Assembly (NCBI GenBank): GCA_040388985.1
Contig: JAZKAU010000001.1
Coordinates: 59,359 to 123,358, forward strand
DNA length: 64,000 nucleotides
Source of the DNA: Patescibacteria group bacterium
GTDB taxonomy: Bacteria > Patescibacteriota > Minisyncoccia > Phycocordibacterales > Phycocordibacteraceae
Reading direction: 5' to 3'
Both the position numbers and the translations under genes were made by a program. Positions 1 to 64,000 of this stretch are shown here, in pieces. The notes below the pieces were generated by a model, which searched no databases, was not told the DNA's origin, and saw nothing but the letters and a program-made list of their open reading frames with translations. Numbering within the stretch: the first letter of the stretch is position 1; the number at the start of each line of letters is the position of its first letter.

Positions 1-1
1 C

Positions 2-259
2 ATCGATGAGATCCAGGAGGATGTCGAGGAACTGGGCGAGGATCTGGACGAGATTCAGGAAGATATCGAAGAGATTAACGAAGACGTGGGCGAGATTCAG
101 GAAGACCTGGAGGAACTCGGTGAGGATATCGACGAGCTTTCGGAGGAGGATAAGGAGGAAGAGAAGCGAGACAAACAGCAGGCTGTGACGCTCGAAGAAC
201 TGACGAGTCATGTGCGGCAGATTCTGAGTGACCTTGAAGCGCTAAAAAGAACCAAGTAA
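2..259 (+). CDS. C-terminal fragment of an acidic heptad-repeat (coiled-coil-like) protein; the 5' end lies outside the window
   Basis: Frame 2 reads IDEIQEDVEELGEDLDEIQEDIEEINEDVGEIQEDLEELGEDIDELSEEDKEEEKRDKQQAVTLEELTSHVRQILSDLEALKRTK with a taa stop at 257-259. The track ORF 6..188 is in a different, Arg-rich frame and is probably an artefact. Confidence 0.5.
   Translation: MDEIQEDVEELGEDLDEIQEDIEEINEDVGEIQEDLEELGEDIDELSEEDKEEEKRDKQQAVTLEELTSHVRQILSDLEALKRTK
8..133 (+). repeat. Six consecutive 21-bp coding tandem repeats (7-aa units (I/L)xED(V/L/I)xE)
   Basis: Units atccaggaggatgtcgaggaa / ctgggcgaggatctggacgag / attcaggaagatatcgaagag / attaacgaagacgtgggcgag / attcaggaagacctggaggaa / ctcggtgaggatatcgacgag. 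Confidence 0.6.
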
Positions 260-404
260 CGCTCCGCTCCGAGCCGGAAGGTGCTGTTTCGTTTCTAGCC
301 CCTGCGAGGCTTACACTTCTCGGGGCCGAAACCACACTGCCGCACCTTCTTGCTCTTCGCTCCGTCGACGGGTGGGAGGGGAATTGGTACGATAGAAATT
401 ACGA

Positions 405-475
405 GGGCCTATAGTGAAGCGGTATCACGCATCCATGGCATGGATGAAGTCGGGGTTCGACTCCCCGTAGGTCCA
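405..475 (+). tRNA. tRNA-Ala (anticodon GGC), CCA not encoded
   Basis: Manual cloverleaf: acceptor GGGCCTA/TAGGTCC with a G3:U70 wobble (the Ala identity element), D stem GTGA/TCAC, anticodon stem CATCC/GGATG with loop ATGGCAT (U33, G34 G35 C36, A37), T arm CGGGG-TTCGACT-CCCCG, discriminator A. Confidence 0.8.
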
Positions 476-545
476 CAAAAACAAGGAGTCGCAGACGACT
501 ATGTTTTTGTAGGATGTCGTGTAATCACGACGCCACTAACCTGAA

Positions 546-1040
546 TTAGCTTCGTTTCCACTCGCTCCTATCGCCCCGTCGCTTCTTATCGGCCATCAGA
601 AGCTCATCGTAGATACCATCGATAAGGTCATAGTCCTTCGCTTCTTCGAGCGTGACCCACTCGAACTTGTCAGTCTCTTTTGGTTGGAGAGTAACTTCAC
701 CTGACTCGTAGTCAGCCATGCACGAGATGACGAGCGACGGTGCTCCATCAGCGTGGATAGTCGCAAGACTCGTCACATATTCGATGTTCGAGATGGCAAG
801 ACCCACTTCTTCGCGCACTTCGCGTCGCAACACCCGCTCAAGCACGTTATACCAATAATCCTTGGTGTCTTTTGGCAGATTCACATAGTCTGCAGGCTCG
901 AGCTTGCCTCCGGGCACTGTCCACATGTTCGGGAAGCGTGGTTTGGTCGCTGCGCGACGCGTGATGAGATACTTGCCATCCTTCACGATTATCGCCGTAA
1001 TGACTATCTCATGCCGCAGTTTGAGGTCCGGCTGTTCCAT
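546..1040 (-). CDS. NUDIX hydrolase
   Basis: Nudix box GGKLEPADY...LRREVREEVGL (Gx5Ex7REVxEExG). Confidence 0.75.
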   Translation of the reverse strand: MEQPDLKLRHEIVITAIIVKDGKYLITRRAATKPRFPNMWTVPGGKLEPADYVNLPKDTKDYWYNVLERVLRREVREEVGLAISNIEYVTSLATIHADGAPSLVISCMADYESGEVTLQPKETDKFEWVTLEEAKDYDLIDGIYDELLMADKKRRGDRSEWKRS

Positions 1041-1061
1041 ACGAATATGATAGCAGAGGGA

Positions 1062-1904
1062 TTATAGTCCAAATAACAACCGAACTGCTTCGTATAGCCC
1101 CCACACGCCAAGGCCTACGAACGCTATACTTCCGAAGAAGGAAATCAAAGGATTCTTGACGGCGCGGATGGTGCGCTCAGGTGAGAGGTACAGGAAGATA
1201 TTCAGAATCGCGTGCGCGCTGAAGATGCCTATCGTAAAGCCGAAGACATTCACGACGTTGAAGAGCGGCACGTATCCTGCGAAGTCGTCGAGACCCAGAA
1301 CGAACGGGATGACGATCGCAAAGCCGAAGAGCGGCCAGAATCCTCCGCGATTACCCGCATTCATATTGAGGTCAGGGAGGATGCGACGCAGTAGAGGAGC
1401 TGTGAACCAGTTGATGCGAGCCAGAAAGTTCTCGAAGAACGTGACGACGTGCTTGAAGGCGCTCGGATATTTGCGATCGGTATCGATAGCGTGCTCAAGA
1501 CCGCTTTCAGCGAGCTTGAAGAGGACAAGGGCTGCCAGGATTATCATCAGCGCAAGGAGCCAGTCTATCTGCTTGAAGAGCGTCCAGATAAGGAGAACGG
1601 CCATAGTGCCGAGCGCATTCCCGAGTGCCGTACCTATTTCGATACTTATGCGGTTTTTCCATCCACCATTCGTGCGCATCAGGTTTCCGAGGAATAAAGC
1701 GAAATCTATGGACGTCTTGAGATAGACCGTCACGCCGATGATAATGTCAGAAAAGTGTACGACCAGAGAGATGTCCTTGGTAGTGAAATGATTGAGTATC
1801 CGGATCTGGACATAAACGAGAGCTACCAGGAATACGCAGACGACTAGCGCAAGCAGCAACGGCAGTATCTGCCGTTGCCAAAGTGTTCCGCGAGGTTCAT
1901 TCAT
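1062..1904 (-). CDS. Polytopic membrane protein, function unknown
   Basis: 280-aa ORF with multiple hydrophobic helices; no recognisable catalytic motif. Confidence 0.45.
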   Translation of the reverse strand: MNEPRGTLWQRQILPLLLALVVCVFLVALVYVQIRILNHFTTKDISLVVHFSDIIIGVTVYLKTSIDFALFLGNLMRTNGGWKNRISIEIGTALGNALGTMAVLLIWTLFKQIDWLLALMIILAALVLFKLAESGLEHAIDTDRKYPSAFKHVVTFFENFLARINWFTAPLLRRILPDLNMNAGNRGGFWPLFGFAIVIPFVLGLDDFAGYVPLFNVVNVFGFTIGIFSAHAILNIFLYLSPERTIRAVKNPLISFFGSIAFVGLGVWGLYEAVRLLFGL

Positions 1905-1998
1905 ATGCCAGTTATAGCATGGGGACTAGGATGCTTTCATATAAGGCTCGTTTCGGCTATACTATTCTTACTACGGCGCGACGCCGTTTCATTTTTGT

Positions 1999-2757
1999 AT
2001 GGAAAGCGGGGGAATACATGTAGTCCTGAAAGCTGAGCAGATCGGCACGCTTTTTGGCCTTACCCTCACCAATAGTCTCCTTATGACCTGGGTGGTCATG
2101 CTCATTCTCATTGTTTTCGCCTTCCTCTTCCGCCGCAAATTGGCGCTCATTCCAGGCAAATTCCAGGCCGGCGTTGAATGGCTTTTCGAGGGAGTCTTGG
2201 GTTATATGACCGAAACGCTTGAGGACGAGAAGATAGCGAAGCGGTTCTTTCCGCTGGTCATGACCATCTTTCTCTTCGTGCTTCTGGGCAATGAGCTAGC
2301 CTTCATTCCGGGAGTAGGTTCCGTGGGCTTCCATGCGGCAGAAGGATTCGTTCCGCTCCTGCGCGCACCGGGTGCAGACCTTAACTTCACGCTCGCGCTC
2401 GCCTTCATATCATTCTTCACGATTGAAATAACTGGCATCGCCGTGCTTGGCTGGTGGAAATATGCCGGAAAATATATTAATCTTAGATCACCGATCGACT
2501 TCATCGTGGGTATCATCGAGCTGCTCTCGAACATCGGACGTCTCATCTCGTTCTCGTTCCGTCTGTTCGGCAACATCTTCGCGGGCGAAGTGATGATAGC
2601 CGTGGCAGTATTTTTCGCCGCATACCTTCTGCCTGTGCCACTGATGGCCTTCGAGGTCTTCGTTGGATTCATTCAGGCAGTGGTCTTCGCGATGTTGACC
2701 CTGTTCTTCATCAAGATAGCGATCGCGGAACCGCATGGGGGCGAAGAGGCGCACTAG
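1999..2757 (+). CDS. atpB: F0F1 ATP synthase subunit a
   Basis: Hydrophobic 252 aa ending ...RLFGNIFAGE (a-subunit Arg motif), followed by atpE/F/H/A/G/D/C. Confidence 0.8.
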   Translation: MESGGIHVVLKAEQIGTLFGLTLTNSLLMTWVVMLILIVFAFLFRRKLALIPGKFQAGVEWLFEGVLGYMTETLEDEKIAKRFFPLVMTIFLFVLLGNELAFIPGVGSVGFHAAEGFVPLLRAPGADLNFTLALAFISFFTIEITGIAVLGWWKYAGKYINLRSPIDFIVGIIELLSNIGRLISFSFRLFGNIFAGEVMIAVAVFFAAYLLPVPLMAFEVFVGFIQAVVFAMLTLFFIKIAIAEPHGGEEAH

Positions 2758-2785
2758 CGCTTTTCCTCCATGCGGCTCCGGGATG

Positions 2786-2894
2786 CCCAGTATGACAGCT
2801 TGGACCGACGTGAATTAACCACTACACTGGGAGTTCACGAGCCAAAGCAGTTTCAATGATGAATCGATCATTCCGTTGAGGCTGTCATACTGGG
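2786..2894. repeat. IR-bounded hairpin element in the 300-nt atpB-atpE intergenic region
   Basis: 14-bp perfect terminal inverted repeat cccagtatgacagc (2786-2799) / gctgtcatactggg (2881-2894) enclosing the nested hairpins gtgaa..ttcac and aatgat..atcatt. Confidence 0.5.
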
Positions 2895-3027
2895 GATGGA
2901 GCATAATTACAAAGTGTTATTAACTAAGCGCTTCATAAAATTCGGCAGATACAAGGCGCAATTGAGGAGCGAAGCGAGTCGTACAGAGACGTACGGTGAG
3001 CAAGCCCCGGAGATTGCAACGCAGTAG

Positions 3028-3288
<261 letters not shown>

Positions 3289-3306
3289 CCGCCGTATAGG
3301 CCCTGT

Positions 3307-3390
3307 CTGCTTTGTTATGGGTCCCGATGATTTTCTCCACCGTACGCCCTAGTACGCCTACGAAAATCATCTTCCCATGCCTCGCATCCA
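3307..3390 (+). repeat. Structured intergenic element, copy 1 of 3 (atpE-atpF spacer)
   Basis: ctgctttgttatgggtccc + stem gatgattttc/gaaaatcatc around a loop containing caccgtacgcc + tcccatgcctcgcat; same architecture at 36743 and 53965. Confidence 0.55.
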
Positions 3391-3429
3391 GGACCTCTCC
3401 GACGCTTAGGTACAGACCTACTTCACCTT

Positions 3430-3879
3430 ATGGCACAACTTCTCGACGCATTCGGCATTCAGCTGCCGCTTCTCATCGCCCAGGCAGTGAACTTCGGCGT
3501 TCTCTTCGTCGTGCTCTCATACCTGCTGTATAAGCCGGTGCTGAAGACTCTTGAGAACCGTCGCCAGATCGTCGCCAAGGGCGTCGAGGACGCGCAAGCC
3601 GCCGAAACGGCGCTCGCAGAAGCTGGAGAGAAGGCATCTGCGGTCGTAGAGACGGCTGAGACGGAGGCGGAGGGCATCGTCGGGCGCGCACGCGCTGAGG
3701 CAGGCACGGAGAAGGCGAAGCTCGTAAAGGACGCGGAAGCGCGTGCGGCAGCTATAGCTGCTGACGCGGAAGCTCGTGCGGCTGAGACGAGCGCAAAAGC
3801 GCTTCGTGAGAGCGAGAAGGAGATAGCACGCCTTGCCATACTCGCCGCAGAGAAGGCAATGCGCGCTAAGGCGTCATAG
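3430..3879 (+). CDS. atpF: F0F1 ATP synthase subunit b
   Basis: N-terminal TM helix then a long Ala/Glu-rich helix; operon context. Confidence 0.75.
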   Translation: MAQLLDAFGIQLPLLIAQAVNFGVLFVVLSYLLYKPVLKTLENRRQIVAKGVEDAQAAETALAEAGEKASAVVETAETEAEGIVGRARAEAGTEKAKLVKDAEARAAAIAADAEARAAETSAKALRESEKEIARLAILAAEKAMRAKAS

Positions 3880-3883
3880 CACT

Positions 3884-4252
3884 ATGGAGAGAACCTACGC
3901 CAAAGTCCTGTGGAAGCTCTCGCACCAGCCTGGCGCTGACACGGGTGCATTGCTCAAGCGTCTTACCGAGCATCTTGAGAGCACGGGACGCATGAAGCTT
4001 CTTCCGCGCATCCTTCGCGAGCTGAAGGCAATCGAGGCGAGGGACGAGGGTGTGAACACGACTATAGAGGTTGCGAACGAAAGTGATGCTAAAGAAGCAC
4101 TCGCCTTCGCAGCCTCGCTCGGAGCAAGTGCTGAGGTAGAGCTGAATCCGAGCCTTATAAGCGGCTGGCGAGTGAAGGCGAACGGCACGCTCACTGACAG
4201 ATCAGGCAAGCGTGCGCTCATCGAGCTTTATCGCAAGGTGACCACAGCATAG
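3884..4252 (+). CDS. atpH: F0F1 ATP synthase subunit delta (short, C-terminal domain only)
   Basis: MERTYAKVLWKL...EVELNPSLISGWRVKANGTLTDRSGKRALIELYRKV matches the OSCP/delta C-terminal region; start moved to the ATG at 3884, just after the atpF stop at 3877-3879. Confidence 0.6.
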   Translation: MERTYAKVLWKLSHQPGADTGALLKRLTEHLESTGRMKLLPRILRELKAIEARDEGVNTTIEVANESDAKEALAFAASLGASAEVELNPSLISGWRVKANGTLTDRSGKRALIELYRKVTTA

Positions 4253-4291
4253 AGAACAATCAGTCATAGAAATTTATTTAACTTATTTATT

Positions 4292-5839
4292 ATGGAAAGC
4301 ATCATCAAGCGCATCGAAGACCAGATCGCCGCATTCACGCCGAGTACGGAGACCCAGAGCGTCGGCACCGTACGCGAGACCGGAGACGGCATCGCGCAGA
4401 TCGACGGCCTCGACGGGGCAGTCATGTCCGAGATGGTGCTCTTCGACCCGACCCACGACCGCAGCCTCGAGGAAGCGCTCGCCGATAGCGACTCTCTCTA
4501 CGGGCTCGTCCTTAACCTTGAGGAAGACGGCGTACGCGCCGTGATCCTGGGCGACGCCAGCAAGGTCTTCGAGGGCATGTTAGTTCGCCGTCTTAATCGC
4601 CTGCTCTCCATCCCGGTAGGCGAGGGACTCGTCGGACGCGTACTGAACGCGCTCGGCGAACCGGTAGACGGCAAAGGCCCTATAAAGGGAACTGAGCTTA
4701 AACCTATTGAACGCCAGGCATACGGCGTCATCGATCGCGCTCCGGTGAACGTACCGCTTCATACCGGCATCAAGGCTATCGACGCCATGGTACCGATAGG
4801 TCGCGGCCAGCGCGAGCTCATTATTGGTGACCGTGGCGTCGGAAAGACGGCTATCGCCATCGATACTATCCTCAACCAGAAGTCCGAGGACCCGGCTACC
4901 CGTCCTATCTGCATCTATGTCGCCATCGGCCAGAAGGAGTCGAAGACGGCTCGAATCGTCGCGGACCTCACCGAGGCTGGCGCTATGGACTACACCATCG
5001 TCATCACGGCTCCGGCATCGAGCCCGGCTGCCTTCCAGTTTCTCGCTCCCTTTGCAGGCGCTACCATCGGCGAGTTCTTCATGGAGGCCGGTAAGGATGC
5101 GCTCGTTGTCTATGACGACCTGTCTAAGCAGGCAGTCGCCTACCGTCAGATGTCGCTTCTTCTTCGTCGCCCGCCGGGACGCGAGGCGTATCCGGGAGAC
5201 ATCTTCTACTTGCACTCGCGCCTCCTCGAGCGCGCAGCAAAGCTCTCGAAAGAGAAAGGCGGAGGCTCGCTCACTGCGCTTCCTATAATCGAGACGCAGG
5301 AAGGCGACGTTTCCGCGTACATCCCGACGAACGTGATCTCGATCACAGACGGACAGATCTACCTCCTTACTGATCTCTTCAACAAGGGCATGCGCCCTGC
5401 TATAGACGTAGGTATCTCGGTCTCGCGCGTGGGTTCCGCAGCACAGACCAAGGCCATGAAGAAGGTGTCTGGAAAGATTAAGCTCTCGCTCGCTCAGTTC
5501 CGCGAGCTCGAAGCCTTCACGCAGTTCGCCTCTGACCTGGACGCTGACACGAAGGCGCAGATCGACGCAGGTCGGCGCATGACGGAGGTGCTCAAGCAGA
5601 ACGTAGGCGAGCCTATTCCGTTCGAGATGGAGTCCGCAATCATCTTCGCTGCGACCAACGGCTACTTCGATGCCTTCGCGCCTGAGGAGACGGCACGTGC
5701 GCAGGCGAAGCTCCAGGATTATCTCCTGCGCGAAGCCGCAGATACGCTGAAGGCCATCCGCGACAGCCGCGAGATAGGTGAGGAGACCGAGAAGGCGCTG
5801 CGCGCCGTCCTCGACACGTTCGCGAAGCATTCTGCGTAA
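4292..5839 (+). CDS. atpA: F0F1 ATP synthase subunit alpha
   Basis: Walker [16 protein letters not shown], 515 aa. Confidence 0.95.
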
Positions 5840-5871
5840 TCCCGACCTGTAAGCAGCATTACTACTTCCGT

Positions 5872-6780
5872 ATGGCACTCAAGGACATCAAGGCGAAGAT
5901 ACAGGCGACCAAGCGCATGAACACGGTAACGCGCGCCATGGAGGCCGTATCCGCCGTGAAGATGCGCAAGACCCAGGCGCAGGCCTTCGACGGTCGAGCG
6001 TATGCGCGCGCCGCACTCTCCGTCCTTACGCGCCTCGCCGGCACCCGCATCGTCAAGGAGCACACGCTCGGAAAGGACAGGGAAGTGAAGCGGGTGGCTT
6101 TAGTCATCATCACGAGCGATCGTGGGCTCGCCGGTTCTCTCAATAGCAGCGTGCTGAAGAAGGCGATGGAAGAGATCGCTCCCTATAAGAAAGAGGACGT
6201 GACTGTCTTTGCCTACGGCGACAAGGGCGAACAGCACTTCTCGCGCCGCGGCTTCGAGGTGCGCGAGAGCATGCAGAACAAGGCGGATACCATCGAAGTC
6301 GAGACGATGCAGGATCTGTCGGAATCGGTGGTACGCGGCTTTATCGCAGGAGACTACGACAAGGTCGTCACGGTCTATAGCCACTTCGTCTCGACCTTCG
6401 AGCAGAATCCGGTCGTGCGTCGCCTGCTTCCGCTTTCCCTACCGGCAATCACCGAGATAGTGGAAGGTATCGTGCCTGCGCGCGGCAAGTGGGCGAGCGA
6501 CATCTCAGTCGAGGCGCCGGCCCACTATACGGTAGAGCCGGAGGCGGAGACGGTACTTGACCTGCTGCTTCCGCGCCTGGTCGCCGTCTCGCTCTACCAC
6601 ATGCTACTTGAGAGCAAGGCGTCCGAGCACTCGGCGCGCATGGTAGCGATGAAGAATGCGTCGGACAAGTCGAAGGAAGTCGCCCGTGACCTCACGCGCA
6701 TCTACAACAAGGTCCGTCAGGCCGCCATTACCCGCGAGGTGTCAGAGATCGTGAGCGGTCGAGAGGCCCTCTCGACATAA
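5872..6780 (+). CDS. atpG: F0F1 ATP synthase subunit gamma
   Basis: MALKDIKAKIQATKRMNTVTRAMEAVSAVKMRK...ITREVSEIVSG, typical gamma N- and C-termini. Confidence 0.9.
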   Translation: MALKDIKAKIQATKRMNTVTRAMEAVSAVKMRKTQAQAFDGRAYARAALSVLTRLAGTRIVKEHTLGKDREVKRVALVIITSDRGLAGSLNSSVLKKAMEEIAPYKKEDVTVFAYGDKGEQHFSRRGFEVRESMQNKADTIEVETMQDLSESVVRGFIAGDYDKVVTVYSHFVSTFEQNPVVRRLLPLSLPAITEIVEGIVPARGKWASDISVEAPAHYTVEPEAETVLDLLLPRLVAVSLYHMLLESKASEHSARMVAMKNASDKSKEVARDLTRIYNKVRQAAITREVSEIVSGREALST

Positions 6781-6809
6781 AGCCGCGAGGCGCTTGCCAC
6801 CTAATACGT

Positions 6810-7028
6810 ATGCCTATGGACTCAACCGAACCGACAGTAGTGAATAAGATCACGTATGAACCGATGAGGTTCTTGCTCATGATCGCGATAGTTGCTTTAC
6901 TTATATTCATCGCGACCTTGATCCCAGCTCTGAATTCCCTGCACGGGATCGTCAGTTACCTTCTCATCGTGCTCCTGCTCATCGTAGGGCATATCATCGC
7001 GGATAAGGTTTATTATTTAATCAAATAA
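6810..7028 (+). CDS. Small two-helix membrane protein encoded between atpG and atpD
   Basis: 72-aa hydrophobic ORF in a locally AT-rich 220-bp segment that exactly fills the atpG-atpD gap. Confidence 0.35.
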   Translation: MPMDSTEPTVVNKITYEPMRFLLMIAIVALLIFIATLIPALNSLHGIVSYLLIVLLLIVGHIIADKVYYLIK

Positions 7029-8411
<1,383 letters not shown>

Positions 8412-8415
8412 GCCT

Positions 8416-8664
8416 ATGGCCAAGACGTTCCACCTGACCGTCGCTAAAGTTGGAGAGAATCTCTTTGACGGAGAGGCGCTTTCAGCGACCCTTCCTGCCG
8501 AAGACGGCGTGGTGACCATCCTCGCTAATCACGAGGCCTTCGTGACTCCGCTCAAGTCGGGAACTATTCGCATCGAAGCGGCTGATGGCGCGAAGCAGGA
8601 TATTGAACTAGCCGGTACTGGCCTCCTTGAAGTATCGAATAATCAAGCGACGGTCATTCTTTAG
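8416..8664 (+). CDS. atpC: F0F1 ATP synthase subunit epsilon (82 aa; N-terminal beta-sandwich only)
   Basis: Position after atpD; MAKTFHLTVAKVGENLFDGEA... resembles the epsilon N-domain; no C-terminal helical hairpin. Confidence 0.65.
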   Translation: MAKTFHLTVAKVGENLFDGEALSATLPAEDGVVTILANHEAFVTPLKSGTIRIEAADGAKQDIELAGTGLLEVSNNQATVIL

Positions 8665-8687
8665 TAGCGTGATAGAGTACTAGGTAT

Positions 8688-8918
8688 ATGGGTATACAAG
8701 ATTTTCTTTTGGGCGTCGCGATGAAGTGGAAGATGAAGGATGTGCCGGAAGCACAGCGCGAGCAGATCATGGCGCTCGTAAAGAAGAATCCAGAGCTTTT
8801 CAAGAAAATAGGCGAGGAAGTCGAGCGACGTACCAAGGGCGGTGAGCCGCAGATGAAGGCTACGATGGAGGTTATGAAGAAGTACAGAAATGAGCTCGCG
8901 AGCATAATGCAGAGCTAA
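8688..8918 (+). CDS. Hypothetical small protein
   Basis: 76-aa Lys/Glu-rich ORF with plausible spacing after atpC. Confidence 0.3.
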   Translation: MGIQDFLLGVAMKWKMKDVPEAQREQIMALVKKNPELFKKIGEEVERRTKGGEPQMKATMEVMKKYRNELASIMQS

Positions 8919-8920
8919 CT

Positions 8921-9499
8921 ATGGCAAAGAAAATATTCATCCTGATGGGAAATCCGGACAAGGAGGGGACTCTGTGCTGCGACTTCGCCGATATCTACGA
9001 ACGGGAAGCGAAGGCTGCCGGGCACGAAGTGCGGCGCACGAATTTAGGGGATATGGCCTTCGACCCTATTCTTCATAAAGGATACAAAGAGATACAGCAG
9101 CTAGAACCTGACCTCCTCAAAACACAGGAGGACATGAGATGGGCCGATCACTTCGTGCTTATCTATCCGCTCTGGTGGGCGGGAATGCCGGCACTCCTCA
9201 AGGGTCTCTGGGACCGCATGTATATCCCCGGCTTTGCCTTCCATTTCCATAAGGACGGTATGGTATGGGACAAGCTGCTCGCGGGCAAGACCGCGCGCGT
9301 CATCATCTTGTCCAAAAACTGGCCGCTCGTCGAGCGTATGCTCTTCGGCGACTTCAAGAACGAGATAGGGAGGGCACTCCTCGGCTTTGCGGGCTATAAA
9401 GTACGCATGACTGAAATAGGCCGTACTGAGGGCATGGATGAAGCAGCCAAGGCATCCTGGACCAAGACTATCTCCTCTCTTGCACGAAGCGCTCGTTAG
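8921..9499 (+). CDS. Flavodoxin-like NAD(P)H-dependent oxidoreductase (NAD(P)H dehydrogenase (quinone) family)
   Basis: N-terminal KIFILMGNPDKEG..., W/GMPALLKG..., 192 aa, typical of the Flavodoxin_2 fold. Confidence 0.55.
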   Translation: MAKKIFILMGNPDKEGTLCCDFADIYEREAKAAGHEVRRTNLGDMAFDPILHKGYKEIQQLEPDLLKTQEDMRWADHFVLIYPLWWAGMPALLKGLWDRMYIPGFAFHFHKDGMVWDKLLAGKTARVIILSKNWPLVERMLFGDFKNEIGRALLGFAGYKVRMTEIGRTEGMDEAAKASWTKTISSLARSAR

Positions 9500-9514
9500 G
9501 AAGATTCTATAGAT

Positions 9515-10597
9515 ATGAAGATCGGAATAGTTGGACTGCCGAACGTGGGTAAATCCACCTTATTCAATGCGCTTACGAAACAGAGTGTGCCTGCGGAGAA
9601 TTATCCATTCTGCACTATCGACCCGTCGGTGGGCGTAGTTGCCGTGCCGGATGAGCGCCTTTCGAAGCTAGCGGAGCTATCGGGATCAGAGAAGACGATT
9701 CCTGCAGTAATCGAGTTCGTTGATATCGCGGGGCTCGTGCAGGGAGCGTCCGAGGGCGAAGGCCTCGGGAACCAATTCCTATCACATATCCGCGAGGTAG
9801 ATGCCATTCTGCATATGGTGCGTTTCTTCGATGATCCGGACGTTACCCATGTGCATGGCGATGTCGATCCTGTCCGAGATATCGAGATTATCAACCTCGA
9901 GCTCATCCTCGCTGATACGCAGTCGGTAAAAGGGCGTCGCGAGCGTCTCGTACGCGAAGTGAAGTCTGGCCTTAAGGATGCCGTCGCTGAGGATGCAGTC
10001 CTGGCCAAGATCGAATCTGCACTTAGCGCAGGGAAGCTGGCACGCACGGTAGAGCTCACGCCTGAAGAACTCCTGCGGATAAAGTCTCTTAATCTCCTGA
10101 CCTTGAAGCCGATCCTCTACTCGCTGAACGGAAAGTCCGGCGGAACGATAGATGACGACAGGCGCGAGAAAGCACACACGCTCATACGATCCATGGACTC
10201 GGAGTTCGTGCATGTGGACGCTGCGACTGAGCGCGATCTGAACGACGTGGCCGAAGAGGAACAGGGCATGTTCCGCGAAGAGCTCGGTGTGGAGATAAAC
10301 GGCCTCGAAGCGCTTATCCGCGGAGCGTACAGCACGCTCGGTCTCATCACCTTCTTCACGACCGGTCCCAAGGAGACCCGTGCGTGGACGATACCTCAAG
10401 GCGCAACCGCTCCTGAAGCTGGAGCCGCTATTCACAATGACTTCAAGGACAAGTTCATCCGCGCCGAGGTCGTCTCGACCGACGCGCTACTTGCTGACGG
10501 CTCTTGGAGTGCTGCGCGCGATAAGGGTGATCTGCGTACGGAAGGAAAAACATACATCTTCAAGGACGGAGACGTCGCGGTATTTTTGCATAGCTAA
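9515..10597 (+). CDS. ychF: Ribosome-binding ATPase YchF
   Basis: GIVGLPNVGKSTLFNALT G1 motif, C-terminal TGS domain ...WTIPQGATAPEAGAAIHNDF. Confidence 0.9.
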   Translation: MKIGIVGLPNVGKSTLFNALTKQSVPAENYPFCTIDPSVGVVAVPDERLSKLAELSGSEKTIPAVIEFVDIAGLVQGASEGEGLGNQFLSHIREVDAILHMVRFFDDPDVTHVHGDVDPVRDIEIINLELILADTQSVKGRRERLVREVKSGLKDAVAEDAVLAKIESALSAGKLARTVELTPEELLRIKSLNLLTLKPILYSLNGKSGGTIDDDRREKAHTLIRSMDSEFVHVDAATERDLNDVAEEEQGMFREELGVEINGLEALIRGAYSTLGLITFFTTGPKETRAWTIPQGATAPEAGAAIHNDFKDKFIRAEVVSTDALLADGSWSAARDKGDLRTEGKTYIFKDGDVAVFLHS

Positions 10598-11007
10598 GAA
10601 GCTGCCTCTAGCATATTGGGCGCCGTATGCTATTACTGTGAGGGGTAGAAGGGAGCTGACCTATGTCTGCAATAACCGTCTGGCGGATTGTGGCATATAC
10701 GCTGCTCGTAGCGCCTGCCGCCGCCTATATAGTCTGTTTAGTACCGGCAATCTCGGAAGCTGACGGTGCAGCGGGATTTCTCAATCCCTGCATCGAGCAC
10801 ACCTCCGTCGGTGTCCATACGCTTTCAGGGCTCGGCACTATCCTCATGATATTGGCTATGGTGTCACTATCGTGCGCCGCAGCCGACATCCAGTCGATCA
10901 TCGAGTCCAGAAGGAAGAGGCCGTAGATGCTCATTCACCCCCGGTGCCAGCGGCACCGGGTTGGCTTTTATTTGCGTTTACTGGGGAGAATGAGAGTATA
11001 GACGGAT

Positions 11008-11658
11008 ATGAATCTTACAAAAAGAACCAAGCTGATTATCGGAGTGATTGTCGCCATATTGCTCATAATCGTCATCGCGTATCTTACGCGCAATAGATGG
11101 AAGCCACTTCCGGTCATGACGACGTATATCGGCAGCGCATTCACCTTCTCCTATCCGCGCGCAAACCATTTAGAGGAATATTCGAGCGACGTCGTATCGG
11201 TACAGCGTCCATTCGGCGATACGTACTACCCGCTCGTCGAGGTCGTCCGCTACAAGAGCGATCCTGACGTCAAGCTTCCTAGCAGCTTCGAAGCCTACAT
11301 CAAGCAGCAAGCTGTGGCGCTTTGTGGCACTGACGGTTCTGTTGAGAGCATTACGTGCACCGGCGCTACGACTACGCCTTACGTGAATGCGCAGGGAATC
11401 GCAGGAGAGAAACTATCGCTTACTCTTGTCCGAAAGAATCTTACAACCGGGACGAGCACGACGACAGCCTTTGAGCCGATATACGTCTTCAACACGACTC
11501 CGGTGCATATGCCTTCAGGTGAGTCTTTGCGCTACCAAGCCATATTTATCTATCCGTCGCTTGCCGCATTCGTTGCCGGCAGTTCCACGCCCGCGCTTGA
11601 GAGCCAAATTATCGACTCGCTCAGCATCTCTGGCGGAGTTACTCACGAAGGCCAGTAG
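11008..11658 (+). CDS. Hypothetical membrane-anchored or secreted protein
   Basis: N-terminal TM helix (LIIGVIVAILLIIVIAYL), 216 aa. Confidence 0.4.
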   Translation: MNLTKRTKLIIGVIVAILLIIVIAYLTRNRWKPLPVMTTYIGSAFTFSYPRANHLEEYSSDVVSVQRPFGDTYYPLVEVVRYKSDPDVKLPSSFEAYIKQQAVALCGTDGSVESITCTGATTTPYVNAQGIAGEKLSLTLVRKNLTTGTSTTTAFEPIYVFNTTPVHMPSGESLRYQAIFIYPSLAAFVAGSSTPALESQIIDSLSISGGVTHEGQ

Positions 11659-11766
11659 AAGCTTGATCGGGTAGATCTTACCCTCAGGGAAACCAGACCC
11701 GATTCTTCGCGACTATACCCAGGGAAGGCTTGGGAATCAGGGTCCTGTGCCTGATACTCCGTATAT

Positions 11767-12207
11767 ATGATCCTGTCTCAATTCTTCGGCCCGCTTGAAC
11801 TGCATTTCGCGGTCGCGCTCGGTATCAGCCTTGTCCTCGGCTATCTTCTGGGAGCGGAGCGTGAGATGCGCGGCAAGGACGCAGGTATCAGCACGCACAT
11901 CCTGGTCATTTCAGGAGCGATGCTGTTTTCCATCGTCTCAGCGACTGACGTGCTTGCGCCGACCCGCATTGCCGCTCAAGTAGTTACCGGCATCGGCTTC
12001 CTCGGTGCAGGTCTCATATTCCATGTTGACGGAGGTGTGAAGAATCTGACGACGGCTGCCAGTCTATGGATCTCGGCCGCTATCGGCGTGGCGCTCGGTC
12101 TCGGCTTCTACGTTGTAGCGATTACCGCAGGCCTCATATCAGTGCTGGTGCCGCGCATTCCACGCGTCGGGATGAAGGAACGGGTGCATCCTGTCGAGCG
12201 TCCCTAG
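11767..12207 (+). CDS. MgtC/SapB family membrane protein
   Basis: LGYLLGAEREMRGKDAGISTHILVISGAMLFSIVS...GIGFLGAGLIF. Confidence 0.65.
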   Translation: MILSQFFGPLELHFAVALGISLVLGYLLGAEREMRGKDAGISTHILVISGAMLFSIVSATDVLAPTRIAAQVVTGIGFLGAGLIFHVDGGVKNLTTAASLWISAAIGVALGLGFYVVAITAGLISVLVPRIPRVGMKERVHPVERP

Positions 12208-12224
12208 TCGCTCTACGCAGCGCC

Positions 12225-12253
12225 ACAAAGGGCGGCCTACGGCCGCCCTTTGT
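12225..12253. terminator. Intrinsic terminator hairpin
   Basis: acaaagggcggcc-tacg-gccgccctttgt immediately after the MgtC-family gene. Confidence 0.6.
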
Positions 12254-13260
12254 GCTATCCTGGAGCATATATGCCCCACACCTCATCTGCTCCTGCTCCT
12301 CATGTCCCCGGCGTTGCCCGCACCACTCCCAAGGATTTCTTCCTCTGGCTTGGCGCTATCATCGCGCTCTATGGAAGCATTACGGCTTTTATCACCCTTC
12401 TGTACCAGTACGTTGACTACGCCTTCCCGGACGCTCTTGCAAGCTATGCCGACCCGTACGGTGCAGTGGTTCGCACGAGCATGGCGAGCCTCATCGTCCT
12501 TGCGCCCACCTGCGTCATCCTCTTTCGCCTCATCCGCAGGAACATCGTGGAAGATGCGAGCCGCGCGGATATCTGGGTGCGCAAATGGGCGCTCGTACTC
12601 ACTATCTTCATCGCAACCGCGACCATCCTCATTGATCTCATCACGCTCTTGAACACGTTCCTCGGAGGCGAGATAACCACCCGCTTCGGCCTCAAGGTGC
12701 TTATCATTCTGCTCGTCGCGGTCGGCATCTTCCTACATTTCTTGGCGGATCTCAAAGGCTACTGGGCACTCTGGCCTCGGCGCGCGAACGCGGCCGGCAT
12801 CGCCTTTGCTCTTGTCGCGCTTGTCGCCGTAGTTGCCGGCTTCTTCATCATCGGAACGCCGCAGCAGGCACGCCTGCTGCGGTATGACGAGCAGAAGATA
12901 AGCGATCTGCAGAATATCCAGTATCAAGTCCTCAACTACTGGCAGCTCAAGCGTTCATTGCCCGCGTCCCTCGACACCCTTACTGACCCTCTCTCCGGCT
13001 ACAATGTGCCCGCTGATCCTCAGGCAGGAGATGTCTACGAATACACCGCGACGGGACCCCTCGCCTTCAAGCTCTGTGCGACCTTCAATCGGACAAGCGC
13101 CGATACGAAAGGGCGCGGCAGCTATCCGGGGGACTCGTCGGTGGTGTATCCTTCTTATGGCGATCCGCAGCAGGGCAACTTCACCCACGCAGCAGGCCAT
13201 GTATGCTTTGACCGAACCATAGACCCTGAGCGCTATCCTGTCGTGGGCAAACCTATATAG
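12250..13260 (+). CDS. Polytopic membrane protein, unknown function
   Basis: 336 aa with several TM helices. Confidence 0.4.
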   Translation: MCYPGAYMPHTSSAPAPHVPGVARTTPKDFFLWLGAIIALYGSITAFITLLYQYVDYAFPDALASYADPYGAVVRTSMASLIVLAPTCVILFRLIRRNIVEDASRADIWVRKWALVLTIFIATATILIDLITLLNTFLGGEITTRFGLKVLIILLVAVGIFLHFLADLKGYWALWPRRANAAGIAFALVALVAVVAGFFIIGTPQQARLLRYDEQKISDLQNIQYQVLNYWQLKRSLPASLDTLTDPLSGYNVPADPQAGDVYEYTATGPLAFKLCATFNRTSADTKGRGSYPGDSSVVYPSYGDPQQGNFTHAAGHVCFDRTIDPERYPVVGKPI

Positions 13261-13296
13261 GTCTGACCTTGTGCGGCGATATCGTACTTCCTAGAT

Positions 13297-16194
<2,898 letters not shown>

Positions 16195-16238
16195 TGAACG
16201 ACTTGACAGGCTCGTATTTTGTATCGGAGTAAACATCA

Positions 16239-16266
16239 ATAATATGGCTTATCTAAGCCATATTAT
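16239..16266. promoter_or_regulatory. 28-bp perfect palindrome (candidate operator) upstream of the 3D-domain gene
   Basis: ataatatggctta-tc-taagccatattat, located between two cTTGACAg motifs at 16203 and 16303. Confidence 0.4.
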
Positions 16267-16366
16267 TATCCACAAGGACACAAAAATAGGGTGAAAATGC
16301 TTGACAGCGAGACCCTTGCCATGATAGGGTATCTAGGCAGAAGCGGCGTAAGCCGTTTTTGCGTTT

Positions 16367-16987
16367 ATGCCTTTCCTCATACCCGTTCTGGTGGGCCTTC
16401 TGGTCTTGCCGGCTAGCGTTATGGCTCCCGCCGAAACTGCGCATGCAGCGGCGCCAGCAGTCATGGCGAGCACGACACCGGTCGTGCAACTACCGGCTCC
16501 GAAGCTTGTAATCGCTCCCGTAGCAATTCCTGCCTTCACGACCAAACTCACCGCATATAATGCCGTTCCGTCGCAAACTGATAACAACCCGTTTACGACT
16601 GCGTCCGGCGCGTTCTCGAACCCCGAAGTTGTCGCGGCTCGCTCAGGCGATCTCGCATACAAGCTTCCGTACGGTACGGTCATCGCGATCGAGCGCACGA
16701 GTTCAGACAATCCTTCCTGCCTATACAGCAAGGTTGAGTCCCAGATCGGCTACCGCGTCATAGCGGATGCCATGAACCCGCGCATCACGAACACGATAGA
16801 CGTGCTTCTCGACCAGAACAAGACTGTTCCGGTAGGTGGAAGTCTGATTAACCCGGGACGTGCGCTCGGTCTCTGCGGAGCAGTTTCCATCCGCGTAGTG
16901 GGCAAGGTAGCCGTGAAGGATATTCCGGCGACTCAGGCTGAACTCGCCGCTATGGTAACTGGTTCGACAGAGCTCGCAGTGCGATAA
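16367..16987 (+). CDS. Secreted 3D-domain protein (MltA/YocH-like cell-wall-binding fold)
   Basis: Signal peptide; LTAYNAVPSQTDNNPFTTASG...LPYGTVIAI...YRVIADAMNPRITNTIDVLLD resembles the 3D domain. Confidence 0.5.
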   Translation: MPFLIPVLVGLLVLPASVMAPAETAHAAAPAVMASTTPVVQLPAPKLVIAPVAIPAFTTKLTAYNAVPSQTDNNPFTTASGAFSNPEVVAARSGDLAYKLPYGTVIAIERTSSDNPSCLYSKVESQIGYRVIADAMNPRITNTIDVLLDQNKTVPVGGSLINPGRALGLCGAVSIRVVGKVAVKDIPATQAELAAMVTGSTELAVR

Positions 16988-17004
16988 GTTTCGTTACTTT
17001 AGCC

Positions 17005-17046
17005 AAAAGAACCCATGCCGCCCTTCCGGGCGACTGGGTTCTTTTG
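17005..17046. terminator. Intrinsic terminator hairpin
   Basis: aaaagaaccca...tgggttcttttg nested GC stem after the 3D-domain gene. Confidence 0.5.
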
Positions 17047-17103
17047 CGTTGCAACACATGTGAAAATTCTATCCCTAAGTCAAGTAAGGTATTATAAGTT
17101 TAT

Positions 17104-17817
17104 ATGAATGCCACCCTTCCAAACATCTCGTGGAAGTCAGTTCTCGTCGGGATGCTAGTAGGTGGGGTATTAGTATTTGCGGCCTTTCAGTTAATCAATT
17201 CGACACAGAAGTCAGCCATGATTCAACAGGGGACCTTGCCTGCGAACACAGCATCCAGTACAAAAAAGATTCACTGGAGAGTTCCGGGGAATCAAGCATT
17301 TTTTAATATAGATGCGCAGGTACCGATGAACTGGAGTGTAAGCGGCTATGACTCATCAGGAACAAGCCGATTGGAACATGAATCAGACGGCTCATGGTCC
17401 ACTGAAGTAGGAACGCCAGTCCTATCAGTCTCGCCAAATATTACCTTGGCGTTATCACCGACCGCACCAAGCAACCCTGGAGGCCAGATTGATATATATG
17501 TCTTTGGGAAAGATACTCCTCATCTCTCGGAACTTTATGATCCCAAGCGTAGAGCTGGTGATGTCACTACCACATCGCTTGAAAAGGTCGGCCCCTATAC
17601 CGCAGAAGTAATAACCTGCTGTCATGATGATAGGAATCCTTCAGCTTCTTACGTTAAGAATCTTGATAAGACGTATATAATTCGATTTACCGATGATCCA
17701 GCACTTGGAGCTGTAACTTTTGACGTCCGTACAGAAGGTCTTACACCGCAGGAAGTGCAGGAATATGAAGAGGTAATCAACTCGCTTCGATTCTCAACGC
17801 AGACAAGTAATGACTAA
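17104..17817 (+). CDS. Hypothetical secreted protein (AT-richer segment)
   Basis: N-terminal TM/signal helix, 237 aa; lower GC than neighbours. Confidence 0.4.
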   Translation: MNATLPNISWKSVLVGMLVGGVLVFAAFQLINSTQKSAMIQQGTLPANTASSTKKIHWRVPGNQAFFNIDAQVPMNWSVSGYDSSGTSRLEHESDGSWSTEVGTPVLSVSPNITLALSPTAPSNPGGQIDIYVFGKDTPHLSELYDPKRRAGDVTTTSLEKVGPYTAEVITCCHDDRNPSASYVKNLDKTYIIRFTDDPALGAVTFDVRTEGLTPQEVQEYEEVINSLRFSTQTSND

Positions 17818-17879
17818 AGGGAAAGTATGAAATTCTCAACGTTATTCGGTACAGCCGACAACTTTCATGTAATTTACTT

Positions 17880-18278
17880 ATGAAGCCAGATCCGCGCTTA
17901 CATCACGCCGCAAAGCGAATACGACCAGGAAGTCTTGAAAACGTACTTGAAATGTTTGAAATTCTAGGATGCAAGCCATCATATCAGCCAAAAGGTACGA
18001 GATGGGTAATGCTCGCTCAAGACGGGCTTGATTTTGATATTCAACTAATTGAAGTAGAAGGAACACCATTAGAAGGTGAGGCGCGGCGAGATTCTCAAAT
18101 CTCCTTCGTGTCTCAGAGTCCGCTCGAGCATATTGAGAAAGTACGTCTTTGGGCTGAAGAGAAAAAGCTTACTTTTCTTCATAAATCTTGGAATGAACAC
18201 GAACACTACTTTGACTTACCAGGGCTCTTTGTGGATTGGGTAGTAGAGATCATGCATGTATCCGTAGTGGGTGAGTAG
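17880..18278 (+). CDS. Hypothetical protein
   Basis: 132-aa ORF in the AT-richer segment. Confidence 0.3.
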   Translation: MKPDPRLHHAAKRIRPGSLENVLEMFEILGCKPSYQPKGTRWVMLAQDGLDFDIQLIEVEGTPLEGEARRDSQISFVSQSPLEHIEKVRLWAEEKKLTFLHKSWNEHEHYFDLPGLFVDWVVEIMHVSVVGE

Positions 18279-18311
18279 GATTCCAGCACGTCCAAGGTTC
18301 AGGGTATAATC

Positions 18312-18611
18312 ATGCATATGACACCGGGAGAACATCTACTTGCTATTGCAGACGCCGGACTCGCGTTCTCTGACCTACCGGCAGAAGACTCGAGACTTGG
18401 CATACTCCTTGATATAGAGAACATACTGGATAAAGGCAGGGGATATGCCAATTTGGAAGAGCGTTCACTGGTAAATAAGAAAATGGACGAACTGCGCGGC
18501 AGGATAAGAACCATTCTCGACTCCATACCAACTGAAGAGGCGATGGCATTTATGACGCAACGAGGGCGCGGAGCACAGAATCAGTTCGCCATTACCGGCA
18601 GACCGGAGTAG
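18312..18611 (+). CDS. Hypothetical protein
   Basis: 99-aa ORF. Confidence 0.3.
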   Translation: MHMTPGEHLLAIADAGLAFSDLPAEDSRLGILLDIENILDKGRGYANLEERSLVNKKMDELRGRIRTILDSIPTEEAMAFMTQRGRGAQNQFAITGRPE

Positions 18612-18990
18612 GGTACGAGGTTTCTATCTTAATTTGCATCAACGGAATTTCTGCTTTACTGCAAGCTGACGAGCGCAAGCACGATTATCGTCATGGCGCC
18701 GAATATAGCGAGAGTCTTCAGGAAGTAGGATACGGCTTCGGCTCTTTTGTGCTCCAGGAGCCTGAGTACGGGCTGATAGAAGAAGAGAAAGGCCATGACC
18801 GCTACTGGAGCGATACAGGAACCGAGAGATACAGTTTGGAGTTCGAGACCTGTCTGAGCGGATTCGGACTAACGGGGAAATAATCACTTAAGGGTAGCTT
18901 TGCATATAGTTCCCCCTTATGAATATTGACAGATATCATTTAACAGGTTACTATCCGCGCAGACATTCCGCTTAGACAGGGTACGGAAGG

Positions 18991-19032
18991 TTCTAGCAAT
19001 AAGCAGCTTCAGCAGGCTCTTTATTGCTAGAA
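18991..19032. promoter_or_regulatory. 12-bp inverted repeat ttctagcaataa/ttattgctagaa plus a third half-site, upstream of the high-GC lipoprotein gene
   Basis: ttctagcaataag-N18-ttattgctagaacgttctagca, read directly. Confidence 0.35.
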
Positions 19033-19082
19033 CGTTCTAGCACCGCTGCCTCGGGCACGGTTCATTTTCAAGGGGAATCCCA

Positions 19083-19754
19083 ATGCGCAGCAAATTCATC
19101 GGTACCGCCATCATCTTCGCCGCCGCGTTCGCCCTCTCCGGCTGCACCAAGACCGAAACCTATGCGCCCTCGACCGACGGCGAGAACAAGACGCCGATCG
19201 TGCTGACCGGCGCCGACGTTCGCGTCTTCAACGGCCCGCTCGAAGCCGCCGTCCAGCCGGGCGGCGCCTCGTTCGAGTCGATGCTCCGGCAGGCGAACAT
19301 CAGCTATGACGCGGCCATTCCGGACGCGATCGCCGATGGCAACCTCAAGGATCACGAGTATGCGCCGGCGAAGACGCCGACGTTGCGCGCGGTCACGCTC
19401 GAAGATCTGGTCCCGGACCGTGACGACAATCACGGCAATCGCGACGTGATCGTCCCGACGTCCGTGGTGTTGGAACTGCTCAAGGTCAGCCATCTGCGTC
19501 CCGCGACCTACGTCCAGGCGGGCCAGTATGGCCTCGTTTCGGACGTGGATGGCCGTCGCAGCGGCTGCAACGGCCGCCTGGTCGCCCTCGGTTCGGAAAC
19601 GGGCGACGGTCGGTTCGTCGTCTTCGACGACGGCTGCCGCGCGGCACGGCTGATGGACCCCGACGGCAAGGGCCAGGGCTGGAAGATCGGCACCCGGTTC
19701 CTCGTGGTCGCCGACGAGCCGATGCCGGTCAAGCCCGAAACGTCCAAGCCGTAG
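19083..19754 (+). CDS. Lipoprotein of unknown function, strikingly high GC (~67%)
   Basis: Lipobox FALSGC; strong GC3 bias unlike flanking genes; own upstream palindrome and downstream terminator. Confidence 0.55.
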   Translation: MRSKFIGTAIIFAAAFALSGCTKTETYAPSTDGENKTPIVLTGADVRVFNGPLEAAVQPGGASFESMLRQANISYDAAIPDAIADGNLKDHEYAPAKTPTLRAVTLEDLVPDRDDNHGNRDVIVPTSVVLELLKVSHLRPATYVQAGQYGLVSDVDGRRSGCNGRLVALGSETGDGRFVVFDDGCRAARLMDPDGKGQGWKIGTRFLVVADEPMPVKPETSKP

Positions 19755-19802
19755 GGCTGCGGCGCACTGCTCTTCCATTCCTCTAACCAACTACCAAGTT
19801 GG

Positions 19803-19835
19803 AAAGCCACCTCCCGTACGCGGAAGGTGGCTTTT
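19803..19835. terminator. Intrinsic terminator hairpin
   Basis: aaagccacctcccgtacgcggaaggtggctttt. Confidence 0.55.
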
Positions 19836-19874
19836 CGCATATGGACTTGAAGTCGCGGTGAAAGAAAAGCTGAC

Positions 19875-21575
19875 GTGATACGTCTGAATTGGTATACTCA
19901 ACCTATGAAAACTGCACCTTACTTTATGACCATCTCGCGCGTATTCGCGCTTCTCATGATTATCGGCTTAGTAGGCGGTACATTCGCACCCTCCGCGCTT
20001 GCTGCCTCTTCTTCTTCGAAAACGACGAAACCCTCCTCGAGTTCCTCTACGCTCGAATTCTCAGGCTGGGTACCGTACTGGGCTACGGTAAAAGGTGCAG
20101 CTGATGCTGACGCGAATCTTTCCCAGCTTACGGAAGTGAATCCCTTCGGCTACACGGTAAAGTCGGACGGAAGCCTGAATGATGCGATGAGTCTCGGCAC
20201 CTCTGACTGGCAGAATCTGTTCAGGGACGCCCGGAAGAAAGGCGTGAAGATCGTACCTACCGTCATGTGGTCGGACACGAACGGTATCTACAACATACTG
20301 AGTAGTCCCGTGACGCGCACCGCGCATATCCAGTCGATCGTGAACGCAGTCAAACAAAACGGCTTCGACGGCGTCGACATCGACTATGAGGGCAAGAGCG
20401 CAGAGACCCGCGACGCGTATTCCGCCTTTCTCGGGGAACTTTCTGCAGCGCTCTACAAGGCAGATAAGAACGTGACGCTCGACTGTACCATCGAAGCGCG
20501 CATGCCGCTTTCCGCGCGCTATGCAGGAACGCCTCCCGCCAATATCGAGTACGCCAACGACCTGCCCAAGGTGAACCAGTACTGCGACCGCGTACGCGTC
20601 ATGACCTACGACCAGCAGACGGCCGACCTTCAGTTGAATGCTCAGCATTCAAGCGAGCTGTACGCGCCTGTCGCTGATACGGCCTGGGTAAAGAAGGTCG
20701 TAGACTATATGGGCTCGGATATAGATAAGAAGAAGATGGTCATCGGCGTGGCGACCTATGGCGCCGAATACCAGGCCATGAGCAATCAGGACGGCAGCGG
20801 CTTCACCTATACGAAGACGGCCTCGCTTAATCCTCAGTATGCCCTCGATACGGCGAAGCAGTACAGTATCACCCCCGTCCGGAACGCTTCAGGCGAGCTT
20901 TCATTCAGCTACGTTCCCCGCGAGCAGAGTTCCATGCTGCCGAGCAATCAGCAGCTTTCAGCGCTTGCTCCCAAGGGTACGCCTTCCGGACTTCTCGCAG
21001 CGCTCGGTGCTATCGCCTACGCGAAGACTCAGAATCGCCAGGCACCGGTCACCTTCCTGACCTGGAGCGACGCCACGGCTATACAGGACAAGGCAACTCT
21101 GGCAAAGAAGCTTGGCGTTGCCGGTATCGCTATTTTCAAGCTTGATGGCGGGGAAGACCCGGCCATGTGGGCTTCGCTTGCAAGCGTTGCTGCGCCTGCT
21201 CCTGCGGCAAGCGTATCGCGCGCGACGAATGCGCCTGTGCCGGTAATCGTTCCCGTAATCACGGGCACCACGACCCCTACGACGACGCCTGTCTCGACTA
21301 CGACAGTTCCTGTGCCTCCCACCACCCCGCCCGTCGTAAACACTCCTCCCGTATCAGCCGCGACTGCCTTTAAGACCGACCTTATGTTCGGCGCAGACGG
21401 TGCAGATGTGACCCGGCTTCAGAAGATACTTATTACCAAGGGCTACCTGAAGGCAAGCGCGAACGGCCACTTCGGTCCAGCCACTCTGGCCGCTCTCAAG
21501 GCCTGGCAGCAGGCTGCAGGCCTTCCAGCAACCGGGAACCTGGGTCCTCTGAGCCGCGCGAAGATAGCGAAGTAG
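19875..21575 (+). CDS. Secreted GH18 (chitinase-like) glycoside hydrolase with Pro/Thr linker and C-terminal peptidoglycan-binding domain
   Basis: GH18 catalytic motif FDGVDIDYEG; PT-rich linker; C-terminal GADGADVTRLQKILITKGYL...GPATLAALKAWQQAAGLPATG (PG_binding_1-like). Confidence 0.7.
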   Translation: MIRLNWYTQPMKTAPYFMTISRVFALLMIIGLVGGTFAPSALAASSSSKTTKPSSSSSTLEFSGWVPYWATVKGAADADANLSQLTEVNPFGYTVKSDGSLNDAMSLGTSDWQNLFRDARKKGVKIVPTVMWSDTNGIYNILSSPVTRTAHIQSIVNAVKQNGFDGVDIDYEGKSAETRDAYSAFLGELSAALYKADKNVTLDCTIEARMPLSARYAGTPPANIEYANDLPKVNQYCDRVRVMTYDQQTADLQLNAQHSSELYAPVADTAWVKKVVDYMGSDIDKKKMVIGVATYGAEYQAMSNQDGSGFTYTKTASLNPQYALDTAKQYSITPVRNASGELSFSYVPREQSSMLPSNQQLSALAPKGTPSGLLAALGAIAYAKTQNRQAPVTFLTWSDATAIQDKATLAKKLGVAGIAIFKLDGGEDPAMWASLASVAAPAPAASVSRATNAPVPVIVPVITGTTTPTTTPVSTTTVPVPPTTPPVVNTPPVSAATAFKTDLMFGADGADVTRLQKILITKGYLKASANGHFGPATLAALKAWQQAAGLPATGNLGPLSRAKIAK

Positions 21576-21621
21576 GCTCTAGTTCGACTACTACCTGATC
21601 TGGAGTAGAATACTCACACGT

Positions 21622-22062
21622 ATGGCATCAGCACGGCGTTCGTATACTCCCATAAGCACGCCTCTCATGGTGAAGCGCTCCTATGCGGGTCTGGGCTTAT
21701 TCGCAGGAGCCGCTATCCCCAAGGGGGCCTGTATCATCGAATACGTAGGCCGGGAAGTATCTGATAAAGAGAAATACACGAGCAAGAGCCGGTATCTCTT
21801 CGAGATAAGCAAGACGAAGACTATAGATGGCAAGCCTGCCATAAACAAGGCGGGATATATCAATCACGCATGCAAGGCGAATGCTGAGCCGGTCATTCAT
21901 GATAAGCGCATATTCATCTTTGCGACGCGCGCCATAAGGCCCGGAGAAGAGATAACATATGACTATGGGAAGGAGTATGTAGACACCTATTGCAGCCCGT
22001 GTAAGTGCACGAGCTGTATGGAACAGGCTTCTAAAGGATCAGTCGCAAAAAGCAAGAAATAA
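21622..22062 (+). CDS. SET-domain protein (putative lysine methyltransferase)
   Basis: GLGLFAGAAIPKGACIIEYVG, NHACKANAEP, EEITYDYG, post-SET Cys cluster CSPCKCTSC. Confidence 0.65.
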   Translation: MASARRSYTPISTPLMVKRSYAGLGLFAGAAIPKGACIIEYVGREVSDKEKYTSKSRYLFEISKTKTIDGKPAINKAGYINHACKANAEPVIHDKRIFIFATRAIRPGEEITYDYGKEYVDTYCSPCKCTSCMEQASKGSVAKSKK

Positions 22063-22075
22063 GGCTACCCCCCCT

Positions 22076-22363
22076 ATGAAAAAGCGACCGAAGCAGTATC
22101 GACAAGAAATCTACAACTTTATAGAGGATCGTCTCGGGCGCCTTCTTACTATCGACGAGCATGACGAGTTGCGCGATCTTATCTTCGACTACGTCTTCAG
22201 TACTCGTAATCTGCGCGCGGTACTCTCACGCACATTCTGCCGCCACGAGTGGGAGGTGGATAAGAAGGTTGAGGGGGGCGAGAGATTCCTTCTGTACGTG
22301 AAATGTGCGAAATGCGATACGCGCACATCTAAGAAGATGCCAACTCGCTCGGTGCGGCTCTGA
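22076..22363 (+). CDS. Hypothetical small protein with CxxH...CxxC motif
   Basis: 95-aa ORF; FCRHEW...CAKCDTR. Confidence 0.3.
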   Translation: MKKRPKQYRQEIYNFIEDRLGRLLTIDEHDELRDLIFDYVFSTRNLRAVLSRTFCRHEWEVDKKVEGGERFLLYVKCAKCDTRTSKKMPTRSVRL

Positions 22364-22497
22364 GAGCTGAAATCTTGAAGCCGTCAAAAAACCCGATATG
22401 CAAGGCGGAGCAGAACGAGAGCTCGAGTCGTACTAGGGCGTACGGTGAGAGCTCAAGTGATAGCGACAACGCAGCAGATCGGGGAATTTTGGCAGCT

Positions 22498-23409
22498 TCA
22501 ATCGAAGAGAGTGCCTAAATAGCCGTCGATCTCTCGCTGGTCCAGTTCATAGAAATACTCGTCATCGTCGTGGAGCTTCTGGGCGAGCGCCGTTCCTACG
22601 AAGCGCCAATGCCAGGGCTCATATTGGTAATACGCGTTCTTCGGTGGGTAGGAAAGTATGAAGCCGTATTTCCAGGCATTATCCGTAAGCCAGGCGTATT
22701 CGCCGGTCTTGTCGAATCCGGCGAATGTCGTGCCGACCTTCGTGGTCGTGAAATCCAGTGCCGTGCCGAGCTGATGCTCCGAATATCCTTGATCGGCCGA
22801 GAAAGAGTTCGCGGTACCGGCACCATACGTCACGCGATAGCTTGATTTGAGACCAGCCTGAGTGTCGAAGGAGCGGTATGCGGATATAACTAAGATGTCC
22901 TGGCCGTCATCATGAGCATCTTTAAGTAATTGCTCAAGCCGTGGCTCAACCTGACCTTGCACTTTCAGTACGCGAGTCTTTTCATAATTATATTCGGAAG
23001 GTATGGGGGCAAGTACTAGCGGGACGTAGTTCTCGTTCAGGAAATATACCTTCGAATATTTCTTGAGGAGTTCAGCATCGGTATCTATGCGCTTCTGGAG
23101 GGCTGCCGCGGTCGAGGAAGAGGTCCTCGCTTCTATCGCTATCGCGTCAGCCCGCTCCTGTTCGTGGGTAAGCTGCCCCTCAAGCGATATCCTGGAGGCC
23201 GTCTCATCCGCGAGCTTCGCCTGCAAGTCGGTCGTCTCGGCAAGGTATGCCCGGGTGCTCGAAGCGAGCTCTGTTGAAAGAGCAGCGCGCTCGCGGGCAA
23301 GCGTATAGGTGCGCCAGCCAAGATAGCCGGCAGCGACGACTACGCAGAAAGAAAGTCCCGCAAGAGCATACAGAAGCGGACGAGGGAAGGTAGTAAGGAC
23401 GGAAGGCAT
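22498..23409 (-). CDS. M15B (VanY-like) D-alanyl-D-alanine carboxypeptidase with N-terminal TM helix and coiled coil
   Basis: ISAYRSFDTQ...YSEHQLGTALDF (SxHxxGxAxD zinc-binding motif). Confidence 0.65.
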   Translation of the reverse strand: MPSVLTTFPRPLLYALAGLSFCVVVAAGYLGWRTYTLARERAALSTELASSTRAYLAETTDLQAKLADETASRISLEGQLTHEQERADAIAIEARTSSSTAAALQKRIDTDAELLKKYSKVYFLNENYVPLVLAPIPSEYNYEKTRVLKVQGQVEPRLEQLLKDAHDDGQDILVISAYRSFDTQAGLKSSYRVTYGAGTANSFSADQGYSEHQLGTALDFTTTKVGTTFAGFDKTGEYAWLTDNAWKYGFILSYPPKNAYYQYEPWHWRFVGTALAQKLHDDDEYFYELDQREIDGYLGTLFD

Positions 23410-23510
23410 ACCCTCATACTGCCTGTACGGGCGGCTACGTCAAGCGAGGTCATGCGTGAACCTACCCCTTCATTTCTCATTCAGAGGCACTGTGCGTAAA
23501 ATAGAAGGAC

Positions 23511-24059
23511 GTGAAGAAACTACTTAGAAAGTATCTGTCCGCGGCGCTTATCCTGCTGTTCATTATCGCGTGGGCACTCGTACTTATCCTTATTCCGCCA
23601 AGCACCATCGTAGCTGCCGTTGGACCCGGCAATACCTATCTGGTCGGCTTCATCGTCGCCCTCGTCGCAGGATTCTCTGCCATTACCGGCACTACTGCCT
23701 ACGCCACCATCATCGAGTTTGCGCGCGGCGGAGCCGACCCACTCCTGCTCGGAGCCATAAGCGGCATCGGACTATTCATAAGCGATGCCGCTTTCTACGC
23801 GCTTGCACTGCGGGGGCGCCGGGTCGTGAGCCGCAAATGGAAGAAGCCCTTTGCGGTAGTTCGACGGATCATGGACCGGATTCCGGACGCGGCGGTGTAT
23901 GTGGGCGTCTTTGCCTTTGCGGCCTTCGGTCCTATTCCGAACGATGTCCTGCTGGTGGCGCTTATCGTGGGCGACTATGAGTTCAAAAGGTTCTGGCCGT
24001 TTCTCCTGGCGGGTGATCTTACGTTCATGCTCTTTCTGAGCTATATATTTCAGCCTTAA
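23511..24059 (+). CDS. Membrane protein, unknown function
   Basis: 182 aa, 4-5 TM helices. Confidence 0.4.
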   Translation: MKKLLRKYLSAALILLFIIAWALVLILIPPSTIVAAVGPGNTYLVGFIVALVAGFSAITGTTAYATIIEFARGGADPLLLGAISGIGLFISDAAFYALALRGRRVVSRKWKKPFAVVRRIMDRIPDAAVYVGVFAFAAFGPIPNDVLLVALIVGDYEFKRFWPFLLAGDLTFMLFLSYIFQP

Positions 24060-24109
24060 TGAACAGCAGATATTAGCCTATAGCTAAAGGTGGCAGGGTA
24101 AACGTATAG

Positions 24110-24143
24110 CAAAAAGGCGTCCGCTATGCGGACGCCTTTTTGC
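24110..24143. terminator. Bidirectional intrinsic terminator between convergent genes
   Basis: caaaaaggcgtccgc-tatg-cggacgcctttttg. Confidence 0.65.
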
Positions 24144-24163
24144 TAAGACCTATATCCTGTTAC

Positions 24164-24724
24164 CTACTCGCTGCCCTTGATGGCCTTCAGCAGGGTGTCC
24201 GCATCCGAGACCGTAAACGGGTCCTCCGCGCAGTTGTCTGAGAAGCCCGGCTCTGCAAAGAGCTTCTCGATGATCCCGTCTTTTACGAGCATGGAATAGC
24301 GCCATGAGCGTTCACCGAAGCCCAGGTTAGACTTTGCCACCAGCATTCCCATGCCGCGCGTGAAGTCAGCATTTCCGTCCGGAAGCATCTGCACCTTAGT
24401 AACGCCGAGCGCGTCCGCCCACTTCTTCATTACAAAGGCGTCATTCACCGAGAGGCAGTAGACTTCATCCACGCCCGCTGCGCGGAAATCATCATACGCG
24501 GCTTCAAAGCCCGGCGCGTGCGTACTCGAGCAAGTCGGCGTAAAGGCACCGGGAAGACCGAAGACGACGACCGTCTTACCTTTGAAAATATCGTCGGTCG
24601 AGACATCCAGCCAGCGATACGGGTTCTCGCCGCCCACCGATTCGTCGCGCACGCGGGTCTTAAAGACCACCTTCGGCACGGTATCGCCCTCCTTCAGCTG
24701 AACCGGGGTATCCTTTTCGTTCAT
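24164..24724 (-). CDS. Prx5-type peroxiredoxin
   Basis: VVVFGLPGAFTPTCSSTHAPGF peroxidatic Cys motif. Confidence 0.75.
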   Translation of the reverse strand: MNEKDTPVQLKEGDTVPKVVFKTRVRDESVGGENPYRWLDVSTDDIFKGKTVVVFGLPGAFTPTCSSTHAPGFEAAYDDFRAAGVDEVYCLSVNDAFVMKKWADALGVTKVQMLPDGNADFTRGMGMLVAKSNLGFGERSWRYSMLVKDGIIEKLFAEPGFSDNCAEDPFTVSDADTLLKAIKGSE

Positions 24725-24860
24725 AGTAGTAAATAGGTGATGAATAAGTCCTTCTACTATAACAAAAGGCGCGGCAGAGAGTCCATGGAATCGTTCATCA
24801 TATGCTCATGAAGCTCATGCTCTACTATAACGAGTTATAAACATTCACTAACCCTACTCT

Positions 24861-25214
24861 ATGCATCCTTATACCGCACCAAGCACTAAGCCTCTGTATC
24901 GCGGTACCCAAGTCGTCTGGTATATCCTCGGCATTATCGAAGCTCTGCTCATCTTCCGCTTCATACTGAAGCTCCTAGGCGCTAATCCTGCCGCGGGCTT
25001 CACCCACTTCATATACTCCGTCGGCTATCCCTTCGTAGCTCCCTTCCAGAGCGTCTTCCGTACCAGCCAGGTATCCGGAAGCGTATTCGAGTGGTCTACG
25101 GTTCTTGCAATGGTCGTTTACTGGCTTATCGCGCTTGCGATTATCAGGCTATTCGTCATGAGCAAGGCGGTGACGACGCCGGAGGCGGCAGTGAAGCTCG
25201 AAGAACAAGAATAG
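24861..25214 (+). CDS. Small membrane protein (possibly YggT-like)
   Basis: 117 aa, two TM helices. Confidence 0.35.
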   Translation: MHPYTAPSTKPLYRGTQVVWYILGIIEALLIFRFILKLLGANPAAGFTHFIYSVGYPFVAPFQSVFRTSQVSGSVFEWSTVLAMVVYWLIALAIIRLFVMSKAVTTPEAAVKLEEQE

Positions 25215-25421
25215 AAGAAAACTCTAAAATACAGCAATCTGAATCGTTGTACCCCTTCGGGTACTTCGATGCGTCGTGCTCCCAGCTAATTTCTTCCACG
25301 TACGCCCCTAGTGACTTACGAGTCATCGAGTTAGACATTAGGTAGTGCCCCTGGGGCGCCCCGCGTACGTTTACAGAAATTACCTGCCCACGCCTTGCAT
25401 CTCACTGCATTTTCTAGCTTT

Positions 25422-26480
25422 CTAGAGCACTGGCTCACGCCCACGTCTTTTGAAGAAACGTCCTTCGAGCGAGTACTTGTCATACCCGTAGAAGATAAAC
25501 GCTACCGGTATACCGATAAGGACGATGTGCGGCCACACCGCTTCGCCGAAATAGCTGAGCGAGAGCGAGAGCCAGAAGAGCACGAACAGAGCAGTGAAGC
25601 GGATCTCGATACCGAGGATAAAGAACGTACCGATAAGTAATTCGATGATTGCAGCGCCGAGCACCAGGAAATGAGGCTCAAAACCGAAGAAGGCGACGAG
25701 GCTCGGATAAGCGACAGTGACATCGAGCGCAAGGTTATTGTGGATAACTTTCGCGTACAGCGAAGCATAGATGAGCGAGATACCGAAGGCGACGCGCAGG
25801 AAAGCGAAGGTGCAGGGCATGAGCTGCTCCTTCAGACGAAGAAGCGCTCTCGGCAGCCGCCGCGCGTCATAACCTCTATGATGGACCGCTACCGTATGCG
25901 CGCCGAGCACGAGGAGGATAAGCAGCTCGCCCAGGTAATTCGTATAGGTAAGAAGATAGGATCCGTGCTGTGCGGCTTCGATGACAAACAATATGAGCCC
26001 TGCAAGGGCTGCGACACGCGTATACATGCCGATGACGAGCAGGCAGCCGCAGATGGCGAGTATCAGGGCTACCAAGGTAGCATACGGGCCGAAGGTGCCT
26101 GATAGCGGCAACTCCGGGCCGAACAGCGCGGCATTATAGGACGCTGCAAGGAGTGACAATCCTATAGTGACCCGGCTTATGGCGGGTGCATACGGTGGAA
26201 GCTTTGCCAGCCAGGGATCAAGCCAGCTCTCAAGGGTACGCGATATGGAAACGAAGAATACGATGAAAATGACAAGTACCGCTATGAATGCCCAGAAGAC
26301 GAAGAGGTTGATATTGGAAAGCGCGACCTGGATTTCAGAGAAGCTCGGGGTGGCGACAGCGGTCCGCACGACGTCGGGCGGCAGAACATAGACTTCATGA
26401 GCTGAAGCGACCGTTGGAAGAAGACCTCCTGTCGTGGCAAGTGCGAAGGAGAATATGCGCATTACCCGTAAGCGTATCAT
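25422..26480 (-). CDS. Polytopic membrane protein with N-terminal signal sequence
   Basis: Start moved to MIRLRVMRIFSFALATTGGLLPTVASA to avoid overlap with tdk; about 10 TM helices. Confidence 0.4.
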   Translation of the reverse strand: MIRLRVMRIFSFALATTGGLLPTVASAHEVYVLPPDVVRTAVATPSFSEIQVALSNINLFVFWAFIAVLVIFIVFFVSISRTLESWLDPWLAKLPPYAPAISRVTIGLSLLAASYNAALFGPELPLSGTFGPYATLVALILAICGCLLVIGMYTRVAALAGLILFVIEAAQHGSYLLTYTNYLGELLILLVLGAHTVAVHHRGYDARRLPRALLRLKEQLMPCTFAFLRVAFGISLIYASLYAKVIHNNLALDVTVAYPSLVAFFGFEPHFLVLGAAIIELLIGTFFILGIEIRFTALFVLFWLSLSLSYFGEAVWPHIVLIGIPVAFIFYGYDKYSLEGRFFKRRGREPVL

Positions 26481-26502
26481 GCGGATCTGGCTACTTAGAA
26501 AG

Positions 26503-27114
26503 CTATGCGGGCGAAGAGAAGCACGCGCGGCATCTTGCCTGATACATATCCGCATCTCCCACAGCGACTTCTGACTTCTCCTCGGTCAGGCGCTGGGACT
26601 TATGCGCCTCATAGGAGCCGCAGGTCATACAGACCGCTGAGAGCTTCTCGACCGAGTCAGCGAGCGCCAGGATTCCCGGCATGATGCCGAACGGATTCTC
26701 CGCAAAATCGGTATCGAGCCCTGCGATCAGGACACGGAGCGAATCTGCGCGTCTTGCCTGAAGCAAGGCACGTATCTCGCGTCCGAACCACCCGAGCGAA
26801 TCCTGGACCGGCTCATCGAGCGGGAAGAACTGCGCTTCGTCTATGGCAAGCACGTCAAAATCGTTTGCCGCCGTCGCCTCACGGAACTCATCGACCGAGC
26901 CAATGATGCGGGCGGGGAATTTCTCGGTGATGCTCGTCGATCCGTCCGGATGTACCTGTCTTGAAGCTATGAAGGCCTCGGTCCGGGTATCGCGCGCGGG
27001 TTTCAGCACCAGGATGCGCTTGCCGGCATAGGTGGCGCGCTTAAGCTCTGAGATGAGTCGTTCGGTCTTCGCAGAGAACATGGGACCGACATAAGCTTCA
27101 AGGTGCGTGGGCAT
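26503..27114 (-). CDS. tdk: Thymidine kinase
   Basis: GPMFSAKTERLI P-loop, VLAIDEAQFF, C-terminal Zn Cys pairs CMTCGS...RCRAC. Confidence 0.85.
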   Translation of the reverse strand: MPTHLEAYVGPMFSAKTERLISELKRATYAGKRILVLKPARDTRTEAFIASRQVHPDGSTSITEKFPARIIGSVDEFREATAANDFDVLAIDEAQFFPLDEPVQDSLGWFGREIRALLQARRADSLRVLIAGLDTDFAENPFGIMPGILALADSVEKLSAVCMTCGSYEAHKSQRLTEEKSEVAVGDADMYQARCRACFSSPA

Positions 27115-27115
27115 A

Positions 27116-27255
27116 CCCGGTTATGACAACATGGCATTACTGGTATCCGTGCTTACTATGTACTTATCCAGGAGGAAGGAAGGTTCGAATTTCTCTATCT
27201 TTATTGCCATGCGTGAGTACCAGTATAGAGCACGATGCCATGTTGTCATACCGGG
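27116..27255. repeat. Long imperfect hairpin / IR-bounded element abutting the tdk start codon
   Basis: Arms cccggttatgacaacatggcat+tactggta (27116-27145) and taccagta..atgccatgttgtcataccggg (27218-27255); purine-rich ~70-nt loop. Confidence 0.5.
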
Positions 27256-27295
27256 CATGATGGTACGCACAGTATAAGCGACGGACAGGGAATAA

Positions 27296-27325
27296 GAAAA
27301 GCGCCCGCTTGCGCGGGCGCTTTTC
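27296..27325. terminator. Intrinsic terminator downstream of csp
   Basis: gaaaagcgcccgc-ttgc-gcgggcgcttttc. Confidence 0.7.
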
Positions 27326-27341
27326 TCAAGCTCAGTCTAGA

Positions 27342-27542
27342 TTAGACCTTGCTAACGTTGATGGCGTTTGGGCCCTTCGGGCTGTCGCCGACCTCGAACG
27401 AGACGGTGTCTCCCTCCTGGAGCTCGTCGAACGAAATGTTCTTGAGTTCGTTGGAATGGAAGAATAGGTCCTTGTCCTGGCCTTCGATCTTGATGAATCC
27501 GAATCCGTTAGGATTCTTCTTCAGTACGATTCCTTGCTGCAT
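27342..27542 (-). CDS. cspA: Cold-shock protein (CspA family)
   Basis: [33 protein letters not shown]... RNP-1-like GFGFI; start set at the MQQG ATG (27542), not the upstream track start. Confidence 0.85.
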
Positions 27543-27698
27543 ATAGTAGAAAGTGTTTCTGCGATTAAGTATCAAGTCAGCGTTTGGGAGAGAAGTTCGA
27601 TCCTTGCTTCTTTGGATCCAAGTTCTGGTTGATAGAGTAAAAATACCATGTCGTACGACTTGAGTCAATGCCAGGTTAGATCTGGGGATAGAATTCGG

Positions 27699-27938
27699 TT
27701 AGGCGGTAGGAACGCGCAGGCGGGCAGGGAGCCAGTCCATGACGCGCTTGCGGTGCTGGTCGAGCGACCATGCGCCGCTACGAACGAAGAGGGAAGCGTG
27801 ATCGCGACGGAATTCTTCGAGCAGAGGAGCAGAGGCACGCGGGAACTGTGAGGGCAGCTCGTCGTTATAACACTCGAGGAATTGAGCTAGAGTGAGGGTC
27901 TTCTCACTACGTATTCGATCAAGGTCAGGAAGCTTCAT
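27699..27938 (-). CDS. Hypothetical 79-aa protein
   Basis: ORF between the small basic protein gene and csp; no motif. Confidence 0.25.
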   Translation of the reverse strand: MKLPDLDRIRSEKTLTLAQFLECYNDELPSQFPRASAPLLEEFRRDHASLFVRSGAWSLDQHRKRVMDWLPARLRVPTA

Positions 27939-27972
27939 TGATATTCATAATACCATAAAGTTGGATGTAATG

Positions 27973-28001
27973 CAAAAGCGCCCGCTCTGCGGGCGCTTTT
28001 G
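27973..28001. terminator. Intrinsic terminator (near-copy of the 27296 hairpin)
   Basis: caaaagcgcccgc-tct-gcgggcgcttttg. Confidence 0.65.
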
Positions 28002-28016
28002 CATCTTGAGCATCGT

Positions 28017-28130
28017 TTACTTCGTGCGCGCAGCTTTAGCTGCGTGCTTGATAGCGAGACGCTTCGCCGTCTTCTTAGGATGACTGCGAACCTTCTTCGA
28101 ACTTACTCCATGCTTGCCTACGTTTGCCAT
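28017..28130 (-). CDS. Very small basic protein (37 aa, ribosomal-protein-like composition)
   Basis: MANVGKHGVSSKKVRSHPKKTAKRLAIKHAAKAARTK; immediately followed by the terminator hairpin; not in the ORF track (<60 aa). Confidence 0.3.
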   Translation of the reverse strand: MANVGKHGVSSKKVRSHPKKTAKRLAIKHAAKAARTK

Positions 28131-28189
28131 ATATCAGTTATATTCGGTTGATAGGCGTACTATACTACGAATACGCAATATGTGCTTCT

Positions 28190-28537
28190 TTATGCTCCAA
28201 CAGGCAATGCATTTGCCGGCATGACCTCTATCCACGCCTGCGGAATACCGAGATGCGGATGTCCTTCGAAGAGCGTAGCTGCCGCGTCCTGCGACTCTGC
28301 TTCTACGAGCGAATACATCATGACGTCATTGGTAGCATCGGTGATGCCTTCTGAAGTGATGCGCTTGTCCTTACCGGCTCCGGCGGTCTCGATGACCTGT
28401 CCTTCGTATTTCTTCATCCACTCCTGCCACTTGCCCTTCATCTTCTCCTCCGCAGCCTTGCGCGTGTCAGGATCAGTCTTCATCCACTCCGCGATTACCG
28501 AAGCAGGGGCCATATAGAGAACCAGAAATTTTTCCAT
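28190..28537 (-). CDS. Hypothetical protein
   Basis: 115-aa ORF, no clear motif. Confidence 0.3.
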   Translation of the reverse strand: MEKFLVLYMAPASVIAEWMKTDPDTRKAAEEKMKGKWQEWMKKYEGQVIETAGAGKDKRITSEGITDATNDVMMYSLVEAESQDAAATLFEGHPHLGIPQAWIEVMPANALPVGA

Positions 28538-28693
28538 AAGTGAAATCTATATTATCAAACCTTGTATATGAGCAGTATACCTCCGACCGCACCCGGAAGA
28601 TACGCGTAGGCCTTGCACGAATTAGCATAATGTGGCATATTAGGAGCCATAACGGACGGATATAGCGCCCTTTATCTAATTATATTCAGTTCT

Positions 28694-30313
28694 ATGGATA
28701 CTCGCTTCCAAACTCCTTCGACACTCATCTCTCTAGCTGGACTCGCGGTGAGCGCGACCGCCCTGCTCGCACCTATCAGTACGCTAGCCGCAGCTCCCTC
28801 CTGCACGCTTACAGCGACTCCTACGAGCACGGCTGTAGGCAGCCAGGTCAGTCTCAGCTGGACATCGACGGGCGCGAGCTACGCTTCGTGGATCCAGAAC
28901 AAGGCTGCAGCTATTCTCGGTCTTTCAGGTGACGGAGAAGGTTCGAAAGGATCAGAGACGTACATCCTCGGGAACACGACCGGTACGATCGCGCCGTCCC
29001 TCCAGGTCTCCCAGACAGGTCTAGACCTCGCTAGGATCTCTACAGTGAACCTGCCCTCATTCACTAACGCCATCGGCCTCGTCGTCCTAGGGAAGTACGC
29101 ATACGTTGTCGATGCTGGAGCCGGACACCAGTTGGACATACTCGATATATCGAAGCCTGCCGCGCCGGTGATCGTCGGCACGCTGAGCGATCTCACGAAT
29201 CTGAACGGCGCATTCTACCTCAAGATCGTAGGCAATTATGCCTACATCACGGCCACCGGAAGTAATCGGCTTACGATTGTCGACATTAGCAAGCCGACGG
29301 CGCCTAAGGTAGTGGGTTCCGTGAATGATGCCCGGTTGAACAGTCCGCGCGGACTGTTCATTTCCGGCAAGTATGCCTATGTAGTAGGGAATACGAACGC
29401 ATCTTTCAGCGTTATTGATATCTCGAATCCAGCATTGCCAAAAATTGTGAGCTTTATAACAGACGCAGTGAAACTTTCGGGAGGAGACGCGGTGGACGTA
29501 GACGGGCGCTACGCGTATGTCGCAGCAGGCGGAAGCAACTCGCTTACCGTGATCGATATACTCAATCCTGCGGCACCAGTGATCGTCGGAAGCATCACGG
29601 ATACTGCGCGCATGAGTAATCCTAAGGAATTGGTGGTGGAGGATGGCTATGCCTACGTCACCGCTCTCGGCAGCAATGATCTGATCATCGTTAACATCGC
29701 GAATCCGAAAGCGCCGGTCATAGTCAGCACCGTATCGGATGCGGTACAGCTCGGTGGCCCGAAGAATCTGGCGATTCGCGACGGCGTGGCCTACGTTACT
29801 GCCAACAGCGGCCGGAGTCTCACTATCGTGAATATAAGCGACCCGAAAGCGCCTGCTATCGTAACCACGCTCAGGGATACGACGAATCTGTCTGACCCGC
29901 GCGGCGTAGCGATCTCGGGAGGGAATATCTATGTAGCATCCGGAAGCAAGTTCAACGCATTCGCTACATCCGAGACGCTCGCTACGGCTCAGTGCTCGAC
30001 CACCATCACGGTATCGGGAGGCAGCCCTGCGCCTTCGGCTTCTGTCGACTCGGCGAAGACGGCTGCTGCAGGGAACGCGACTTCGGCTTCCATAGGCGGC
30101 TCGGCGAGCGGCGTGAGCGCGCTTACCGTGATCGTATATCCTTCTGATGACTATGATACGATCGTCTATCGCAATAACGCGGTTCCGGTGACTAGCGGAC
30201 ATTGGTCCCTCACGCTCCCCTTGAAGAAGGGAAGCTACATGATAGAAGTGCATGTCGCATCCACTACTCCTTCAGGAGGCACCTATCTCACGAGCAGCAC
30301 CACCTCTCTTTAG
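28694..30313 (+). CDS. Secreted LVIVD-repeat beta-propeller protein (paralog 1)
   Basis: Signal peptide; repeated YAYV..(A/G)..L.I.DIS.P..P..V units; 539 aa. Confidence 0.65.
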   Translation: MDTRFQTPSTLISLAGLAVSATALLAPISTLAAAPSCTLTATPTSTAVGSQVSLSWTSTGASYASWIQNKAAAILGLSGDGEGSKGSETYILGNTTGTIAPSLQVSQTGLDLARISTVNLPSFTNAIGLVVLGKYAYVVDAGAGHQLDILDISKPAAPVIVGTLSDLTNLNGAFYLKIVGNYAYITATGSNRLTIVDISKPTAPKVVGSVNDARLNSPRGLFISGKYAYVVGNTNASFSVIDISNPALPKIVSFITDAVKLSGGDAVDVDGRYAYVAAGGSNSLTVIDILNPAAPVIVGSITDTARMSNPKELVVEDGYAYVTALGSNDLIIVNIANPKAPVIVSTVSDAVQLGGPKNLAIRDGVAYVTANSGRSLTIVNISDPKAPAIVTTLRDTTNLSDPRGVAISGGNIYVASGSKFNAFATSETLATAQCSTTITVSGGSPAPSASVDSAKTAAAGNATSASIGGSASGVSALTVIVYPSDDYDTIVYRNNAVPVTSGHWSLTLPLKKGSYMIEVHVASTTPSGGTYLTSSTTSL

Positions 30314-30335
30314 CCCCTTCTGTGGGGCAGGACTC

Positions 30336-32120
30336 TTACTCCGCACTCGTCGCCACGAACTGAGCCCACGCTTCCTGGAACGTCGCGTTCCTTTCGAGCA
30401 AGTCATTAAATGTGCCCATATCCACTATCCGACCTTTCTCGAACATATAGATACGGTCGAAGAACTTGAGAAGATTCATTTTATGTATGGAGGCGATGAC
30501 TGTTTTGCCCGCGAACGCCTCCCAGATATTGCCGTATATCTCCGTCTCGTTCTCGGAATCCACTGAACTCGTAGACTCGTCGAGCAGGATCATTTCTTTA
30601 TCCTTGGAGAAGAGAAGCGCACGCGAAAGCGCGAGGCGCTGCTTCTGACCGCCTGAAAGATTCACGCCTTTCTCGTTTATGACCGACTCGAGGCCTTTCG
30701 GAAGACCCTGTACTACTTCTTCGAAGTTCGCGACACGCATGGCATGCAGCACATCTTCTTCGGAGTAGTCGGTACCGAGCGTGATGTTCTCCCGGATGGT
30801 GGACGAGAATATCTCCGGTTCCTGCGGAACCAGCATGGTCTTGAGATCGATGTCAGCGAAAGAAGTCGAGAAACTTGCACCATCGTCGAACGACAGCGAT
30901 GACTCTGCGGTCGGGTAGAGGCCGTGCAAGACTTTCAAGAAGGTCGTCTTTCCCGAACCCGACTCCCCGATGACAGCGACGCGCTCTCCCTGCGCTATGG
31001 AAAGGCTGATAGCGTCAAGATTCGGTATATTACCCACGCCTTCATACGCGAAAGTCAGGTCGCTAATAGTGAATGTCTTCCACGTTGTAACGGGCACATG
31101 CCGCAGTGTGCCTCGCACTGAGAATGCGTCTTCAATCGATTTCGCATTCAAAACGCGATTCTTGTAGATGGCAAGATCCTCGTAGAAGCCGGTGAAGCCG
31201 AAGTAGACGTAGATCAGACTCGATAGATACAAGTACAGGGTAGATAGGGTACCTGCATCCACGTATCTGCCCGAAGCGAGCGCGAAATATACATAGAAGG
31301 CGAGTGGGACGACGGCGATTCCTTGGAAGAAGACCGAGCCAACGAACCATTTAGCTTCACCGAGCTTCGAATTCGCGTGATAGAGGTCGTGCGGAGCCGT
31401 AAAGCGTGAGATGATGCCGTTCAGGATAGGCGTCTCGATATGGAGTATCTTTACGCTCGTCACGTTCGAGAGCGCATCGAAGACACTCGCCATCGCCTTA
31501 TTGCTGTACTCGTTGAGCCTGCGGTATTGCGGGACCAGATACCGGTCGAACTGGAATATGGCGATGAAGGAGATGAGCACGACGATGAAGACGCATACGG
31601 CTATGGCGGGAGAGAACCAGAACAACACTATCGAGGTACCGACCAGCTTCACGATGAGCTGATTTACTTGGAAGATATTCTGACCGAAGCGCGAGATGCT
31701 GTCTCCGGCCTTATTCACCTTGTCTATCGTGTCGCCCGAGTCATGCTCGCCGTGCCAGGTAAGGCCAAGCTCGAGCACGCCGTCGAGCAAATACCTGCGA
31801 TAGTTGATCTCGGTCCAGAACGCTACCCACCGCTCCAGCACGCGCGCAGGGCCGTGGAATGCCCAGTAGGCGATATCGGTGCCAAACAGTAAGGCAAGCA
31901 GGAGCATCAAGTAGCGGAAGTTATCAGCTATGATCCCATCTACCTGTATCTCACGGATGAACGCGCCGAATATGACCGGCGGGAGCAGGTTGATGAGGTT
32001 GGCGGCCAGGAACATGGCCGTATACAGGAGAATGCGTCCGCGCATTCCCTTAGAGAATTTCCAGTATTTCCGAATCAAGAATATGGTCGGCTCTTGCGAC
32101 AAAGATGGAACGAGTTTCAT
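30336..32120 (-). CDS. ABC transporter, fused permease/ATP-binding (exporter type)
   Basis: N-terminal 6-TM domain; Walker A GESGSGKTT, signature LSGGQKQRLALSRAL, Walker B ILLDESTSSVD. Confidence 0.85.
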   Translation of the reverse strand: MKLVPSLSQEPTIFLIRKYWKFSKGMRGRILLYTAMFLAANLINLLPPVIFGAFIREIQVDGIIADNFRYLMLLLALLFGTDIAYWAFHGPARVLERWVAFWTEINYRRYLLDGVLELGLTWHGEHDSGDTIDKVNKAGDSISRFGQNIFQVNQLIVKLVGTSIVLFWFSPAIAVCVFIVVLISFIAIFQFDRYLVPQYRRLNEYSNKAMASVFDALSNVTSVKILHIETPILNGIISRFTAPHDLYHANSKLGEAKWFVGSVFFQGIAVVPLAFYVYFALASGRYVDAGTLSTLYLYLSSLIYVYFGFTGFYEDLAIYKNRVLNAKSIEDAFSVRGTLRHVPVTTWKTFTISDLTFAYEGVGNIPNLDAISLSIAQGERVAVIGESGSGKTTFLKVLHGLYPTAESSLSFDDGASFSTSFADIDLKTMLVPQEPEIFSSTIRENITLGTDYSEEDVLHAMRVANFEEVVQGLPKGLESVINEKGVNLSGGQKQRLALSRALLFSKDKEMILLDESTSSVDSENETEIYGNIWEAFAGKTVIASIHKMNLLKFFDRIYMFEKGRIVDMGTFNDLLERNATFQEAWAQFVATSAE

Positions 32121-32171
32121 ACCTAATTCTGAAGATTATAGCAGGGTCTGCTGACGAGTTATACTTCACCT

Positions 32172-32819
32172 ATGACCGTGGAGAAGACCATATATTTCGT
32201 CCGGCACGGACAAAGCGAAGCCAACATAGCTGTTGGAGTTTCCCAACCTCTCGACTCGCCGCTTACACCTAAAGGCAAGGAACAGGCCGGACAAGTCGCT
32301 GAACGTGTAGGGCTTATAGCCTTCGACCTTCTTGTCTGCAGCACGCTTATTCGTGCGAAGCAGACATGCGAAGCCATTACCACACGTACCGGAAAGGAGC
32401 CTGTCTACTCTGAACTTTTTGTCGAGCGAAGAGAACCCGCAGAGCTTGCGGGAAAGTCGCGTGATGATACTGAAACATCAGAGTTGTGGGAAGCATGGAA
32501 CGAGAACCTTTATACTCCAGGATCTCGAGTAAGTAATGGAGAGAATTTTGATGACTTTATGGAGCGTGCAGACGCAGCCCTGGAGTACCTACAAGGGAGG
32601 GAGGAAGAAACGATACTCGTTGTCACGCACGGCCGGTTCTTGCGAGCCCTACTTGCTCGCGTCCTGCTCGGTCCTACCATTACAGGAGAATCTTTTCGCA
32701 GCTTTCAATCCAATATCGAAACGCAAAATACCGGCTTGTCAGTATTGAAATATGGTCAGCATCGAGGAGCCGTGGGCTGGTACGTATGGATATATAACGA
32801 TCACGCCCATCTGGGTTAG
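32172..32819 (+). CDS. Histidine phosphatase (phosphoglycerate mutase-like) family protein
   Basis: IYFVRHGQSEAN RHG motif; VVTHG. Confidence 0.65.
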   Translation: MTVEKTIYFVRHGQSEANIAVGVSQPLDSPLTPKGKEQAGQVAERVGLIAFDLLVCSTLIRAKQTCEAITTRTGKEPVYSELFVERREPAELAGKSRDDTETSELWEAWNENLYTPGSRVSNGENFDDFMERADAALEYLQGREEETILVVTHGRFLRALLARVLLGPTITGESFRSFQSNIETQNTGLSVLKYGQHRGAVGWYVWIYNDHAHLG

Positions 32820-32834
32820 GACCTCGACTCACCT

Positions 32835-33452
32835 ATGCTGAAAATCTACATCGCACGGCACGGACAGAACGAGGATAATGCGAACGGCATCCTCAACGGA
32901 CATCGCGACCTGCCACTCACCGAGCTCGGGCGAGAGCAGGCACGGCAACTTGCAGATGGCATCCAGGAAGCGGGATATGCCTTCGATGCTGTCTATGCTT
33001 CGCCGCTATCGCGCGCATACGACACCGCGCAGATCGTATGCGATACGCTCGGTATGGCTGATCCGATTATTCTTGATTCGGCCATAGAACGCGATTTCGG
33101 TGTCATGACCGGTGAGTTGGTCAGCGATATCGAGCGTCTATGTACGCCCGATATCCTGAAAACCGATCCCATCATCTATTTCCTGACGCCCGCAGGAGGC
33201 GAAACGTTCCCGATGGTCTTGGAAAGGGCTGGCGAGGCACTTGAACAGCTTAAAGCTGACCATCCGGAGGGTTCCGTGCTGCTGGTGACCCATGGCGACT
33301 TCGGAAAGATGATGTACGCAGCCTTCTATGATATTCCCTGGATGGACATGCTTACCAAATTTCACTTCGGCAACTGCGAACTGCTGCTTCTCTCAGAGGA
33401 TGTACATCCTGACGAATCTCACGTCTTAAAGATTGAACAGCATAATCATTAA
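32835..33452 (+). CDS. Histidine phosphatase (phosphoglycerate mutase-like) family protein, tandem paralog
   Basis: IYIARHGQNEDN; LVTHGDF. Confidence 0.65.
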   Translation: MLKIYIARHGQNEDNANGILNGHRDLPLTELGREQARQLADGIQEAGYAFDAVYASPLSRAYDTAQIVCDTLGMADPIILDSAIERDFGVMTGELVSDIERLCTPDILKTDPIIYFLTPAGGETFPMVLERAGEALEQLKADHPEGSVLLVTHGDFGKMMYAAFYDIPWMDMLTKFHFGNCELLLLSEDVHPDESHVLKIEQHNH

Positions 33453-33584
33453 AGCTTTTTGTGAGTACAGAGCTCCTGGAAAGGTTTTCTGCTGCCTTAT
33501 TTTCTGCTGCCTTAATTGTATTGAAAAAACGAAAAGCTGGGTCATAACCTTTTATCCCCAGAATTTTTAGAGAGAGAAGAGGTA

Positions 33585-33740
33585 TGATAGAACTCTGTTC
33601 GTTCAAAAGACTCGGGAGCAGCTTGCAAGTGAAGTCCGGTGAAAAGCCGGCACTGTCGCGCAACGGTGATCCGCATCGAGCGATGCGGAAAGTCCGATCC
33701 TCGCAAGACTGAGACACGCCGTCTCCTGCTCCAGGCCCGC
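33585..33740 (+). ncRNA. Candidate cobalamin (AdoCbl) riboswitch in the nrdA leader
   Basis: ccggtgaaaagccgg + cactgtcgcgcaacggtga (compare the GGUGnnAAnUCC...ACnGnCCCGCAACGGUAA core) and a B12-box-like aagactgagacacgccg; followed by a terminator. Confidence 0.55.
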
Positions 33741-33780
33741 GCCAAGTATTTTTTCATGCTCCAAACAATCGGAAGCGATG

Positions 33781-33810
33781 AAAAGACCGGCGCCAGGCGC
33801 CGGTCTTTTC
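33781..33810 (+). terminator. Perfect terminator hairpin between the riboswitch candidate and the nrdA start (possible expression platform)
   Basis: aaaagaccggcgcc-a-ggcgccggtcttttc followed by att. Confidence 0.7.
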
Positions 33811-33834
33811 ATTATCACTTCATCACCCTGCCTC

Positions 33835-36723
33835 ATGCCCATGCTCGAAATAAAGAAGCGGAACGGAACCGTCGTTCCCTTCGACGCAGAAAAGATATCT
33901 GCAGCCATCGCGAAGGCCTTCATCGCCTCCAGTGAGACCGTTTCGGAAGAGGGGCTTGGCGAGATGACCGCGGACATCGTCGGCACGCTTGAGGCCAGAT
34001 TCCCTGAATATCCGCCATCCGTCGAGCATGTACAGGACGCGGTGGAGTTGGCGCTCATGCGCGGCGGCTACCTCGACGTAGCCAAGCAGTACATCGTCTA
34101 CCGCTACGAGCGTTCGAAGGTCCGCGAGGAGAAGAAGCAGGAGACGCTCGAGAAGATCGAGGAGGAAGGCCTGATGCTCACCAACGCATCGGGAGGACAG
34201 GAACGTTTCAATGAGGCGAAGGTTCGCGAGTCGCTTGCGCGCGTGTCCGAGGGCATGCCGGACGTAAGCGAACTCGACATGGACGCCATACTCGCGCAGC
34301 TCCGGTTCGAGCTGTATGAGGGCATGACGACTGCCGAGGTGCGCAAGGCGCTCGTTGCCGTCGTACGCTCGATGATCGAGCGCGACCCCGCATACTCGCG
34401 CCTCGCGGCGCGCCTCCTGCTCGACGGCCTCTACGCCGAGGTCTTCGGTCCCGAATATGACGCGAAGAATCCTCTCGACTCGCATGAGCGGGTCTTCGTG
34501 CGCAATATGAAGCAGCTCGTTGAAGCCGGCGACCTCGACGAGAGGATGGGCGAGTTCGACCTCGCGAAGCTCGCGCGTGCGATGAAGGTAGAGAACGATA
34601 CGCTTTTCGAATACATGGGCCTTGAGATCATGAGCAGCCGTTACTGCATGGAGGATCCGAAGACGAAGGCTCAGCTCGAGACTCCGCAGATGCTCTGGAT
34701 GCGCATCGCTATGGGCCTTGCCATCGCTGAGAAGCCGGAAGACCGCGAGAAAGCTGCTCTTGAGTTCTATGACGTGCTCTCGAATTTCTACTACACGCCC
34801 GGCGGCCGCACCCTCTTCCAGGCCGGCGTGAAGAAGGCCCAGCTTTCTAACTGCTTCCTCAACGTCGTTCCTGACTCGCTCGACGGCATCTTCAAGTCCT
34901 TCAGCGATAATGCTCAGTATCTGAAGTGGTCGGGCGGCACGGGAACCAGCTGGAGCCGCGTGCGCGCTACCGGATCCTTCATCAAGGGCACGGGCGTCGG
35001 TTCCCAGGGCCCTATACCGTTCCTCAAGATTGCCAACGACGTGAACATCGCCATCAACCGCTCCGGCAAGCGACGTGGCGCAGGCTGCGTATACCTTGAG
35101 AGCTGGCACCTCGATATCGAGGACTTCCTCGAGCTGCGTAAGAATACGGGCGACGAACGGCGACGTACGCATGACATAAATACCGCTAACTGGATCCCAG
35201 ACCTGTTCATGAAGCGCGTGCGCGATGGTGGCGAGTGGACTCTCTTCTCTCCGAACGACGTGCCAGAGCTTACCGAGATATATGGCGCGGCCTTCGAGAA
35301 GAAATATCAGGAGTACGAGGCTGCAGCCGATCGGGGCGAGATAGAGATCTATAAGCGCATTCCGGCCGCTGATCTCTGGAAGAAGATGATCGGCATGCTG
35401 TTCGAGACCGGGCACCCGTGGATTACCTGGAAGGACCCGTCCAACATCCGCTCACCGCAGGATCATGCCGGCGTCGTGCATAACAGCAACCTCTGCACCG
35501 AGATAACGCTCAATACGAGCGACGACGAGACGGCTGTCTGTACGCTCGGCTCTCTAAACTTCGCGAAGTTCGTCACCCGTGACGAGAACGGGAAGCCTAC
35601 CTTCGACTGTGATTTGGTCGCTAAGGTCACGCGCGTGGCAGTGCGCATGCTCGATAACGTCATCGATCTCAATTACTACCCGACCGTCGACTCGTACAAC
35701 GGCAATTCCCGCCATCGCCCTATCGGGCTCGGCGTACGCGGCTACCACGACGCGCTCTATATGCTCGGACTCCAGTTCGACAGTCCTGAGGCGGTCGCCT
35801 TCGCCGACGAGAGCATGGAAGTCATGGCCTACTACACCATCCTCGCCTCAAGCGAGCTCGCGAAGGAGCGAGGTACCTATTCGACCTATAAGGGCTCGAA
35901 GTGGGACCGCGATATCTTCCCGCAGGACACCATCGACCTGCTTGAGGCTGAGCGCGGCGAGGAGATCAAGGTGAAGCGTGGCGGGAAGCTCGACTGGACG
36001 CCGGTCCGCGCTCATGTGAAGCAATACGGCATGCGCAACTCGAACACCATGGCTATCGCGCCTACCGCGTCTACGGCGAACCTGGTGGGTTGCATCCCGT
36101 GCGTCGAGCCTATCTACAAGAACATCTACGTGAAGAGCAACAAGGAAGGGGAGTTCGTCGTCGTGAACAAGTATCTTGTCGAAGACCTCAAGAAGGAAGG
36201 CCTCTGGAGCGCCGCGATGCTCAACCGCATCAAGTATGCTGACGGCAGCATCCAGGACATCATGGAGATTCCCGCGCATCTGCGCGAGAAGTACAAGGAG
36301 GTCTTCGAGATCGACGGCAAGTGGCTGGTGGAAGCTGCGGCACGGCGCGGGAAGTGGATAGACCAATCCCAGTCCCTTAACATCTTCTACAATGGCACCA
36401 GCGGCCGCGACCTCTCTGAAATATACTTCAAGGCGTGGGAAATGGGCCTCAAGACTACGTACTATCTGCGTACTCTTGGCGCTTCCCAAGTAGAGAAAGC
36501 TACCGTCTCAAGCAGCGAATACGGCTCGACTCACACCCGCACCAGCGGCGCTCCGCTCGCGCAGGCAGTGGCAGTGGCAGAAGCAGTCGTAGCGCGCGCA
36601 GAGATGCCGCAGCGGCCCGTTTTGAGCGTTCCAAGCGGCTTCTCGCCGGAGGAGTGGAAGGCAAAGCTGGCACGAGTCGCCGCGGGTGAAGAGTCGGGCA
36701 TCTGCGAATCCTGTGAGTCTTAG
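33835..36723 (+). CDS. nrdA: Ribonucleotide reductase class I alpha subunit
   Basis: ATP-cone N-terminus, catalytic NLCTEI...CTLGSLN, C-terminal Cys pair; start moved downstream of the terminator hairpin that the track ORF runs through. Confidence 0.9.
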   Translation: MPMLEIKKRNGTVVPFDAEKISAAIAKAFIASSETVSEEGLGEMTADIVGTLEARFPEYPPSVEHVQDAVELALMRGGYLDVAKQYIVYRYERSKVREEKKQETLEKIEEEGLMLTNASGGQERFNEAKVRESLARVSEGMPDVSELDMDAILAQLRFELYEGMTTAEVRKALVAVVRSMIERDPAYSRLAARLLLDGLYAEVFGPEYDAKNPLDSHERVFVRNMKQLVEAGDLDERMGEFDLAKLARAMKVENDTLFEYMGLEIMSSRYCMEDPKTKAQLETPQMLWMRIAMGLAIAEKPEDREKAALEFYDVLSNFYYTPGGRTLFQAGVKKAQLSNCFLNVVPDSLDGIFKSFSDNAQYLKWSGGTGTSWSRVRATGSFIKGTGVGSQGPIPFLKIANDVNIAINRSGKRRGAGCVYLESWHLDIEDFLELRKNTGDERRRTHDINTANWIPDLFMKRVRDGGEWTLFSPNDVPELTEIYGAAFEKKYQEYEAAADRGEIEIYKRIPAADLWKKMIGMLFETGHPWITWKDPSNIRSPQDHAGVVHNSNLCTEITLNTSDDETAVCTLGSLNFAKFVTRDENGKPTFDCDLVAKVTRVAVRMLDNVIDLNYYPTVDSYNGNSRHRPIGLGVRGYHDALYMLGLQFDSPEAVAFADESMEVMAYYTILASSELAKERGTYSTYKGSKWDRDIFPQDTIDLLEAERGEEIKVKRGGKLDWTPVRAHVKQYGMRNSNTMAIAPTASTANLVGCIPCVEPIYKNIYVKSNKEGEFVVVNKYLVEDLKKEGLWSAAMLNRIKYADGSIQDIMEIPAHLREKYKEVFEIDGKWLVEAAARRGKWIDQSQSLNIFYNGTSGRDLSEIYFKAWEMGLKTTYYLRTLGASQVEKATVSSSEYGSTHTRTSGAPLAQAVAVAEAVVARAEMPQRPVLSVPSGFSPEEWKAKLARVAAGEESGICESCES

Positions 36724-36742
36724 AACGGGTTAAAATCCCTTT

Positions 36743-36822
36743 CTGCGTCGTTATGGGTCCCACCGGATTCTCTCACCGTAGGTCCACTACGACTCGAGAA
36801 TCCTCCTCCCATGCCTCGCATA
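36743..36822 (+). repeat. Structured intergenic element, copy 2 of 3 (nrdA-nrdB spacer)
   Basis: ctgcgtcgttatgggtccc + stem ggattctc/gagaatcc around loop tcaccgtaggtcc... + tcccatgcctcgcat. Confidence 0.55.
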
Positions 36823-36911
36823 AAGGAATTTTCCCTCCGTTCTAGCTGAAACAATCAGAGTGCTTCTGACTTACGAAGAAAAGTCGAATTATAGAAATAA
36901 CCAATCCATAT

Positions 36912-37946
36912 ATGCCCATCAACAAAGGAGCTGCGCCCGTGAATATCAATAATCGCAAGGTCATCAATGGCGGCGACGCAGACGTCATGCAGCTCTATCC
37001 CATGAAGCATCACTTCGCGTGGGAGGCATATATGGCAGGGAACGCCAACCACTGGCTTCCGACCGAGATAAGCATGCAGCGCGACATCGAGCAGTGGAAG
37101 AGCACCACGGTGCTAACCAGTGATGAGCGCAAGGCCTTTGAGACCGTTCTAGGCTTCTTTACGACTGCGGACTCCATAGCGGCCAATAACGTCGTACTCG
37201 CCCTCTACAAGCACATCACGAGCCCTGAGTGCCGCATGTATCTGCTCCGCCAGGGATACGAGGAAGCCATCCACACGCACGCCTATCAATACATCGTAGA
37301 GTCCCTCGGCATGGACGAGAGCAAGATATTCAACATGTATAGGGAAGTCGAAAGCATCTACAACAAGGACAACATGATCCTGTCGCTCAACGAGGGCATC
37401 TTCGCCGACGACTTCAAGACCGGAACCTTCGAGAACGACCAGAAATTCCTCGAGAACCTCTGCGTCTTCTCCCTCATTCTCGAAGGCATCTTCTTCTACT
37501 CGTCCTTTGCCGTCATGTTCGGCTTCCAGCGTCAGAATAAGCTCACCGGAAGCGCTGAGCAGATCCAGTACATCATGCGCGACGAGTCCCAGCACCTCAA
37601 TTTCGGCGTGAACATGATAAACGCCATCAAGGAAGAGCAGCCGGAGCTCTGGACGCCTGAATTCGAGCAACGCATCATCGATCTCGTGAAGCGTGCTGTC
37701 GTGCTCGAATACACTTTTGCAGCTGAAGTCTTCCCGCGCGGCATCTTCGGTATGAATGCAGCCGGCTTCAAGCAGTACATCGAGCATATCGCCGATCGCC
37801 GGCTTGCAGCCGTGGGTCTGCCCGCTCAGTACAACGTCGCCAATCCGTTCACCTGGATGAGCGAAGCCGTAGACCTCAACAAGGAGAAGAACTTCTTCGA
37901 GACCCGCGTCACCGAGTACAAGACGGGCGGAACTCTGGATTGGTAG
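36912..37946 (+). CDS. nrdB: Ribonucleotide reductase class I beta subunit
   Basis: Ferritin-like diiron ligands (EEAIHTHAY..., ILEGIFFYSSFA..., RDESQHL). Confidence 0.9.
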   Translation: MPINKGAAPVNINNRKVINGGDADVMQLYPMKHHFAWEAYMAGNANHWLPTEISMQRDIEQWKSTTVLTSDERKAFETVLGFFTTADSIAANNVVLALYKHITSPECRMYLLRQGYEEAIHTHAYQYIVESLGMDESKIFNMYREVESIYNKDNMILSLNEGIFADDFKTGTFENDQKFLENLCVFSLILEGIFFYSSFAVMFGFQRQNKLTGSAEQIQYIMRDESQHLNFGVNMINAIKEEQPELWTPEFEQRIIDLVKRAVVLEYTFAAEVFPRGIFGMNAAGFKQYIEHIADRRLAAVGLPAQYNVANPFTWMSEAVDLNKEKNFFETRVTEYKTGGTLDW

Positions 37947-37976
37947 AGGATATTAAAAGAAGTTACATACACGAAG

Positions 37977-38011
37977 AAAAGGGCGCTGGCTCGGAAGCCA
38001 GCGCCCTTTTG
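37977..38011. terminator. Bidirectional terminator hairpin
   Basis: aaaagggcgctggc-tcggaa-gccagcgcccttttg. Confidence 0.7.
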
Positions 38012-38033
38012 CCTTCTTACATGACCTCGAAGC

Positions 38034-39152
38034 TTATGCTGCTTCGGCCCGCTCCCTCGAATCCAGGATCTTCTGGATCCATGCCTTGAGGCCCTCGAGG
38101 TCTTGGCTCGCTAGCACGAAGCGCTCGAGCAGCTCTTCGAGTTCCGCGTCGGTCGCCGTGTCATACGCCTGATGGAAGTCTGCGGGTCGCCAGTCGTGGA
38201 GCGGCGATGCGCTTATTTCCGACAAGAACGTGTCGACAAGCTTCCGTCGTCTCGCCGGCTGGAACCGCTCGGTCTTGTCATTGGCACTCCCCACTCGTGC
38301 GCTTAGCTGCTGGGCTCGGTCCTTGATCAGATTGATGGCCCGAAGAGCCCCCCAGTGGTTATGCTGGATTACGCGCAAAAGCATCCGCTGGAGTTCGAAC
38401 CGCCGACCGTCATCGTCAAGCGCTTCGAACAGAACATCGACACCGTCTGCAGGATGTGCGAACGGGCCGAGCTGATCGAGAAGCTCGTCAAGTTCCCCAA
38501 CTGTCGGGATCTTCACTGCTCCCAGCTCCGCAGCAATCGTTATCGCAAGGCGTTTCTTTTCGTTGATTTCCGGCTTAAGCAGCTCTTGGATATCCGGTGC
38601 GAGCCGAGTGAGACTCATGCGCGAGTATAGGTGCGGGACTGACTTTCCGCGATGTTTGGCGATTACCTCCATCGTGAGCCCTTGCTCTCGCAGACCCACC
38701 ACTTCGTACCCTTGCTCGAGCGGCGAGAGGTCCTTGTGGCCGGAATTAAGCAAGGAAGCATCAAGACGGTGATCCGCTTCCGTTGCATATATCCGGACAT
38801 GGATGGGAATCGCTTCGATTTCTGCTCTACTTGCACTTGTCCAGCGCCGATGGCCCGAGACAATGGCGAAGAACGCGCCATCGAATTCAGGCGCCAGCTT
38901 GACCCACGGGGCAAGATGTCGAGGAGTGACCGTGATTGACTCACGTACTCCTGACGCGCCGACGCTTTCCTGCAGTTCGGCGAGGTCAGCCTCGTCGATA
39001 TGCCGCCGAGGCTGGTCGGGGTCGGGGGCGCACACGCTGGGATGTGCGAATCCGGCTCCGTCCTGCTGGCTCCACCACTCGCATGGTACGTTCGAGATGT
39101 GTACCACTCTCCCGTCAGGGAGCGTGGCCTCACGGAGTGAGGTCTCAGTCAT
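38034..39152 (-). CDS. ParB/Srx-domain (ParB-like nuclease fold) protein, stand-alone
   Basis: FFAIVSGHRRW (ParB N-domain GxRR motif); start placed at MTETSL with AAGGAGG 9 nt upstream. Confidence 0.5.
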   Translation of the reverse strand: MTETSLREATLPDGRVVHISNVPCEWWSQQDGAGFAHPSVCAPDPDQPRRHIDEADLAELQESVGASGVRESITVTPRHLAPWVKLAPEFDGAFFAIVSGHRRWTSASRAEIEAIPIHVRIYATEADHRLDASLLNSGHKDLSPLEQGYEVVGLREQGLTMEVIAKHRGKSVPHLYSRMSLTRLAPDIQELLKPEINEKKRLAITIAAELGAVKIPTVGELDELLDQLGPFAHPADGVDVLFEALDDDGRRFELQRMLLRVIQHNHWGALRAINLIKDRAQQLSARVGSANDKTERFQPARRRKLVDTFLSEISASPLHDWRPADFHQAYDTATDAELEELLERFVLASQDLEGLKAWIQKILDSRERAEAA

Positions 39153-39379
39153 TGCGGCACCCTCCTTTCGGGTCGCTTGAGTTAAGGTCCATGAACATTT
39201 CAAAGACCTGGACTAAGTGCAGCGTAGCCCCTGAAGCAATATAGTCAATCCCTTTTGAATTAACATGGTTTGCCGAGAAGTCAAACGTTACGCCCGACTC
39301 CAGATTCCAAGCAATTCTACATCAGGGGCTATGAGTTCAAGCATGTCTAAATCTTCATACATCGTGCTAGCATGACCGG

Positions 39380-40096
39380 ATGAAAACAGTCGGGATAGTA
39401 GGATACGGGCAATTCGGCCGCTTCATGGCGGCCCACCTTTCTAAGTATGCTCAGGTGCGGGCATTCGACGTGGCGGGAAAGGAAGGCGTTCTCCTCGTTT
39501 CACTGACTGACGTAGCTAGCAGCGACCTCCTTATCTTTGCCGTACCTGTCCAGAATCTTGAAGAAGCCTGCGAGCAGGTAGTGCCGCATGTAAGCCCCGG
39601 AGCTCTGATCGTCGATGTCTCGTCGGTGAAGATGCGTCCGCTCGCCATCCTAAAGGCTTATTTCCCAGATCATGAGATACTCGGCACGCATCCGATCTTC
39701 GGCCCGCAATCAGGCAAGGACGGGATAGAAGGACTTCCGCTTGTCGTTGCGAACGTGTCATGGACTTCCGAGCATTATAATCAGATACTGCGCTTCCTTT
39801 CAGGTACGCTCGGCTTGCATGTGATCGAGCGAACTCCGGAAGAACACGACAGGGAGATGGCGCGAGTTCAGGGCCTTACGCACTTCATTGGCAAGGCGCT
39901 GGTGCGCCTGGATATACAGGAATACGAGACGGGTACGATGAGTTACAACCAGCTCATAAAGCTTCGAGAACTCCTGAAGGATGACTCCTGGGAACTCTTC
40001 AAGACGATAGAGAACGAGAATCCGTACGCTCAGGAAGTCAGAGAGGGATTCCTGACCACGCTTGCCATCCTTGAGAAAGAGCTGAAAGATATGTAG
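39380..40096 (+). CDS. Prephenate/arogenate dehydrogenase family protein
   Basis: N-terminal Rossmann VGIVGYGQFGRFMAAHL; 238 aa. Confidence 0.5.
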   Translation: MKTVGIVGYGQFGRFMAAHLSKYAQVRAFDVAGKEGVLLVSLTDVASSDLLIFAVPVQNLEEACEQVVPHVSPGALIVDVSSVKMRPLAILKAYFPDHEILGTHPIFGPQSGKDGIEGLPLVVANVSWTSEHYNQILRFLSGTLGLHVIERTPEEHDREMARVQGLTHFIGKALVRLDIQEYETGTMSYNQLIKLRELLKDDSWELFKTIENENPYAQEVREGFLTTLAILEKELKDM

Positions 40097-40138
40097 CAAG
40101 GGGGTTTACGCGGAAACGATCCGGCATATTATATATTT

Positions 40139-40849
40139 ATGTTCCATATAAGACCGAATTCCGAAGATGCCTTCCATGTCATTCTGGGCGAGTTGCTCGG
40201 GCTTTGGCTTATCGCCAACGCCGGATACTATCTCATTTTCTATACGTTCAACTTCGGTCTGAGCTACAATACGGCACCGATAACCATCGCGCTTTACTTC
40301 TTGCTGTGGGCCGGAGTGAGTATCTTCTCCTTCTGGGACATCCTTCGGGAGTGGCTTAACGTCGAGCGGCGTATCTGGGTCTATGGCCTATGGAGCCTCG
40401 GATTCGCCGCGCTTATGTGGGTGCTTCTCTATCTCTTCGCGCATTTGCCCGCCGTATCAGGTCTGCAAGTCGCACCCTTCACTGATATCCTGTTCGCGAC
40501 TCCCTGGTATTTCCTGCCCAAATCTACCGAGGTCTTGGTCCAGCAGATACTCATGACTATCCTCGTGCTTGAGCTCAACTATCGATACCGTTCGCTCTAC
40601 AAGGTGATTCTGGGCTACATCGTATGCTTCGGCGGATCGCATCTGCTCCTTTTTCTCTTCTTCAATCCTGCTGCCACCGTATACGCGGCCGCGATGACCA
40701 TCGGCTCGCTATTCTCTGCGCTAGTCTTCCCGTATCTCATCCTTCGCGTGCGGGGAGGATTCATCTATACCTACGCCATCCATCTTCTCTTCTACATCTT
40801 CCTTGCGATGGCGCTCCACGCCTGGCCGCCGCCGGGGTATATCGCTTAG
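40139..40849 (+). CDS. Polytopic membrane protein (possibly CPBP-like)
   Basis: 236 aa, 6-7 TM helices; weak E..Q / FGGSH / H...L motifs. Confidence 0.35.
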   Translation: MFHIRPNSEDAFHVILGELLGLWLIANAGYYLIFYTFNFGLSYNTAPITIALYFLLWAGVSIFSFWDILREWLNVERRIWVYGLWSLGFAALMWVLLYLFAHLPAVSGLQVAPFTDILFATPWYFLPKSTEVLVQQILMTILVLELNYRYRSLYKVILGYIVCFGGSHLLLFLFFNPAATVYAAAMTIGSLFSALVFPYLILRVRGGFIYTYAIHLLFYIFLAMALHAWPPPGYIA

Positions 40850-41484
40850 GGTTCTACATTTCTCACAGACAGATTCTAGGAATCTGCAAAACAAGCTGTT
40901 ATTGCGTCACCCTCTGTAGCAGATTTCCTCGGCCTTCCAAAGTTTGATATGGCGGATGTTGATGTAAAAGTATAGTAATCTCCGTGCCCATTAATACTAG
41001 GATAATAATTGATGCGTTTTAGGTAGTCTGACCTTTTCGAAAAGTACCATCATCATACGAGCGCGGCAGCAGCACCAGGCCGAATACCACCCGCTCGCAC
41101 GGCTTGGGCCAGGCAGACTTTCCACTGAACAGCGCGTAGAGGAAGGTGAGGATGCAGGCGACGGCGCCCGTAGCTAACTGGAGCGTCGACACCCACTCGC
41201 CGGTCATCTCCCGATACTACAGAGCGTTGAGCGTTGAACATACGCCCAGATGCTTTAGTTCATCGTACTGGGCGTTACTGCCCGAGCTTGCTCTGAACGT
41301 TATAGATCACATAGGGACGACGCTCCACTCTAGAGGCCTTTTTCCAGAAAAATCTGAAAAGAATTTGAGATTTATCTTACCTTCGTTTTGAAAAGATACT
41401 CGTGCGCAGAGATAGTTCTTTCGGACTATACGCTGACGCGTCCGGCACGGTATCCCTTATACGCTTATCTCAGATCCATATTCT

Positions 41485-43104
41485 ATGAACCTGATCTCTG
41501 CTTCCGTGCGGCGTGGCCTCGTTCACGCGCTCTCGATCGGCACAATTACGACCGCTCTTATATTTCTTGTATCACCAGCCCTTGCGCTCGCGAGCCCACC
41601 TACCTGCACCCTAACCGCAACGCCTTCGACGGTAGACGTAGGGGACCACGTTACCCTGAACTGGGCTTCGACGGGCGCTACGTACGGCACGTGGCTGCAG
41701 GATGCTGCCGCAGCCGTACTCGGACTCTCCGGAGATGCTCTTCTTGCAAGCGGTTCGGAGGATTTTCTTGTCGGAAGCACTACTGGCACGATCACCCCGA
41801 CGCTACAGGTCGCACAGACCGCTAAGACCTTGACCCAGGTGGCCTCGACATCGCTTCCTGCGTTCACGAACGCGATCGGTCTAGAGATCGTCGGAAATTA
41901 TGCCTATGTGGTGGACGCGGGTGCGAGCCATCAATTAGATGTCATCAGCATCGCTAATCCGACTGCGCCTGCGGTAGTCGGAACGACCAGCAGCCTGACG
42001 AACCTGAACGGTGCCTTCTACATCAAGATTTCCGGAAACTACGCCTTTGTCACCGCGACTGGAAGCGATCGCCTCACCGTAGTGGATATATCGAACCCGA
42101 CTGCGCCTGCGGTCGTCGCGTCGCTAAGCGATTCAAGGTTCTCCGCACCGCGCGGCCTGTTCTTGGTCGGAAACTATGCCTATGTAGTCGGGAATAGCCA
42201 AGGGAGTCTCAGCATCGTGGATATCTCGAACCCGCTGGCTCCGGTGATCAAGGGTTCGCTCACTGACTCGACCATACTCAGCGGGGGAGATTCTCTCTTT
42301 GTCGACGGCCGGTATGCCTACGTCACGGCAGGGCAGAGCAGTACGCTTGCCGTTATCGACATAGCTAGCTCGACGGCTCCCGCCATCGTAGGAACGCTGG
42401 TTGACCCGATACGGATGAATAATCCGAAAGAGCTCCTGGTCTCGGGTAACTACGCGTATGTAACGGCCTTAGCAAGCAATGCGCTCGTAATAGTCGATAT
42501 CTCGAGCTCGACCGCGCCTACGATAGTCAGTGCGCTATCAGATACCACCCGGCTCGCAGGGCCGAAGAATCTGACGATATTCGATGGCATTGCATACATC
42601 GCTGCCAATAGCGGTAGGAGTCTGGTAATGGCGGATATTACCGATCCGCATGCCCCATTCATCATTGACTCGAAGAGAGACACGACAAACCTGAGCGATC
42701 CTCGCGGAGTAGCTATAAGTGGCGGCTATATATTCATAGCGTCTGGGAATATATTCGACGTGTTCACGACGGTCGAAACGTCGCTTGCCAGCGATTGCTC
42801 CGCCACTATTACGGTAAGCGGCGGGACGCAGCAGCCTACCGCTACGGTCGACAGCGTCCTGAACAGCGCTGGAAACGCTACGATAAGCGGCACGGCTACC
42901 GGCCCGACCTCGCTCACCGTCATCATCTATCCATCCTTCGATAGTGATACGGTCGTCTATCGCGATGATCAGGTACCGGTGAGCGGCGGCCACTGGTCAG
43001 TGACCGCGCCTCTTCAATCCGGGAGCTATACCGTTGAAGTCCACAGCTCAAGCCAAAGCCCTTCAGCAGGAACGTATCTGACCAGCAGTACGTTCTCGGT
43101 GTAG
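41485..43104 (+). CDS. Secreted LVIVD-repeat beta-propeller protein (paralog 2)
   Basis: Same 539-aa length and repeat architecture as 28694..30313, collinear identity throughout. Confidence 0.65.
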   Translation: MNLISASVRRGLVHALSIGTITTALIFLVSPALALASPPTCTLTATPSTVDVGDHVTLNWASTGATYGTWLQDAAAAVLGLSGDALLASGSEDFLVGSTTGTITPTLQVAQTAKTLTQVASTSLPAFTNAIGLEIVGNYAYVVDAGASHQLDVISIANPTAPAVVGTTSSLTNLNGAFYIKISGNYAFVTATGSDRLTVVDISNPTAPAVVASLSDSRFSAPRGLFLVGNYAYVVGNSQGSLSIVDISNPLAPVIKGSLTDSTILSGGDSLFVDGRYAYVTAGQSSTLAVIDIASSTAPAIVGTLVDPIRMNNPKELLVSGNYAYVTALASNALVIVDISSSTAPTIVSALSDTTRLAGPKNLTIFDGIAYIAANSGRSLVMADITDPHAPFIIDSKRDTTNLSDPRGVAISGGYIFIASGNIFDVFTTVETSLASDCSATITVSGGTQQPTATVDSVLNSAGNATISGTATGPTSLTVIIYPSFDSDTVVYRDDQVPVSGGHWSVTAPLQSGSYTVEVHSSSQSPSAGTYLTSSTFSV

Positions 43105-43148
43105 TCTGGTCAGACAATCAAAGGGTCAATCGGACTGGCAGCGGAGGA

Positions 43149-43186
43149 TTCAGCCTAAGACAAAGAGGCTCGCAAAAGCCTCTTTG
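43149..43186 (+). terminator. Intrinsic terminator after LVIVD paralog 2
   Basis: gacaaagaggct-cgcaaa-agcctctttgtc-tttgcttgtt. Confidence 0.65.
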
Positions 43187-43504
43187 TCTTTGCTTGTTCG
43201 CACTGGCTAATGACTTTAGAACGATAGACTGGGTAAAGGAATACCCGATTCCGGAGATAACCCTGAAGCAGATCTCTACCTGCGGGCAGGATCCTTCCAC
43301 ACCGGGCAGGCAGCTTGCTGTGCAACTACACTTGGATCTTAATAGTAGCTTCGCTCCTTTAAAATCTCGGCGTACACCTTGCGGCTTCTCCTCGAAGACT
43401 CAGAAAATGCTCACAAGGTCTTCGAATCCTGCACGTAAGCGCCCCACGCTTACTCTGGGAAACCAATAAGAAAGCGCCCAAGAGGCGCTTTCTTATTGGT
43501 TTCC

Positions 43505-43530
43505 CTGGCTGTGTGGGACAACGTTGGAAC
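43505..43530 (+). repeat. 26-bp perfect direct repeat, copy 1 (ctggctgtgtgggacaacgttggaac)
   Basis: Identical to 44105-44130, exactly 600 bp apart; both copies lie just after terminator hairpins. Confidence 0.8.
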
Positions 43531-43593
43531 TTTCTTAAGGAAATATGCACTAGCAATGGACTAAGTTAAGTGTTTGTATTATAATGCGCTCAG

Positions 43594-43986
43594 TTGTTCC
43601 CACCGTTGGAGGAATGGAAAATGAGACCTACCCCTTGGGCCCTTGCAGCCTTCCGAGTATCCCACCAGCACCCTGAGTCTGATCATCGAGATAGGCTATT
43701 GAAAGATGGGGTGCCCGTGCATCTCATCGATCAGCTCTGCGCAACTCATGCGACCTGCCGGCTCCGACTCCTTCAGATGGAGCTGAAGATCAACTATTCG
43801 GCTATCCCCCATTTCAATAAGTGGATTAGCTGCAAGAAAACCTTTGGCCGTGGCGATGATGAAACCGCTGAATGGTTTGGATTCGTCCGTCGCATTGAAC
43901 AGCTCGAAACGGAGCTTGGCGCAAAGAAACCTCGTGCAGCTCGTCTGCGAGCAAAGCTCAACAAGGTGAGCATGCGACGCGGATAA
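43594..43986 (+). CDS. Hypothetical protein flanked by the 26-bp direct repeats
   Basis: 130-aa ORF with its own terminator (44003-44046). Confidence 0.35.
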   Translation: MFPPLEEWKMRPTPWALAAFRVSHQHPESDHRDRLLKDGVPVHLIDQLCATHATCRLRLLQMELKINYSAIPHFNKWISCKKTFGRGDDETAEWFGFVRRIEQLETELGAKKPRAARLRAKLNKVSMRRG

Positions 43987-44104
43987 TAACCGTCTGAAGA
44001 ATCCGCCTGGAGAAATCCACCGCTTCTCCAGGCGGCTTCTTTTTATGCAAATAGTTCCAAAGTACTATTCTGCTTCTCCGTATGGGCTAGATTCTAAAAC
44101 ATTG

Positions 44105-44130
44105 CTGGCTGTGTGGGACAACGTTGGAAC
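44105..44130 (+). repeat. 26-bp perfect direct repeat, copy 2
   Basis: Identical to 43505-43530. Confidence 0.8.
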
Positions 44131-44134
44131 CAAT

Positions 44135-44530
44135 TTAACTCTCCACCACTACCTTTAGTTTCTGCAATATAGTTTCTATGTTGGTTTCGGAAAATCGCTC
44201 GCTCACGGCACCTTCCTTGACCCATACCCGATAGTCTAACTCACACTTATCCGGTTCAAATGGTTTGAAAATATATACAACGTGATGGTTGTCATCCTTC
44301 TTAGTCATTTCAAACATAAATCCATCTTCAAATGCAGTTATTTCAAATTCGCACCAACCACCACTTTGGTCCTGGCTTCTATATATAGTTCCAAGTTTTA
44401 CTGGATTTTCACTCGCCTCTTCTTTCACCACACCATCTACCCATCTTGGAGTGTTATCGGGATTGGTAGTGAAGTTAAAAACTTCGAAGGCAGGCTTATT
44501 TATAATAATGGTCTTCTTCACACTATTCAT
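44135..44530 (-). CDS. SRPBCC (START/Bet v1-like) family protein
   Basis: 131 aa, ...KPAFEVFNFTTNPDNTPRWVDGV... typical polyketide-cyclase/AHSA1-like pattern. Confidence 0.45.
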   Translation of the reverse strand: MNSVKKTIIINKPAFEVFNFTTNPDNTPRWVDGVVKEEASENPVKLGTIYRSQDQSGGWCEFEITAFEDGFMFEMTKKDDNHHVVYIFKPFEPDKCELDYRVWVKEGAVSERFSETNIETILQKLKVVVES

Positions 44531-44600
44531 GTTCCAAAGTATACCAACTAATGGCTGGGTGAGTTTAGAACTCTTAATTGGAATGAGATTGAGCTAGAAT

Positions 44601-44909
44601 TTATTTCTTTGACTGTCCCCACTGCCATCGAGGTTTTTCTCCTCTCTTGTAGCAGATAAAAACAAGTAGGGCGGTCAGTGCAATGATGGGTAATGCGAAT
44701 GTCAGGAAATTGCCTCCCGAATCAGGATTTCCTGGAATATCTTTTTCTCTCGAGATTACGGAGGTCATGATGAGTGCAACATACGCGAGAAGAACGCACC
44801 ATCCTTGCCATTTTACTGGAATCCAACCCCAGCCATAAAGTTTGGCCTTAAACCAATAGCCTTGTGGATTGTCTCTGAGATATGCAATGTACATTGTCAG
44901 AAAACTCAT
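44601..44909 (-). CDS. Small membrane protein
   Basis: 102 aa, two TM helices, Trp-rich. Confidence 0.35.
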   Translation of the reverse strand: MSFLTMYIAYLRDNPQGYWFKAKLYGWGWIPVKWQGWCVLLAYVALIMTSVISREKDIPGNPDSGGNFLTFALPIIALTALLVFICYKRGEKPRWQWGQSKK

Positions 44910-45149
44910 ACAAATCAGTATAGCTTAAATTGGTTAACTCCGAGGGTACGCGAAGCTTGCTCTCGTTCGTCTCCACAGAAAAGAAAATGCCCCTCAGAAG
45001 GGGCGCTTTCTTATCGTTCCAGTTCCCCGAACATCACGTTAATAACATACCGCTCACATTTAATAGGGAATACATGAGTGGGGTGGCTCAACAGCTGTGT
45101 TAGATTAGGCTTATGGAAAGGTTTTCTGAAGTATAATGAGCAAACCCAC

Positions 45150-45755
45150 ATGAACTCTGTCTCAACATTCATCTTTGATTGTTTCGGTGTGATCTGTCAC
45201 CCTGCCGTACACGGCTGGTATGAAGAAAATAGATTAAGGCAAGGATATTCTGATGAACATTTACCGGCAATTTTAGAACAGTTTGACCTCGGAAAGCTAT
45301 CTGAAGATGAACTTGTTGATTACTTCCTGACATACGAGGGAATTAATTCCACAAAAGAAAAGATTCGTGAGGAGATAGATAGCCACTTGGGTTTAGATAC
45401 TGAATTAGCTTCGACTATTAAGAAGCTAAAAGAAAGTGGTTTCAAGACAGCTCTACTATCAAATGGTAACGAGTCTTTCTTTGAGAGAAAGGTCTATCAA
45501 GAATATCCTCAATTCAAGGATCTATTTGATGAAATTGTCATTTCTTCTTCAGTCGGAATGGTAAAGCCTAACGCTGATATCTATCTGCACACTCTCCAAA
45601 TAGTAGGGTCAAGACCTGAAGAATCATTATTTATTGATGACCGTAAGGTAAATGTAGACGCCGCAACTATGCTCGGTATGAATGGCTATGTATATACGAC
45701 AAGTTCTGCTTTCTCTGACTATTTGAAAGATGTGGGTGTTAGTCTTGGGCGGTAG
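45150..45755 (+). CDS. HAD-superfamily hydrolase
   Basis: Motif I FIFDCFGVI (DxxG), motif IV FIDDRKVNVDAA; start set at MNSVSTF. Confidence 0.6.
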   Translation: MNSVSTFIFDCFGVICHPAVHGWYEENRLRQGYSDEHLPAILEQFDLGKLSEDELVDYFLTYEGINSTKEKIREEIDSHLGLDTELASTIKKLKESGFKTALLSNGNESFFERKVYQEYPQFKDLFDEIVISSSVGMVKPNADIYLHTLQIVGSRPEESLFIDDRKVNVDAATMLGMNGYVYTTSSAFSDYLKDVGVSLGR

Positions 45756-45909
45756 GCCCAGAAGTTATATTCGCCTCAGTCTCTGATGCAAAGCAGCCCT
45801 ATGTTATAAGGCTGTTTTGGTTTGCTCCCCCTCGTGGACAAGTTCAGAACTGCGAATTGGGTTGGTATTAAGAGCGAACTTCAGTTCAGTGGCATTCTCA
45901 GCTTCTTTC

Positions 45910-46473
45910 CTACTGCCATAAGCTCTCAGTAAATTCGGGTAGCTTTTCAGCCAAAACATCCATTTCCCGTATGCCTTGGCGCATAATGGTTGGGGTAATT
46001 TTGAGCTTACGGAACTTAATCATCCCGTCCTCCTTCTTTGTCTTTGTATCTACTCTTACATAGCCCTCTGTATCTAGAGTTTGCCATTTAGCGTGGGCTA
46101 TCTTGTTTCTCAGAGTACTAAGCGTTTCAAGCTGTTTTCTGATTGATGCTAGTTGGCTGCTCTTTAAGACCTTCTTCTTTTGAGCCCAATTAACCATCGG
46201 GAAGGCAAGGTTATAGAAAAGCTCTATTTTTGCCGATACTTCCAAATCCTTAATGATGGTATAGCCCTCGTAATGGGAACGGTCATTGATAAGGTTAGCT
46301 ATTTCTACGTCCAAGCTATGCTCCAAATTGCTAAAGCTAATCAGGAAAGAACCTATGTGGATTGCGTACTTTTCCTCTTGCGCTTCCGTTAGTTCATCGC
46401 CAGCACCGTCATATTGGTCTAGCTCCTCATACTTAACTTCAAGAGCTTTTGGTTGCTTGGCTTTAGCTTTCAT
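45910..46473 (-). CDS. HEPN-like protein (RNxxxH motif), last gene of the five-gene operon
   Basis: ...ETLSTLRNKIAHAKW... Rx4-6H HEPN signature; overlaps the upstream Zn-ribbon ORF by 11 nt. Confidence 0.45.
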   Translation of the reverse strand: MKAKAKQPKALEVKYEELDQYDGAGDELTEAQEEKYAIHIGSFLISFSNLEHSLDVEIANLINDRSHYEGYTIIKDLEVSAKIELFYNLAFPMVNWAQKKKVLKSSQLASIRKQLETLSTLRNKIAHAKWQTLDTEGYVRVDTKTKKEDGMIKFRKLKITPTIMRQGIREMDVLAEKLPEFTESLWQ

Positions 46474-46765
46474 TGCTTTTTACAACCTTTTTGGATACCG
46501 CATCAACAAACAACCTAAAAGCAGGTCTTTTCTCCTTCTCGTAAACAACCTTAACCCCAAGGGTATGACCCTTTGGACAGGAAAGCTCCTTCTTGGAAAT
46601 TGCTACGCTTGGCTCATTTATTCGGTCTACGTACATTCGGCGCAGGTTGCCAGCCCCGTCCTTCTGGTAAGAGCAAATAACGGAACTGCACTTCCTGCAC
46701 GAAATTCTCAAAAGCCGTGAATAACCTCCGCGTGCCTTCTTGTATTTGTCGTTCTTAAGCTTCAT
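46463..46765 (-). CDS. Small zinc-ribbon protein
   Basis: CRKCSSVIC ... SCPKGH (CxxC...CxxxH), 100 aa, basic. Confidence 0.4.
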   Translation of the reverse strand: MKLKNDKYKKARGGYSRLLRISCRKCSSVICSYQKDGAGNLRRMYVDRINEPSVAISKKELSCPKGHTLGVKVVYEKEKRPAFRLFVDAVSKKVVKSNES

Positions 46766-46773
46766 ATCAAAGA

Positions 46774-47154
46774 TTATCTTACGATTTGAGTATCAAACCA
46801 TTGCTCCTGAAAGTGAATAGCTGACATAATTTCATCATCAGTCATTTTAATTCCCTCAGGCACAACTACAAGCTTATCGTCGTCATTATCTTTACGATGT
46901 GCAATAGCTATACAGACACCTTTGGCACGGTTAAGAGGTTCGGCTACTCCTAAGTAATAGGCATCTAGGTCTTCACCATCAGGAGCTTTTATTCCTTCTA
47001 TAAATCCATAGTTGGCTTTATACACAAAGCCGTGTTTAGGGTGCTTAGAACCAAGAGTGCGGTCCATAACAACCTCAACCTCCTTTCCTAAGTATTCTTT
47101 TGCAAGTTCAAAGGATTTAGAGGTTTCCATATAAAAAGTTTCGTACCTGCTCAA
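46774..47154 (-). CDS. Truncated family-I inorganic pyrophosphatase-like protein
   Basis: DRTLGSKHPKHGFVYKANYGFIEGI (compare DRF..YPxNYGFIPxT), DGEDLDAYYL (compare DGDPLDVLV), DDKLVVVPEG (compare DxKLxAVP); lacks the N-terminal ~50 aa of canonical PPase. Confidence 0.5.
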   Translation of the reverse strand: MSRYETFYMETSKSFELAKEYLGKEVEVVMDRTLGSKHPKHGFVYKANYGFIEGIKAPDGEDLDAYYLGVAEPLNRAKGVCIAIAHRKDNDDDKLVVVPEGIKMTDDEIMSAIHFQEQWFDTQIVR

Positions 47155-47662
47155 TAGGTTTTATCTGCATATAGGTCTTGTGATCATCTTCAGCAGATAG
47201 TTCAGCCCTTGTAAGGGAATATCCTTCAGGGATAAAAACAGCGTCCCAGCCATAGCCACCTTCACCAGCAGGTTTCTCAGGAACCGTTCCATCCATACCT
47301 CCTTCAAAATAGCTCTCGGTCTGTCCATCAAAGTAGCCAAAGACACAACGTGCCTTTGCACCCCGTTCCTTACCGTCTAGAAGCCGACACAGGCCTTCAA
47401 GCGAAAGCTCTTCAAGAAACCACTTAATAAACGTGCCAGGCAGTCGTCCCAAAGCCGTAAATTCAAGTGCAACATCCTCAACGAGAACTGGACGCTCCAC
47501 TTGAGCATATGCTTGGCGAAGCTTGTGTTTTACAACCTCTTTCAAATCAAGGGACTGAACCTCGTCCAAATCTACCTTTACGTGTTCTATGGGATGCCCA
47601 AGTAGCTGACCGAGATAGTCAGCTTTCTTCTGGTTGCCAGTGATGAATACAACCTCTTTCAT
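47117..47662 (-). CDS. Ham1/RdgB-like non-canonical NTP pyrophosphatase (ITPase family)
   Basis: VFITGNQKKADYL (compare ATGNxGKxxE), PAGEGGYGWDAVFIPEG (compare GxGGFGYDPIFxP). Confidence 0.65.
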   Translation of the reverse strand: MKEVVFITGNQKKADYLGQLLGHPIEHVKVDLDEVQSLDLKEVVKHKLRQAYAQVERPVLVEDVALEFTALGRLPGTFIKWFLEELSLEGLCRLLDGKERGAKARCVFGYFDGQTESYFEGGMDGTVPEKPAGEGGYGWDAVFIPEGYSLTRAELSAEDDHKTYMQIKPIEQVRNFLYGNL

Positions 47663-47664
47663 AA

Positions 47665-48642
47665 TTACTTGTTGCCTACTTCCTCAAATAGGTCTGTGTC
47701 TATCTTTTCTCCCTTTAAGTACTGCTGAATGCACCAATCGCGCATCTTCACGCGCCAAGCCCAAAAGTCGGGATTGCTAGTAGGGTCTTCTTCAGAACCC
47801 TTATCCTTACCACTAGCCCATATGGTCTTAAGTACTAGAAAATCGTCAGAGTACTCACTTAACTTTGGTAAGTCATATGCAATAGCTACACTATCCAGTT
47901 CTGCTATATAACGTGCAATCTGTTCATTACTAAAGCGATAGCGAACCTTGCCTTCAGGCCACATCCTTCCAAAGAAAACATTTGTAAGTCCGTCATATCC
48001 AACGGGACCGAAGCTTGCAAGCTCAAAGTCAATAACGCCATTAGGCAGAATGTTATACGCGTTCAGGTCTGCCTGTATGTAGCCCCACGGTAATGAAAGG
48101 GAACGTTCTGAAGCACGTTCAATTGCCTCCATAAATGGCTCCCTCATCTCTTCAGAAGGTGGGTTATTTCTGATTACATTTGCAAGGGCAATCATTTGAG
48201 CCATTGCTTCCTTGTTCTGAGGAACAAAATTCTTTGGGTTGAACTGCGCCTCGCAGTATTTCTTTACCGCCTCAGTAAATGCATCAAATGTGGCATCACT
48301 TACTACGCCATTTTCTTTGGTTTCCTCAGTGAATTGGTCTGCGAAATTTCTATCACCAATGCTGCTTTCAATGAAGTAGCTTTCTCCTGTCGGAAGTACG
48401 CCTTCTGCTAGAACTTCAGGGACTGGAAAGCCGCGTTCGTGAAGGTCTCGCGTGATATTAAGCTCACCAGCAATCTCTGCTGCACTGTGTGTACGAAGGT
48501 AAGCTGTCCTATCTGTGTTTACGTAAATATCACCACCCATAAGGCGGTCTTTCAGATAGTTGTACGCTATGCCATTCACAGTTATAGCTTCTTTGCCTTT
48601 TTCCATAGTGGGTTCTGTTTGGAGCTTTTCCATTACATTCAT
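47665..48642 (-). CDS. APH/choline-kinase-like phosphotransferase (protein-kinase-like fold)
   Basis: GYIQADLNAYNILPNGVIDFELASFG (Brenner/catalytic-loop + DFE-like motifs). Confidence 0.55.
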   Translation of the reverse strand: MNVMEKLQTEPTMEKGKEAITVNGIAYNYLKDRLMGGDIYVNTDRTAYLRTHSAAEIAGELNITRDLHERGFPVPEVLAEGVLPTGESYFIESSIGDRNFADQFTEETKENGVVSDATFDAFTEAVKKYCEAQFNPKNFVPQNKEAMAQMIALANVIRNNPPSEEMREPFMEAIERASERSLSLPWGYIQADLNAYNILPNGVIDFELASFGPVGYDGLTNVFFGRMWPEGKVRYRFSNEQIARYIAELDSVAIAYDLPKLSEYSDDFLVLKTIWASGKDKGSEEDPTSNPDFWAWRVKMRDWCIQQYLKGEKIDTDLFEEVGNK

Positions 48643-48653
48643 ATTAGCTTAAA

Positions 48654-49928
48654 TTGCTAGGCATTGTAAACTATTGTAAAGCGATGGAAGACGACACATT
48701 CAACTACTTTAACGTAGATATAAATCTCCTTGCCCTGCACGTATTGCTTGAAGGGGCTTTTAGAGGACAAAGCATTTTTACCCTTGAGCGGTTCCTGAAG
48801 GGCAACTACTGGAAGATTGAAGAAATTGAGGAAGATATAAGAGACACCAACGACTACAGTTCTGTTGAAGACCTTGTAATGCATCAGGTCATAGGAATGG
48901 TTGAAGCTCTTGAACTAGGCACAGTAAAGCGAGTAAGCGTGGCTAATCTCTATGGGCTTACAGAGCAAGTTGCAAGGGAAGCTGTAGAAACTAAGGACGG
49001 TACTGAAGACGACGTTGCTTATTACAGTTCTCTCATCAGTGAGCTATACGACCTGAGGAAAAAAGAAGAGGAACAATTTAGAGAGCGACTTGATGCTGGA
49101 TTGCCTTACTCAGAGGCACGTACCAATAGGGCTGACTTTACCAAAGACGACTTTGGAAGGCATATACAAATTATTTCTGCTATATCAACTCCATTCATAG
49201 AGCTAGAGATAGATTTTGACGAACTTAAGACCCAAGAAGCCGACAAATTAATTCATGACTATATACATTCATTTTCGCAGGATGATTATATTGAAAAGAA
49301 GCCATTCTATAGGCAGAAGCGCTTCTACTTTTCAAAGCAGCTTGAGAACTTCTTTGAGTACATCCAGCGTTTTCCTGAAATAGATGGGTATGTAAACATC
49401 CCTTTCTCTGCGCTTAGTGAGCAAGGATTTGAAGTGGTAAAAGTAATGACCTACTTGGAAAGAGAAGCGCGCTTAAAGGTTAGGAACTGGGACGATATTG
49501 AGCTATGGAATGTTAAGTTTCATAAAACTCCAATTACCCTTGCTTCTTTATTGGGACAGGAAACCAAGACCGAGATTAAAGCGATAGATAAGAGCGAGAT
49601 TAAGCTGAACTTAAGTTTTTCTCCAGAGACAGCAATGATGAGCCTGACAGACCAGACGGGCACAGAATATAAAGTTAGGGTTCAAGGGCAAGTTCAAAAG
49701 GAAGTATTACGTGTGATATTCAAAAACCCCAAAGATACGTATACCGAGTGGAGTTTATACGACATTAGCGAGTTGCTTGGTGGACAGGACGTAAACGAGA
49801 CAGCCGTTAAGAACGCCATCTATCAATTCAATAAGAAGACCAAACTTCACCTCCCACAAGTAGAAAATCTCTTTGAGCTGACCAAACATTCAGCACGACT
49901 CAATCCAAAATACGTAAGTCCAGACTAA
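48654..49928 (+). CDS. Hypothetical protein, possible C-terminal winged-helix
   Basis: 424-aa ORF divergent from the kinase operon; no catalytic motif recognised. Confidence 0.35.
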   Translation: MLGIVNYCKAMEDDTFNYFNVDINLLALHVLLEGAFRGQSIFTLERFLKGNYWKIEEIEEDIRDTNDYSSVEDLVMHQVIGMVEALELGTVKRVSVANLYGLTEQVAREAVETKDGTEDDVAYYSSLISELYDLRKKEEEQFRERLDAGLPYSEARTNRADFTKDDFGRHIQIISAISTPFIELEIDFDELKTQEADKLIHDYIHSFSQDDYIEKKPFYRQKRFYFSKQLENFFEYIQRFPEIDGYVNIPFSALSEQGFEVVKVMTYLEREARLKVRNWDDIELWNVKFHKTPITLASLLGQETKTEIKAIDKSEIKLNLSFSPETAMMSLTDQTGTEYKVRVQGQVQKEVLRVIFKNPKDTYTEWSLYDISELLGGQDVNETAVKNAIYQFNKKTKLHLPQVENLFELTKHSARLNPKYVSPD

Positions 49929-49984
49929 GCAAACTTAAGTAAGGCAACAAATAACCTGTAGGGACAACCTACGGGTTGTTTCTT

Positions 49985-50149
49985 ATGCAGGAAACTATCA
50001 GCCCAGAAAAGCCAAAAGAAAGCTTCCAAATACAGAAGCTCTCACTGGAAGAGCGAGACCGCTTAGTTAGCTTCTTTGCGCTGCTTCTCAAGGTTGATAA
50101 GCGAGTAAATCCTGCACTTTACCAGATTAAGAAAACACAAAATGATTGA
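49985..50149 (+). CDS. Small protein (54 aa) translationally coupled to the Rep gene
   Basis: MQETISPEKPKESFQIQKLSLEERDRLVSFFALLLKVDKRVNPALYQIKKTQND; its stop overlaps the rep start (ATGATTGA). Confidence 0.3.
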   Translation: MQETISPEKPKESFQIQKLSLEERDRLVSFFALLLKVDKRVNPALYQIKKTQND

Positions 50150-51302
50150 TACCGTCTGTCTTCTCATACCGAAAGACAGAATTACCGTAGTTGATATGTC
50201 TCAGCGCGGAGTACCTTCTTGGAACCTGCACTCAAGGACAGACCAATACGATAAATACGTAAAGAACCCTTCAAAACGGGACTTGGATAGTGGGCAGTAC
50301 TTCCCGCGTCTAACTGGCTACAAGCGCAAAAGCTTTGCCCAAGAAGCAAATGTACGGATAGAGTTTTCAGCTCCAAAGCTGCTCTTCCTGAACAATCTTG
50401 ACGAGCTTACGGATAAGGACTTTCCACGGCTCATTGAGACACTTCAAGACCGACTTATGACTATGGGAATTGTTGTATCAAAACCAGTGTTGGCAAATGC
50501 TTCTGTAAGCTCAGTGCACTTCTCAAAGAATATCTTGCTTCAAGACGGTTATACGTCTAACCACCTCATTTCTGAGATGAACAAGATAGACCTTAGGAAG
50601 AGCTTTGATTTTGCACGGACTAGGTACATCAATGACGGTCAAAGCTTGTACGCTCATACCACCGCACATCAGCTAGTTATCTACGACAAAGTAGCTGACT
50701 TGGGCAAGGACAAGAAACGAGCGATAGACAAAGAGCAGACACCTTACCAGCGGAACCTGTTTGGCGAGTTGCTGAAGGATAAAGACGTTAAAGAGATTAT
50801 CCGCTTTGAGGTACGTCTGAACCATAAGCAGAAGCTCAATAAGCTCTTGGAGCAGTTAGGGTACGACAAGAACCCGACCTTCAAGCAGGTATTCCGAAGT
50901 GATGTGAGCAAAGCAGTAGTTATGGACTACTGGAAGAAGTTGATTAAGGAGCGGAACCTAGGACTGTTTTCTATCGCCATTAGCATTAAAGACATATTGA
51001 GGACGTTGTTTATGGCAGACAAAACCCTGAAGCCGAAACAGGCAATCTATCTGCTGGGTCTCTTTATGCTTGCACGTGATGAGAACGGAATGCGACAGCT
51101 AAGAAGTATCGTCTCAAAAAGGTCTCACGATAGAACGTGGTATCGGATAGCAAAGGATATGCAGAACGCCAGTGCACTTATTACTAAGAACAAGCTTAGG
51201 GACTGGGTCTCACAGCTTGATAAAGGTTTGGACGATTATCAGCCGTATAGGGTATCAAGAGATGAAGAAAACAAATCAGACAAAGGCAAGAAAGCTTCTT
51301 AA
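50142..51302 (+). CDS. Replication initiation protein, Rep_trans-like
   Basis: 386 aa; HQLVIYDK... and IIRFEVRL... segments resemble Rep_trans RIE/YDK motifs; element context. Confidence 0.45.
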   Translation: MIDTVCLLIPKDRITVVDMSQRGVPSWNLHSRTDQYDKYVKNPSKRDLDSGQYFPRLTGYKRKSFAQEANVRIEFSAPKLLFLNNLDELTDKDFPRLIETLQDRLMTMGIVVSKPVLANASVSSVHFSKNILLQDGYTSNHLISEMNKIDLRKSFDFARTRYINDGQSLYAHTTAHQLVIYDKVADLGKDKKRAIDKEQTPYQRNLFGELLKDKDVKEIIRFEVRLNHKQKLNKLLEQLGYDKNPTFKQVFRSDVSKAVVMDYWKKLIKERNLGLFSIAISIKDILRTLFMADKTLKPKQAIYLLGLFMLARDENGMRQLRSIVSKRSHDRTWYRIAKDMQNASALITKNKLRDWVSQLDKGLDDYQPYRVSRDEENKSDKGKKAS

Positions 51303-51439
51303 ACGGAACTTCTTTATGGAAGCTCTCGTAGTGGAGTTGGATGCTGAAAAGAAGTGGAAGAGGGCAAAGAAAGCACAGAAGAAAGGACGGACGCTGTCCA
51401 CTTAGTAGGTTTGTTATGTAAAGAATTGTAAAGTAATAT

Positions 51440-51619
51440 ATGACTATGCAAAAAGAGTTTTACACGGCGCAGGAGCTAGCCGATAAGCTTCAAGTTAATG
51501 TTATGACTATCTACCGCTATATTGGCGCAGGTAAGCTTAAGGCGCATAAAATTGGAAAGTCGTTCCGTATCCCAAGGGCTACTTTTGAGAAGTTCCTTGA
51601 AGCCACTAAAACTAAGTAG
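51440..51619 (+). CDS. xis: Excisionase-family HTH DNA-binding protein (59 aa)
   Basis: YTAQELADKLQVNVMTIYRYIGAGKLKAHKIGKSFRIPRATFEKFLE matches the excisionase-family DNA-binding domain pattern; not in the track (<60 aa). Confidence 0.6.
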   Translation: MTMQKEFYTAQELADKLQVNVMTIYRYIGAGKLKAHKIGKSFRIPRATFEKFLEATKTK

Positions 51620-51622
51620 CTT

Positions 51623-52096
51623 ATGAAAACACTTACAGAATTGAACAGCAAATGGTGGTACCGACTACTGAAGGTACTCTATATAATCCTAGCTCTGATT
51701 ATTCTAGGAGTATCTATAGCACTTATAGTCGTATCAAATGCGCCAGAGTTTGATAACAAAGCATCGTATGTGCAATGTGATGATGGACGTACTTTTCCTG
51801 TAGATAAAATAGGGATGTATAGCGATTTTGTTGATAGCTATAACGATAGAAACTTCCGCACGTGGTGTGCAACCACTCTAGTAGAAGAAAACGGTGTACA
51901 AAAACTGAAGCCAATAAATGGGTTCGTGCCAGACGAAAAGAACTTTACTTTTGTGGCTAAAGAAACTGCACGCAACTGGATGGGCACTATAGGGTATTCG
52001 GTTATTGCTCTTGTTGTAGTGCTACTACTATCCGAGCTTCTTAGGAGGATGTTCTACTACATAACTCTGGGTTCCATACGTCCTAAACGGCAATGA
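51623..52096 (+). CDS. Membrane protein, unknown function
   Basis: 157 aa, N- and C-terminal TM helices. Confidence 0.35.
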   Translation: MKTLTELNSKWWYRLLKVLYIILALIILGVSIALIVVSNAPEFDNKASYVQCDDGRTFPVDKIGMYSDFVDSYNDRNFRTWCATTLVEENGVQKLKPINGFVPDEKNFTFVAKETARNWMGTIGYSVIALVVVLLLSELLRRMFYYITLGSIRPKRQ

Positions 52097-52907
52097 AAGC
52101 AGTAAATGTCTCAAGAGTATCAACGGAAGAACAAAAAGAAGCTGGTAATTCGCTACCCGCTCAGTTTGAGCGCATAGACAGCTACTGCAAGAATAAGTCC
52201 TTTGATGTAATTGAGACATTTAGCTTTGACGAAAGTGCTTATAAAGAGAAGCGAGACGAATTTGATAAGCTCCTTGAATTTGTTCAAGAAGCCGCAAAGA
52301 AGGAAAAGATAGCGGTTTGCTTTGATAAGGTAGACCGTTTGTCTAGGAGTGTCTTTGACACTCGCGTCGCCACTCTCTATGAAATGGCTGTTGCTGACAG
52401 GATAGAACTGCACTTCGTTTCAGAAGGACAGGTCATCAATAACAAAATGTCAGCCGTTGAGAAGTTTCAGTTCGGAATGAGCTTAGGTCTAGCAAAGTAT
52501 TACTCGGACGCGATTGGCGATAACGTCAGACGTGCCTTTGAGCAAAAGCGCAGGAATGGAGAATTACTAAGGACATATATGACAAAAAGCATCAGGACTA
52601 CCACGACCAGCTTCAGGTCTTGGAAATTGAAATGTCAGAACACAGGAAAGCAGATTATGACTACCAAACCACGGTAGCTACAGTGCTTTCTGTCGCTCGC
52701 AGGGCAAAGCAAATCTTTGAAAGTTCTGAAGCTGCAGAAAAACGAGCGTTCCTGAACTACCTACTTCAGAACCCGAGTGTAAACGGAAAAAAGCTATATT
52801 TTTCAATAGCTTCTCCGTTCAATCTAGTCCTAGAACTAGCTGATAACCCTAACTGGCTCCGCGGGCAGGATTCGAACCTGCGACCAAGTCGTTACACATT
52901 ATCCTAA
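52093..52907 (+). pseudogene. Serine recombinase (resolvase catalytic domain) with a frameshift near 52545-52560; the downstream frame reads into tRNA-Asn
   Basis: VSRVSTEEQ catalytic Ser motif, DRLSRS; ORF 52093..52677 and ORF 52620..52907 are in different frames and rejoin as ...FEQKRRNGEW/RITKD...; C-terminal ...LRGQDSNLRPS is a translation of the tRNA T-arm. Confidence 0.55.
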
Positions 52908-53164
52908 AGTTTCCTAAAGGGGTGGACTATATCATCATCGGGTCTCGATGCGAGGCGCTTCCGATCCGCCAACTGGCGGACAGTACTCCCTTACGGGATA
53001 GTCTCTACACCTTCCAAGTCTTATCGCTAGATAAATCTTGGCTTGGCTCGGGATTGCCCTTGCTTTCGCAATAGGGTTTCCCCGAATTCACCTCGTTTGC
53101 AACCAGGATTCCTCCTGGAGGCTGCCATTGACAGCGACCTGCTCTACCACTGAGCTACCGCGGA
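52854..53164 (-). tRNA. tRNA-Asn (GUU) interrupted by a 236-nt group I intron between anticodon-loop positions 35 and 36; CCA encoded
   Basis: 5' exon TCCGCGGTAGCTCAGTGGTAGAGCAGGTCGCTGT (53164-53131), 3' exon TAACGACTTGGTCGCAGGTTCGAATCCTGCCCGCGGAGCCA (52894-52854); U1:A72 and G73 as in bacterial tRNA-Asn; loop CUGUUAA. Confidence 0.7.
52895..53130 (-). ncRNA. Group I intron (IC3-like, tRNA-intron type)
   Basis: P1: exon GCUGU pairs with intron GCAGC (U.G at the splice site); core GGUGAAUUCGGGGAAACCCUA...CCCGAGCCAAGCC...AAGGUGUAGAGACUA closely resembles Azoarcus tRNA-Ile and cyanobacterial tRNA-Leu introns; ends in omega-G. Confidence 0.7.
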
Positions 53165-53302
53165 ATATTCTGTATGTCTTTGAACGACTCCCGGGGAAAC
53201 CGGGAGTTCGCTTATTCTAGGCCGAAACCTGCATTTGGGCAACCATTGGGGATAGCTCTGGTGCGGTACTATAGGGATATTAGCCGGTAACCTCTTCTGC
53301 CC

Positions 53303-53587
53303 ATGCTTACGTTATATGTAATGACCGGCTGCCCGTACTGCGCGAAGGTACTGAAGGCAGCTGAAGAGCTCGGGGTTACCCTTGAGACGAAAAATATCGA
53401 TGACGACGGGGTGAGCGATGAGCTGCTGGAGCGCGGCGGCAAAGCGCAAACGCCGTTCCTGTGGAGCGCTGACGAGGACGTGAACATGTACGAGTCGGGC
53501 GCTATCGTCGACTATCTTCACGAACGCTTCGGGGACGGAAAGGTAGACTCGAACGGAGTTAGCAACCCTATGACATGCCCAATATGA
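53303..53587 (+). CDS. grx: Glutaredoxin
   Basis: LTLYVMTGCPYCAKV CPYC active site, 94 aa. Confidence 0.75.
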   Translation: MLTLYVMTGCPYCAKVLKAAEELGVTLETKNIDDDGVSDELLERGGKAQTPFLWSADEDVNMYESGAIVDYLHERFGDGKVDSNGVSNPMTCPI

Positions 53588-53946
53588 ACATCCATTTCAA
53601 GAATTCCGGAGAAGCACTACCGTCCGCGCTCGTCGACCGCATCCAGAAGAAGCTTACTAAGCTGGGCAAGTTCATTACGGAGCGCAACTACGAAGCCCAG
53701 ATATTCGTAGACGTGCGCCGCGAGAGCGGCGCCAACACCTCAGACAAGATGTGGCGAGCCGCCCTTAACCTCGACCTGGCAGGAGATCGCTTCAACGCAT
53801 CTGAAGCTGCTGATACGCCCGAGAAGGCGAGCGAGCTTGCGATACGGGAGCTGACAAGCGAGCTGCGTAAGGCGCATGCGAAAAGCCGGAGCGAATCTAA
53901 ACGCGGAGGAAGCGTGCTTAAGCGCTTGATGCGCGGTTTCCGCTAA
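53584..53946 (+). CDS. hpf: Ribosome hibernation promoting factor / RaiA family
   Basis: MNIHFKNSGEALPSALVDRIQKKLTKLGKF aligns with the HPF N-terminus (MQLNITGNNVEITEALREFV..KL). Confidence 0.55.
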   Translation: MNIHFKNSGEALPSALVDRIQKKLTKLGKFITERNYEAQIFVDVRRESGANTSDKMWRAALNLDLAGDRFNASEAADTPEKASELAIRELTSELRKAHAKSRSESKRGGSVLKRLMRGFR

Positions 53947-53964
53947 AACTCCCTAAAAGTTCAT

Positions 53965-54050
53965 CTGCTTTGTTTCGGGTCCCGCTTCGCTCCTTCGCCG
54001 TACGGCCGTGTACGTCTACGTCGCTCAGCTTCCTCGGCGCCCTGGCATCT
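53965..54050 (+). repeat. Structured intergenic element, copy 3 of 3 (divergent; hpf 3' region)
   Basis: ctgctttgtttcgggtccc... cgccgtacggcc ... ttcctcggcgccctggcatc; shares the 19-nt 5' box and the ccgtacg loop motif. Confidence 0.4.
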
Positions 54051-54057
54051 GAAGCTT

Positions 54058-54933
54058 TTAAAGAGTCTTAGATACTACAGAAGTAGTCTCCCACCCGTTC
54101 TGTGCAAGGTATGAAAAGTCCTGTTCTTTCTTGCCTTCCGGTACGATGCGCAGGACATTGAATGCGCCATCCTTATAATCGGCCTCAGCTATCTTCACCC
54201 GTATCTGGGTATCGCCCTTATGCGCGAAGAAAAACGTTCCAGGAGATTCTTTGAAGGCGCGGTAGGTGTTCCAGTTCGAAGTTGCGTCGCCTGATAGGTC
54301 GAGAAGTCCTTCTTCCTTCTTTATCTTCCGCGCTCTTGTCGCGAGCGCGGGGTCCTGAGGTACAGGCGCGATAGATCCGTCGATGAATCCCGGCAGAGTC
54401 TTTATGAGAAGCTCGGCGCCGAGCCGAATGAGGCGGGGCCGGAGCGTAGTAGTCGTATCTTCCGGAAGGATGGGTTCTTCGGCTTGTGCGAGGACATCTC
54501 CTGCATCAAGCTCGAAGGCCATCTGCTGGACGGTTACGCCCGTCACGCTCTCGCCGCTACGCAGCGCGCTCTCGACGGGAGAAGCACCTCGATACTTAGG
54601 GAGAAGAGAGTAATGGATATTGAGTATGCCTTTCGGGAAGGCGTCGATAAGAGCCTGGGGGATTATCTTCCCGTAAGCCACGACGATAGCGTAGTCGGGG
54701 TCATAGGCCGCGAGCTCTACCAGGAATGCGTCGTCGAGCGTGCCCGGTGTGAGCACGGGAATGCCATGCTCGCGCGCCCAGGTCTCGGTCACGGTTGGTG
54801 TGAGGGTAAGGCCGCGGCCCTGGGGCGCGGCAGGGCTCGTGACGACGACCGCAGGCGTGAATCCTGCCTCATGCAAAAGCTCGAGCGTGTCGCGCGCGAC
54901 ATAAGGAGTACCGAAATAAGCAAAAGTAGCCAT
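54058..54933 (-). CDS. fmt: Methionyl-tRNA formyltransferase
   Basis: MATFAYFGTPYVARDTLELL..., ILNIHYSLLPKYRGASPV formyltransferase motif. Confidence 0.85.
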   Translation of the reverse strand: MATFAYFGTPYVARDTLELLHEAGFTPAVVVTSPAAPQGRGLTLTPTVTETWAREHGIPVLTPGTLDDAFLVELAAYDPDYAIVVAYGKIIPQALIDAFPKGILNIHYSLLPKYRGASPVESALRSGESVTGVTVQQMAFELDAGDVLAQAEEPILPEDTTTTLRPRLIRLGAELLIKTLPGFIDGSIAPVPQDPALATRARKIKKEEGLLDLSGDATSNWNTYRAFKESPGTFFFAHKGDTQIRVKIAEADYKDGAFNVLRIVPEGKKEQDFSYLAQNGWETTSVVSKTL

Positions 54934-54950
54934 GGGATTAAGAGAGCAAG

Positions 54951-55502
54951 CTAGTCGACAGTATCTGCTGAATGATGTTCGATCGTATGACGCTCCTCTC
55001 CTCGCTTGAGCTCATAAAGGTCGATGGCGTGATCGGTGAAGAGGACACCGTCCAGATGATCTATCTCGTGCTGGAAGACCTGCGCGAGTACGCCGCCTCC
55101 GCCGCGTTCGAAGGCGCGGCCATCGATGTCACGGGCACGCACGGTGGCGCGCACATAGCGATAGGTCTTTCCGTAGATACCGCGTACCGAAAGGCATCCT
55201 TCGTCCATCTCTTCGCGCCTGCGGGAAGCCCGGACGAAGACCGGATTGATGTAGACACCGATGTCGGGAGGAAGCGGTCCTTCGGGCGGCGGAGGATACA
55301 GGCGGTCGTAGCGCACGACAAAGATGCGTAGCGATACGCCTATCTGCGGAGCTGCGATAGCCACGCCGTCCTGCTCGGCGTGAAGGGCATCCACCATGTC
55401 GGAGACGATACTTGTAAGCTCCTTGCTCCCGAACATCTCCTCCGACACGTCAGGAGATGCGTTACGCAGGACCGGGTCGCCATCCTGGACGATAGTCTTC
55501 AT
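54951..55502 (-). CDS. def: Peptide deformylase
   Basis: GVAIAAPQIG, EGCLSVRG, HEIDHLDG metal-binding motifs. Confidence 0.9.
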   Translation of the reverse strand: MKTIVQDGDPVLRNASPDVSEEMFGSKELTSIVSDMVDALHAEQDGVAIAAPQIGVSLRIFVVRYDRLYPPPPEGPLPPDIGVYINPVFVRASRRREEMDEGCLSVRGIYGKTYRYVRATVRARDIDGRAFERGGGGVLAQVFQHEIDHLDGVLFTDHAIDLYELKRGEERHTIEHHSADTVD

Positions 55503-55814
55503 ATCGGCACGATATCATAAAAAAAGTTAGCGACCCATAAGTAGGGTCGCTGGGCTTCCGAAGAAGCAGGTGACTGGTATTCAGTGTGGGAGGGCTCGAG
55601 CATTCGATCCTAGCTGGTAAGAGCGGGGAGGCCGAGGCAATAACTCTTTTCCAACTCCATGAATGAGGTCGCGCACAGGGGCGTTCAATTCCTAGCACGG
55701 GGTCTATCCACGTCGAGGGGCTTCCAGCCCTCCCTACACTTACTGCCGCGCCGCCAAATGTCTTCGGGTCGCGACCATGCGGAGCAAGGCTCTCGCTATG
55801 GCCTCAGTTTTATA

Positions 55815-57686
55815 TCACCATAATGACTCCGGGTCAATATGCACACGGATACTGGGCGGGAGACTCTGAAGCCTGCCAGAAAGCCGCTGATCAGGCCAGG
55901 TGCCCTCGGGAAGCGTAAGGACGAGAGTGCGCCGCAGCTGTCGCCCGGCAGTGGCGCGATCAGGCAGCGTCGCGTAGCTATAGGTATCAAAGGCCTGCGC
56001 GACCTGATCTTCCAGGTGTGGCAGTACCTCAACTGACGCCTCCATATGAAGCACGATTAGCGTACCGAAGGGCGGGTAGCCGAGCGCCTTTCGCAAGCCT
56101 GCTTCTTCATTAAAAAAGTCCGTGCCGGAAGAATCGCTCACGGCGCTCACTGCCGTGTCTGCGGCGCGGCGCGTCACGACGACAAGCTTCTTCGCAAGTC
56201 CCGCAGCGAAGAAGGCGAGTCGCACGAACCGTTCCCGGCTTCTCCAGAATGGAAGGGCAAGCAAGCTATCAGCAGAGGCGATGACAGCAAGCGAGAACGG
56301 CTCTTTCTCCCGAGAATCGAGTAGCAGCCAGGGCAAGAGGGATTCCGTGCCCACTATGATGGTGCCAGCGCGCGCAGTACCGCTGAGCGCCTTCAGAGCG
56401 GCTGCACGGGTCTTGAGCGTTTCGGTCGCAAGCGAGACGATGAGAGCATTCGGAAAGGATTCGTGAAGTTCCTCTGCGGCGCGCTCCATGCCCACTCCTA
56501 GAGGAAGCAGATTCCAGCTGCCGCAGCGCGCGCATACGGTCTTCTCGTCTTTAGCGTCAATGACGGTCTTGCCGTCGCTTGAGCGAAGAAGCCGCGCGCC
56601 GCGGGAAGTCGCAAACGACAGCGGCATGCCGCGGTCGTCTACTACTGCCTGCCCGCAGTCGCGGCATACGACTGCGGGAGCGTATCCGGTACGACTGGTA
56701 AGAACGAGAACACGTCCGCCGCCTTCGACTTCTTTACGGATAGCATGCTCGACTTCCAGAGGTATGGCTCGCCACGGTGCATCGTCGACTGCTTGTCTCT
56801 TTTCCTCTCCGTCATCTGGGCGGCGCGCATCGCATAGCGCAACGGCTGTCTTGAGGGGTGACGTAAGGGGGCCTCCAGGTTCCGGGCGATATTCAAGCGG
56901 CAGTGGATAGTCGCCAAGCGTAAGCCGGATGCCGCGCGCACGGGCGAGCGCTATCAGTGCGCGTACGACGTCGATGTACGGGCGTTTCTGGAGCGTATAA
57001 GTGCCTCCGCTGACTCGGTCGACGATAATGGCGCCGAGCAGAGCGATAGGCGTCCAGGAGAATGACGGGGTGGCGAGTATGAGGCCGGTATGGGTAAGGG
57101 CTGTCTCAAGGGCGCGCCTGCGGCGCGCCTGCGCGAGCGCGCCTGAAAGTACGAGCGGCTTATACGTCGCGAATGTTTCCTTCCAGAACTCAAGCTCTGC
57201 GAGCGTAGGCGCAACCAGCATCGCTGCGTGGCCTGACGCGACGACAGCGTCGATCTGCGCGCGGTATCGCTCTATACGATCTTCAATCGGTTGCTCGAGC
57301 ACTGTCTGCGCGAATCCCGCGCCTGGAGTCTGCGCGTGGTCAAAGACAAGCAGTATCTCGCTTTTCACATACTCACCAAATAGAGTCGCGAGCACGGAGC
57401 CGAGCGACGCTGCCTGATATGCCGATACTTCACGGGCCGCCTGCATGATGCTCTCCGGAACGCTCCCTGCGGGAGCGGGCGTGCTGCCTGACAGCATGAA
57501 ACTCGCGCCTTTGAGCATCGCCTTGGCTTCGGCTACCCCCACGCATGAGACCACGATGCCGCGAGTGGCCTTCTTGCGCAGCGTGATATCGACGATCGTG
57601 CCAGATGGAAGCTCCTTGCGGCTGCGATATGAAAGCACGCCTGCTGGCGCACTCCTGGACAGGGGAATCACATCGATGACGAACAT
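55815..57686 (-). CDS. priA: Primosomal protein N' (PriA)-like with degenerate helicase motifs
   Basis: Typical PriA N-terminus and Cys4 zinc finger (CRDCGQ...CARCGS), but the Walker A position reads DHAQTPGAGFAQT and the DEAH position reads IVDRVSG. Confidence 0.6.
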   Translation of the reverse strand: MFVIDVIPLSRSAPAGVLSYRSRKELPSGTIVDITLRKKATRGIVVSCVGVAEAKAMLKGASFMLSGSTPAPAGSVPESIMQAAREVSAYQAASLGSVLATLFGEYVKSEILLVFDHAQTPGAGFAQTVLEQPIEDRIERYRAQIDAVVASGHAAMLVAPTLAELEFWKETFATYKPLVLSGALAQARRRRALETALTHTGLILATPSFSWTPIALLGAIIVDRVSGGTYTLQKRPYIDVVRALIALARARGIRLTLGDYPLPLEYRPEPGGPLTSPLKTAVALCDARRPDDGEEKRQAVDDAPWRAIPLEVEHAIRKEVEGGGRVLVLTSRTGYAPAVVCRDCGQAVVDDRGMPLSFATSRGARLLRSSDGKTVIDAKDEKTVCARCGSWNLLPLGVGMERAAEELHESFPNALIVSLATETLKTRAAALKALSGTARAGTIIVGTESLLPWLLLDSREKEPFSLAVIASADSLLALPFWRSRERFVRLAFFAAGLAKKLVVVTRRAADTAVSAVSDSSGTDFFNEEAGLRKALGYPPFGTLIVLHMEASVEVLPHLEDQVAQAFDTYSYATLPDRATAGRQLRRTLVLTLPEGTWPDQRLSGRLQSLPPSIRVHIDPESLW

Positions 57687-57797
57687 GACCCTATTCTATA
57701 TCCAAATCTTCCTAAAGTTTCGATCCCTAGTCTCCCAGCAAGTTGCTATGATGAATAGATGGAAGATTTTCTCCTAAAAGGAAAACAAGGTGAACGT

Positions 57798-58148
57798 ATG
57801 GCTATTAAAGTCAATTCTCGTTTTCCAAAGCAGGGAGTTCTAGTTTTGCTTGATCGGGAAGAGAAGAGCGGCCCTTTCGTAATTGTTTCTGGTAAAAAAT
57901 ATCCCATTGTCTCCCTTCGCCAACCACCTGAGCTTTGTGGGATTGATGAGTCCACATTCGACCCTTCAAAGAAAGATGAGTGGATACAGCCCTACCGTGA
58001 ACAGTTTTGTGATTCGCTTAATCTAGCTGTTCTTAAAAGCGGAATCGACACGTTATTTATTGCCGCCGGAGGAGTGCCGTGGGTGCGAAGCTCCTATTCC
58101 TCGTGTATGCCACAGGTATCCATAGTCGAGATAAGTGAGGATAGGTAG
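57798..58148 (+). CDS. Hypothetical protein (AT-richer segment)
   Basis: Start at MAIKV with AAGGTG upstream. Confidence 0.3.
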   Translation: MAIKVNSRFPKQGVLVLLDREEKSGPFVIVSGKKYPIVSLRQPPELCGIDESTFDPSKKDEWIQPYREQFCDSLNLAVLKSGIDTLFIAAGGVPWVRSSYSSCMPQVSIVEISEDR

Positions 58149-58228
58149 GTTCCAACATCGTCCCAGACTGCCAGCAAAGTAGCGCAATCAGCGTTTTGGG
58201 TGTAAACGCGAGTATCAGGACTTTAGTA

Positions 58229-58807
58229 TTAGCCAAACGAGATCTGGTTTTCAAATGGCCTTGTTCCGTCAATGACAATATCAGCGCGCGCTTTAGGGTT
58301 ATCGCGCTGCATATATACTTCCTCTTCCTCAAACCACTCCTGCCACATCGCAGCAATCTCTTCCTGTGTCTTGCCTGTTCCACTATCCCTTTCTATGCCG
58401 CGCTGTAAGCATATCTCCTTTGGGGTATCAACGAATATAGTCAAGCTAATATAGTCCTTAAACTCCTTGCGTGATGAACTAACACCCTCAAGTACCATTA
58501 TCCGAGAAATAGGCTGGTCTGCCACGGGTTCGGGATAATGATTCTCCCACCATTTTGAGCGAGGATAGTTAAGCGTCTTCGCGCCGTTTTCGATTGGCGT
58601 GAACACACGCTCTATAACCAATGACCACCAGTTCAAAGGATTGTCCCAACTTGCGAAATCGTCCGTTTGGATTAGCTCGGCATCGAGCTTCTGGGCAAGC
58701 CATTTCGCTAGAGTAGATTTACCAGAACCGCCGTGTCCATCTACAGCGATAAAGAGCGTTTGTCCTACTTTGGGCTTTTTGGTAGCTATCAGTTCTCGCA
58801 GATTCAT
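58229..58807 (-). CDS. P-loop nucleoside/uridine-kinase-like protein
   Basis: IAVDGHGGSGKSTLAKWLAQKL Walker A, 192 aa. Confidence 0.5.
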   Translation of the reverse strand: MNLRELIATKKPKVGQTLFIAVDGHGGSGKSTLAKWLAQKLDAELIQTDDFASWDNPLNWWSLVIERVFTPIENGAKTLNYPRSKWWENHYPEPVADQPISRIMVLEGVSSSRKEFKDYISLTIFVDTPKEICLQRGIERDSGTGKTQEEIAAMWQEWFEEEEVYMQRDNPKARADIVIDGTRPFENQISFG

Positions 58808-58895
58808 AAAAGTAGTTTACACCGTTACCGACAGTTCGTAGGAGAGGATTCTGTAGCTGAATTCCGATTTGCCAGCAGTACGATATAGTTAAAAG

Positions 58896-59282
58896 ATGTT
58901 TATAACCCAGAAGACTATCGTGCTCAATTCGGAGGGAAAGATACTGGCACTGCGGCGCTCAGATACTGACCCGAGCCGCCCGCTTACCTGGGACTTGCCC
59001 GGCGGATATCTTGAGGAAGGCGAGGTTCTGGAGGAAAGCGCGCGGCGCGAGATACGGGAAGAAGCGGGGATTCAGGTCGATGATCTCAGAATTTTCGATG
59101 CAGCAGCGGGTCAGAGTCAAAAGGGCGAATACTGGGTACAGATATGCTATGTGGCGCACGTCGACATGCCAGAGATAATCATTAGCTGGGAGCATGACCT
59201 GTATGAATGGCTGACCAAGGAAGAATTCCTTGCACGTGAGTCTTCAGAGAAGATCGTGCGCTTCTTACAGAAGTTGCCGTAA
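58896..59282 (+). CDS. NUDIX hydrolase
   Basis: GGYLEEGEVLEESARREIREEAGI Nudix box. Confidence 0.75.
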   Translation: MFITQKTIVLNSEGKILALRRSDTDPSRPLTWDLPGGYLEEGEVLEESARREIREEAGIQVDDLRIFDAAAGQSQKGEYWVQICYVAHVDMPEIIISWEHDLYEWLTKEEFLARESSEKIVRFLQKLP

Positions 59283-59583
59283 CTGTCGAGCATTGACAGG
59301 CATACTGTTCAGACCTACTCTCTTTGAGACAGTCCCGAGTAGTTCGGACTGGTTGTACAAAGAGGGGGCGAAATTGGCCAAGAAGCAGCGCAAGAAGAAT
59401 TCCGAGAAGATCTCTGCGAGGGCGAGGACTCACGTCGCTCATCGCAGGAAAACCCGTGCAGAGCGTTCCGGCCCCCCGCCGGGGAAAGGCAAGTCCCGCG
59501 GGAAATAACGGCACGCGCTACGTGCCTGCGAACTGGATATGCGCCCACGGATGATTCCGGCGGGCGTGTATTTTTTAATGGTC

Positions 59584-59856
59584 CTACCAGCAGATACCCG
59601 AAGTGCAGGGAAGATCGCCGTCCAGGAACCATCGTCCTTGATAGAGGACTATCTTGATGGTCTGTCCTGTTCGAGTCTTGCAGATACCGTAGGTATCGGT
59701 ACGCTCAATGATATCCGTGCAGCCGCGGAAGGCGTAATAGTTCTCAAAACTGCTGTGGGCTTTCTTAAGGCTCTGTACCTGCCAGAAGGCGAGTGCAGCG
59801 AGCACGATTGCAGCCAAGAGCGCGAGAGGAATGGCGATCTTCATCCAAGGTTTCAT
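59584..59856 (-). CDS. Small secreted Cys-containing protein
   Basis: Signal peptide MKPWMKIAIPLALLAAIVLAALA; 90 aa. Confidence 0.35.
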   Translation of the reverse strand: MKPWMKIAIPLALLAAIVLAALAFWQVQSLKKAHSSFENYYAFRGCTDIIERTDTYGICKTRTGQTIKIVLYQGRWFLDGDLPCTSGICW

Positions 59857-59931
59857 ACTTTAGATAACATATAGAAAGGGCTGTAAGTTGCAGTCCTCAG
59901 CAAGTTACCCCTTACTTGGGAATGCGTAAGA

Positions 59932-61245
59932 CTAAGACTCGGAAACGGAAATATGCGCGCCAATGGCCTTGAGACGCTCCACGAGGTCCTCGTAGCCGCG
60001 ATTGATGCTGTAGACGTTGCGCAGTATGGAACGGCCTTCTGCGGCAAGCATACCGATGAGAAGAATGGTCGCAGGACGCAGCGCCGGTGGACAGACTATC
60101 TGCGCGCCGCGCAGATGGGAAGGGCCGATGATCTGGATGCGGTGCGGGTCCATGAGATGCGTCTCGGCTCCGAGACGGTCGAGTTCGGTGTAATAGATGG
60201 CACGCTTCTCGTAGACCCAGTCATGTATGAGGGTGGAGCCTTCAGCACGCGTGGCGATGACAGCGAAGAACGGGAGGTTGTCGATATTGAGACCCGGATA
60301 GGGACGAGCGTGTATCTTCTCGGGAAATGCGACGAGAGACGACTCTTCTATTTTGATGTCAGCAAGACGAGTAATACCGTTCTCTGAAAGGCCCTGCGGG
60401 TGGAGCGTGAACTTGAGACCCATCTTCTCGAGCACAGCGAGCTCGACTTCGAGGAAGTCGATAGGCGCGCGCTCGATGGTGAGCGCGGAGCCGGTGGTCG
60501 CGGCAGCCGCGATGAAGAACATCGCGTCAGTCGGATCTTCTGCGACTGTGTAGGTGACGTCAGCAGTGATGTCGGCGAGGCCGGTCACGGTAATCGTGGT
60601 GGTTCCGATACCTTCGACACCTACTCCTAGAAGACGGAGATAACCGCAGACTTCTTGCACCTGATAGTTTGCGGAGGCATATTTGATGACGCTCGTGCCG
60701 GGGATGCGCGACGCTGCCAGAAGCGCATTGATAGTCGCCGTGTCGCTCGACTCATAGAGGATGACGCTCGCAGGCGCGAGCTTCGTGTGGCTTATAGCGA
60801 AACTGTCAGTCTCAGCGGTAATAGTTACCCCGAAACTCTCAAGCGCCCAGAGATGCGGACGCACGCTGCGCAGTCCCAGAGTGCAGCCGCCTGACTGCGG
60901 AAGTGAGAATGATTTGAAATGATGGAGCAGGGGACCTATGAACATGAGGATGCTGCGGGTGCGTACGGCAGCAGCGCAATCGATAGCATCAAGGTCGATG
61001 TGCTCAGGAGGAGTGAGCGCGAGATCGCGGTCGTTCCAGACGGCAGCGACGCCGATAGACTCGAGCACCTCGATAAGACGCTTAACTTCTTCTATCTTAG
61101 GAACATTCTTGAGTGTTGTCGTTCCTTTGGTTAGAAGGCAAGCGGCTAGAAGCGCGACCGCGCCGTTCTTCGAGCGGTTGGTCTGCACGCTTCCTGAAAG
61201 CGGGTGGCCGCCTTCGACGATGAAATTCAGTTCTGTGCTGGGCAT
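59932..61245 (-). CDS. murA: UDP-N-acetylglucosamine 1-carboxyvinyltransferase
   Basis: MPSTELNFIVEGGHPLSGSV..SKNGAVALLAACLL; active-site GGCTLGLRSVRPH (compare GGCAIGARPVDLH); start trimmed to MPST. Confidence 0.8.
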   Translation of the reverse strand: MPSTELNFIVEGGHPLSGSVQTNRSKNGAVALLAACLLTKGTTTLKNVPKIEEVKRLIEVLESIGVAAVWNDRDLALTPPEHIDLDAIDCAAAVRTRSILMFIGPLLHHFKSFSLPQSGGCTLGLRSVRPHLWALESFGVTITAETDSFAISHTKLAPASVILYESSDTATINALLAASRIPGTSVIKYASANYQVQEVCGYLRLLGVGVEGIGTTTITVTGLADITADVTYTVAEDPTDAMFFIAAAATTGSALTIERAPIDFLEVELAVLEKMGLKFTLHPQGLSENGITRLADIKIEESSLVAFPEKIHARPYPGLNIDNLPFFAVIATRAEGSTLIHDWVYEKRAIYYTELDRLGAETHLMDPHRIQIIGPSHLRGAQIVCPPALRPATILLIGMLAAEGRSILRNVYSINRGYEDLVERLKAIGAHISVSES

Positions 61246-61391
61246 GTTCTTGCCAGTATATACCATTCGTAGAACCTGGGTCTGTATATAAAGGGTAAGA
61301 CCGCCACAGTATGAAATGGGCGATGAAGTGGTCGATCTTCCCATTTGAACCTGACGGTCGAAATTAACGTATGGTGACGAATTGTGCCTCG

Positions 61392-61874
61392 CTATTCGGG
61401 CGGAGTCAGGCGAATGTACATCGTCGCATTGCCGTCGCCCGAATCGAGCTCCTGGTGGAGGTCAATTTCGTCGATGTCGTCGAAGACCTTCTCGCCCTCG
61501 GCAAGCACGATGCCAGCTTCGTCGAGGATGGCACGAAGTGTCATGAAGCCGGCCATTTCGTACGTAACCGGCTCCGCACCTTCGCGCACGAAGGTAAACG
61601 TTGCAGGGCTCTTGAGCGCATAGTCGTCGAGATGAAGCTCGAACGGATCGGACGAACCGATCATCTTGCCGTCGGCGCTCAAAATCTGGATGACAAGCTT
61701 GGACCCATGATAGTCTTCGCCGAAAAGATCGCCGCCGAGCATGCCGTGAACTTCCAGCGCCTGGGTCACGGCAATCTCAAGATTGCTGTTCTCACCTTCG
61801 AGCAGCGCGGGCACGTCCACGGGAAATTTGAATGCGTCCTCCGCTTCCGGGGCAGATACGTCAGTCTCAACCAT
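61392..61874 (-). CDS. Hypothetical acidic protein
   Basis: 160-aa ORF, GC-rich, no motif. Confidence 0.35.
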   Translation of the reverse strand: MVETDVSAPEAEDAFKFPVDVPALLEGENSNLEIAVTQALEVHGMLGGDLFGEDYHGSKLVIQILSADGKMIGSSDPFELHLDDYALKSPATFTFVREGAEPVTYEMAGFMTLRAILDEAGIVLAEGEKVFDDIDEIDLHQELDSGDGNATMYIRLTPPE

Positions 61875-62045
61875 CGACTCTCTCCAAGATGCCTGACCAC
61901 CTACATGATGGGCAGGCTATTGGAGAGAGGCAGGCTGAAGCCCGTCCTTTCAAAAAATAACACGCTATTGCATTAAGGCAAGTTTTATTTGCAAACACTT
62001 TCTATTTTGGCGACCGAATAGGAAAGAAGGTATAATCGTTCAGTA

Positions 62046-63059
62046 ATGGCATCCTTTTCTCCGAAACTGGGTATCGACCTGGGTACCACCAATGTTCTGG
62101 TCTTTGTGCCGGGCCGCGGCGTGGTGCTCAATGAGCCGTCAGTGGTAGCCGTCTCGACCGAAACGAACAAGGTCGTGGCTATCGGCGTAGAAGCGAAGAA
62201 GATGGTGGGTCGCACTCCCGATTCCATCGTCGCGTACCGCCCCATGAAGGACGGTGTCATCGCCGACTACCGCGTCACCGAGGCGATGCTCAGATATTTC
62301 ATGCGCAAGGCGCTCGGGCGCTACAACCTCTTCAAGCCAACGGTACTCGTTTCGGTTCCGGCAGGCGTAACCAGTACCGAGAAGCGCGCAGTTATCGAGG
62401 CTGCAGCTAAAGCCGGCGCACGCGACGCATATGTCGTGAAGGAGCCTATCCTTGCGGCCATAGGCGCGGGCATTCCGATACATGAGGCGATGGGACGTAT
62501 GGTCGTCGACATCGGCGGCGGCACTATCGACGTGGCGGTGATTTCCCTGGGAGGCATCGTCGCTTCGACTTCGGTCAAGGTCGCGGGCAATGCGCTCGAT
62601 CGCGCCATCATCGACCACGTGAAGAAGCACTACAATCTCGCCATCGGGGACAAGACGGCGGAAGACATAAAGATACAGGTCGGCTCTGCCGTGCCGGTCA
62701 CCGAAGAGCTTACGATGGCTATAAAAGGCCGTGATCTGGTGTCAGGGCTGCCGCGCACGGTAGACCTCAAGACTAATCAGGTCGTGCAGGCGCTCTCACG
62801 CGAGCTGCGCGAGATGATGGGCGCCATCCGTAAAGTGCTTCAGGAGACGCCGCCGGAGCTGGCTTCCGACATCATCGATAACGGCATCATCCTTACGGGC
62901 GGCACCTCTCAGCTGCGCAATCTTCCGGAACTCGTGCTCAGGCGTACCGGCGTACAATCGCGTCTGGCTGACGACGCCTATTTCTGTGTGGCGCGCGGCA
63001 CAGGCGTCGCGCTCAAGCATCTGGATATGTATAAGAAAAGCATCATCTCAAAACGCTAA
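62046..63059 (+). CDS. mreB: Rod shape-determining actin-like protein MreB
   Basis: GIDLGTTNVLVFVPGRGVVLNEPSVVA, VVDIGGGTIDVAVISLGG actin-fold phosphate motifs. Confidence 0.9.
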   Translation: MASFSPKLGIDLGTTNVLVFVPGRGVVLNEPSVVAVSTETNKVVAIGVEAKKMVGRTPDSIVAYRPMKDGVIADYRVTEAMLRYFMRKALGRYNLFKPTVLVSVPAGVTSTEKRAVIEAAAKAGARDAYVVKEPILAAIGAGIPIHEAMGRMVVDIGGGTIDVAVISLGGIVASTSVKVAGNALDRAIIDHVKKHYNLAIGDKTAEDIKIQVGSAVPVTEELTMAIKGRDLVSGLPRTVDLKTNQVVQALSRELREMMGAIRKVLQETPPELASDIIDNGIILTGGTSQLRNLPELVLRRTGVQSRLADDAYFCVARGTGVALKHLDMYKKSIISKR

Positions 63060-63087
63060 ACGTAGAGTAAGAAATATATGACGAAGA

Positions 63088-63116
63088 ACGGGCCCTGCGT
63101 GAAGCGCAGGGCCCGT
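63088..63116 (+). terminator. Intrinsic terminator after mreB
   Basis: acgggccctgcg-tgaa-cgcagggcccgtttct. Confidence 0.65.
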
Positions 63117-63142
63117 TTCTCATGTCTTCCGCGAGAGTCCGG

Positions 63143-63598
63143 TCAGAACCGCAGGTCGACACCGGCTTCAAAGCGCGTCCTGCCATGGGGACCAGGCTGA
63201 ACGAACAGACCGCCCTTCCAACCTTCTCCCATATGGGGGACAGGGAGGTCATGCAGGATCATGAGGCGCATGCGCCTCACTCGGCCGCCGCCCGGAAGTC
63301 CGAAGACACGGGCGCTGCGGACGATGCCGGTTCGTGCTGACCATCCGCCAAGGAGCGGAAGGCCCGGAGGCAAATTGTTCTGGATGGCCGCGCGGTCCCG
63401 CACGATGTCCGACTCCTGCCATGACGGCGCCAGGATCTCCAGCCGGTAACTCTTGGAAGCCGGGATATGGAGATCAAGCGTCATGAGGGTCGGAGCGGGA
63501 GTGACGGTCTGAAGTGGTGTGTCGGCTTTCACCGCCACCTGCGCGCTCGCGGGAATAGTCCAGAGCGCGCACATGAGAAGAGCTGCAATGCCACGCAT
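63143..63598 (-). CDS. Secreted hypothetical protein
   Basis: Signal peptide MRGIAALLMCALWTIPASAQVA; 151 aa. Confidence 0.4.
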   Translation of the reverse strand: MRGIAALLMCALWTIPASAQVAVKADTPLQTVTPAPTLMTLDLHIPASKSYRLEILAPSWQESDIVRDRAAIQNNLPPGLPLLGGWSARTGIVRSARVFGLPGGGRVRRMRLMILHDLPVPHMGEGWKGGLFVQPGPHGRTRFEAGVDLRF

Positions 63599-63751
63599 CG
63601 GGGATTCCTTTCGGTATGCAATCCGATAGCGATTCGCTACCCATATCTATCATCGCCACAAATCGGAAGAGTGTCAATTGACCTGGATGCGTGAGCATAT
63701 CCGACATGAGCGGGAGCAGGGAGGCGCAGGGCGGAGTATGATAGATGCATC

Positions 63752-64000
63752 ATGGCTCAAGCGTATTACGTTGCGGGTGAAGCGGAAGAAGGCATAGCAG
63801 AGGCGCTCGCCTTCGGCGAGCGCCTGCTCGGAATCCCCGCTGCGGGAAATCCGGATGTTGTCGTACTGCGTTTCGGCCTCTTCTCGGTTGACGATGCGCG
63901 GCGTCTCATGGATACGGCATATCGAAGCGCGAGCGGCGACCGCGGGCGCGTAGTAGTCGCGAGTGCGACGCGCATCTTCCACGAAGCACAGAACGCGCTT
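63752..64000 (+). CDS. DNA polymerase III delta'-like (HolB-like) protein, N-terminal fragment; the 3' end lies outside the window
   Basis: MAQAYYVAGEAEEG...PDVVVLRFGLFSVDDARRLMDTAYRSASGDRGRVVVASATRIFHEAQNAL resembles the clamp-loader delta' region (...IDDiR.l...GkrvviI..Adrm..eAaNALLK). Confidence 0.4.
   Translation, partial: MAQAYYVAGEAEEGIAEALAFGERLLGIPAAGNPDVVVLRFGLFSVDDARRLMDTAYRSASGDRGRVVVASATRIFHEAQNAL

Follow-up and report, generated by a model that had tools for sequence, protein, structure and literature searches.

The window analysed in our study is a stretch of 64,000 nucleotides from a Patescibacteria group bacterium, and at 45910-48642 it carries five open reading frames, all on the minus strand, for a kinase, a Ham1 protein, a pyrophosphatase-like protein, a zinc-binding protein (Znr) and a HEPN-like protein. 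Reading of the junctions has shown a gap of 2 nt between the kinase stop codon and the Ham1 ATG, a gap of 8 nt between the pyrophosphatase-like stop codon and the Znr ATG, and an overlap of 11 nt between the Znr and HEPN genes. The Ham1 and pyrophosphatase-like genes overlap by 14 nt when the latter starts at the ATG at 47130 (118 aa), and by 38 nt with the TTG start at 47154 chosen in an earlier, sequence-only reading of this DNA. A divergent promoter region with TTTACA repeats lies at 48634-48683 (minus strand), and the promoter scan located a -10-like hexamer, TAATAT, 7 nt before the M4 ATG of the kinase. Because of this hexamer and of the NCBI call of 322 aa, M4 (48633) is probably the kinase start, and the short distance to the hexamer suggests that this first gene is probably leaderless. 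The tight packing described in the sequence-only reading was thus found as described, and its proposal of one co-expressed unit is also supported, as a common strand, one promoter-like site and overlapping junctions indicate that the five genes are probably read as a single transcript. The packing argues for co-transcription, yet it is ordinary in such genomes. With a rough ATG-only ORF caller and tight junctions defined as those of 10 nt or less, 10 of 42 same-strand junctions were tight in the window and 33% of 638 in 80 Patescibacteria loci, and runs of four tight junctions were seen in 3 of 80 12-kb loci; packing so common provides no evidence for a dedicated system.

The first gene (47665-48642, minus strand, 322-325 aa) is a cargo gene for an APH/choline-kinase-fold phosphotransferase, with a match to PF01636 (APH) above the Pfam cut-off (E 2.6e-8, 34.3 bits against 23.2). 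The catalytic loop D192-x4-N197 (DLNAYN, 192-197) and the metal-binding IDFE (204-207) are present, and D189, N194, D202 and E204, numbered from M4, are invariant in 26 homologues. Profile searches gave no match to any specific resistance or metabolic family, nor to any other kinase family, and the nearest PDB matches, a hygromycin-B kinase and an APH-like protein, are weak and non-significant. The second gene (47117-47662, minus strand, 181 aa), likewise cargo, encodes a Ham1/RdgB-family non-canonical NTP pyrophosphatase, which matches PF01725 over positions 1-182 of 186 of the profile (E 2.3e-33, 116.1 bits against a cut-off of 22.5). It scored 110 against 203 and 98 against 145 with the NCBIfam XTP/dITP diphosphatase models, and since these equivalog cut-offs are unreached, its exact substrate class is not fixed.

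The third cargo gene (46774-47130, minus strand, 118 aa from the ATG) encodes a short family-I inorganic-pyrophosphatase-like protein of the 'short InPase' type. Its match to PF00719 is above the cut-off (25.8 against 23.5 bits) but covers only positions 20-104 of 153 of the profile; PDB pyrophosphatases align with E 0.009-0.1 over the NYG, DGxxLD and DxKLVxVP motifs, and the cut-off of the Pfam InPase model PF18823 was not reached (14.1 against 26.8 bits). The family of short pyrophosphatases comprises 1555 representatives. Of the best 150 of these, 100 exceed 165 aa and are fusions with NUDIX, GNAT, P-loop kinase, GrpB, HIT or 2H domains (NUDIX 19, GNAT about 10, AAA_33 6, AAA_18 4), and no Ham1 fusion or association was seen among these 150. 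Short InPase domains have been described in phage polyvalent proteins, with NUDIX-, GNAT- and TmrB-linked relatives (Iyer et al. 2017, PMC5512222). The gene belongs to this group by its sequence features, namely a family-I core of reduced length (about 110 residues) which retains the acidic metal-binding motifs, and relatives fused to NUDIX, GNAT and P-loop kinase partners; unlike those, it is a stand-alone gene overlapping the Ham1 gene. It is plausible that Ham1 and the short pyrophosphatase form a functional pair, one releasing PPi and the other hydrolysing it. This pairing had been proposed from the sequence alone and agrees with the NUDIX/nucleotidyltransferase fusions and with PMC5512222.

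Znr (46463-46765, minus strand) is a small basic zinc-binding protein of 100 aa and an interchangeable cargo gene. It found no family in the Pfam search and models as a beta-tent (Yippee/Mis18/MsrB/CULT-like) domain and not as a simple ribbon. Homologues were detected in 174 genome stretches, and in the 80 of these loci which were examined the neighbours are highly variable, with no conserved partner and with no HEPN, kinase or pyrophosphatase gene nearby in any. Most HEPN copies, in turn, have no zinc-protein neighbour, and these two results speak against the proposal that Znr is the antitoxin or sensor of the HEPN protein.

The last gene of the unit (45910-46473, minus strand) encodes a protein of 187 aa with the Rx4H motif R122-N-K-I-A-H127, of which R122, N123, A126 and H127 are unchanged in all 30 homologues compared (42-88% identity). 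Its best Pfam HEPN match is RiboL-PSP-HEPN, with 15.6 bits against a cut-off of 28.4, and among the 30 family members 12 match RiboL-PSP-HEPN (best E 4.7e-4), 7 Cthe2314-HEPN and 3 Abi_2, all below threshold. As the invariant motif and these sub-threshold matches form its whole basis, membership in the HEPN superfamily, and with it an RNase, is called probable only. The matches in PADLOC-DB 2.0 were to HEPN regions of Cas13c, Csx1 and PD-T4-2_B (E 0.001 or weaker; 0.001-0.007 for Cas13c and Csx1) for this protein and non-significant for the kinase (E 0.055), and there were no hits for Ham1, the pyrophosphatase-like protein or Znr. Nothing significant being found in PADLOC, the combination matches no described system, in agreement with the sequence-only reading. 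The individual assignments of that reading have also largely stood: the kinase, Ham1 and truncated pyrophosphatase calls are supported by Pfam matches above cut-off, the "Zn-ribbon" protein is a zinc protein of predicted beta-tent and not ribbon type with no Pfam family, and the RNxxxH motif of the terminal protein is real (RNKIAH, with invariant R and H) whereas the HEPN profile cut-offs were not reached. The protein resembles the Abi_2/AbiD-AbiF and RiboL-PSP-HEPN proteins in its putative helical bundle with Rx4H near the end of a predicted long helix, in being borne on a mobile element and in needing no adjacent partner, and differs from them in a predicted beta-hairpin insert after the motif; AbiD and AbiF are longer than 187 aa. 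A HEPN-MNT type II toxin-antitoxin pair was also considered and does not fit, as there is no nucleotidyltransferase in the operon, nor was one found beside HEPN in those related loci whose neighbours were annotated or tested, and the upstream zinc protein is not conserved with HEPN.

The operon region is an island of low GC content (about 42%, compared with about 55% on either side), and comparison of the recombinase and att sites has placed it in an integrated serine-recombinase element of about 7.0 kb (45824-52860) at the 3' end of a tRNA-Asn gene, which confirms the earlier suggestion of a mobile context. The GC content of the element is 39-46% against 55-61% in the flanks, and in junction alignments the attL core GCTCC starts at 45824 and the attR core TGGCTCC lies at 52854-52860. 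A serine recombinase pseudogene (52093-52907, plus strand) matches the integrase family phrog_95 with its N-terminal part (E 5.5e-23). Its catalytic domain is intact, but about 245 internal residues (the Recombinase and Zn-ribbon domains) are deleted, a frameshift is present at about 52563, and the 3' end extends into the tRNA in antisense orientation. The two missing domains are present in L086, L100 and L110; full-length relatives measure 513-547 aa and have Resolvase, Recombinase and Zn_ribbon_recom domains, and three pieces of the 547-aa recombinase of L086 align with the window: residues 1-157, 403-513 and the last approximately 30 codons. The third piece is a detached recombinase 3' end (45825-45911, plus strand; the last approximately 29 codons), which represents the attL half of attP and has 76% identity to L086 residues 513-541 in tblastn; the same C-terminal peptide also follows HEPN in L086, L088/L097, L089, L091, L093, L100 and L110. 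From these alignments, attP is located inside the recombinase ORF, and integration splits off the last approximately 30 codons. An attP inside the integrase gene is the SSV1-type arrangement of archaeal viruses. Because of the missing internal residues, this copy of the element is probably immobile.

Between the promoter and the recombinase lie the plus-strand backbone genes orf424 (48654/48684-49928), orf57 (49976-50149), orf386 (50142-51302) and an HTH gene (51440-51619) which matches excisionase PHROGs. These genes are conserved, with 33-78% identity, in L089, L091, L100 and L110, and searches of Pfam, PHROG and PDB found nothing for orf424 and orf386. The element has no recognised genes for conjugation, capsids or replication, and the searches of phage, plasmid and IMG/VR collections did not find it there; related elements carry restriction-modification cargo. 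The integration target is tRNA-Asn(GUU) (52854-53164, minus strand), with exons read from the sequence and a group I intron at about 52895-53130 at anticodon position 35/36 (Rfam Intron_gpI, 70 bits). This intron class has been described (PMC13011429), and in L001, L088 and L110 the corresponding site is taken by orthologues of the gene which lack the intron. In other genomes the same attB is a tRNA-Asn beside PriA-def-fmt. The catalytic domain, the reconstructed attL, attR and attP and the RDF-like HTH place the element, on sequence grounds, among the large-serine-recombinase elements and prophages at tRNA genes, with which it shares the Resolvase domain (joined in intact relatives by the Recombinase and Zn-ribbon domains), the excisionase-like HTH, the insertion at a tRNA 3' end and low-GC cargo. 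Its differences from them are the very small size (about 5-7 kb), the occurrence in Patescibacteria and the presence of orf386 and orf424, which have no recognisable family. A HAD-family phosphatase gene (Pfam HAD; 45078-45755, plus strand) is present just upstream, as the sequence-only reading had pointed out, but its position left of attL, within an older stretch of low GC content (about 43.2-45.8 kb), puts it beyond the element. It is not conserved beside HEPN; the single related copy, with 38% identity, is in L093 and more than 2 kb away.

Among the five genes, only HEPN was found to be conserved across the element family, where its usual place is directly behind the TTTAC-repeat promoter, divergent from orf424 and adjoining the att site. 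It stands straight behind the promoter in L086, L091, L096 and L110, and L088/L097 have kept HEPN and att remnants and lost the rest of the element. The TTTAC-repeat region lies directly before HEPN in these four and L093, and before the kinase in L100. The slot between promoter and HEPN, in our sample of about 8 full elements, has contents which by sequence comparison are interchangeable between relatives: it reads APH-APH-HEPN in L100-L103, an orf424-like gene followed by APH-Znr-APH on contig P0012, and DUF218-Znr-HEPN on contig P0117 (its partial HEPN, P0070, is 99% identical). The 11-nt overlap at the HEPN junction is unchanged although the preceding gene differs, and the final codons are shared (QSNDN-stop versus KSNES-stop). 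The kinase is the commonest occupant in the loci compared, and APH kinases recur in the slot of three related elements, an observation which may reflect a link between kinase and HEPN and runs counter to a mixed origin of the unit. The kinase was also found alone in at least six other contexts. An 85%-identical copy occupies the syntenic tRNA-Asn site with none of the other four genes, where the core genes on either side reach only 56-60% identity, and further copies are in a ribosomal operon, beside toxin-antitoxin pairs and in a Trueperaceae genome. In one further genome a distance of about 4 kb separates a short pyrophosphatase gene from a HEPN homologue, which also speaks against the mixed origin. 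Among the matches listed, the five-gene order was seen only in assemblies of 99.9-100% identity from the same population.

These results are probably best explained by a single transcription unit of mixed origin in a decaying Patescibacteria element of about 7 kb, in which four passenger genes precede a conserved HEPN gene. A large serine recombinase with attP in its own gene would have inserted the element at the 3' end of tRNA-Asn, and the family backbone consists of the recombinase, the excisionase-like HTH, orf386, orf57, orf424 and one outward-facing solitary HEPN-like gene. The APH-fold small-molecule kinase, Ham1, the short pyrophosphatase and the beta-tent zinc protein were probably spliced in between promoter and HEPN, from a pool of small accessory enzymes which may roam the variable regions of Patescibacteria genomes. 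Ham1 would convert non-canonical NTPs into NMP and PPi, the short pyrophosphatase would then remove the PPi, and the two probably cooperate, while the probable task of the kinase is to inactivate or salvage a small molecule, for example an antibiotic. The HEPN protein is probably a latent RNase which serves the element by abortive infection, competitor exclusion or stabilisation and would not depend on the four genes before it. The single strand, the one likely promoter and the overlapping junctions would suit a true system as well.

A reading which partly overlaps with this one takes the four upstream genes as a coherent cargo which detoxifies an antibiotic of nucleoside, nucleotide or aminoglycoside type, and HEPN as an unrelated backbone gene; the kinase would modify the drug or its nucleoside, the toxic NTP analogue would be hydrolysed by Ham1, and PPi would be cleared by the pyrophosphatase. 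We consider this reading unlikely. The overlapping Ham1 and pyrophosphatase genes have complementary chemistry, NUDIX, GNAT and P-loop kinases are found in fusion or linkage with short pyrophosphatase domains, which Iyer et al. (PMC5512222) also connect with TmrB-like proteins, and the weak, non-significant nearest PDB matches of the kinase profile are a hygromycin-B kinase and an APH-like protein. But the kinase-Ham1-pyrophosphatase block occurred in no other locus seen, the 150 best pyrophosphatase relatives include no Ham1 fusion, and the zinc protein has no role in such a scheme.

Similarly doubtful is a reading of the promoter-HEPN stretch as a gene-capture slot, in which genes would be exchanged with codon-tight joints and without recognisable recombination sites, next to a solitary latent RNase effector; that this would be an integron-like platform of unknown mechanism, in a previously undescribed Patescibacteria element family, is an equally tentative view. 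The slot resembles integron cassette arrays in having a promoter followed by unrelated small genes in the same orientation, with content varying between close relatives, and an adjoining site-specific recombinase. However, this recombinase is of the serine type and not an IntI tyrosine recombinase, the 2-8-nt gaps and overlaps leave no space for attC, the array ends in a fixed HEPN gene, and no repeat family was found between the five genes. An integron cassette array itself was ruled out by the recombinase type, the narrow junctions and the lack of intergenic repeats.

Very unlikely is a two-part module of HEPN and one or more APH kinases which regulate, neutralise or cooperate with it, Ham1, the pyrophosphatase and Znr being later insertions. 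The frequency of APH in the slot (the window, two copies in L100-L103 and two on the P0012 contig) would fit such a module, but at least five elements or fragments (L086, L091, L096, L110 and the remnant in L088) have HEPN directly behind the promoter and lack a kinase, most occurrences of the kinase family are apart from HEPN, and, given the close relationship of the window and L100 elements, their kinase may represent a single acquisition. The proposal of one novel five-gene defence or toxin system, with HEPN as effector, Znr as antitoxin or sensor and the other enzymes making or destroying a nucleotide signal or, with HAD, taking part in RNA repair, is highly improbable and largely refuted by the neighbourhood data, since the tight same-strand packing behind a single promoter-like site, the mobile element with restriction-modification-carrying relatives and the probable HEPN with its invariant motif are outweighed by co-occurrence in near-identical assemblies only, a backbone HEPN which is solitary in most elements, 80 of 80 examined Znr loci (of 174) without HEPN, a kinase alone in six contexts and of APH (protein-kinase-like) fold, a HAD gene beyond the element boundary, no PADLOC match and packing common in Patescibacteria.

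The mixed-origin reading of the unit removes a false lead, as tight packing and an attractive set of domains do not amount to a multi-gene system in compact Patescibacteria genomes. Our study has revealed a small, apparently undescribed family of serine-recombinase elements which insert at tRNA-Asn, bring restriction-modification or enzyme cargo with them and retain the HEPN-like gene in every case, and it points to a hot spot at which such elements pile up, decay and leave small accessory enzyme genes behind. Moreover, two widespread unannotated protein families, the beta-tent zinc protein and the short pyrophosphatase module, merit biochemical attention. If the HEPN protein proves to act on its own as an RNase for defence or stabilisation, it would rank among the few immune-type functions on mobile elements of this uncultured phylum.

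The locus is a tRNA-targeting serine-recombinase element which carries accessory cargo together with a probable HEPN gene. Its five minus-strand ORFs were found exactly where the sequence-only reading had placed them, and in transcription order they encode a kinase of the APH fold (47665-48642), a Ham1 protein (47117-47662), a pyrophosphatase-like protein (46774-47130), a Zn protein (46463-46765) and a probable HEPN protein (45910-46473). As read from the sequence, a 2-nt gap separates the kinase stop codon from the Ham1 ATG. Ham1 and the pyrophosphatase-like gene overlap by 14 nt with the ATG at 47130, or by 38 nt with the TTG at 47154 chosen earlier, an 8-nt gap precedes the Zn-protein gene and the latter overlaps the HEPN ORF by 11 nt. 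Such tight packing is common in these genomes, where a rough ORF caller placed about one quarter to one third of same-strand junctions at 10 nt or less and found runs of four tight junctions in 3 of 80 12-kb loci. Pfam profiles upheld the domain calls for the kinase (APH, E 2.6e-8), for Ham1 (E 2.3e-33) and, marginally, for Pyrophosphatase (25.8 bits where the cut-off is 23.5, over positions 20-104 of a 153-position profile), while all matches of the HEPN protein in Pfam and PADLOC were sub-threshold and mostly to HEPN families.

The mobile context proposed for these genes was borne out by a serine-recombinase element of about 7.0 kb (45824-52860), and the operon sits in a low-GC stretch of this Patescibacteria metagenome-assembled genome. 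The right-hand end of the element is the serine recombinase gene, which runs antisense into a tRNA. In comparison to the intact 547-aa recombinase of the related L086 contig (1187-2830), the window gene (52093-52907) is a pseudogene with a deletion and a frameshift: residues 1-157 match 52093-52563, residues 403-513 match 52563-52859 in a different reading frame, and the final stretch of ~30 codons is found at 45825-45911, right behind the HEPN stop codon. The detachment of this piece places attP within the 3'-terminal part of the recombinase gene, and the crossover core, GCTCC, corresponds to the extreme 3' end of the tRNA. The element therefore swaps the last ~30 recombinase codons for tRNA-antisense sequence on integration, and the window copy appears to have lost its recombinase function. 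In the related locus L110 (10224-11957) a second element lies in tandem, and its recombinase ORF is completed by the leftover C-terminal piece of the first element, so that tandem insertion restores a full-length gene. Another locus (L022, 2583-5146) has the recombinase C-terminal scar peptide (LPLVDEFRTLNW...) four times in tandem, at intervals of ~700-950 bp, just upstream of the Zn-protein gene of that genome, which suggests several rounds of integration and decay at a single site.

The target is a tRNA-Asn(GUU) on the minus strand (52854-53164, read by eye), which is missed by ARAGORN because of a group I intron inside it (about 52895-53130, minus strand; Rfam) at anticodon position 35/36. 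This intron class has recently been described for Patescibacteria (PMC13011429), and the orthologous tRNA-Asn genes in L001, L088 and L110 are intron-less. The same tRNA-Asn site beside PriA-def-fmt holds related elements or islands in L001, L088/L097 and L110. A phage or plasmid origin of the element was rejected on empty searches, since orf386 gave no tblastn match in phage and plasmid collections and searches of IMG/VR with orf386 and with the HEPN alignment came back empty. Integron-like cassettes were discarded as no attC-like repeats were seen, and searches for the function of orf386 and orf424 gave no match in Pfam, PHROGs or PDB profiles.

On the left, an island boundary at ~43.3 kb, drawn from GC content together with a remnant that resembles a tRNA 3' end, was replaced by attL at 45824 after the recombinase C-terminal piece was found. 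The HAD gene (45078-45755, plus strand) falls to the left of attL, within older DNA of low GC. A degenerate peptide similar to the scar, LANDFRTIDWV, is encoded at about 43194-43292; the sequence that comes after it (GATAACCCT...GCGGGCAGGAT) resembles attR and the tRNA 3' end, and this remnant may be the far end of an older low-GC island (43.2-45.8 kb) in which the SRPBCC, membrane-protein and HAD genes lie. Two identical 26-nt sequences in direct repeat (43505-43530 and 44105-44130) bound a higher-GC segment of 600 bp, which may be a small insertion and includes an ORF (43594-43986) without Pfam match. A 539-aa protein with LVIVD repeats (beta-propeller), apparently secreted, is encoded at 41485-43104, immediately to the left of the low-GC region.

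HEPN is the member of the unit that belongs to the element. Among the elements with a recognisable backbone that were compared, only about eight in number, HEPN homologues travel with orf424 (48654/48684-49928 in the window), orf57, orf386, an excisionase-like HTH gene and the recombinase, and in L088/L097 the tRNA, a recombinase remnant, HEPN and an att piece were kept with all else lost. Four residues of the RNKIAH motif (R122, N123, A126 and H127) do not vary across 30 homologues, of which 12 match RiboL-PSP-HEPN (best E 4.7e-4) and 7 match Cthe2314-HEPN. Against the PDB, a Foldseek comparison of the fold returned nothing informative and a sequence profile search gave a spurious AspRS as the sole match.

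A conserved TTTAC(A/T) repeat is located between orf424 and the leftward unit in the window (48634-48683) and in L086, L091, L093, L096, L100 and L110. In L086, L091, L096 and L110, HEPN lies directly behind this promoter region, with orf424 transcribed in the opposite direction; in the window and in L100 it is a kinase that follows the repeat region. A -10-like hexamer is placed 7 nt upstream of the ATG of the unit's first gene, which is therefore probably leaderless, and the arrangement suggests leaderless transcripts and a shared operator. The slot between promoter and HEPN holds APH-APH in L100-L103, APH-Znr-APH (Znr being the Zn protein) beside an orf424-like gene on the contig of homologue P0012, and DUF218-Znr on the contig of P0117, where the partial HEPN (P0070) has 99% identity with that of the window; the last two come from gene tables. 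The gene upstream of HEPN, whichever it is, overlaps the HEPN ORF by 11 nt, with final codons in common (QSNDN-stop in L100, KSNES-stop in the window). From these arrangements the unit is read as a mosaic, with the conserved element gene HEPN distal and four interchangeable passengers, which would have been inserted between HEPN and its promoter. Related elements have restriction-modification cargo in a second slot, located between the HTH gene and the recombinase: an R.HinP1I-like endonuclease with a C5 methylase in L110 (3877-5671) and an N6/N4 DNA methylase in L091 (658-2445). In the window this slot holds a 157-aa membrane protein (51623-52096).

The kinase, Ham1 and pyrophosphatase may possibly form a coherent detoxification cargo, but this reading is without a conserved kinase-Ham1-pyrophosphatase block in its support. 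A full HMMER scan of 1.84 billion representatives gave 1555 relatives of the pyrophosphatase-like protein. The top 150 include 100 proteins of more than 165 aa, and the domains present are NUDIX (19), GNAT (about 10), the P-loop kinase domains AAA_33 (6) and AAA_18 (4), and GrpB, HIT, 2H, Tpt1 and other domains; a Ham1-pyrophosphatase fusion, sought as a Rosetta-stone test, occurred in none of these 150. The domain partners agree with those of the short "InPase" group of Iyer et al., which is fused or linked to NUDIX, GNAT and TmrB and was proposed to remove PPi or hydrolyse a nucleotide-like substrate (PMC5512222). This fit makes it reasonable, by analogy, that Ham1 would release PPi and the pyrophosphatase-like protein remove it, as had been suggested, although conserved linkage does not demonstrate the pairing. 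The two enzymes would then act together in nucleotide-pool cleaning. On the contig of P0066 (gene table), a HEPN homologue without backbone ends a string of small enzyme genes (GNAT, short pyrophosphatase of 148 aa, DHH and histidine phosphatase); outside the window, a short pyrophosphatase was seen <5 kb from a member of the HEPN family at this locus only.

At least five HEPN copies without the kinase, and at least six kinase copies without HEPN, weaken the case for a kinase-HEPN pair. One 85%-identical kinase is present without the other four genes at the syntenic tRNA-Asn site in a genome with a core-gene identity of only 56-60%; further copies lie inside a ribosomal protein operon, beside toxin-antitoxin pairs, and beside a serine recombinase on a Trueperaceae chromosome. 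The kinase matched the APH family only, and PDB sequence and profile searches for its substrate gave only non-significant matches to hygromycin-B kinase and APH-like proteins; it may act on a small molecule. The suggestion of RNA damage and repair by HEPN, kinase and HAD phosphatase fails, as the HAD gene is outside attL and the kinase is of the APH family only.

The role of antitoxin or sensor for HEPN was likewise rejected for the Zn protein by a survey of its loci and of the HEPN-containing loci. It has >420 homologues at 60-80% identity. Of 174 stretches with a match, 80 species-representative genome loci were retained; in these neither HEPN, kinase nor pyrophosphatase was beside it (0/80) and no neighbour family was conserved. 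This putative beta-tent zinc protein family is unannotated and very conserved across many Patescibacteria lineages, with highly variable neighbourhoods (L006-L085), and three loci (L025, L037 and L065) have it close to def or def-fmt at the tRNA-Asn hot spot. All neighbourhood tests contradict a novel, dedicated five-gene defence or toxin system, the five-gene order being found only in assemblies 99.9-100% identical to the window.

Variable regions and the integration hot spot repeatedly contain kinases, Ham1, NUDIX, histidine phosphatases, GNATs and methyltransferases, and the passengers are part of this pool of small accessory enzymes. The HEPN protein would be a latent RNase that serves the element through abortive infection, exclusion or stabilisation.

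Follow-up and report, generated by a model that had tools for sequence, protein, structure and literature searches.

What is encoded between positions 52854 and 53164 of the window (the whole 64-kb stretch of DNA analysed here), and where are its exon boundaries? Neither ARAGORN in its default mode nor the tRNA model of Rfam detected the gene, as one would expect of an interrupted tRNA, and ARAGORN with introns allowed returned tRNA-Thr(tgt) i(33,236). A sequence-only reading had instead proposed that a 236-nt group I intron separates positions 35 and 36 of a tRNA-Asn(GUU). Joining 53164-53131 to 52894-52854 in silico gave a canonical 75-nt cloverleaf with the loop CUGUUAA, U1:A72, G73 and CCA, just as that reading had described, and ARAGORN called the spliced sequence tRNA-Asn(gtt). 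The combination of G73 and U1:A72 is typical of bacterial tRNA-Asn, for instance that of E. coli. A scan with Rfam RF00028 (Intron_gpI) matched the intron at 70.1 bits, above the gathering score of 50 (E = 9.4e-16); the match spans 53142-52903 and is full-length (model positions 1-253 of 253). The motifs AAUUCGGGGAAACC, CCCGAGCCAAGCC and AAGGUGUAGAGACUA occur in the intron. With the splice, the Rfam match, the relatives and the alignment all bearing the proposal out, we are highly confident that the locus encodes the tRNA-Asn(GUU) of a patescibacterium (Parcubacteria/Paceibacteria) and is split at 35/36 by a 236-nt IA-type group I intron without a homing endonuclease. A promoter-like site lies upstream of the tRNA; the consensus scan found one such site where 0.6 were expected.

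Features of the tRNA-Asn locus and its surroundings in the window, with pairing and covariation as counted over 36 aligned homologues
Feature	Position	Strand	Details
Low-GC block, putative integrated element	44105..52853		8.7 kb; GC ~0.42 vs ~0.55; abuts tRNA 3' end; left border set by composition only
Decayed large serine recombinase gene	52093..52850	plus	convergent with tRNA; catalytic domain in ORF 52093-52677
tRNA-Asn 3' exon	52854..52894	minus	41 nt; UAACGAC...GGAGCCA; U36 to A72, G73, encoded CCA
Group I intron	52895..53130	minus	236 nt; no ORF; starts CAAUGGCAGC, ends ...AUAAUGUG
P9.0 + P9 + omega-G	52895..52923	minus	P9.0: A-C 52923-22 with G-U 52897-96, 100% paired, one covarying pair; P9 hairpin 52920-52903, 82% paired, 6/7 pairs covary
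J8/7 AUGAUA + P7 3' strand UAGUCC	52924..52935	minus	GAUAUAGUCC nearly invariant
P8 hairpin CAUCG-AGACC-CGAUG	52936..52950	minus	95% paired, 3/4 counted pairs covary
P3 3' strand CGCCUCG	52951..52957	minus	from the 36-sequence alignment
P7.2 hairpin	52961..52983	minus	core UCCGCC-AGUU-GGCGGA 52980-52965; 6/6 pairs covary, 88% paired
P7.1 hairpin UCCC-GUAA-GGGA	52987..52998	minus	97.9% paired, 2 pairs with compensatory change; outer pairs fixed by seeding pattern
P7 5' strand G-A(bulge)-GACUA	52999..53005	minus	99.5% paired, invariant in 36 sequences; fixed by seeding pattern
P6 / P6a / P6b	53009..53047	minus	P6 98% paired; P6a 89%, 5/5 covary; P6b from single-sequence fold
P4 around P5	53048..53085	minus	P4 53085-53080 / 53053-48, 97% paired, 5/6 pairs covary; P5 53076-53057, GAAA loop, 83% paired
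P3 5' strand CGAGGUG	53089..53095	minus	partner 52951-52957; 98.4% paired, compensatory changes 4/7
P2 hairpin CCAGGA-GGAA-UCCUGG	53103..53118	minus	GNRA loop; 6/6 pairs covary, 96% paired
P1	53121..53135	minus	exon GCUGU 53135-53131 + guide GCAGC 53125-53121; loop CAAUG
tRNA-Asn 5' exon	53131..53164	minus	34 nt; tRNA positions 1-35; 3' end = G34 U35; ends ...GGUCGCUGU
Promoter-like site TTGCCC-17-TAGAAT	53214..53242	minus	~50 nt upstream of tRNA; weak candidate from consensus scan

The host was identified from the genes next to the tRNA. The best relatives of Fmt come from metagenome-assembled genomes of Parcubacteria (73% identity) and Paceibacterota (71%), and the neighbourhood mreB-murA-priA-def-fmt-hpf-grx-tRNA-Asn is conserved; together these place the host, as judged from sequence, in the Parcubacteria/Paceibacteria lineage of the Patescibacteria. 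At the same syntenic site, two relatives (L002 and L004) carry an intron-less tRNA-Asn in which CUGUUAA is unbroken, and their tRNA aligns without gaps to the 5' exon. Two others (L005 and L008) have an intron-containing tRNA-Asn there, and the L005 intron also starts with CAAUGGCAGC. This syntenic series, with the intron (window, L005, L008) and without it (L002, L004), could be used to follow gain and loss in the absence of a homing endonuclease.

The fold of the intron was examined in an alignment of 36 homologues, 30 of which were gathered with a search pattern; since this pattern fixes the outer pairs of P7.1 as well as P7, the two helices count for less as independent evidence. A 13-helix structure including the P3/P7 pseudoknot was 91.9% paired over the 36 sequences, with compensatory changes at 45 of its 69 pairs, whereas control structures slid by 1-3 columns were 35-43% paired. 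The single-sequence thermodynamic fold (z = -3.99) gave P2-P6, P7.1, P7.2, P3, P8 and P9 in its centroid. The resulting architecture is P1-P2-P3-P4-P5-P6/6a/6b-P7-P7.1-P7.2-P3'-P8-P7'-P9.0-P9. The nearly invariant J8/7-P7' segment agrees with the Rfam consensus GAUAUAGUC, and P9 has a GAAA loop and two central U.U mismatches. By likeness to Tetrahymena G264-C311, we take 53003 G with 52925 C to be the guanosine-binding pair. A P10 helix between the 3'-exon UA and the P1-loop UG is not claimed: it would comprise at most 2 bp and is 33% paired across the homologues.

Could the gene be a tRNA-Thr(UGU) after all, with an intron of the same length moved by 2 nt to 33/34 (exons ...GCU | UGUAACG...)? 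Intron-aware ARAGORN reads it so, and the rule that a U precedes and a G ends the intron fits this boundary too when taken alone, with U33 before it and G52897 at the end of that intron. The 2-nt ambiguity arises from the ...GUG 3' end of the intron, which is conserved because of P9.0 pairing. However, the U at the Thr site, U33, pairs with A and not G in 36/36 homologues; G34 pairs with C in all 36 as well, and the sole wobble in P1 is U35.G (53131 with 53125), which is U.G in 36/36. The pairing of GCUGU with GCAGC around a splice-site U.G and the terminal G, both part of the sequence-only reading, are thus borne out; the omega-G is at 52895, and the junction G|UAA is likewise the same in 36/36. 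The intron-less relatives point the same way: against the L004 tRNA-Asn the Asn splice has 54/64 identical positions and the Thr splice 52/64, against that of L002 31/42 and 29/42, and all of these differences fall in the anticodon loop. It is also established that U1:A72 with G73 is as a rule a feature of bacterial tRNA-Asn and not of tRNA-Thr. Finally, the same Thr mis-call has been published for a homologue whose spliced product, when sequenced, showed excision at 35/36 (PMC13011429). The P1 wobble, the intron-less relatives and the 36-homologue fold support the 35/36 boundary; the alternative boundary was looked at and rejected, tRNA-Asn(GUU) stands, and we regard a tRNA-Thr here as extremely improbable.

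As for the subgroup of the intron, the core had been matched to IC3 tRNA introns such as those of Azoarcus tRNA-Ile and cyanobacterial tRNA-Leu, and as a likeness of motifs this stands: the P3-P4, P4'-P6 and J6/7-P7 motifs hardly differ from those in tRNA introns labelled IC3 (Azoarcus Ile, Nostoc/Anabaena Leu(UAA), fMet, Arg), including an Acidobacteriota Ile2 intron with aaattcggggaagcc, tcccgagccaag and aaggtgtagagact, and GNRA loops on P2, P5 and P9 are also shared with them. As an assignment it does not hold. The IC3-like P3-P7 core motifs are present but common to IA-labelled tRNA introns, and are therefore non-discriminating. Between P7 and P3' of the window intron lie ~40 nt that form two hairpins, P7.1 and P7.2, which in this position are the hallmark of subgroup IA in the Michel and Westhof classification; because of them the IC3 label is unsupported. 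The two strands of P7 are accordingly 69 nt apart, from 5' strand to 3' strand, compared with 32 nt in Ile2 and 39 nt in Nostoc Leu, and in both of these IC3 introns P3' directly follows P7. P7.1 and P7.2 are backed by covariation and independently by the single-sequence fold, and the P7/P7.1 motif recurs widely among viral-contig group I introns. Global pairwise identity was not used for the subgroup, since the Nostoc Leu intron scores as high as true relatives. The insertion site differs as well, IC3 tRNA introns being inserted at 33/34, 34/35 or 36/37 (PMC13011429). In the published classification with subgroup covariance models, 25/28 introns at 35/36 fell in IA and zero Patescibacteria tRNA introns were assigned to IC (PMC13011429), and the available part of a published table labels tRNA-Asn 35/36 introns of other phyla IA1/IA2. 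The hairpins and the published classification of the family suggest that the window intron is IA-type, and membership of IC3 is very unlikely.

How far does this intron depart from those already described? The sequence-only reading had called a tRNA-Asn host with a 35/36 insertion unusual, a view that is out of date. In its available text, the tFind survey of Williams 2020 (10.1101/2020.01.27.920355) raised the number of bacterial tRNA cases with introns from the classical four to 21; its class Asn.4Ug is Asn split at 35/36, sometimes mis-scored as Thr.2Ug according to Nakagawa et al. (PMC13011429). That survey is, in the same text, a computational catalogue without structural or experimental analysis. 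Nakagawa, Amikura, Omae and Suzuki (mSystems 2026; PMC13011429; preprint 10.1101/2025.07.03.662931) reported group I introns at tRNA-Asn(GUU) 35/36 in Patescibacteria, 15 of them in 95 complete genomes; this is the commonest tRNA intron of the phylum. In their in vitro assays two homologues, from GCA_016700035.1 (Asn) and GCA_001029755.1 (Asp), spliced precisely, and a terminal G-to-C mutant lost exon ligation (PMC13011429). One motif scan of metagenomes added at least 53 more cases in tRNA-Asn. The arrangement, in vitro splicing included, was thus published between 2020 and 2026, and the window holds a further example of it.

The window intron resembles this Asn family in phylum, host tRNA, site (CUGU|...G|UAA), size class, homologous core and lack of an endonuclease gene, and even in the ARAGORN mis-call of Thr(UGU) at 33/34. 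The window intron and the published Asn introns fit one structure-consistent alignment. With most of the published ones the window intron has 160-180 bases out of 236 in common (one outlier, 129): 180/236 with GCA_026016225.1 and 177/236 with GCA_016699245.1, both Paceibacteria, and 160/236 with the in vitro-validated GCA_016700035.1. Its sequence is identical to none in Nakagawa Table S3. It has a separate P7.1 (GUAA loop) and P7.2 where a single long hairpin stands in the validated Saccharimonadia intron and, in contrast to the published family, it adjoins a decayed serine-recombinase element. The locus adds one more sequence to a documented intron family, and by itself its tRNA-Asn intron opens no new question. 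It does illustrate how an essential tRNA is missed by default tools or misnamed Thr(UGU) by intron-aware ARAGORN, a mis-annotation that distorts tRNA-based completeness estimates for Patescibacteria, as the literature already points out.

The window intron is probably catalytic, given that homologous introns excise themselves with precision at 35/36 in vitro. A 311-nt precursor would be transcribed from the gene, the P3-P9 core would fold, and P1 would form between the exon GCUGU and the internal guide GCAGC. A free guanosine held at the P7 G-C pair would then attack the bond 3' of U35, the base that forms the U.G wobble. The terminal G (52895), placed by P9.0, would take over from the free guanosine, and the 3'-OH of U35 would attack the bond after it, yielding joined exons in the form of the 75-nt tRNA with the loop CUGUUAA. 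One could object that this is a dead copy of the gene whose intron no longer splices, the cell relying on another tRNA-Asn gene: P9 contains two U.U mismatches, P10 is weak, a decayed mobile element adjoins, and the data cover 64 kb of the genome only. Against this, no core helix is broken, the U.G pair, J8/7, the G-C pair of P7 and the terminal G are all in place, and the exons of the tRNA fold into a perfect cloverleaf. The UU-containing P9 sequence (CCUUUAGG...CUUUAGG) is also found in a published Patescibacteria Tyr intron, GCA_016699995.1. A dead copy is in our judgement highly improbable, and a splicing-competent tRNA-Asn intron is the preferred reading.

The P7-P7.1 motif AGAGACUAUCC-N6-GGAGUA was found on at least 120 viral (IMG/VR) contigs, and sampled matches scored as Intron_gpI at 58-92 bits. 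As in the window intron, P7-P7.1 is followed there by a P7.2 hairpin, P3', P8 and GAUAUAGUCC. A tRNA-Asn context was seen in 0/120 of the viral motif matches and, unlike the window intron, many of these introns carry ORFs, with several introns per contig, so they presumably sit in protein-coding genes. T4 and other phages are the classical source of subgroup IA introns. A blastn search against cultured phage genomes gave short partial matches only. The P7.1/P7.2 arrangement common to the window intron and the viral-contig introns is a hint of exchange between phages and the tRNA genes of Patescibacteria.

The tRNA had also been described as the integration site of a genomic island. This is plausible, the comparative and circumstantial support being the composition of the adjoining low-GC block, the recombinase remnant next to the tRNA and the other loci; an att repeat and an empty site were not shown. 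The recombinase gene is decayed: its C-terminal remnant lies in another frame from ~52550 on, with ~235 codons missing in between. The product matched Pfam Resolvase (5.5e-21) and the phrog_95 integrase (profile positions 88-238 of 651), and BLASTP against the 588-aa recombinase of L054 aligned residues 10-157 of the latter at 8e-20 and residues 393-481 at 2e-6. PHROGs and Pfam gave no matches for the unknown ORFs of the block, and on 43.1-44.2 kb Rfam at its E-value threshold gave nothing but spurious hairpin matches. A search for a direct repeat of the tRNA 3' end at the far border of the block yielded none that was significant (best score 22-25, null maximum 23). A 26-nt repeat at 44105 was considered as att and rejected, its 10/13 likeness to the antisense tRNA end being within chance by estimate. 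Integration is still plausible in the absence of such a repeat, as a very short common core is enough for serine recombinases. An empty site was not found in the relatives: the L002 and L004 contigs end inside the tRNA and the DNA downstream in L005 is unrelated.

Intact homologues of the recombinase occupy the same place in other loci. We tentatively suggest, as a possibility somewhat short of an even chance, that integrative elements of Patescibacteria with large serine recombinases use the 3' end of tRNA-Asn, often intron-bearing, as their attachment site, with the recombinase frame entering the antisense 3' exon, and that the window holds a decayed member of this group. Classically, tRNA-targeting islands are put in place by tyrosine integrases, according to the available part of the Islander work; a recurrent pairing of serine recombinases with a tRNA in Patescibacteria, if true, would for this reason be a modest novelty. 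What the window adds here is the association of tRNA-Asn with serine-recombinase elements.

The tRNA-Asn(GUU) gene is split between positions 35 and 36 by a 236-nt group I intron, a reading of the sequence alone that is supported by the spliced cloverleaf, the Rfam match, the P1 wobble and intron-less orthologues. The split gene was not found in the window by default ARAGORN. Joining the exons in silico gave 75 nt that ARAGORN drew as a canonical cloverleaf, tRNA-Asn(gtt), whose loop is CTGTTAA and which carries the pair U1:A72, the discriminator G73 and an encoded CCA. All positions, lengths and motifs first described for the gene proved correct. An Rfam scan of the whole window at gathering thresholds yielded two matches, a tRNA-Ala and Intron_gpI, the latter covering positions 1-253 of the 253-position model (score 70.1 bits, threshold 50 bits; E 9.4e-16), which bears out a group I intron. 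No ORF lies in the intron, whose length could not accommodate an endonuclease gene. A GC-rich hairpin between a promoter-like site and the tRNA-Asn 5' end received a terminator-like score for the plus strand, which is antisense to the tRNA.

Features of the split tRNA-Asn gene, the adjoining low-GC block and its left edge
Feature	Position	Strand	Remarks
tRNA-Asn 5' exon	53164-53131	minus	reads TCCGCGGTAGCTCAGTGGTAGAGCAGGTCGCTGT
Group I intron	53130-52895	minus	236 nt; begins CAATGGCAGC, ends GGATAATGTG
tRNA-Asn 3' exon	52894-52854	minus	reads TAACGACTTGGTCGCAGGTTCGAATCCTGCCCGCGGAGCCA
Intron_gpI match (Rfam)	53142-52903	minus	
tRNA-Ala match (Rfam)	405-475		
GC-rich hairpin	53180-53211		9 bp, GACTCCCGG-GGAAA-CCGGGAGTT
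ORF adjoining tRNA-Asn	52093-52677	plus	convergent with the tRNA
Recombinase gene, both frames	52093-52907	plus	
Accessory-looking block genes			HAD hydrolase, APH-family kinase, Ham1, pyrophosphatase-like protein
Further block genes			two large ORFs without family match
Further block gene			small HTH_17 gene
Perfect 26-nt direct repeat	43505-43530 and 44105-44130		CTGGCTGTGTGGGACAACGTTGGAAC; copies 600 nt apart
ORF bracketed by the repeat	43594-43986		130 codons, no family match
tRNA-like fragments	43282-43292, 43421-43435		GCGGGCAGGAT and TTCGAATCCTGCACG
Perfect 22-bp hairpin	43457-43505		

When introns were allowed, ARAGORN assigned the precursor to tRNA-Thr(tgt), with a 236-nt intron from position 33. 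UGU/GUG is repeated at both intron ends, so that a 2-nt shift also yields a 7-nt loop (CUUGUAA). An alternative boundary with a different anticodon, foreseen in the sequence-only reading, does therefore arise, but four results decide for tRNA-Asn 35/36 and led us to reject tRNA-Thr(UGU) 33/34. P1, formed by exon GCUGU and intron GCAGC, has its sole U.G wobble at U35, and U33 forms a pair with A; both pairs are present in 36/36 aligned homologues. Uninterrupted tRNA-Asn genes (...CTGTTAA...) occupy the syntenic site in the related loci L002 (12010-12051) and L004 (3014-3077); the Asn splice is colinear with both and identical to L004 at 54/64 positions, as against 52/64 for the Thr splice, only the loop differing. 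Bacterial tRNA-Asn, for example that of E. coli, typically has the U1:A72 pair and G73. Finally, the sequenced ligation product of a homologous intron showed excision at 35/36 (Nakagawa et al., mSystems 2026, PMC13011429). A 2-bp P9.0, in which A-C after P7 pairs with G-U before the terminal G, accounts for the conserved ...GUG at the intron 3' end; among the aligned homologues this helix is 100% paired, with one covarying pair.

The intron had initially been placed in subgroup IC3 on the basis of its core motifs. The likeness is factually right, since an IC3-labelled Ile2 intron in a published table bears aaattcggggaagcc, tcccgagccaag and aaggtgtagagact; the assignment itself is contradicted by the region between P7 and P3'. 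The P7 strands are 69 nt apart in the window, as against 32 and 39 nt in two IC3 introns compared. In those two, P3' directly follows P7, whereas the window intron has an extra 40 nt there, folding as P7.1 (UCCC-GUAA-GGGA) and P7.2 (UCCGCC-AGUU-GGCGGA), two hairpins backed by the structural analysis below. The Michel-Westhof scheme takes helices at this place as the defining mark of subgroup IA. Covariance models placed 25/28 introns at 35/36 in IA and no Patescibacteria tRNA intron in IC, and Asn 35/36 introns of Bipolaricaulota, Cyanobacteriota and Nitrospirota are labelled IA1/IA2 (Nakagawa et al., PMC13011429). By architecture and published family classification, the window intron is not IC3.

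Helices P1, P2, P3, P4, P5, P6/6a/6b, P7, P7.1, P7.2, P8, P9.0 and P9 were assigned by hand, and pairs were counted on a MAFFT alignment of 36 introns: the window intron, two from syntenic loci, three from the literature and 30 from metagenomes. The last were retrieved with a pattern fixing P7 and the outer P7.1 pairs, a caveat for these helices. With P7 treated as a pseudoknot, 91.9% of cells were standard pairs and 45/69 pairs showed changes on both sides, values reached by 0/500 shuffles; pairing fell to 35-43% when the 3' partners were shifted by 1-3 columns. Covariation was found at most or all pairs of P2, P4, P6a, P7.2, P8 and P9, and the invariance of P7 and most of P1 makes covariation neutral towards these helices. 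An independent single-sequence fold gave a centroid with exactly P2-P6b, P7.1, P7.2, P3, P8 and P9 (z = -3.99). From this structure and experiments on homologues we infer the standard self-splicing mechanism: guanosine would attack after U35, the U of the P1 U.G pair, and the exons would then be ligated after the terminal G52895. Two representatives of the Patescibacteria tRNA introns self-splice precisely in vitro, and exon ligation fails in a terminal G-to-C mutant (PMC13011429).

The closest matches of the neighbouring formyltransferase come from a 'Parcubacteria group bacterium' (73% identity) and a 'Candidatus Paceibacterota bacterium' (71%), with the next relatives in Patescibacteria and Kaiserbacteria at 53-59%, indicating that the window is from a Patescibacterium. 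The gene order mreB-murA-priA-def-fmt-hpf-grx-tRNA is kept in related genomes. At the syntenic tRNA-Asn, the intron is absent from L002 and L004 and present in L005 (214 nt, same start CAATGGCAGC) and in the Saccharibacteria genome L008 (287 nt). The L002 and L004 contigs stop inside their intron-less tRNA-Asn genes; strain-variable DNA (islands) there could have broken the assembly. Searching metagenomes for the P7-P7.1 motif (AGAGACTATCCNNNNNNGGAGTA) gave at least 120 contigs. Among the matches listed, at least 53 contigs clearly place it in tRNA-Asn (stem-CTGT / ... G / TAA-stem), a few have it in Phe, Tyr or His genes, and the remainder are cut by contig ends. The motif occurs in tRNA-Phe(GAA) at 33/34 (loci L042, L055, L059, L065, L068, L086, L097 and L119) and in a tRNA-Tyr (L071), and these introns are, judging from sequence, of the same lineage as the window intron. 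The two ARAGORN His calls (L072, L110) have no U/G-compatible boundary as called, and by direct pattern search L110 fits the tRNA-Asn 35/36 boundaries.

The host tRNA and insertion position, at first considered unusual, are no longer so, this kind having been published between 2020 and 2026. Williams raised the number of bacterial tRNA cases with introns from the classical four to 21 (bioRxiv 2020, 10.1101/2020.01.27.920355), which according to Nakagawa et al. include a class 'Asn.4Ug', sometimes mis-scored 'Thr.2Ug'. The latter study (preprint July 2025) describes 22 intron-bearing tRNA genes in 95 complete Patescibacteria genomes, 15 of them tRNA-Asn(GUU) at 35/36, often called Thr(UGU) 33/34 by ARAGORN and tFind; most of the introns lack endonuclease genes (PMC13011429). 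Its Table S3 introns are clearly homologous to the window intron, most Asn introns having 160 to 180 of 236 bases in common with it, and none of those listed is identical; that of GCA_026016225.1 ends gtccacccctagtggaaacactaggataatgtgTAA, whereas the window intron ends gtccacccctttaggaaactttaggataatgtgTAA. The window intron thus adds another member to an already described family. What is mildly new is confined to recurrent serine-recombinase elements at tRNA-Asn and a P7.1/P7.2 architecture common with viral-contig introns.

GC content falls from ~0.55 to ~0.42 from roughly 44.1 kb to the tRNA 3' end at 52.85 kb. In the ORF adjoining the tRNA, residues 7-157 form a serine-recombinase catalytic domain (Pfam Resolvase, 5.5e-21), equivalent to positions 88-238 of a 651-position PHROG 'integrase' profile. 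Against the 588-aa large serine recombinase of metagenome locus L054, this ORF aligns with residues 10-157 (E 8e-20), and a second frame, which extends to 52907, aligns with residues 393-481 (E 2e-6). About 235 internal codons (recombinase and zinc-ribbon domains) are gone and the gene is frameshifted, which marks it as a pseudogene. In at least six metagenome loci (L054, 2129-3895; L144, 4653-6338; L082, L088, L123, L135), an intact homologue faces an intron-bearing tRNA-Asn gene in convergent orientation and meets or overlaps its 3' end; the two homologues examined over their whole length have 561-588 aa. The L054 frame extends through the antisense tRNA-Asn 3' exon. Locus L096 repeats 24 nt of its tRNA-Asn 3' end (TCCTACCCGCGGAGCTTGTTAACA) in direct orientation ~190 nt downstream of the gene, in a stretch ~150-350 nt past the intron motif (11030). 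Between the two repeat copies the tRNA 3' end occurs once more, inverted and interrupted, and the whole resembles an att-site scar. Together, the six loci and the L096 repeat point to the tRNA-Asn 3' end as a recurrent target. The proposal that the tRNA served as the island integration site in the window is thus well supported by context, namely the low-GC block, the recombinase remnant and its recurrent homologues, but not demonstrated, as no significant repeat of the tRNA-Asn end was detected at the far border and no empty site among the relatives compared (L002, L004, L005).

The second copy of the 26-nt repeat lies exactly at the GC drop, the left edge of the block. Its first 13 nt match the antisense tRNA-Asn 3' end at 10/13, not significant alone. 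The tRNA-like fragments are just upstream of the 22-bp hairpin; TTCGAATCCTGCACG resembles a T-arm and is inverted with respect to the tRNA-Asn gene. They score 22-25, which is marginal given a null maximum of 23, and the region has no Rfam match.

The P7-P7.1 motif was also found in at least 120 IMG/VR viral contigs (L146-L265), where it marks Rfam-confirmed group I introns, none in a tRNA-Asn context among the viral matches listed. Several introns may share a contig (L147: 1803-2039, 2946-3160, 9809-10102, 10859-11104; L149: 10527-10848, 11558-11826), and some have ORFs extending into the P6/P7 region. IA introns are classically associated with phages, and the occurrence of the motif in viral contigs agrees with this association.
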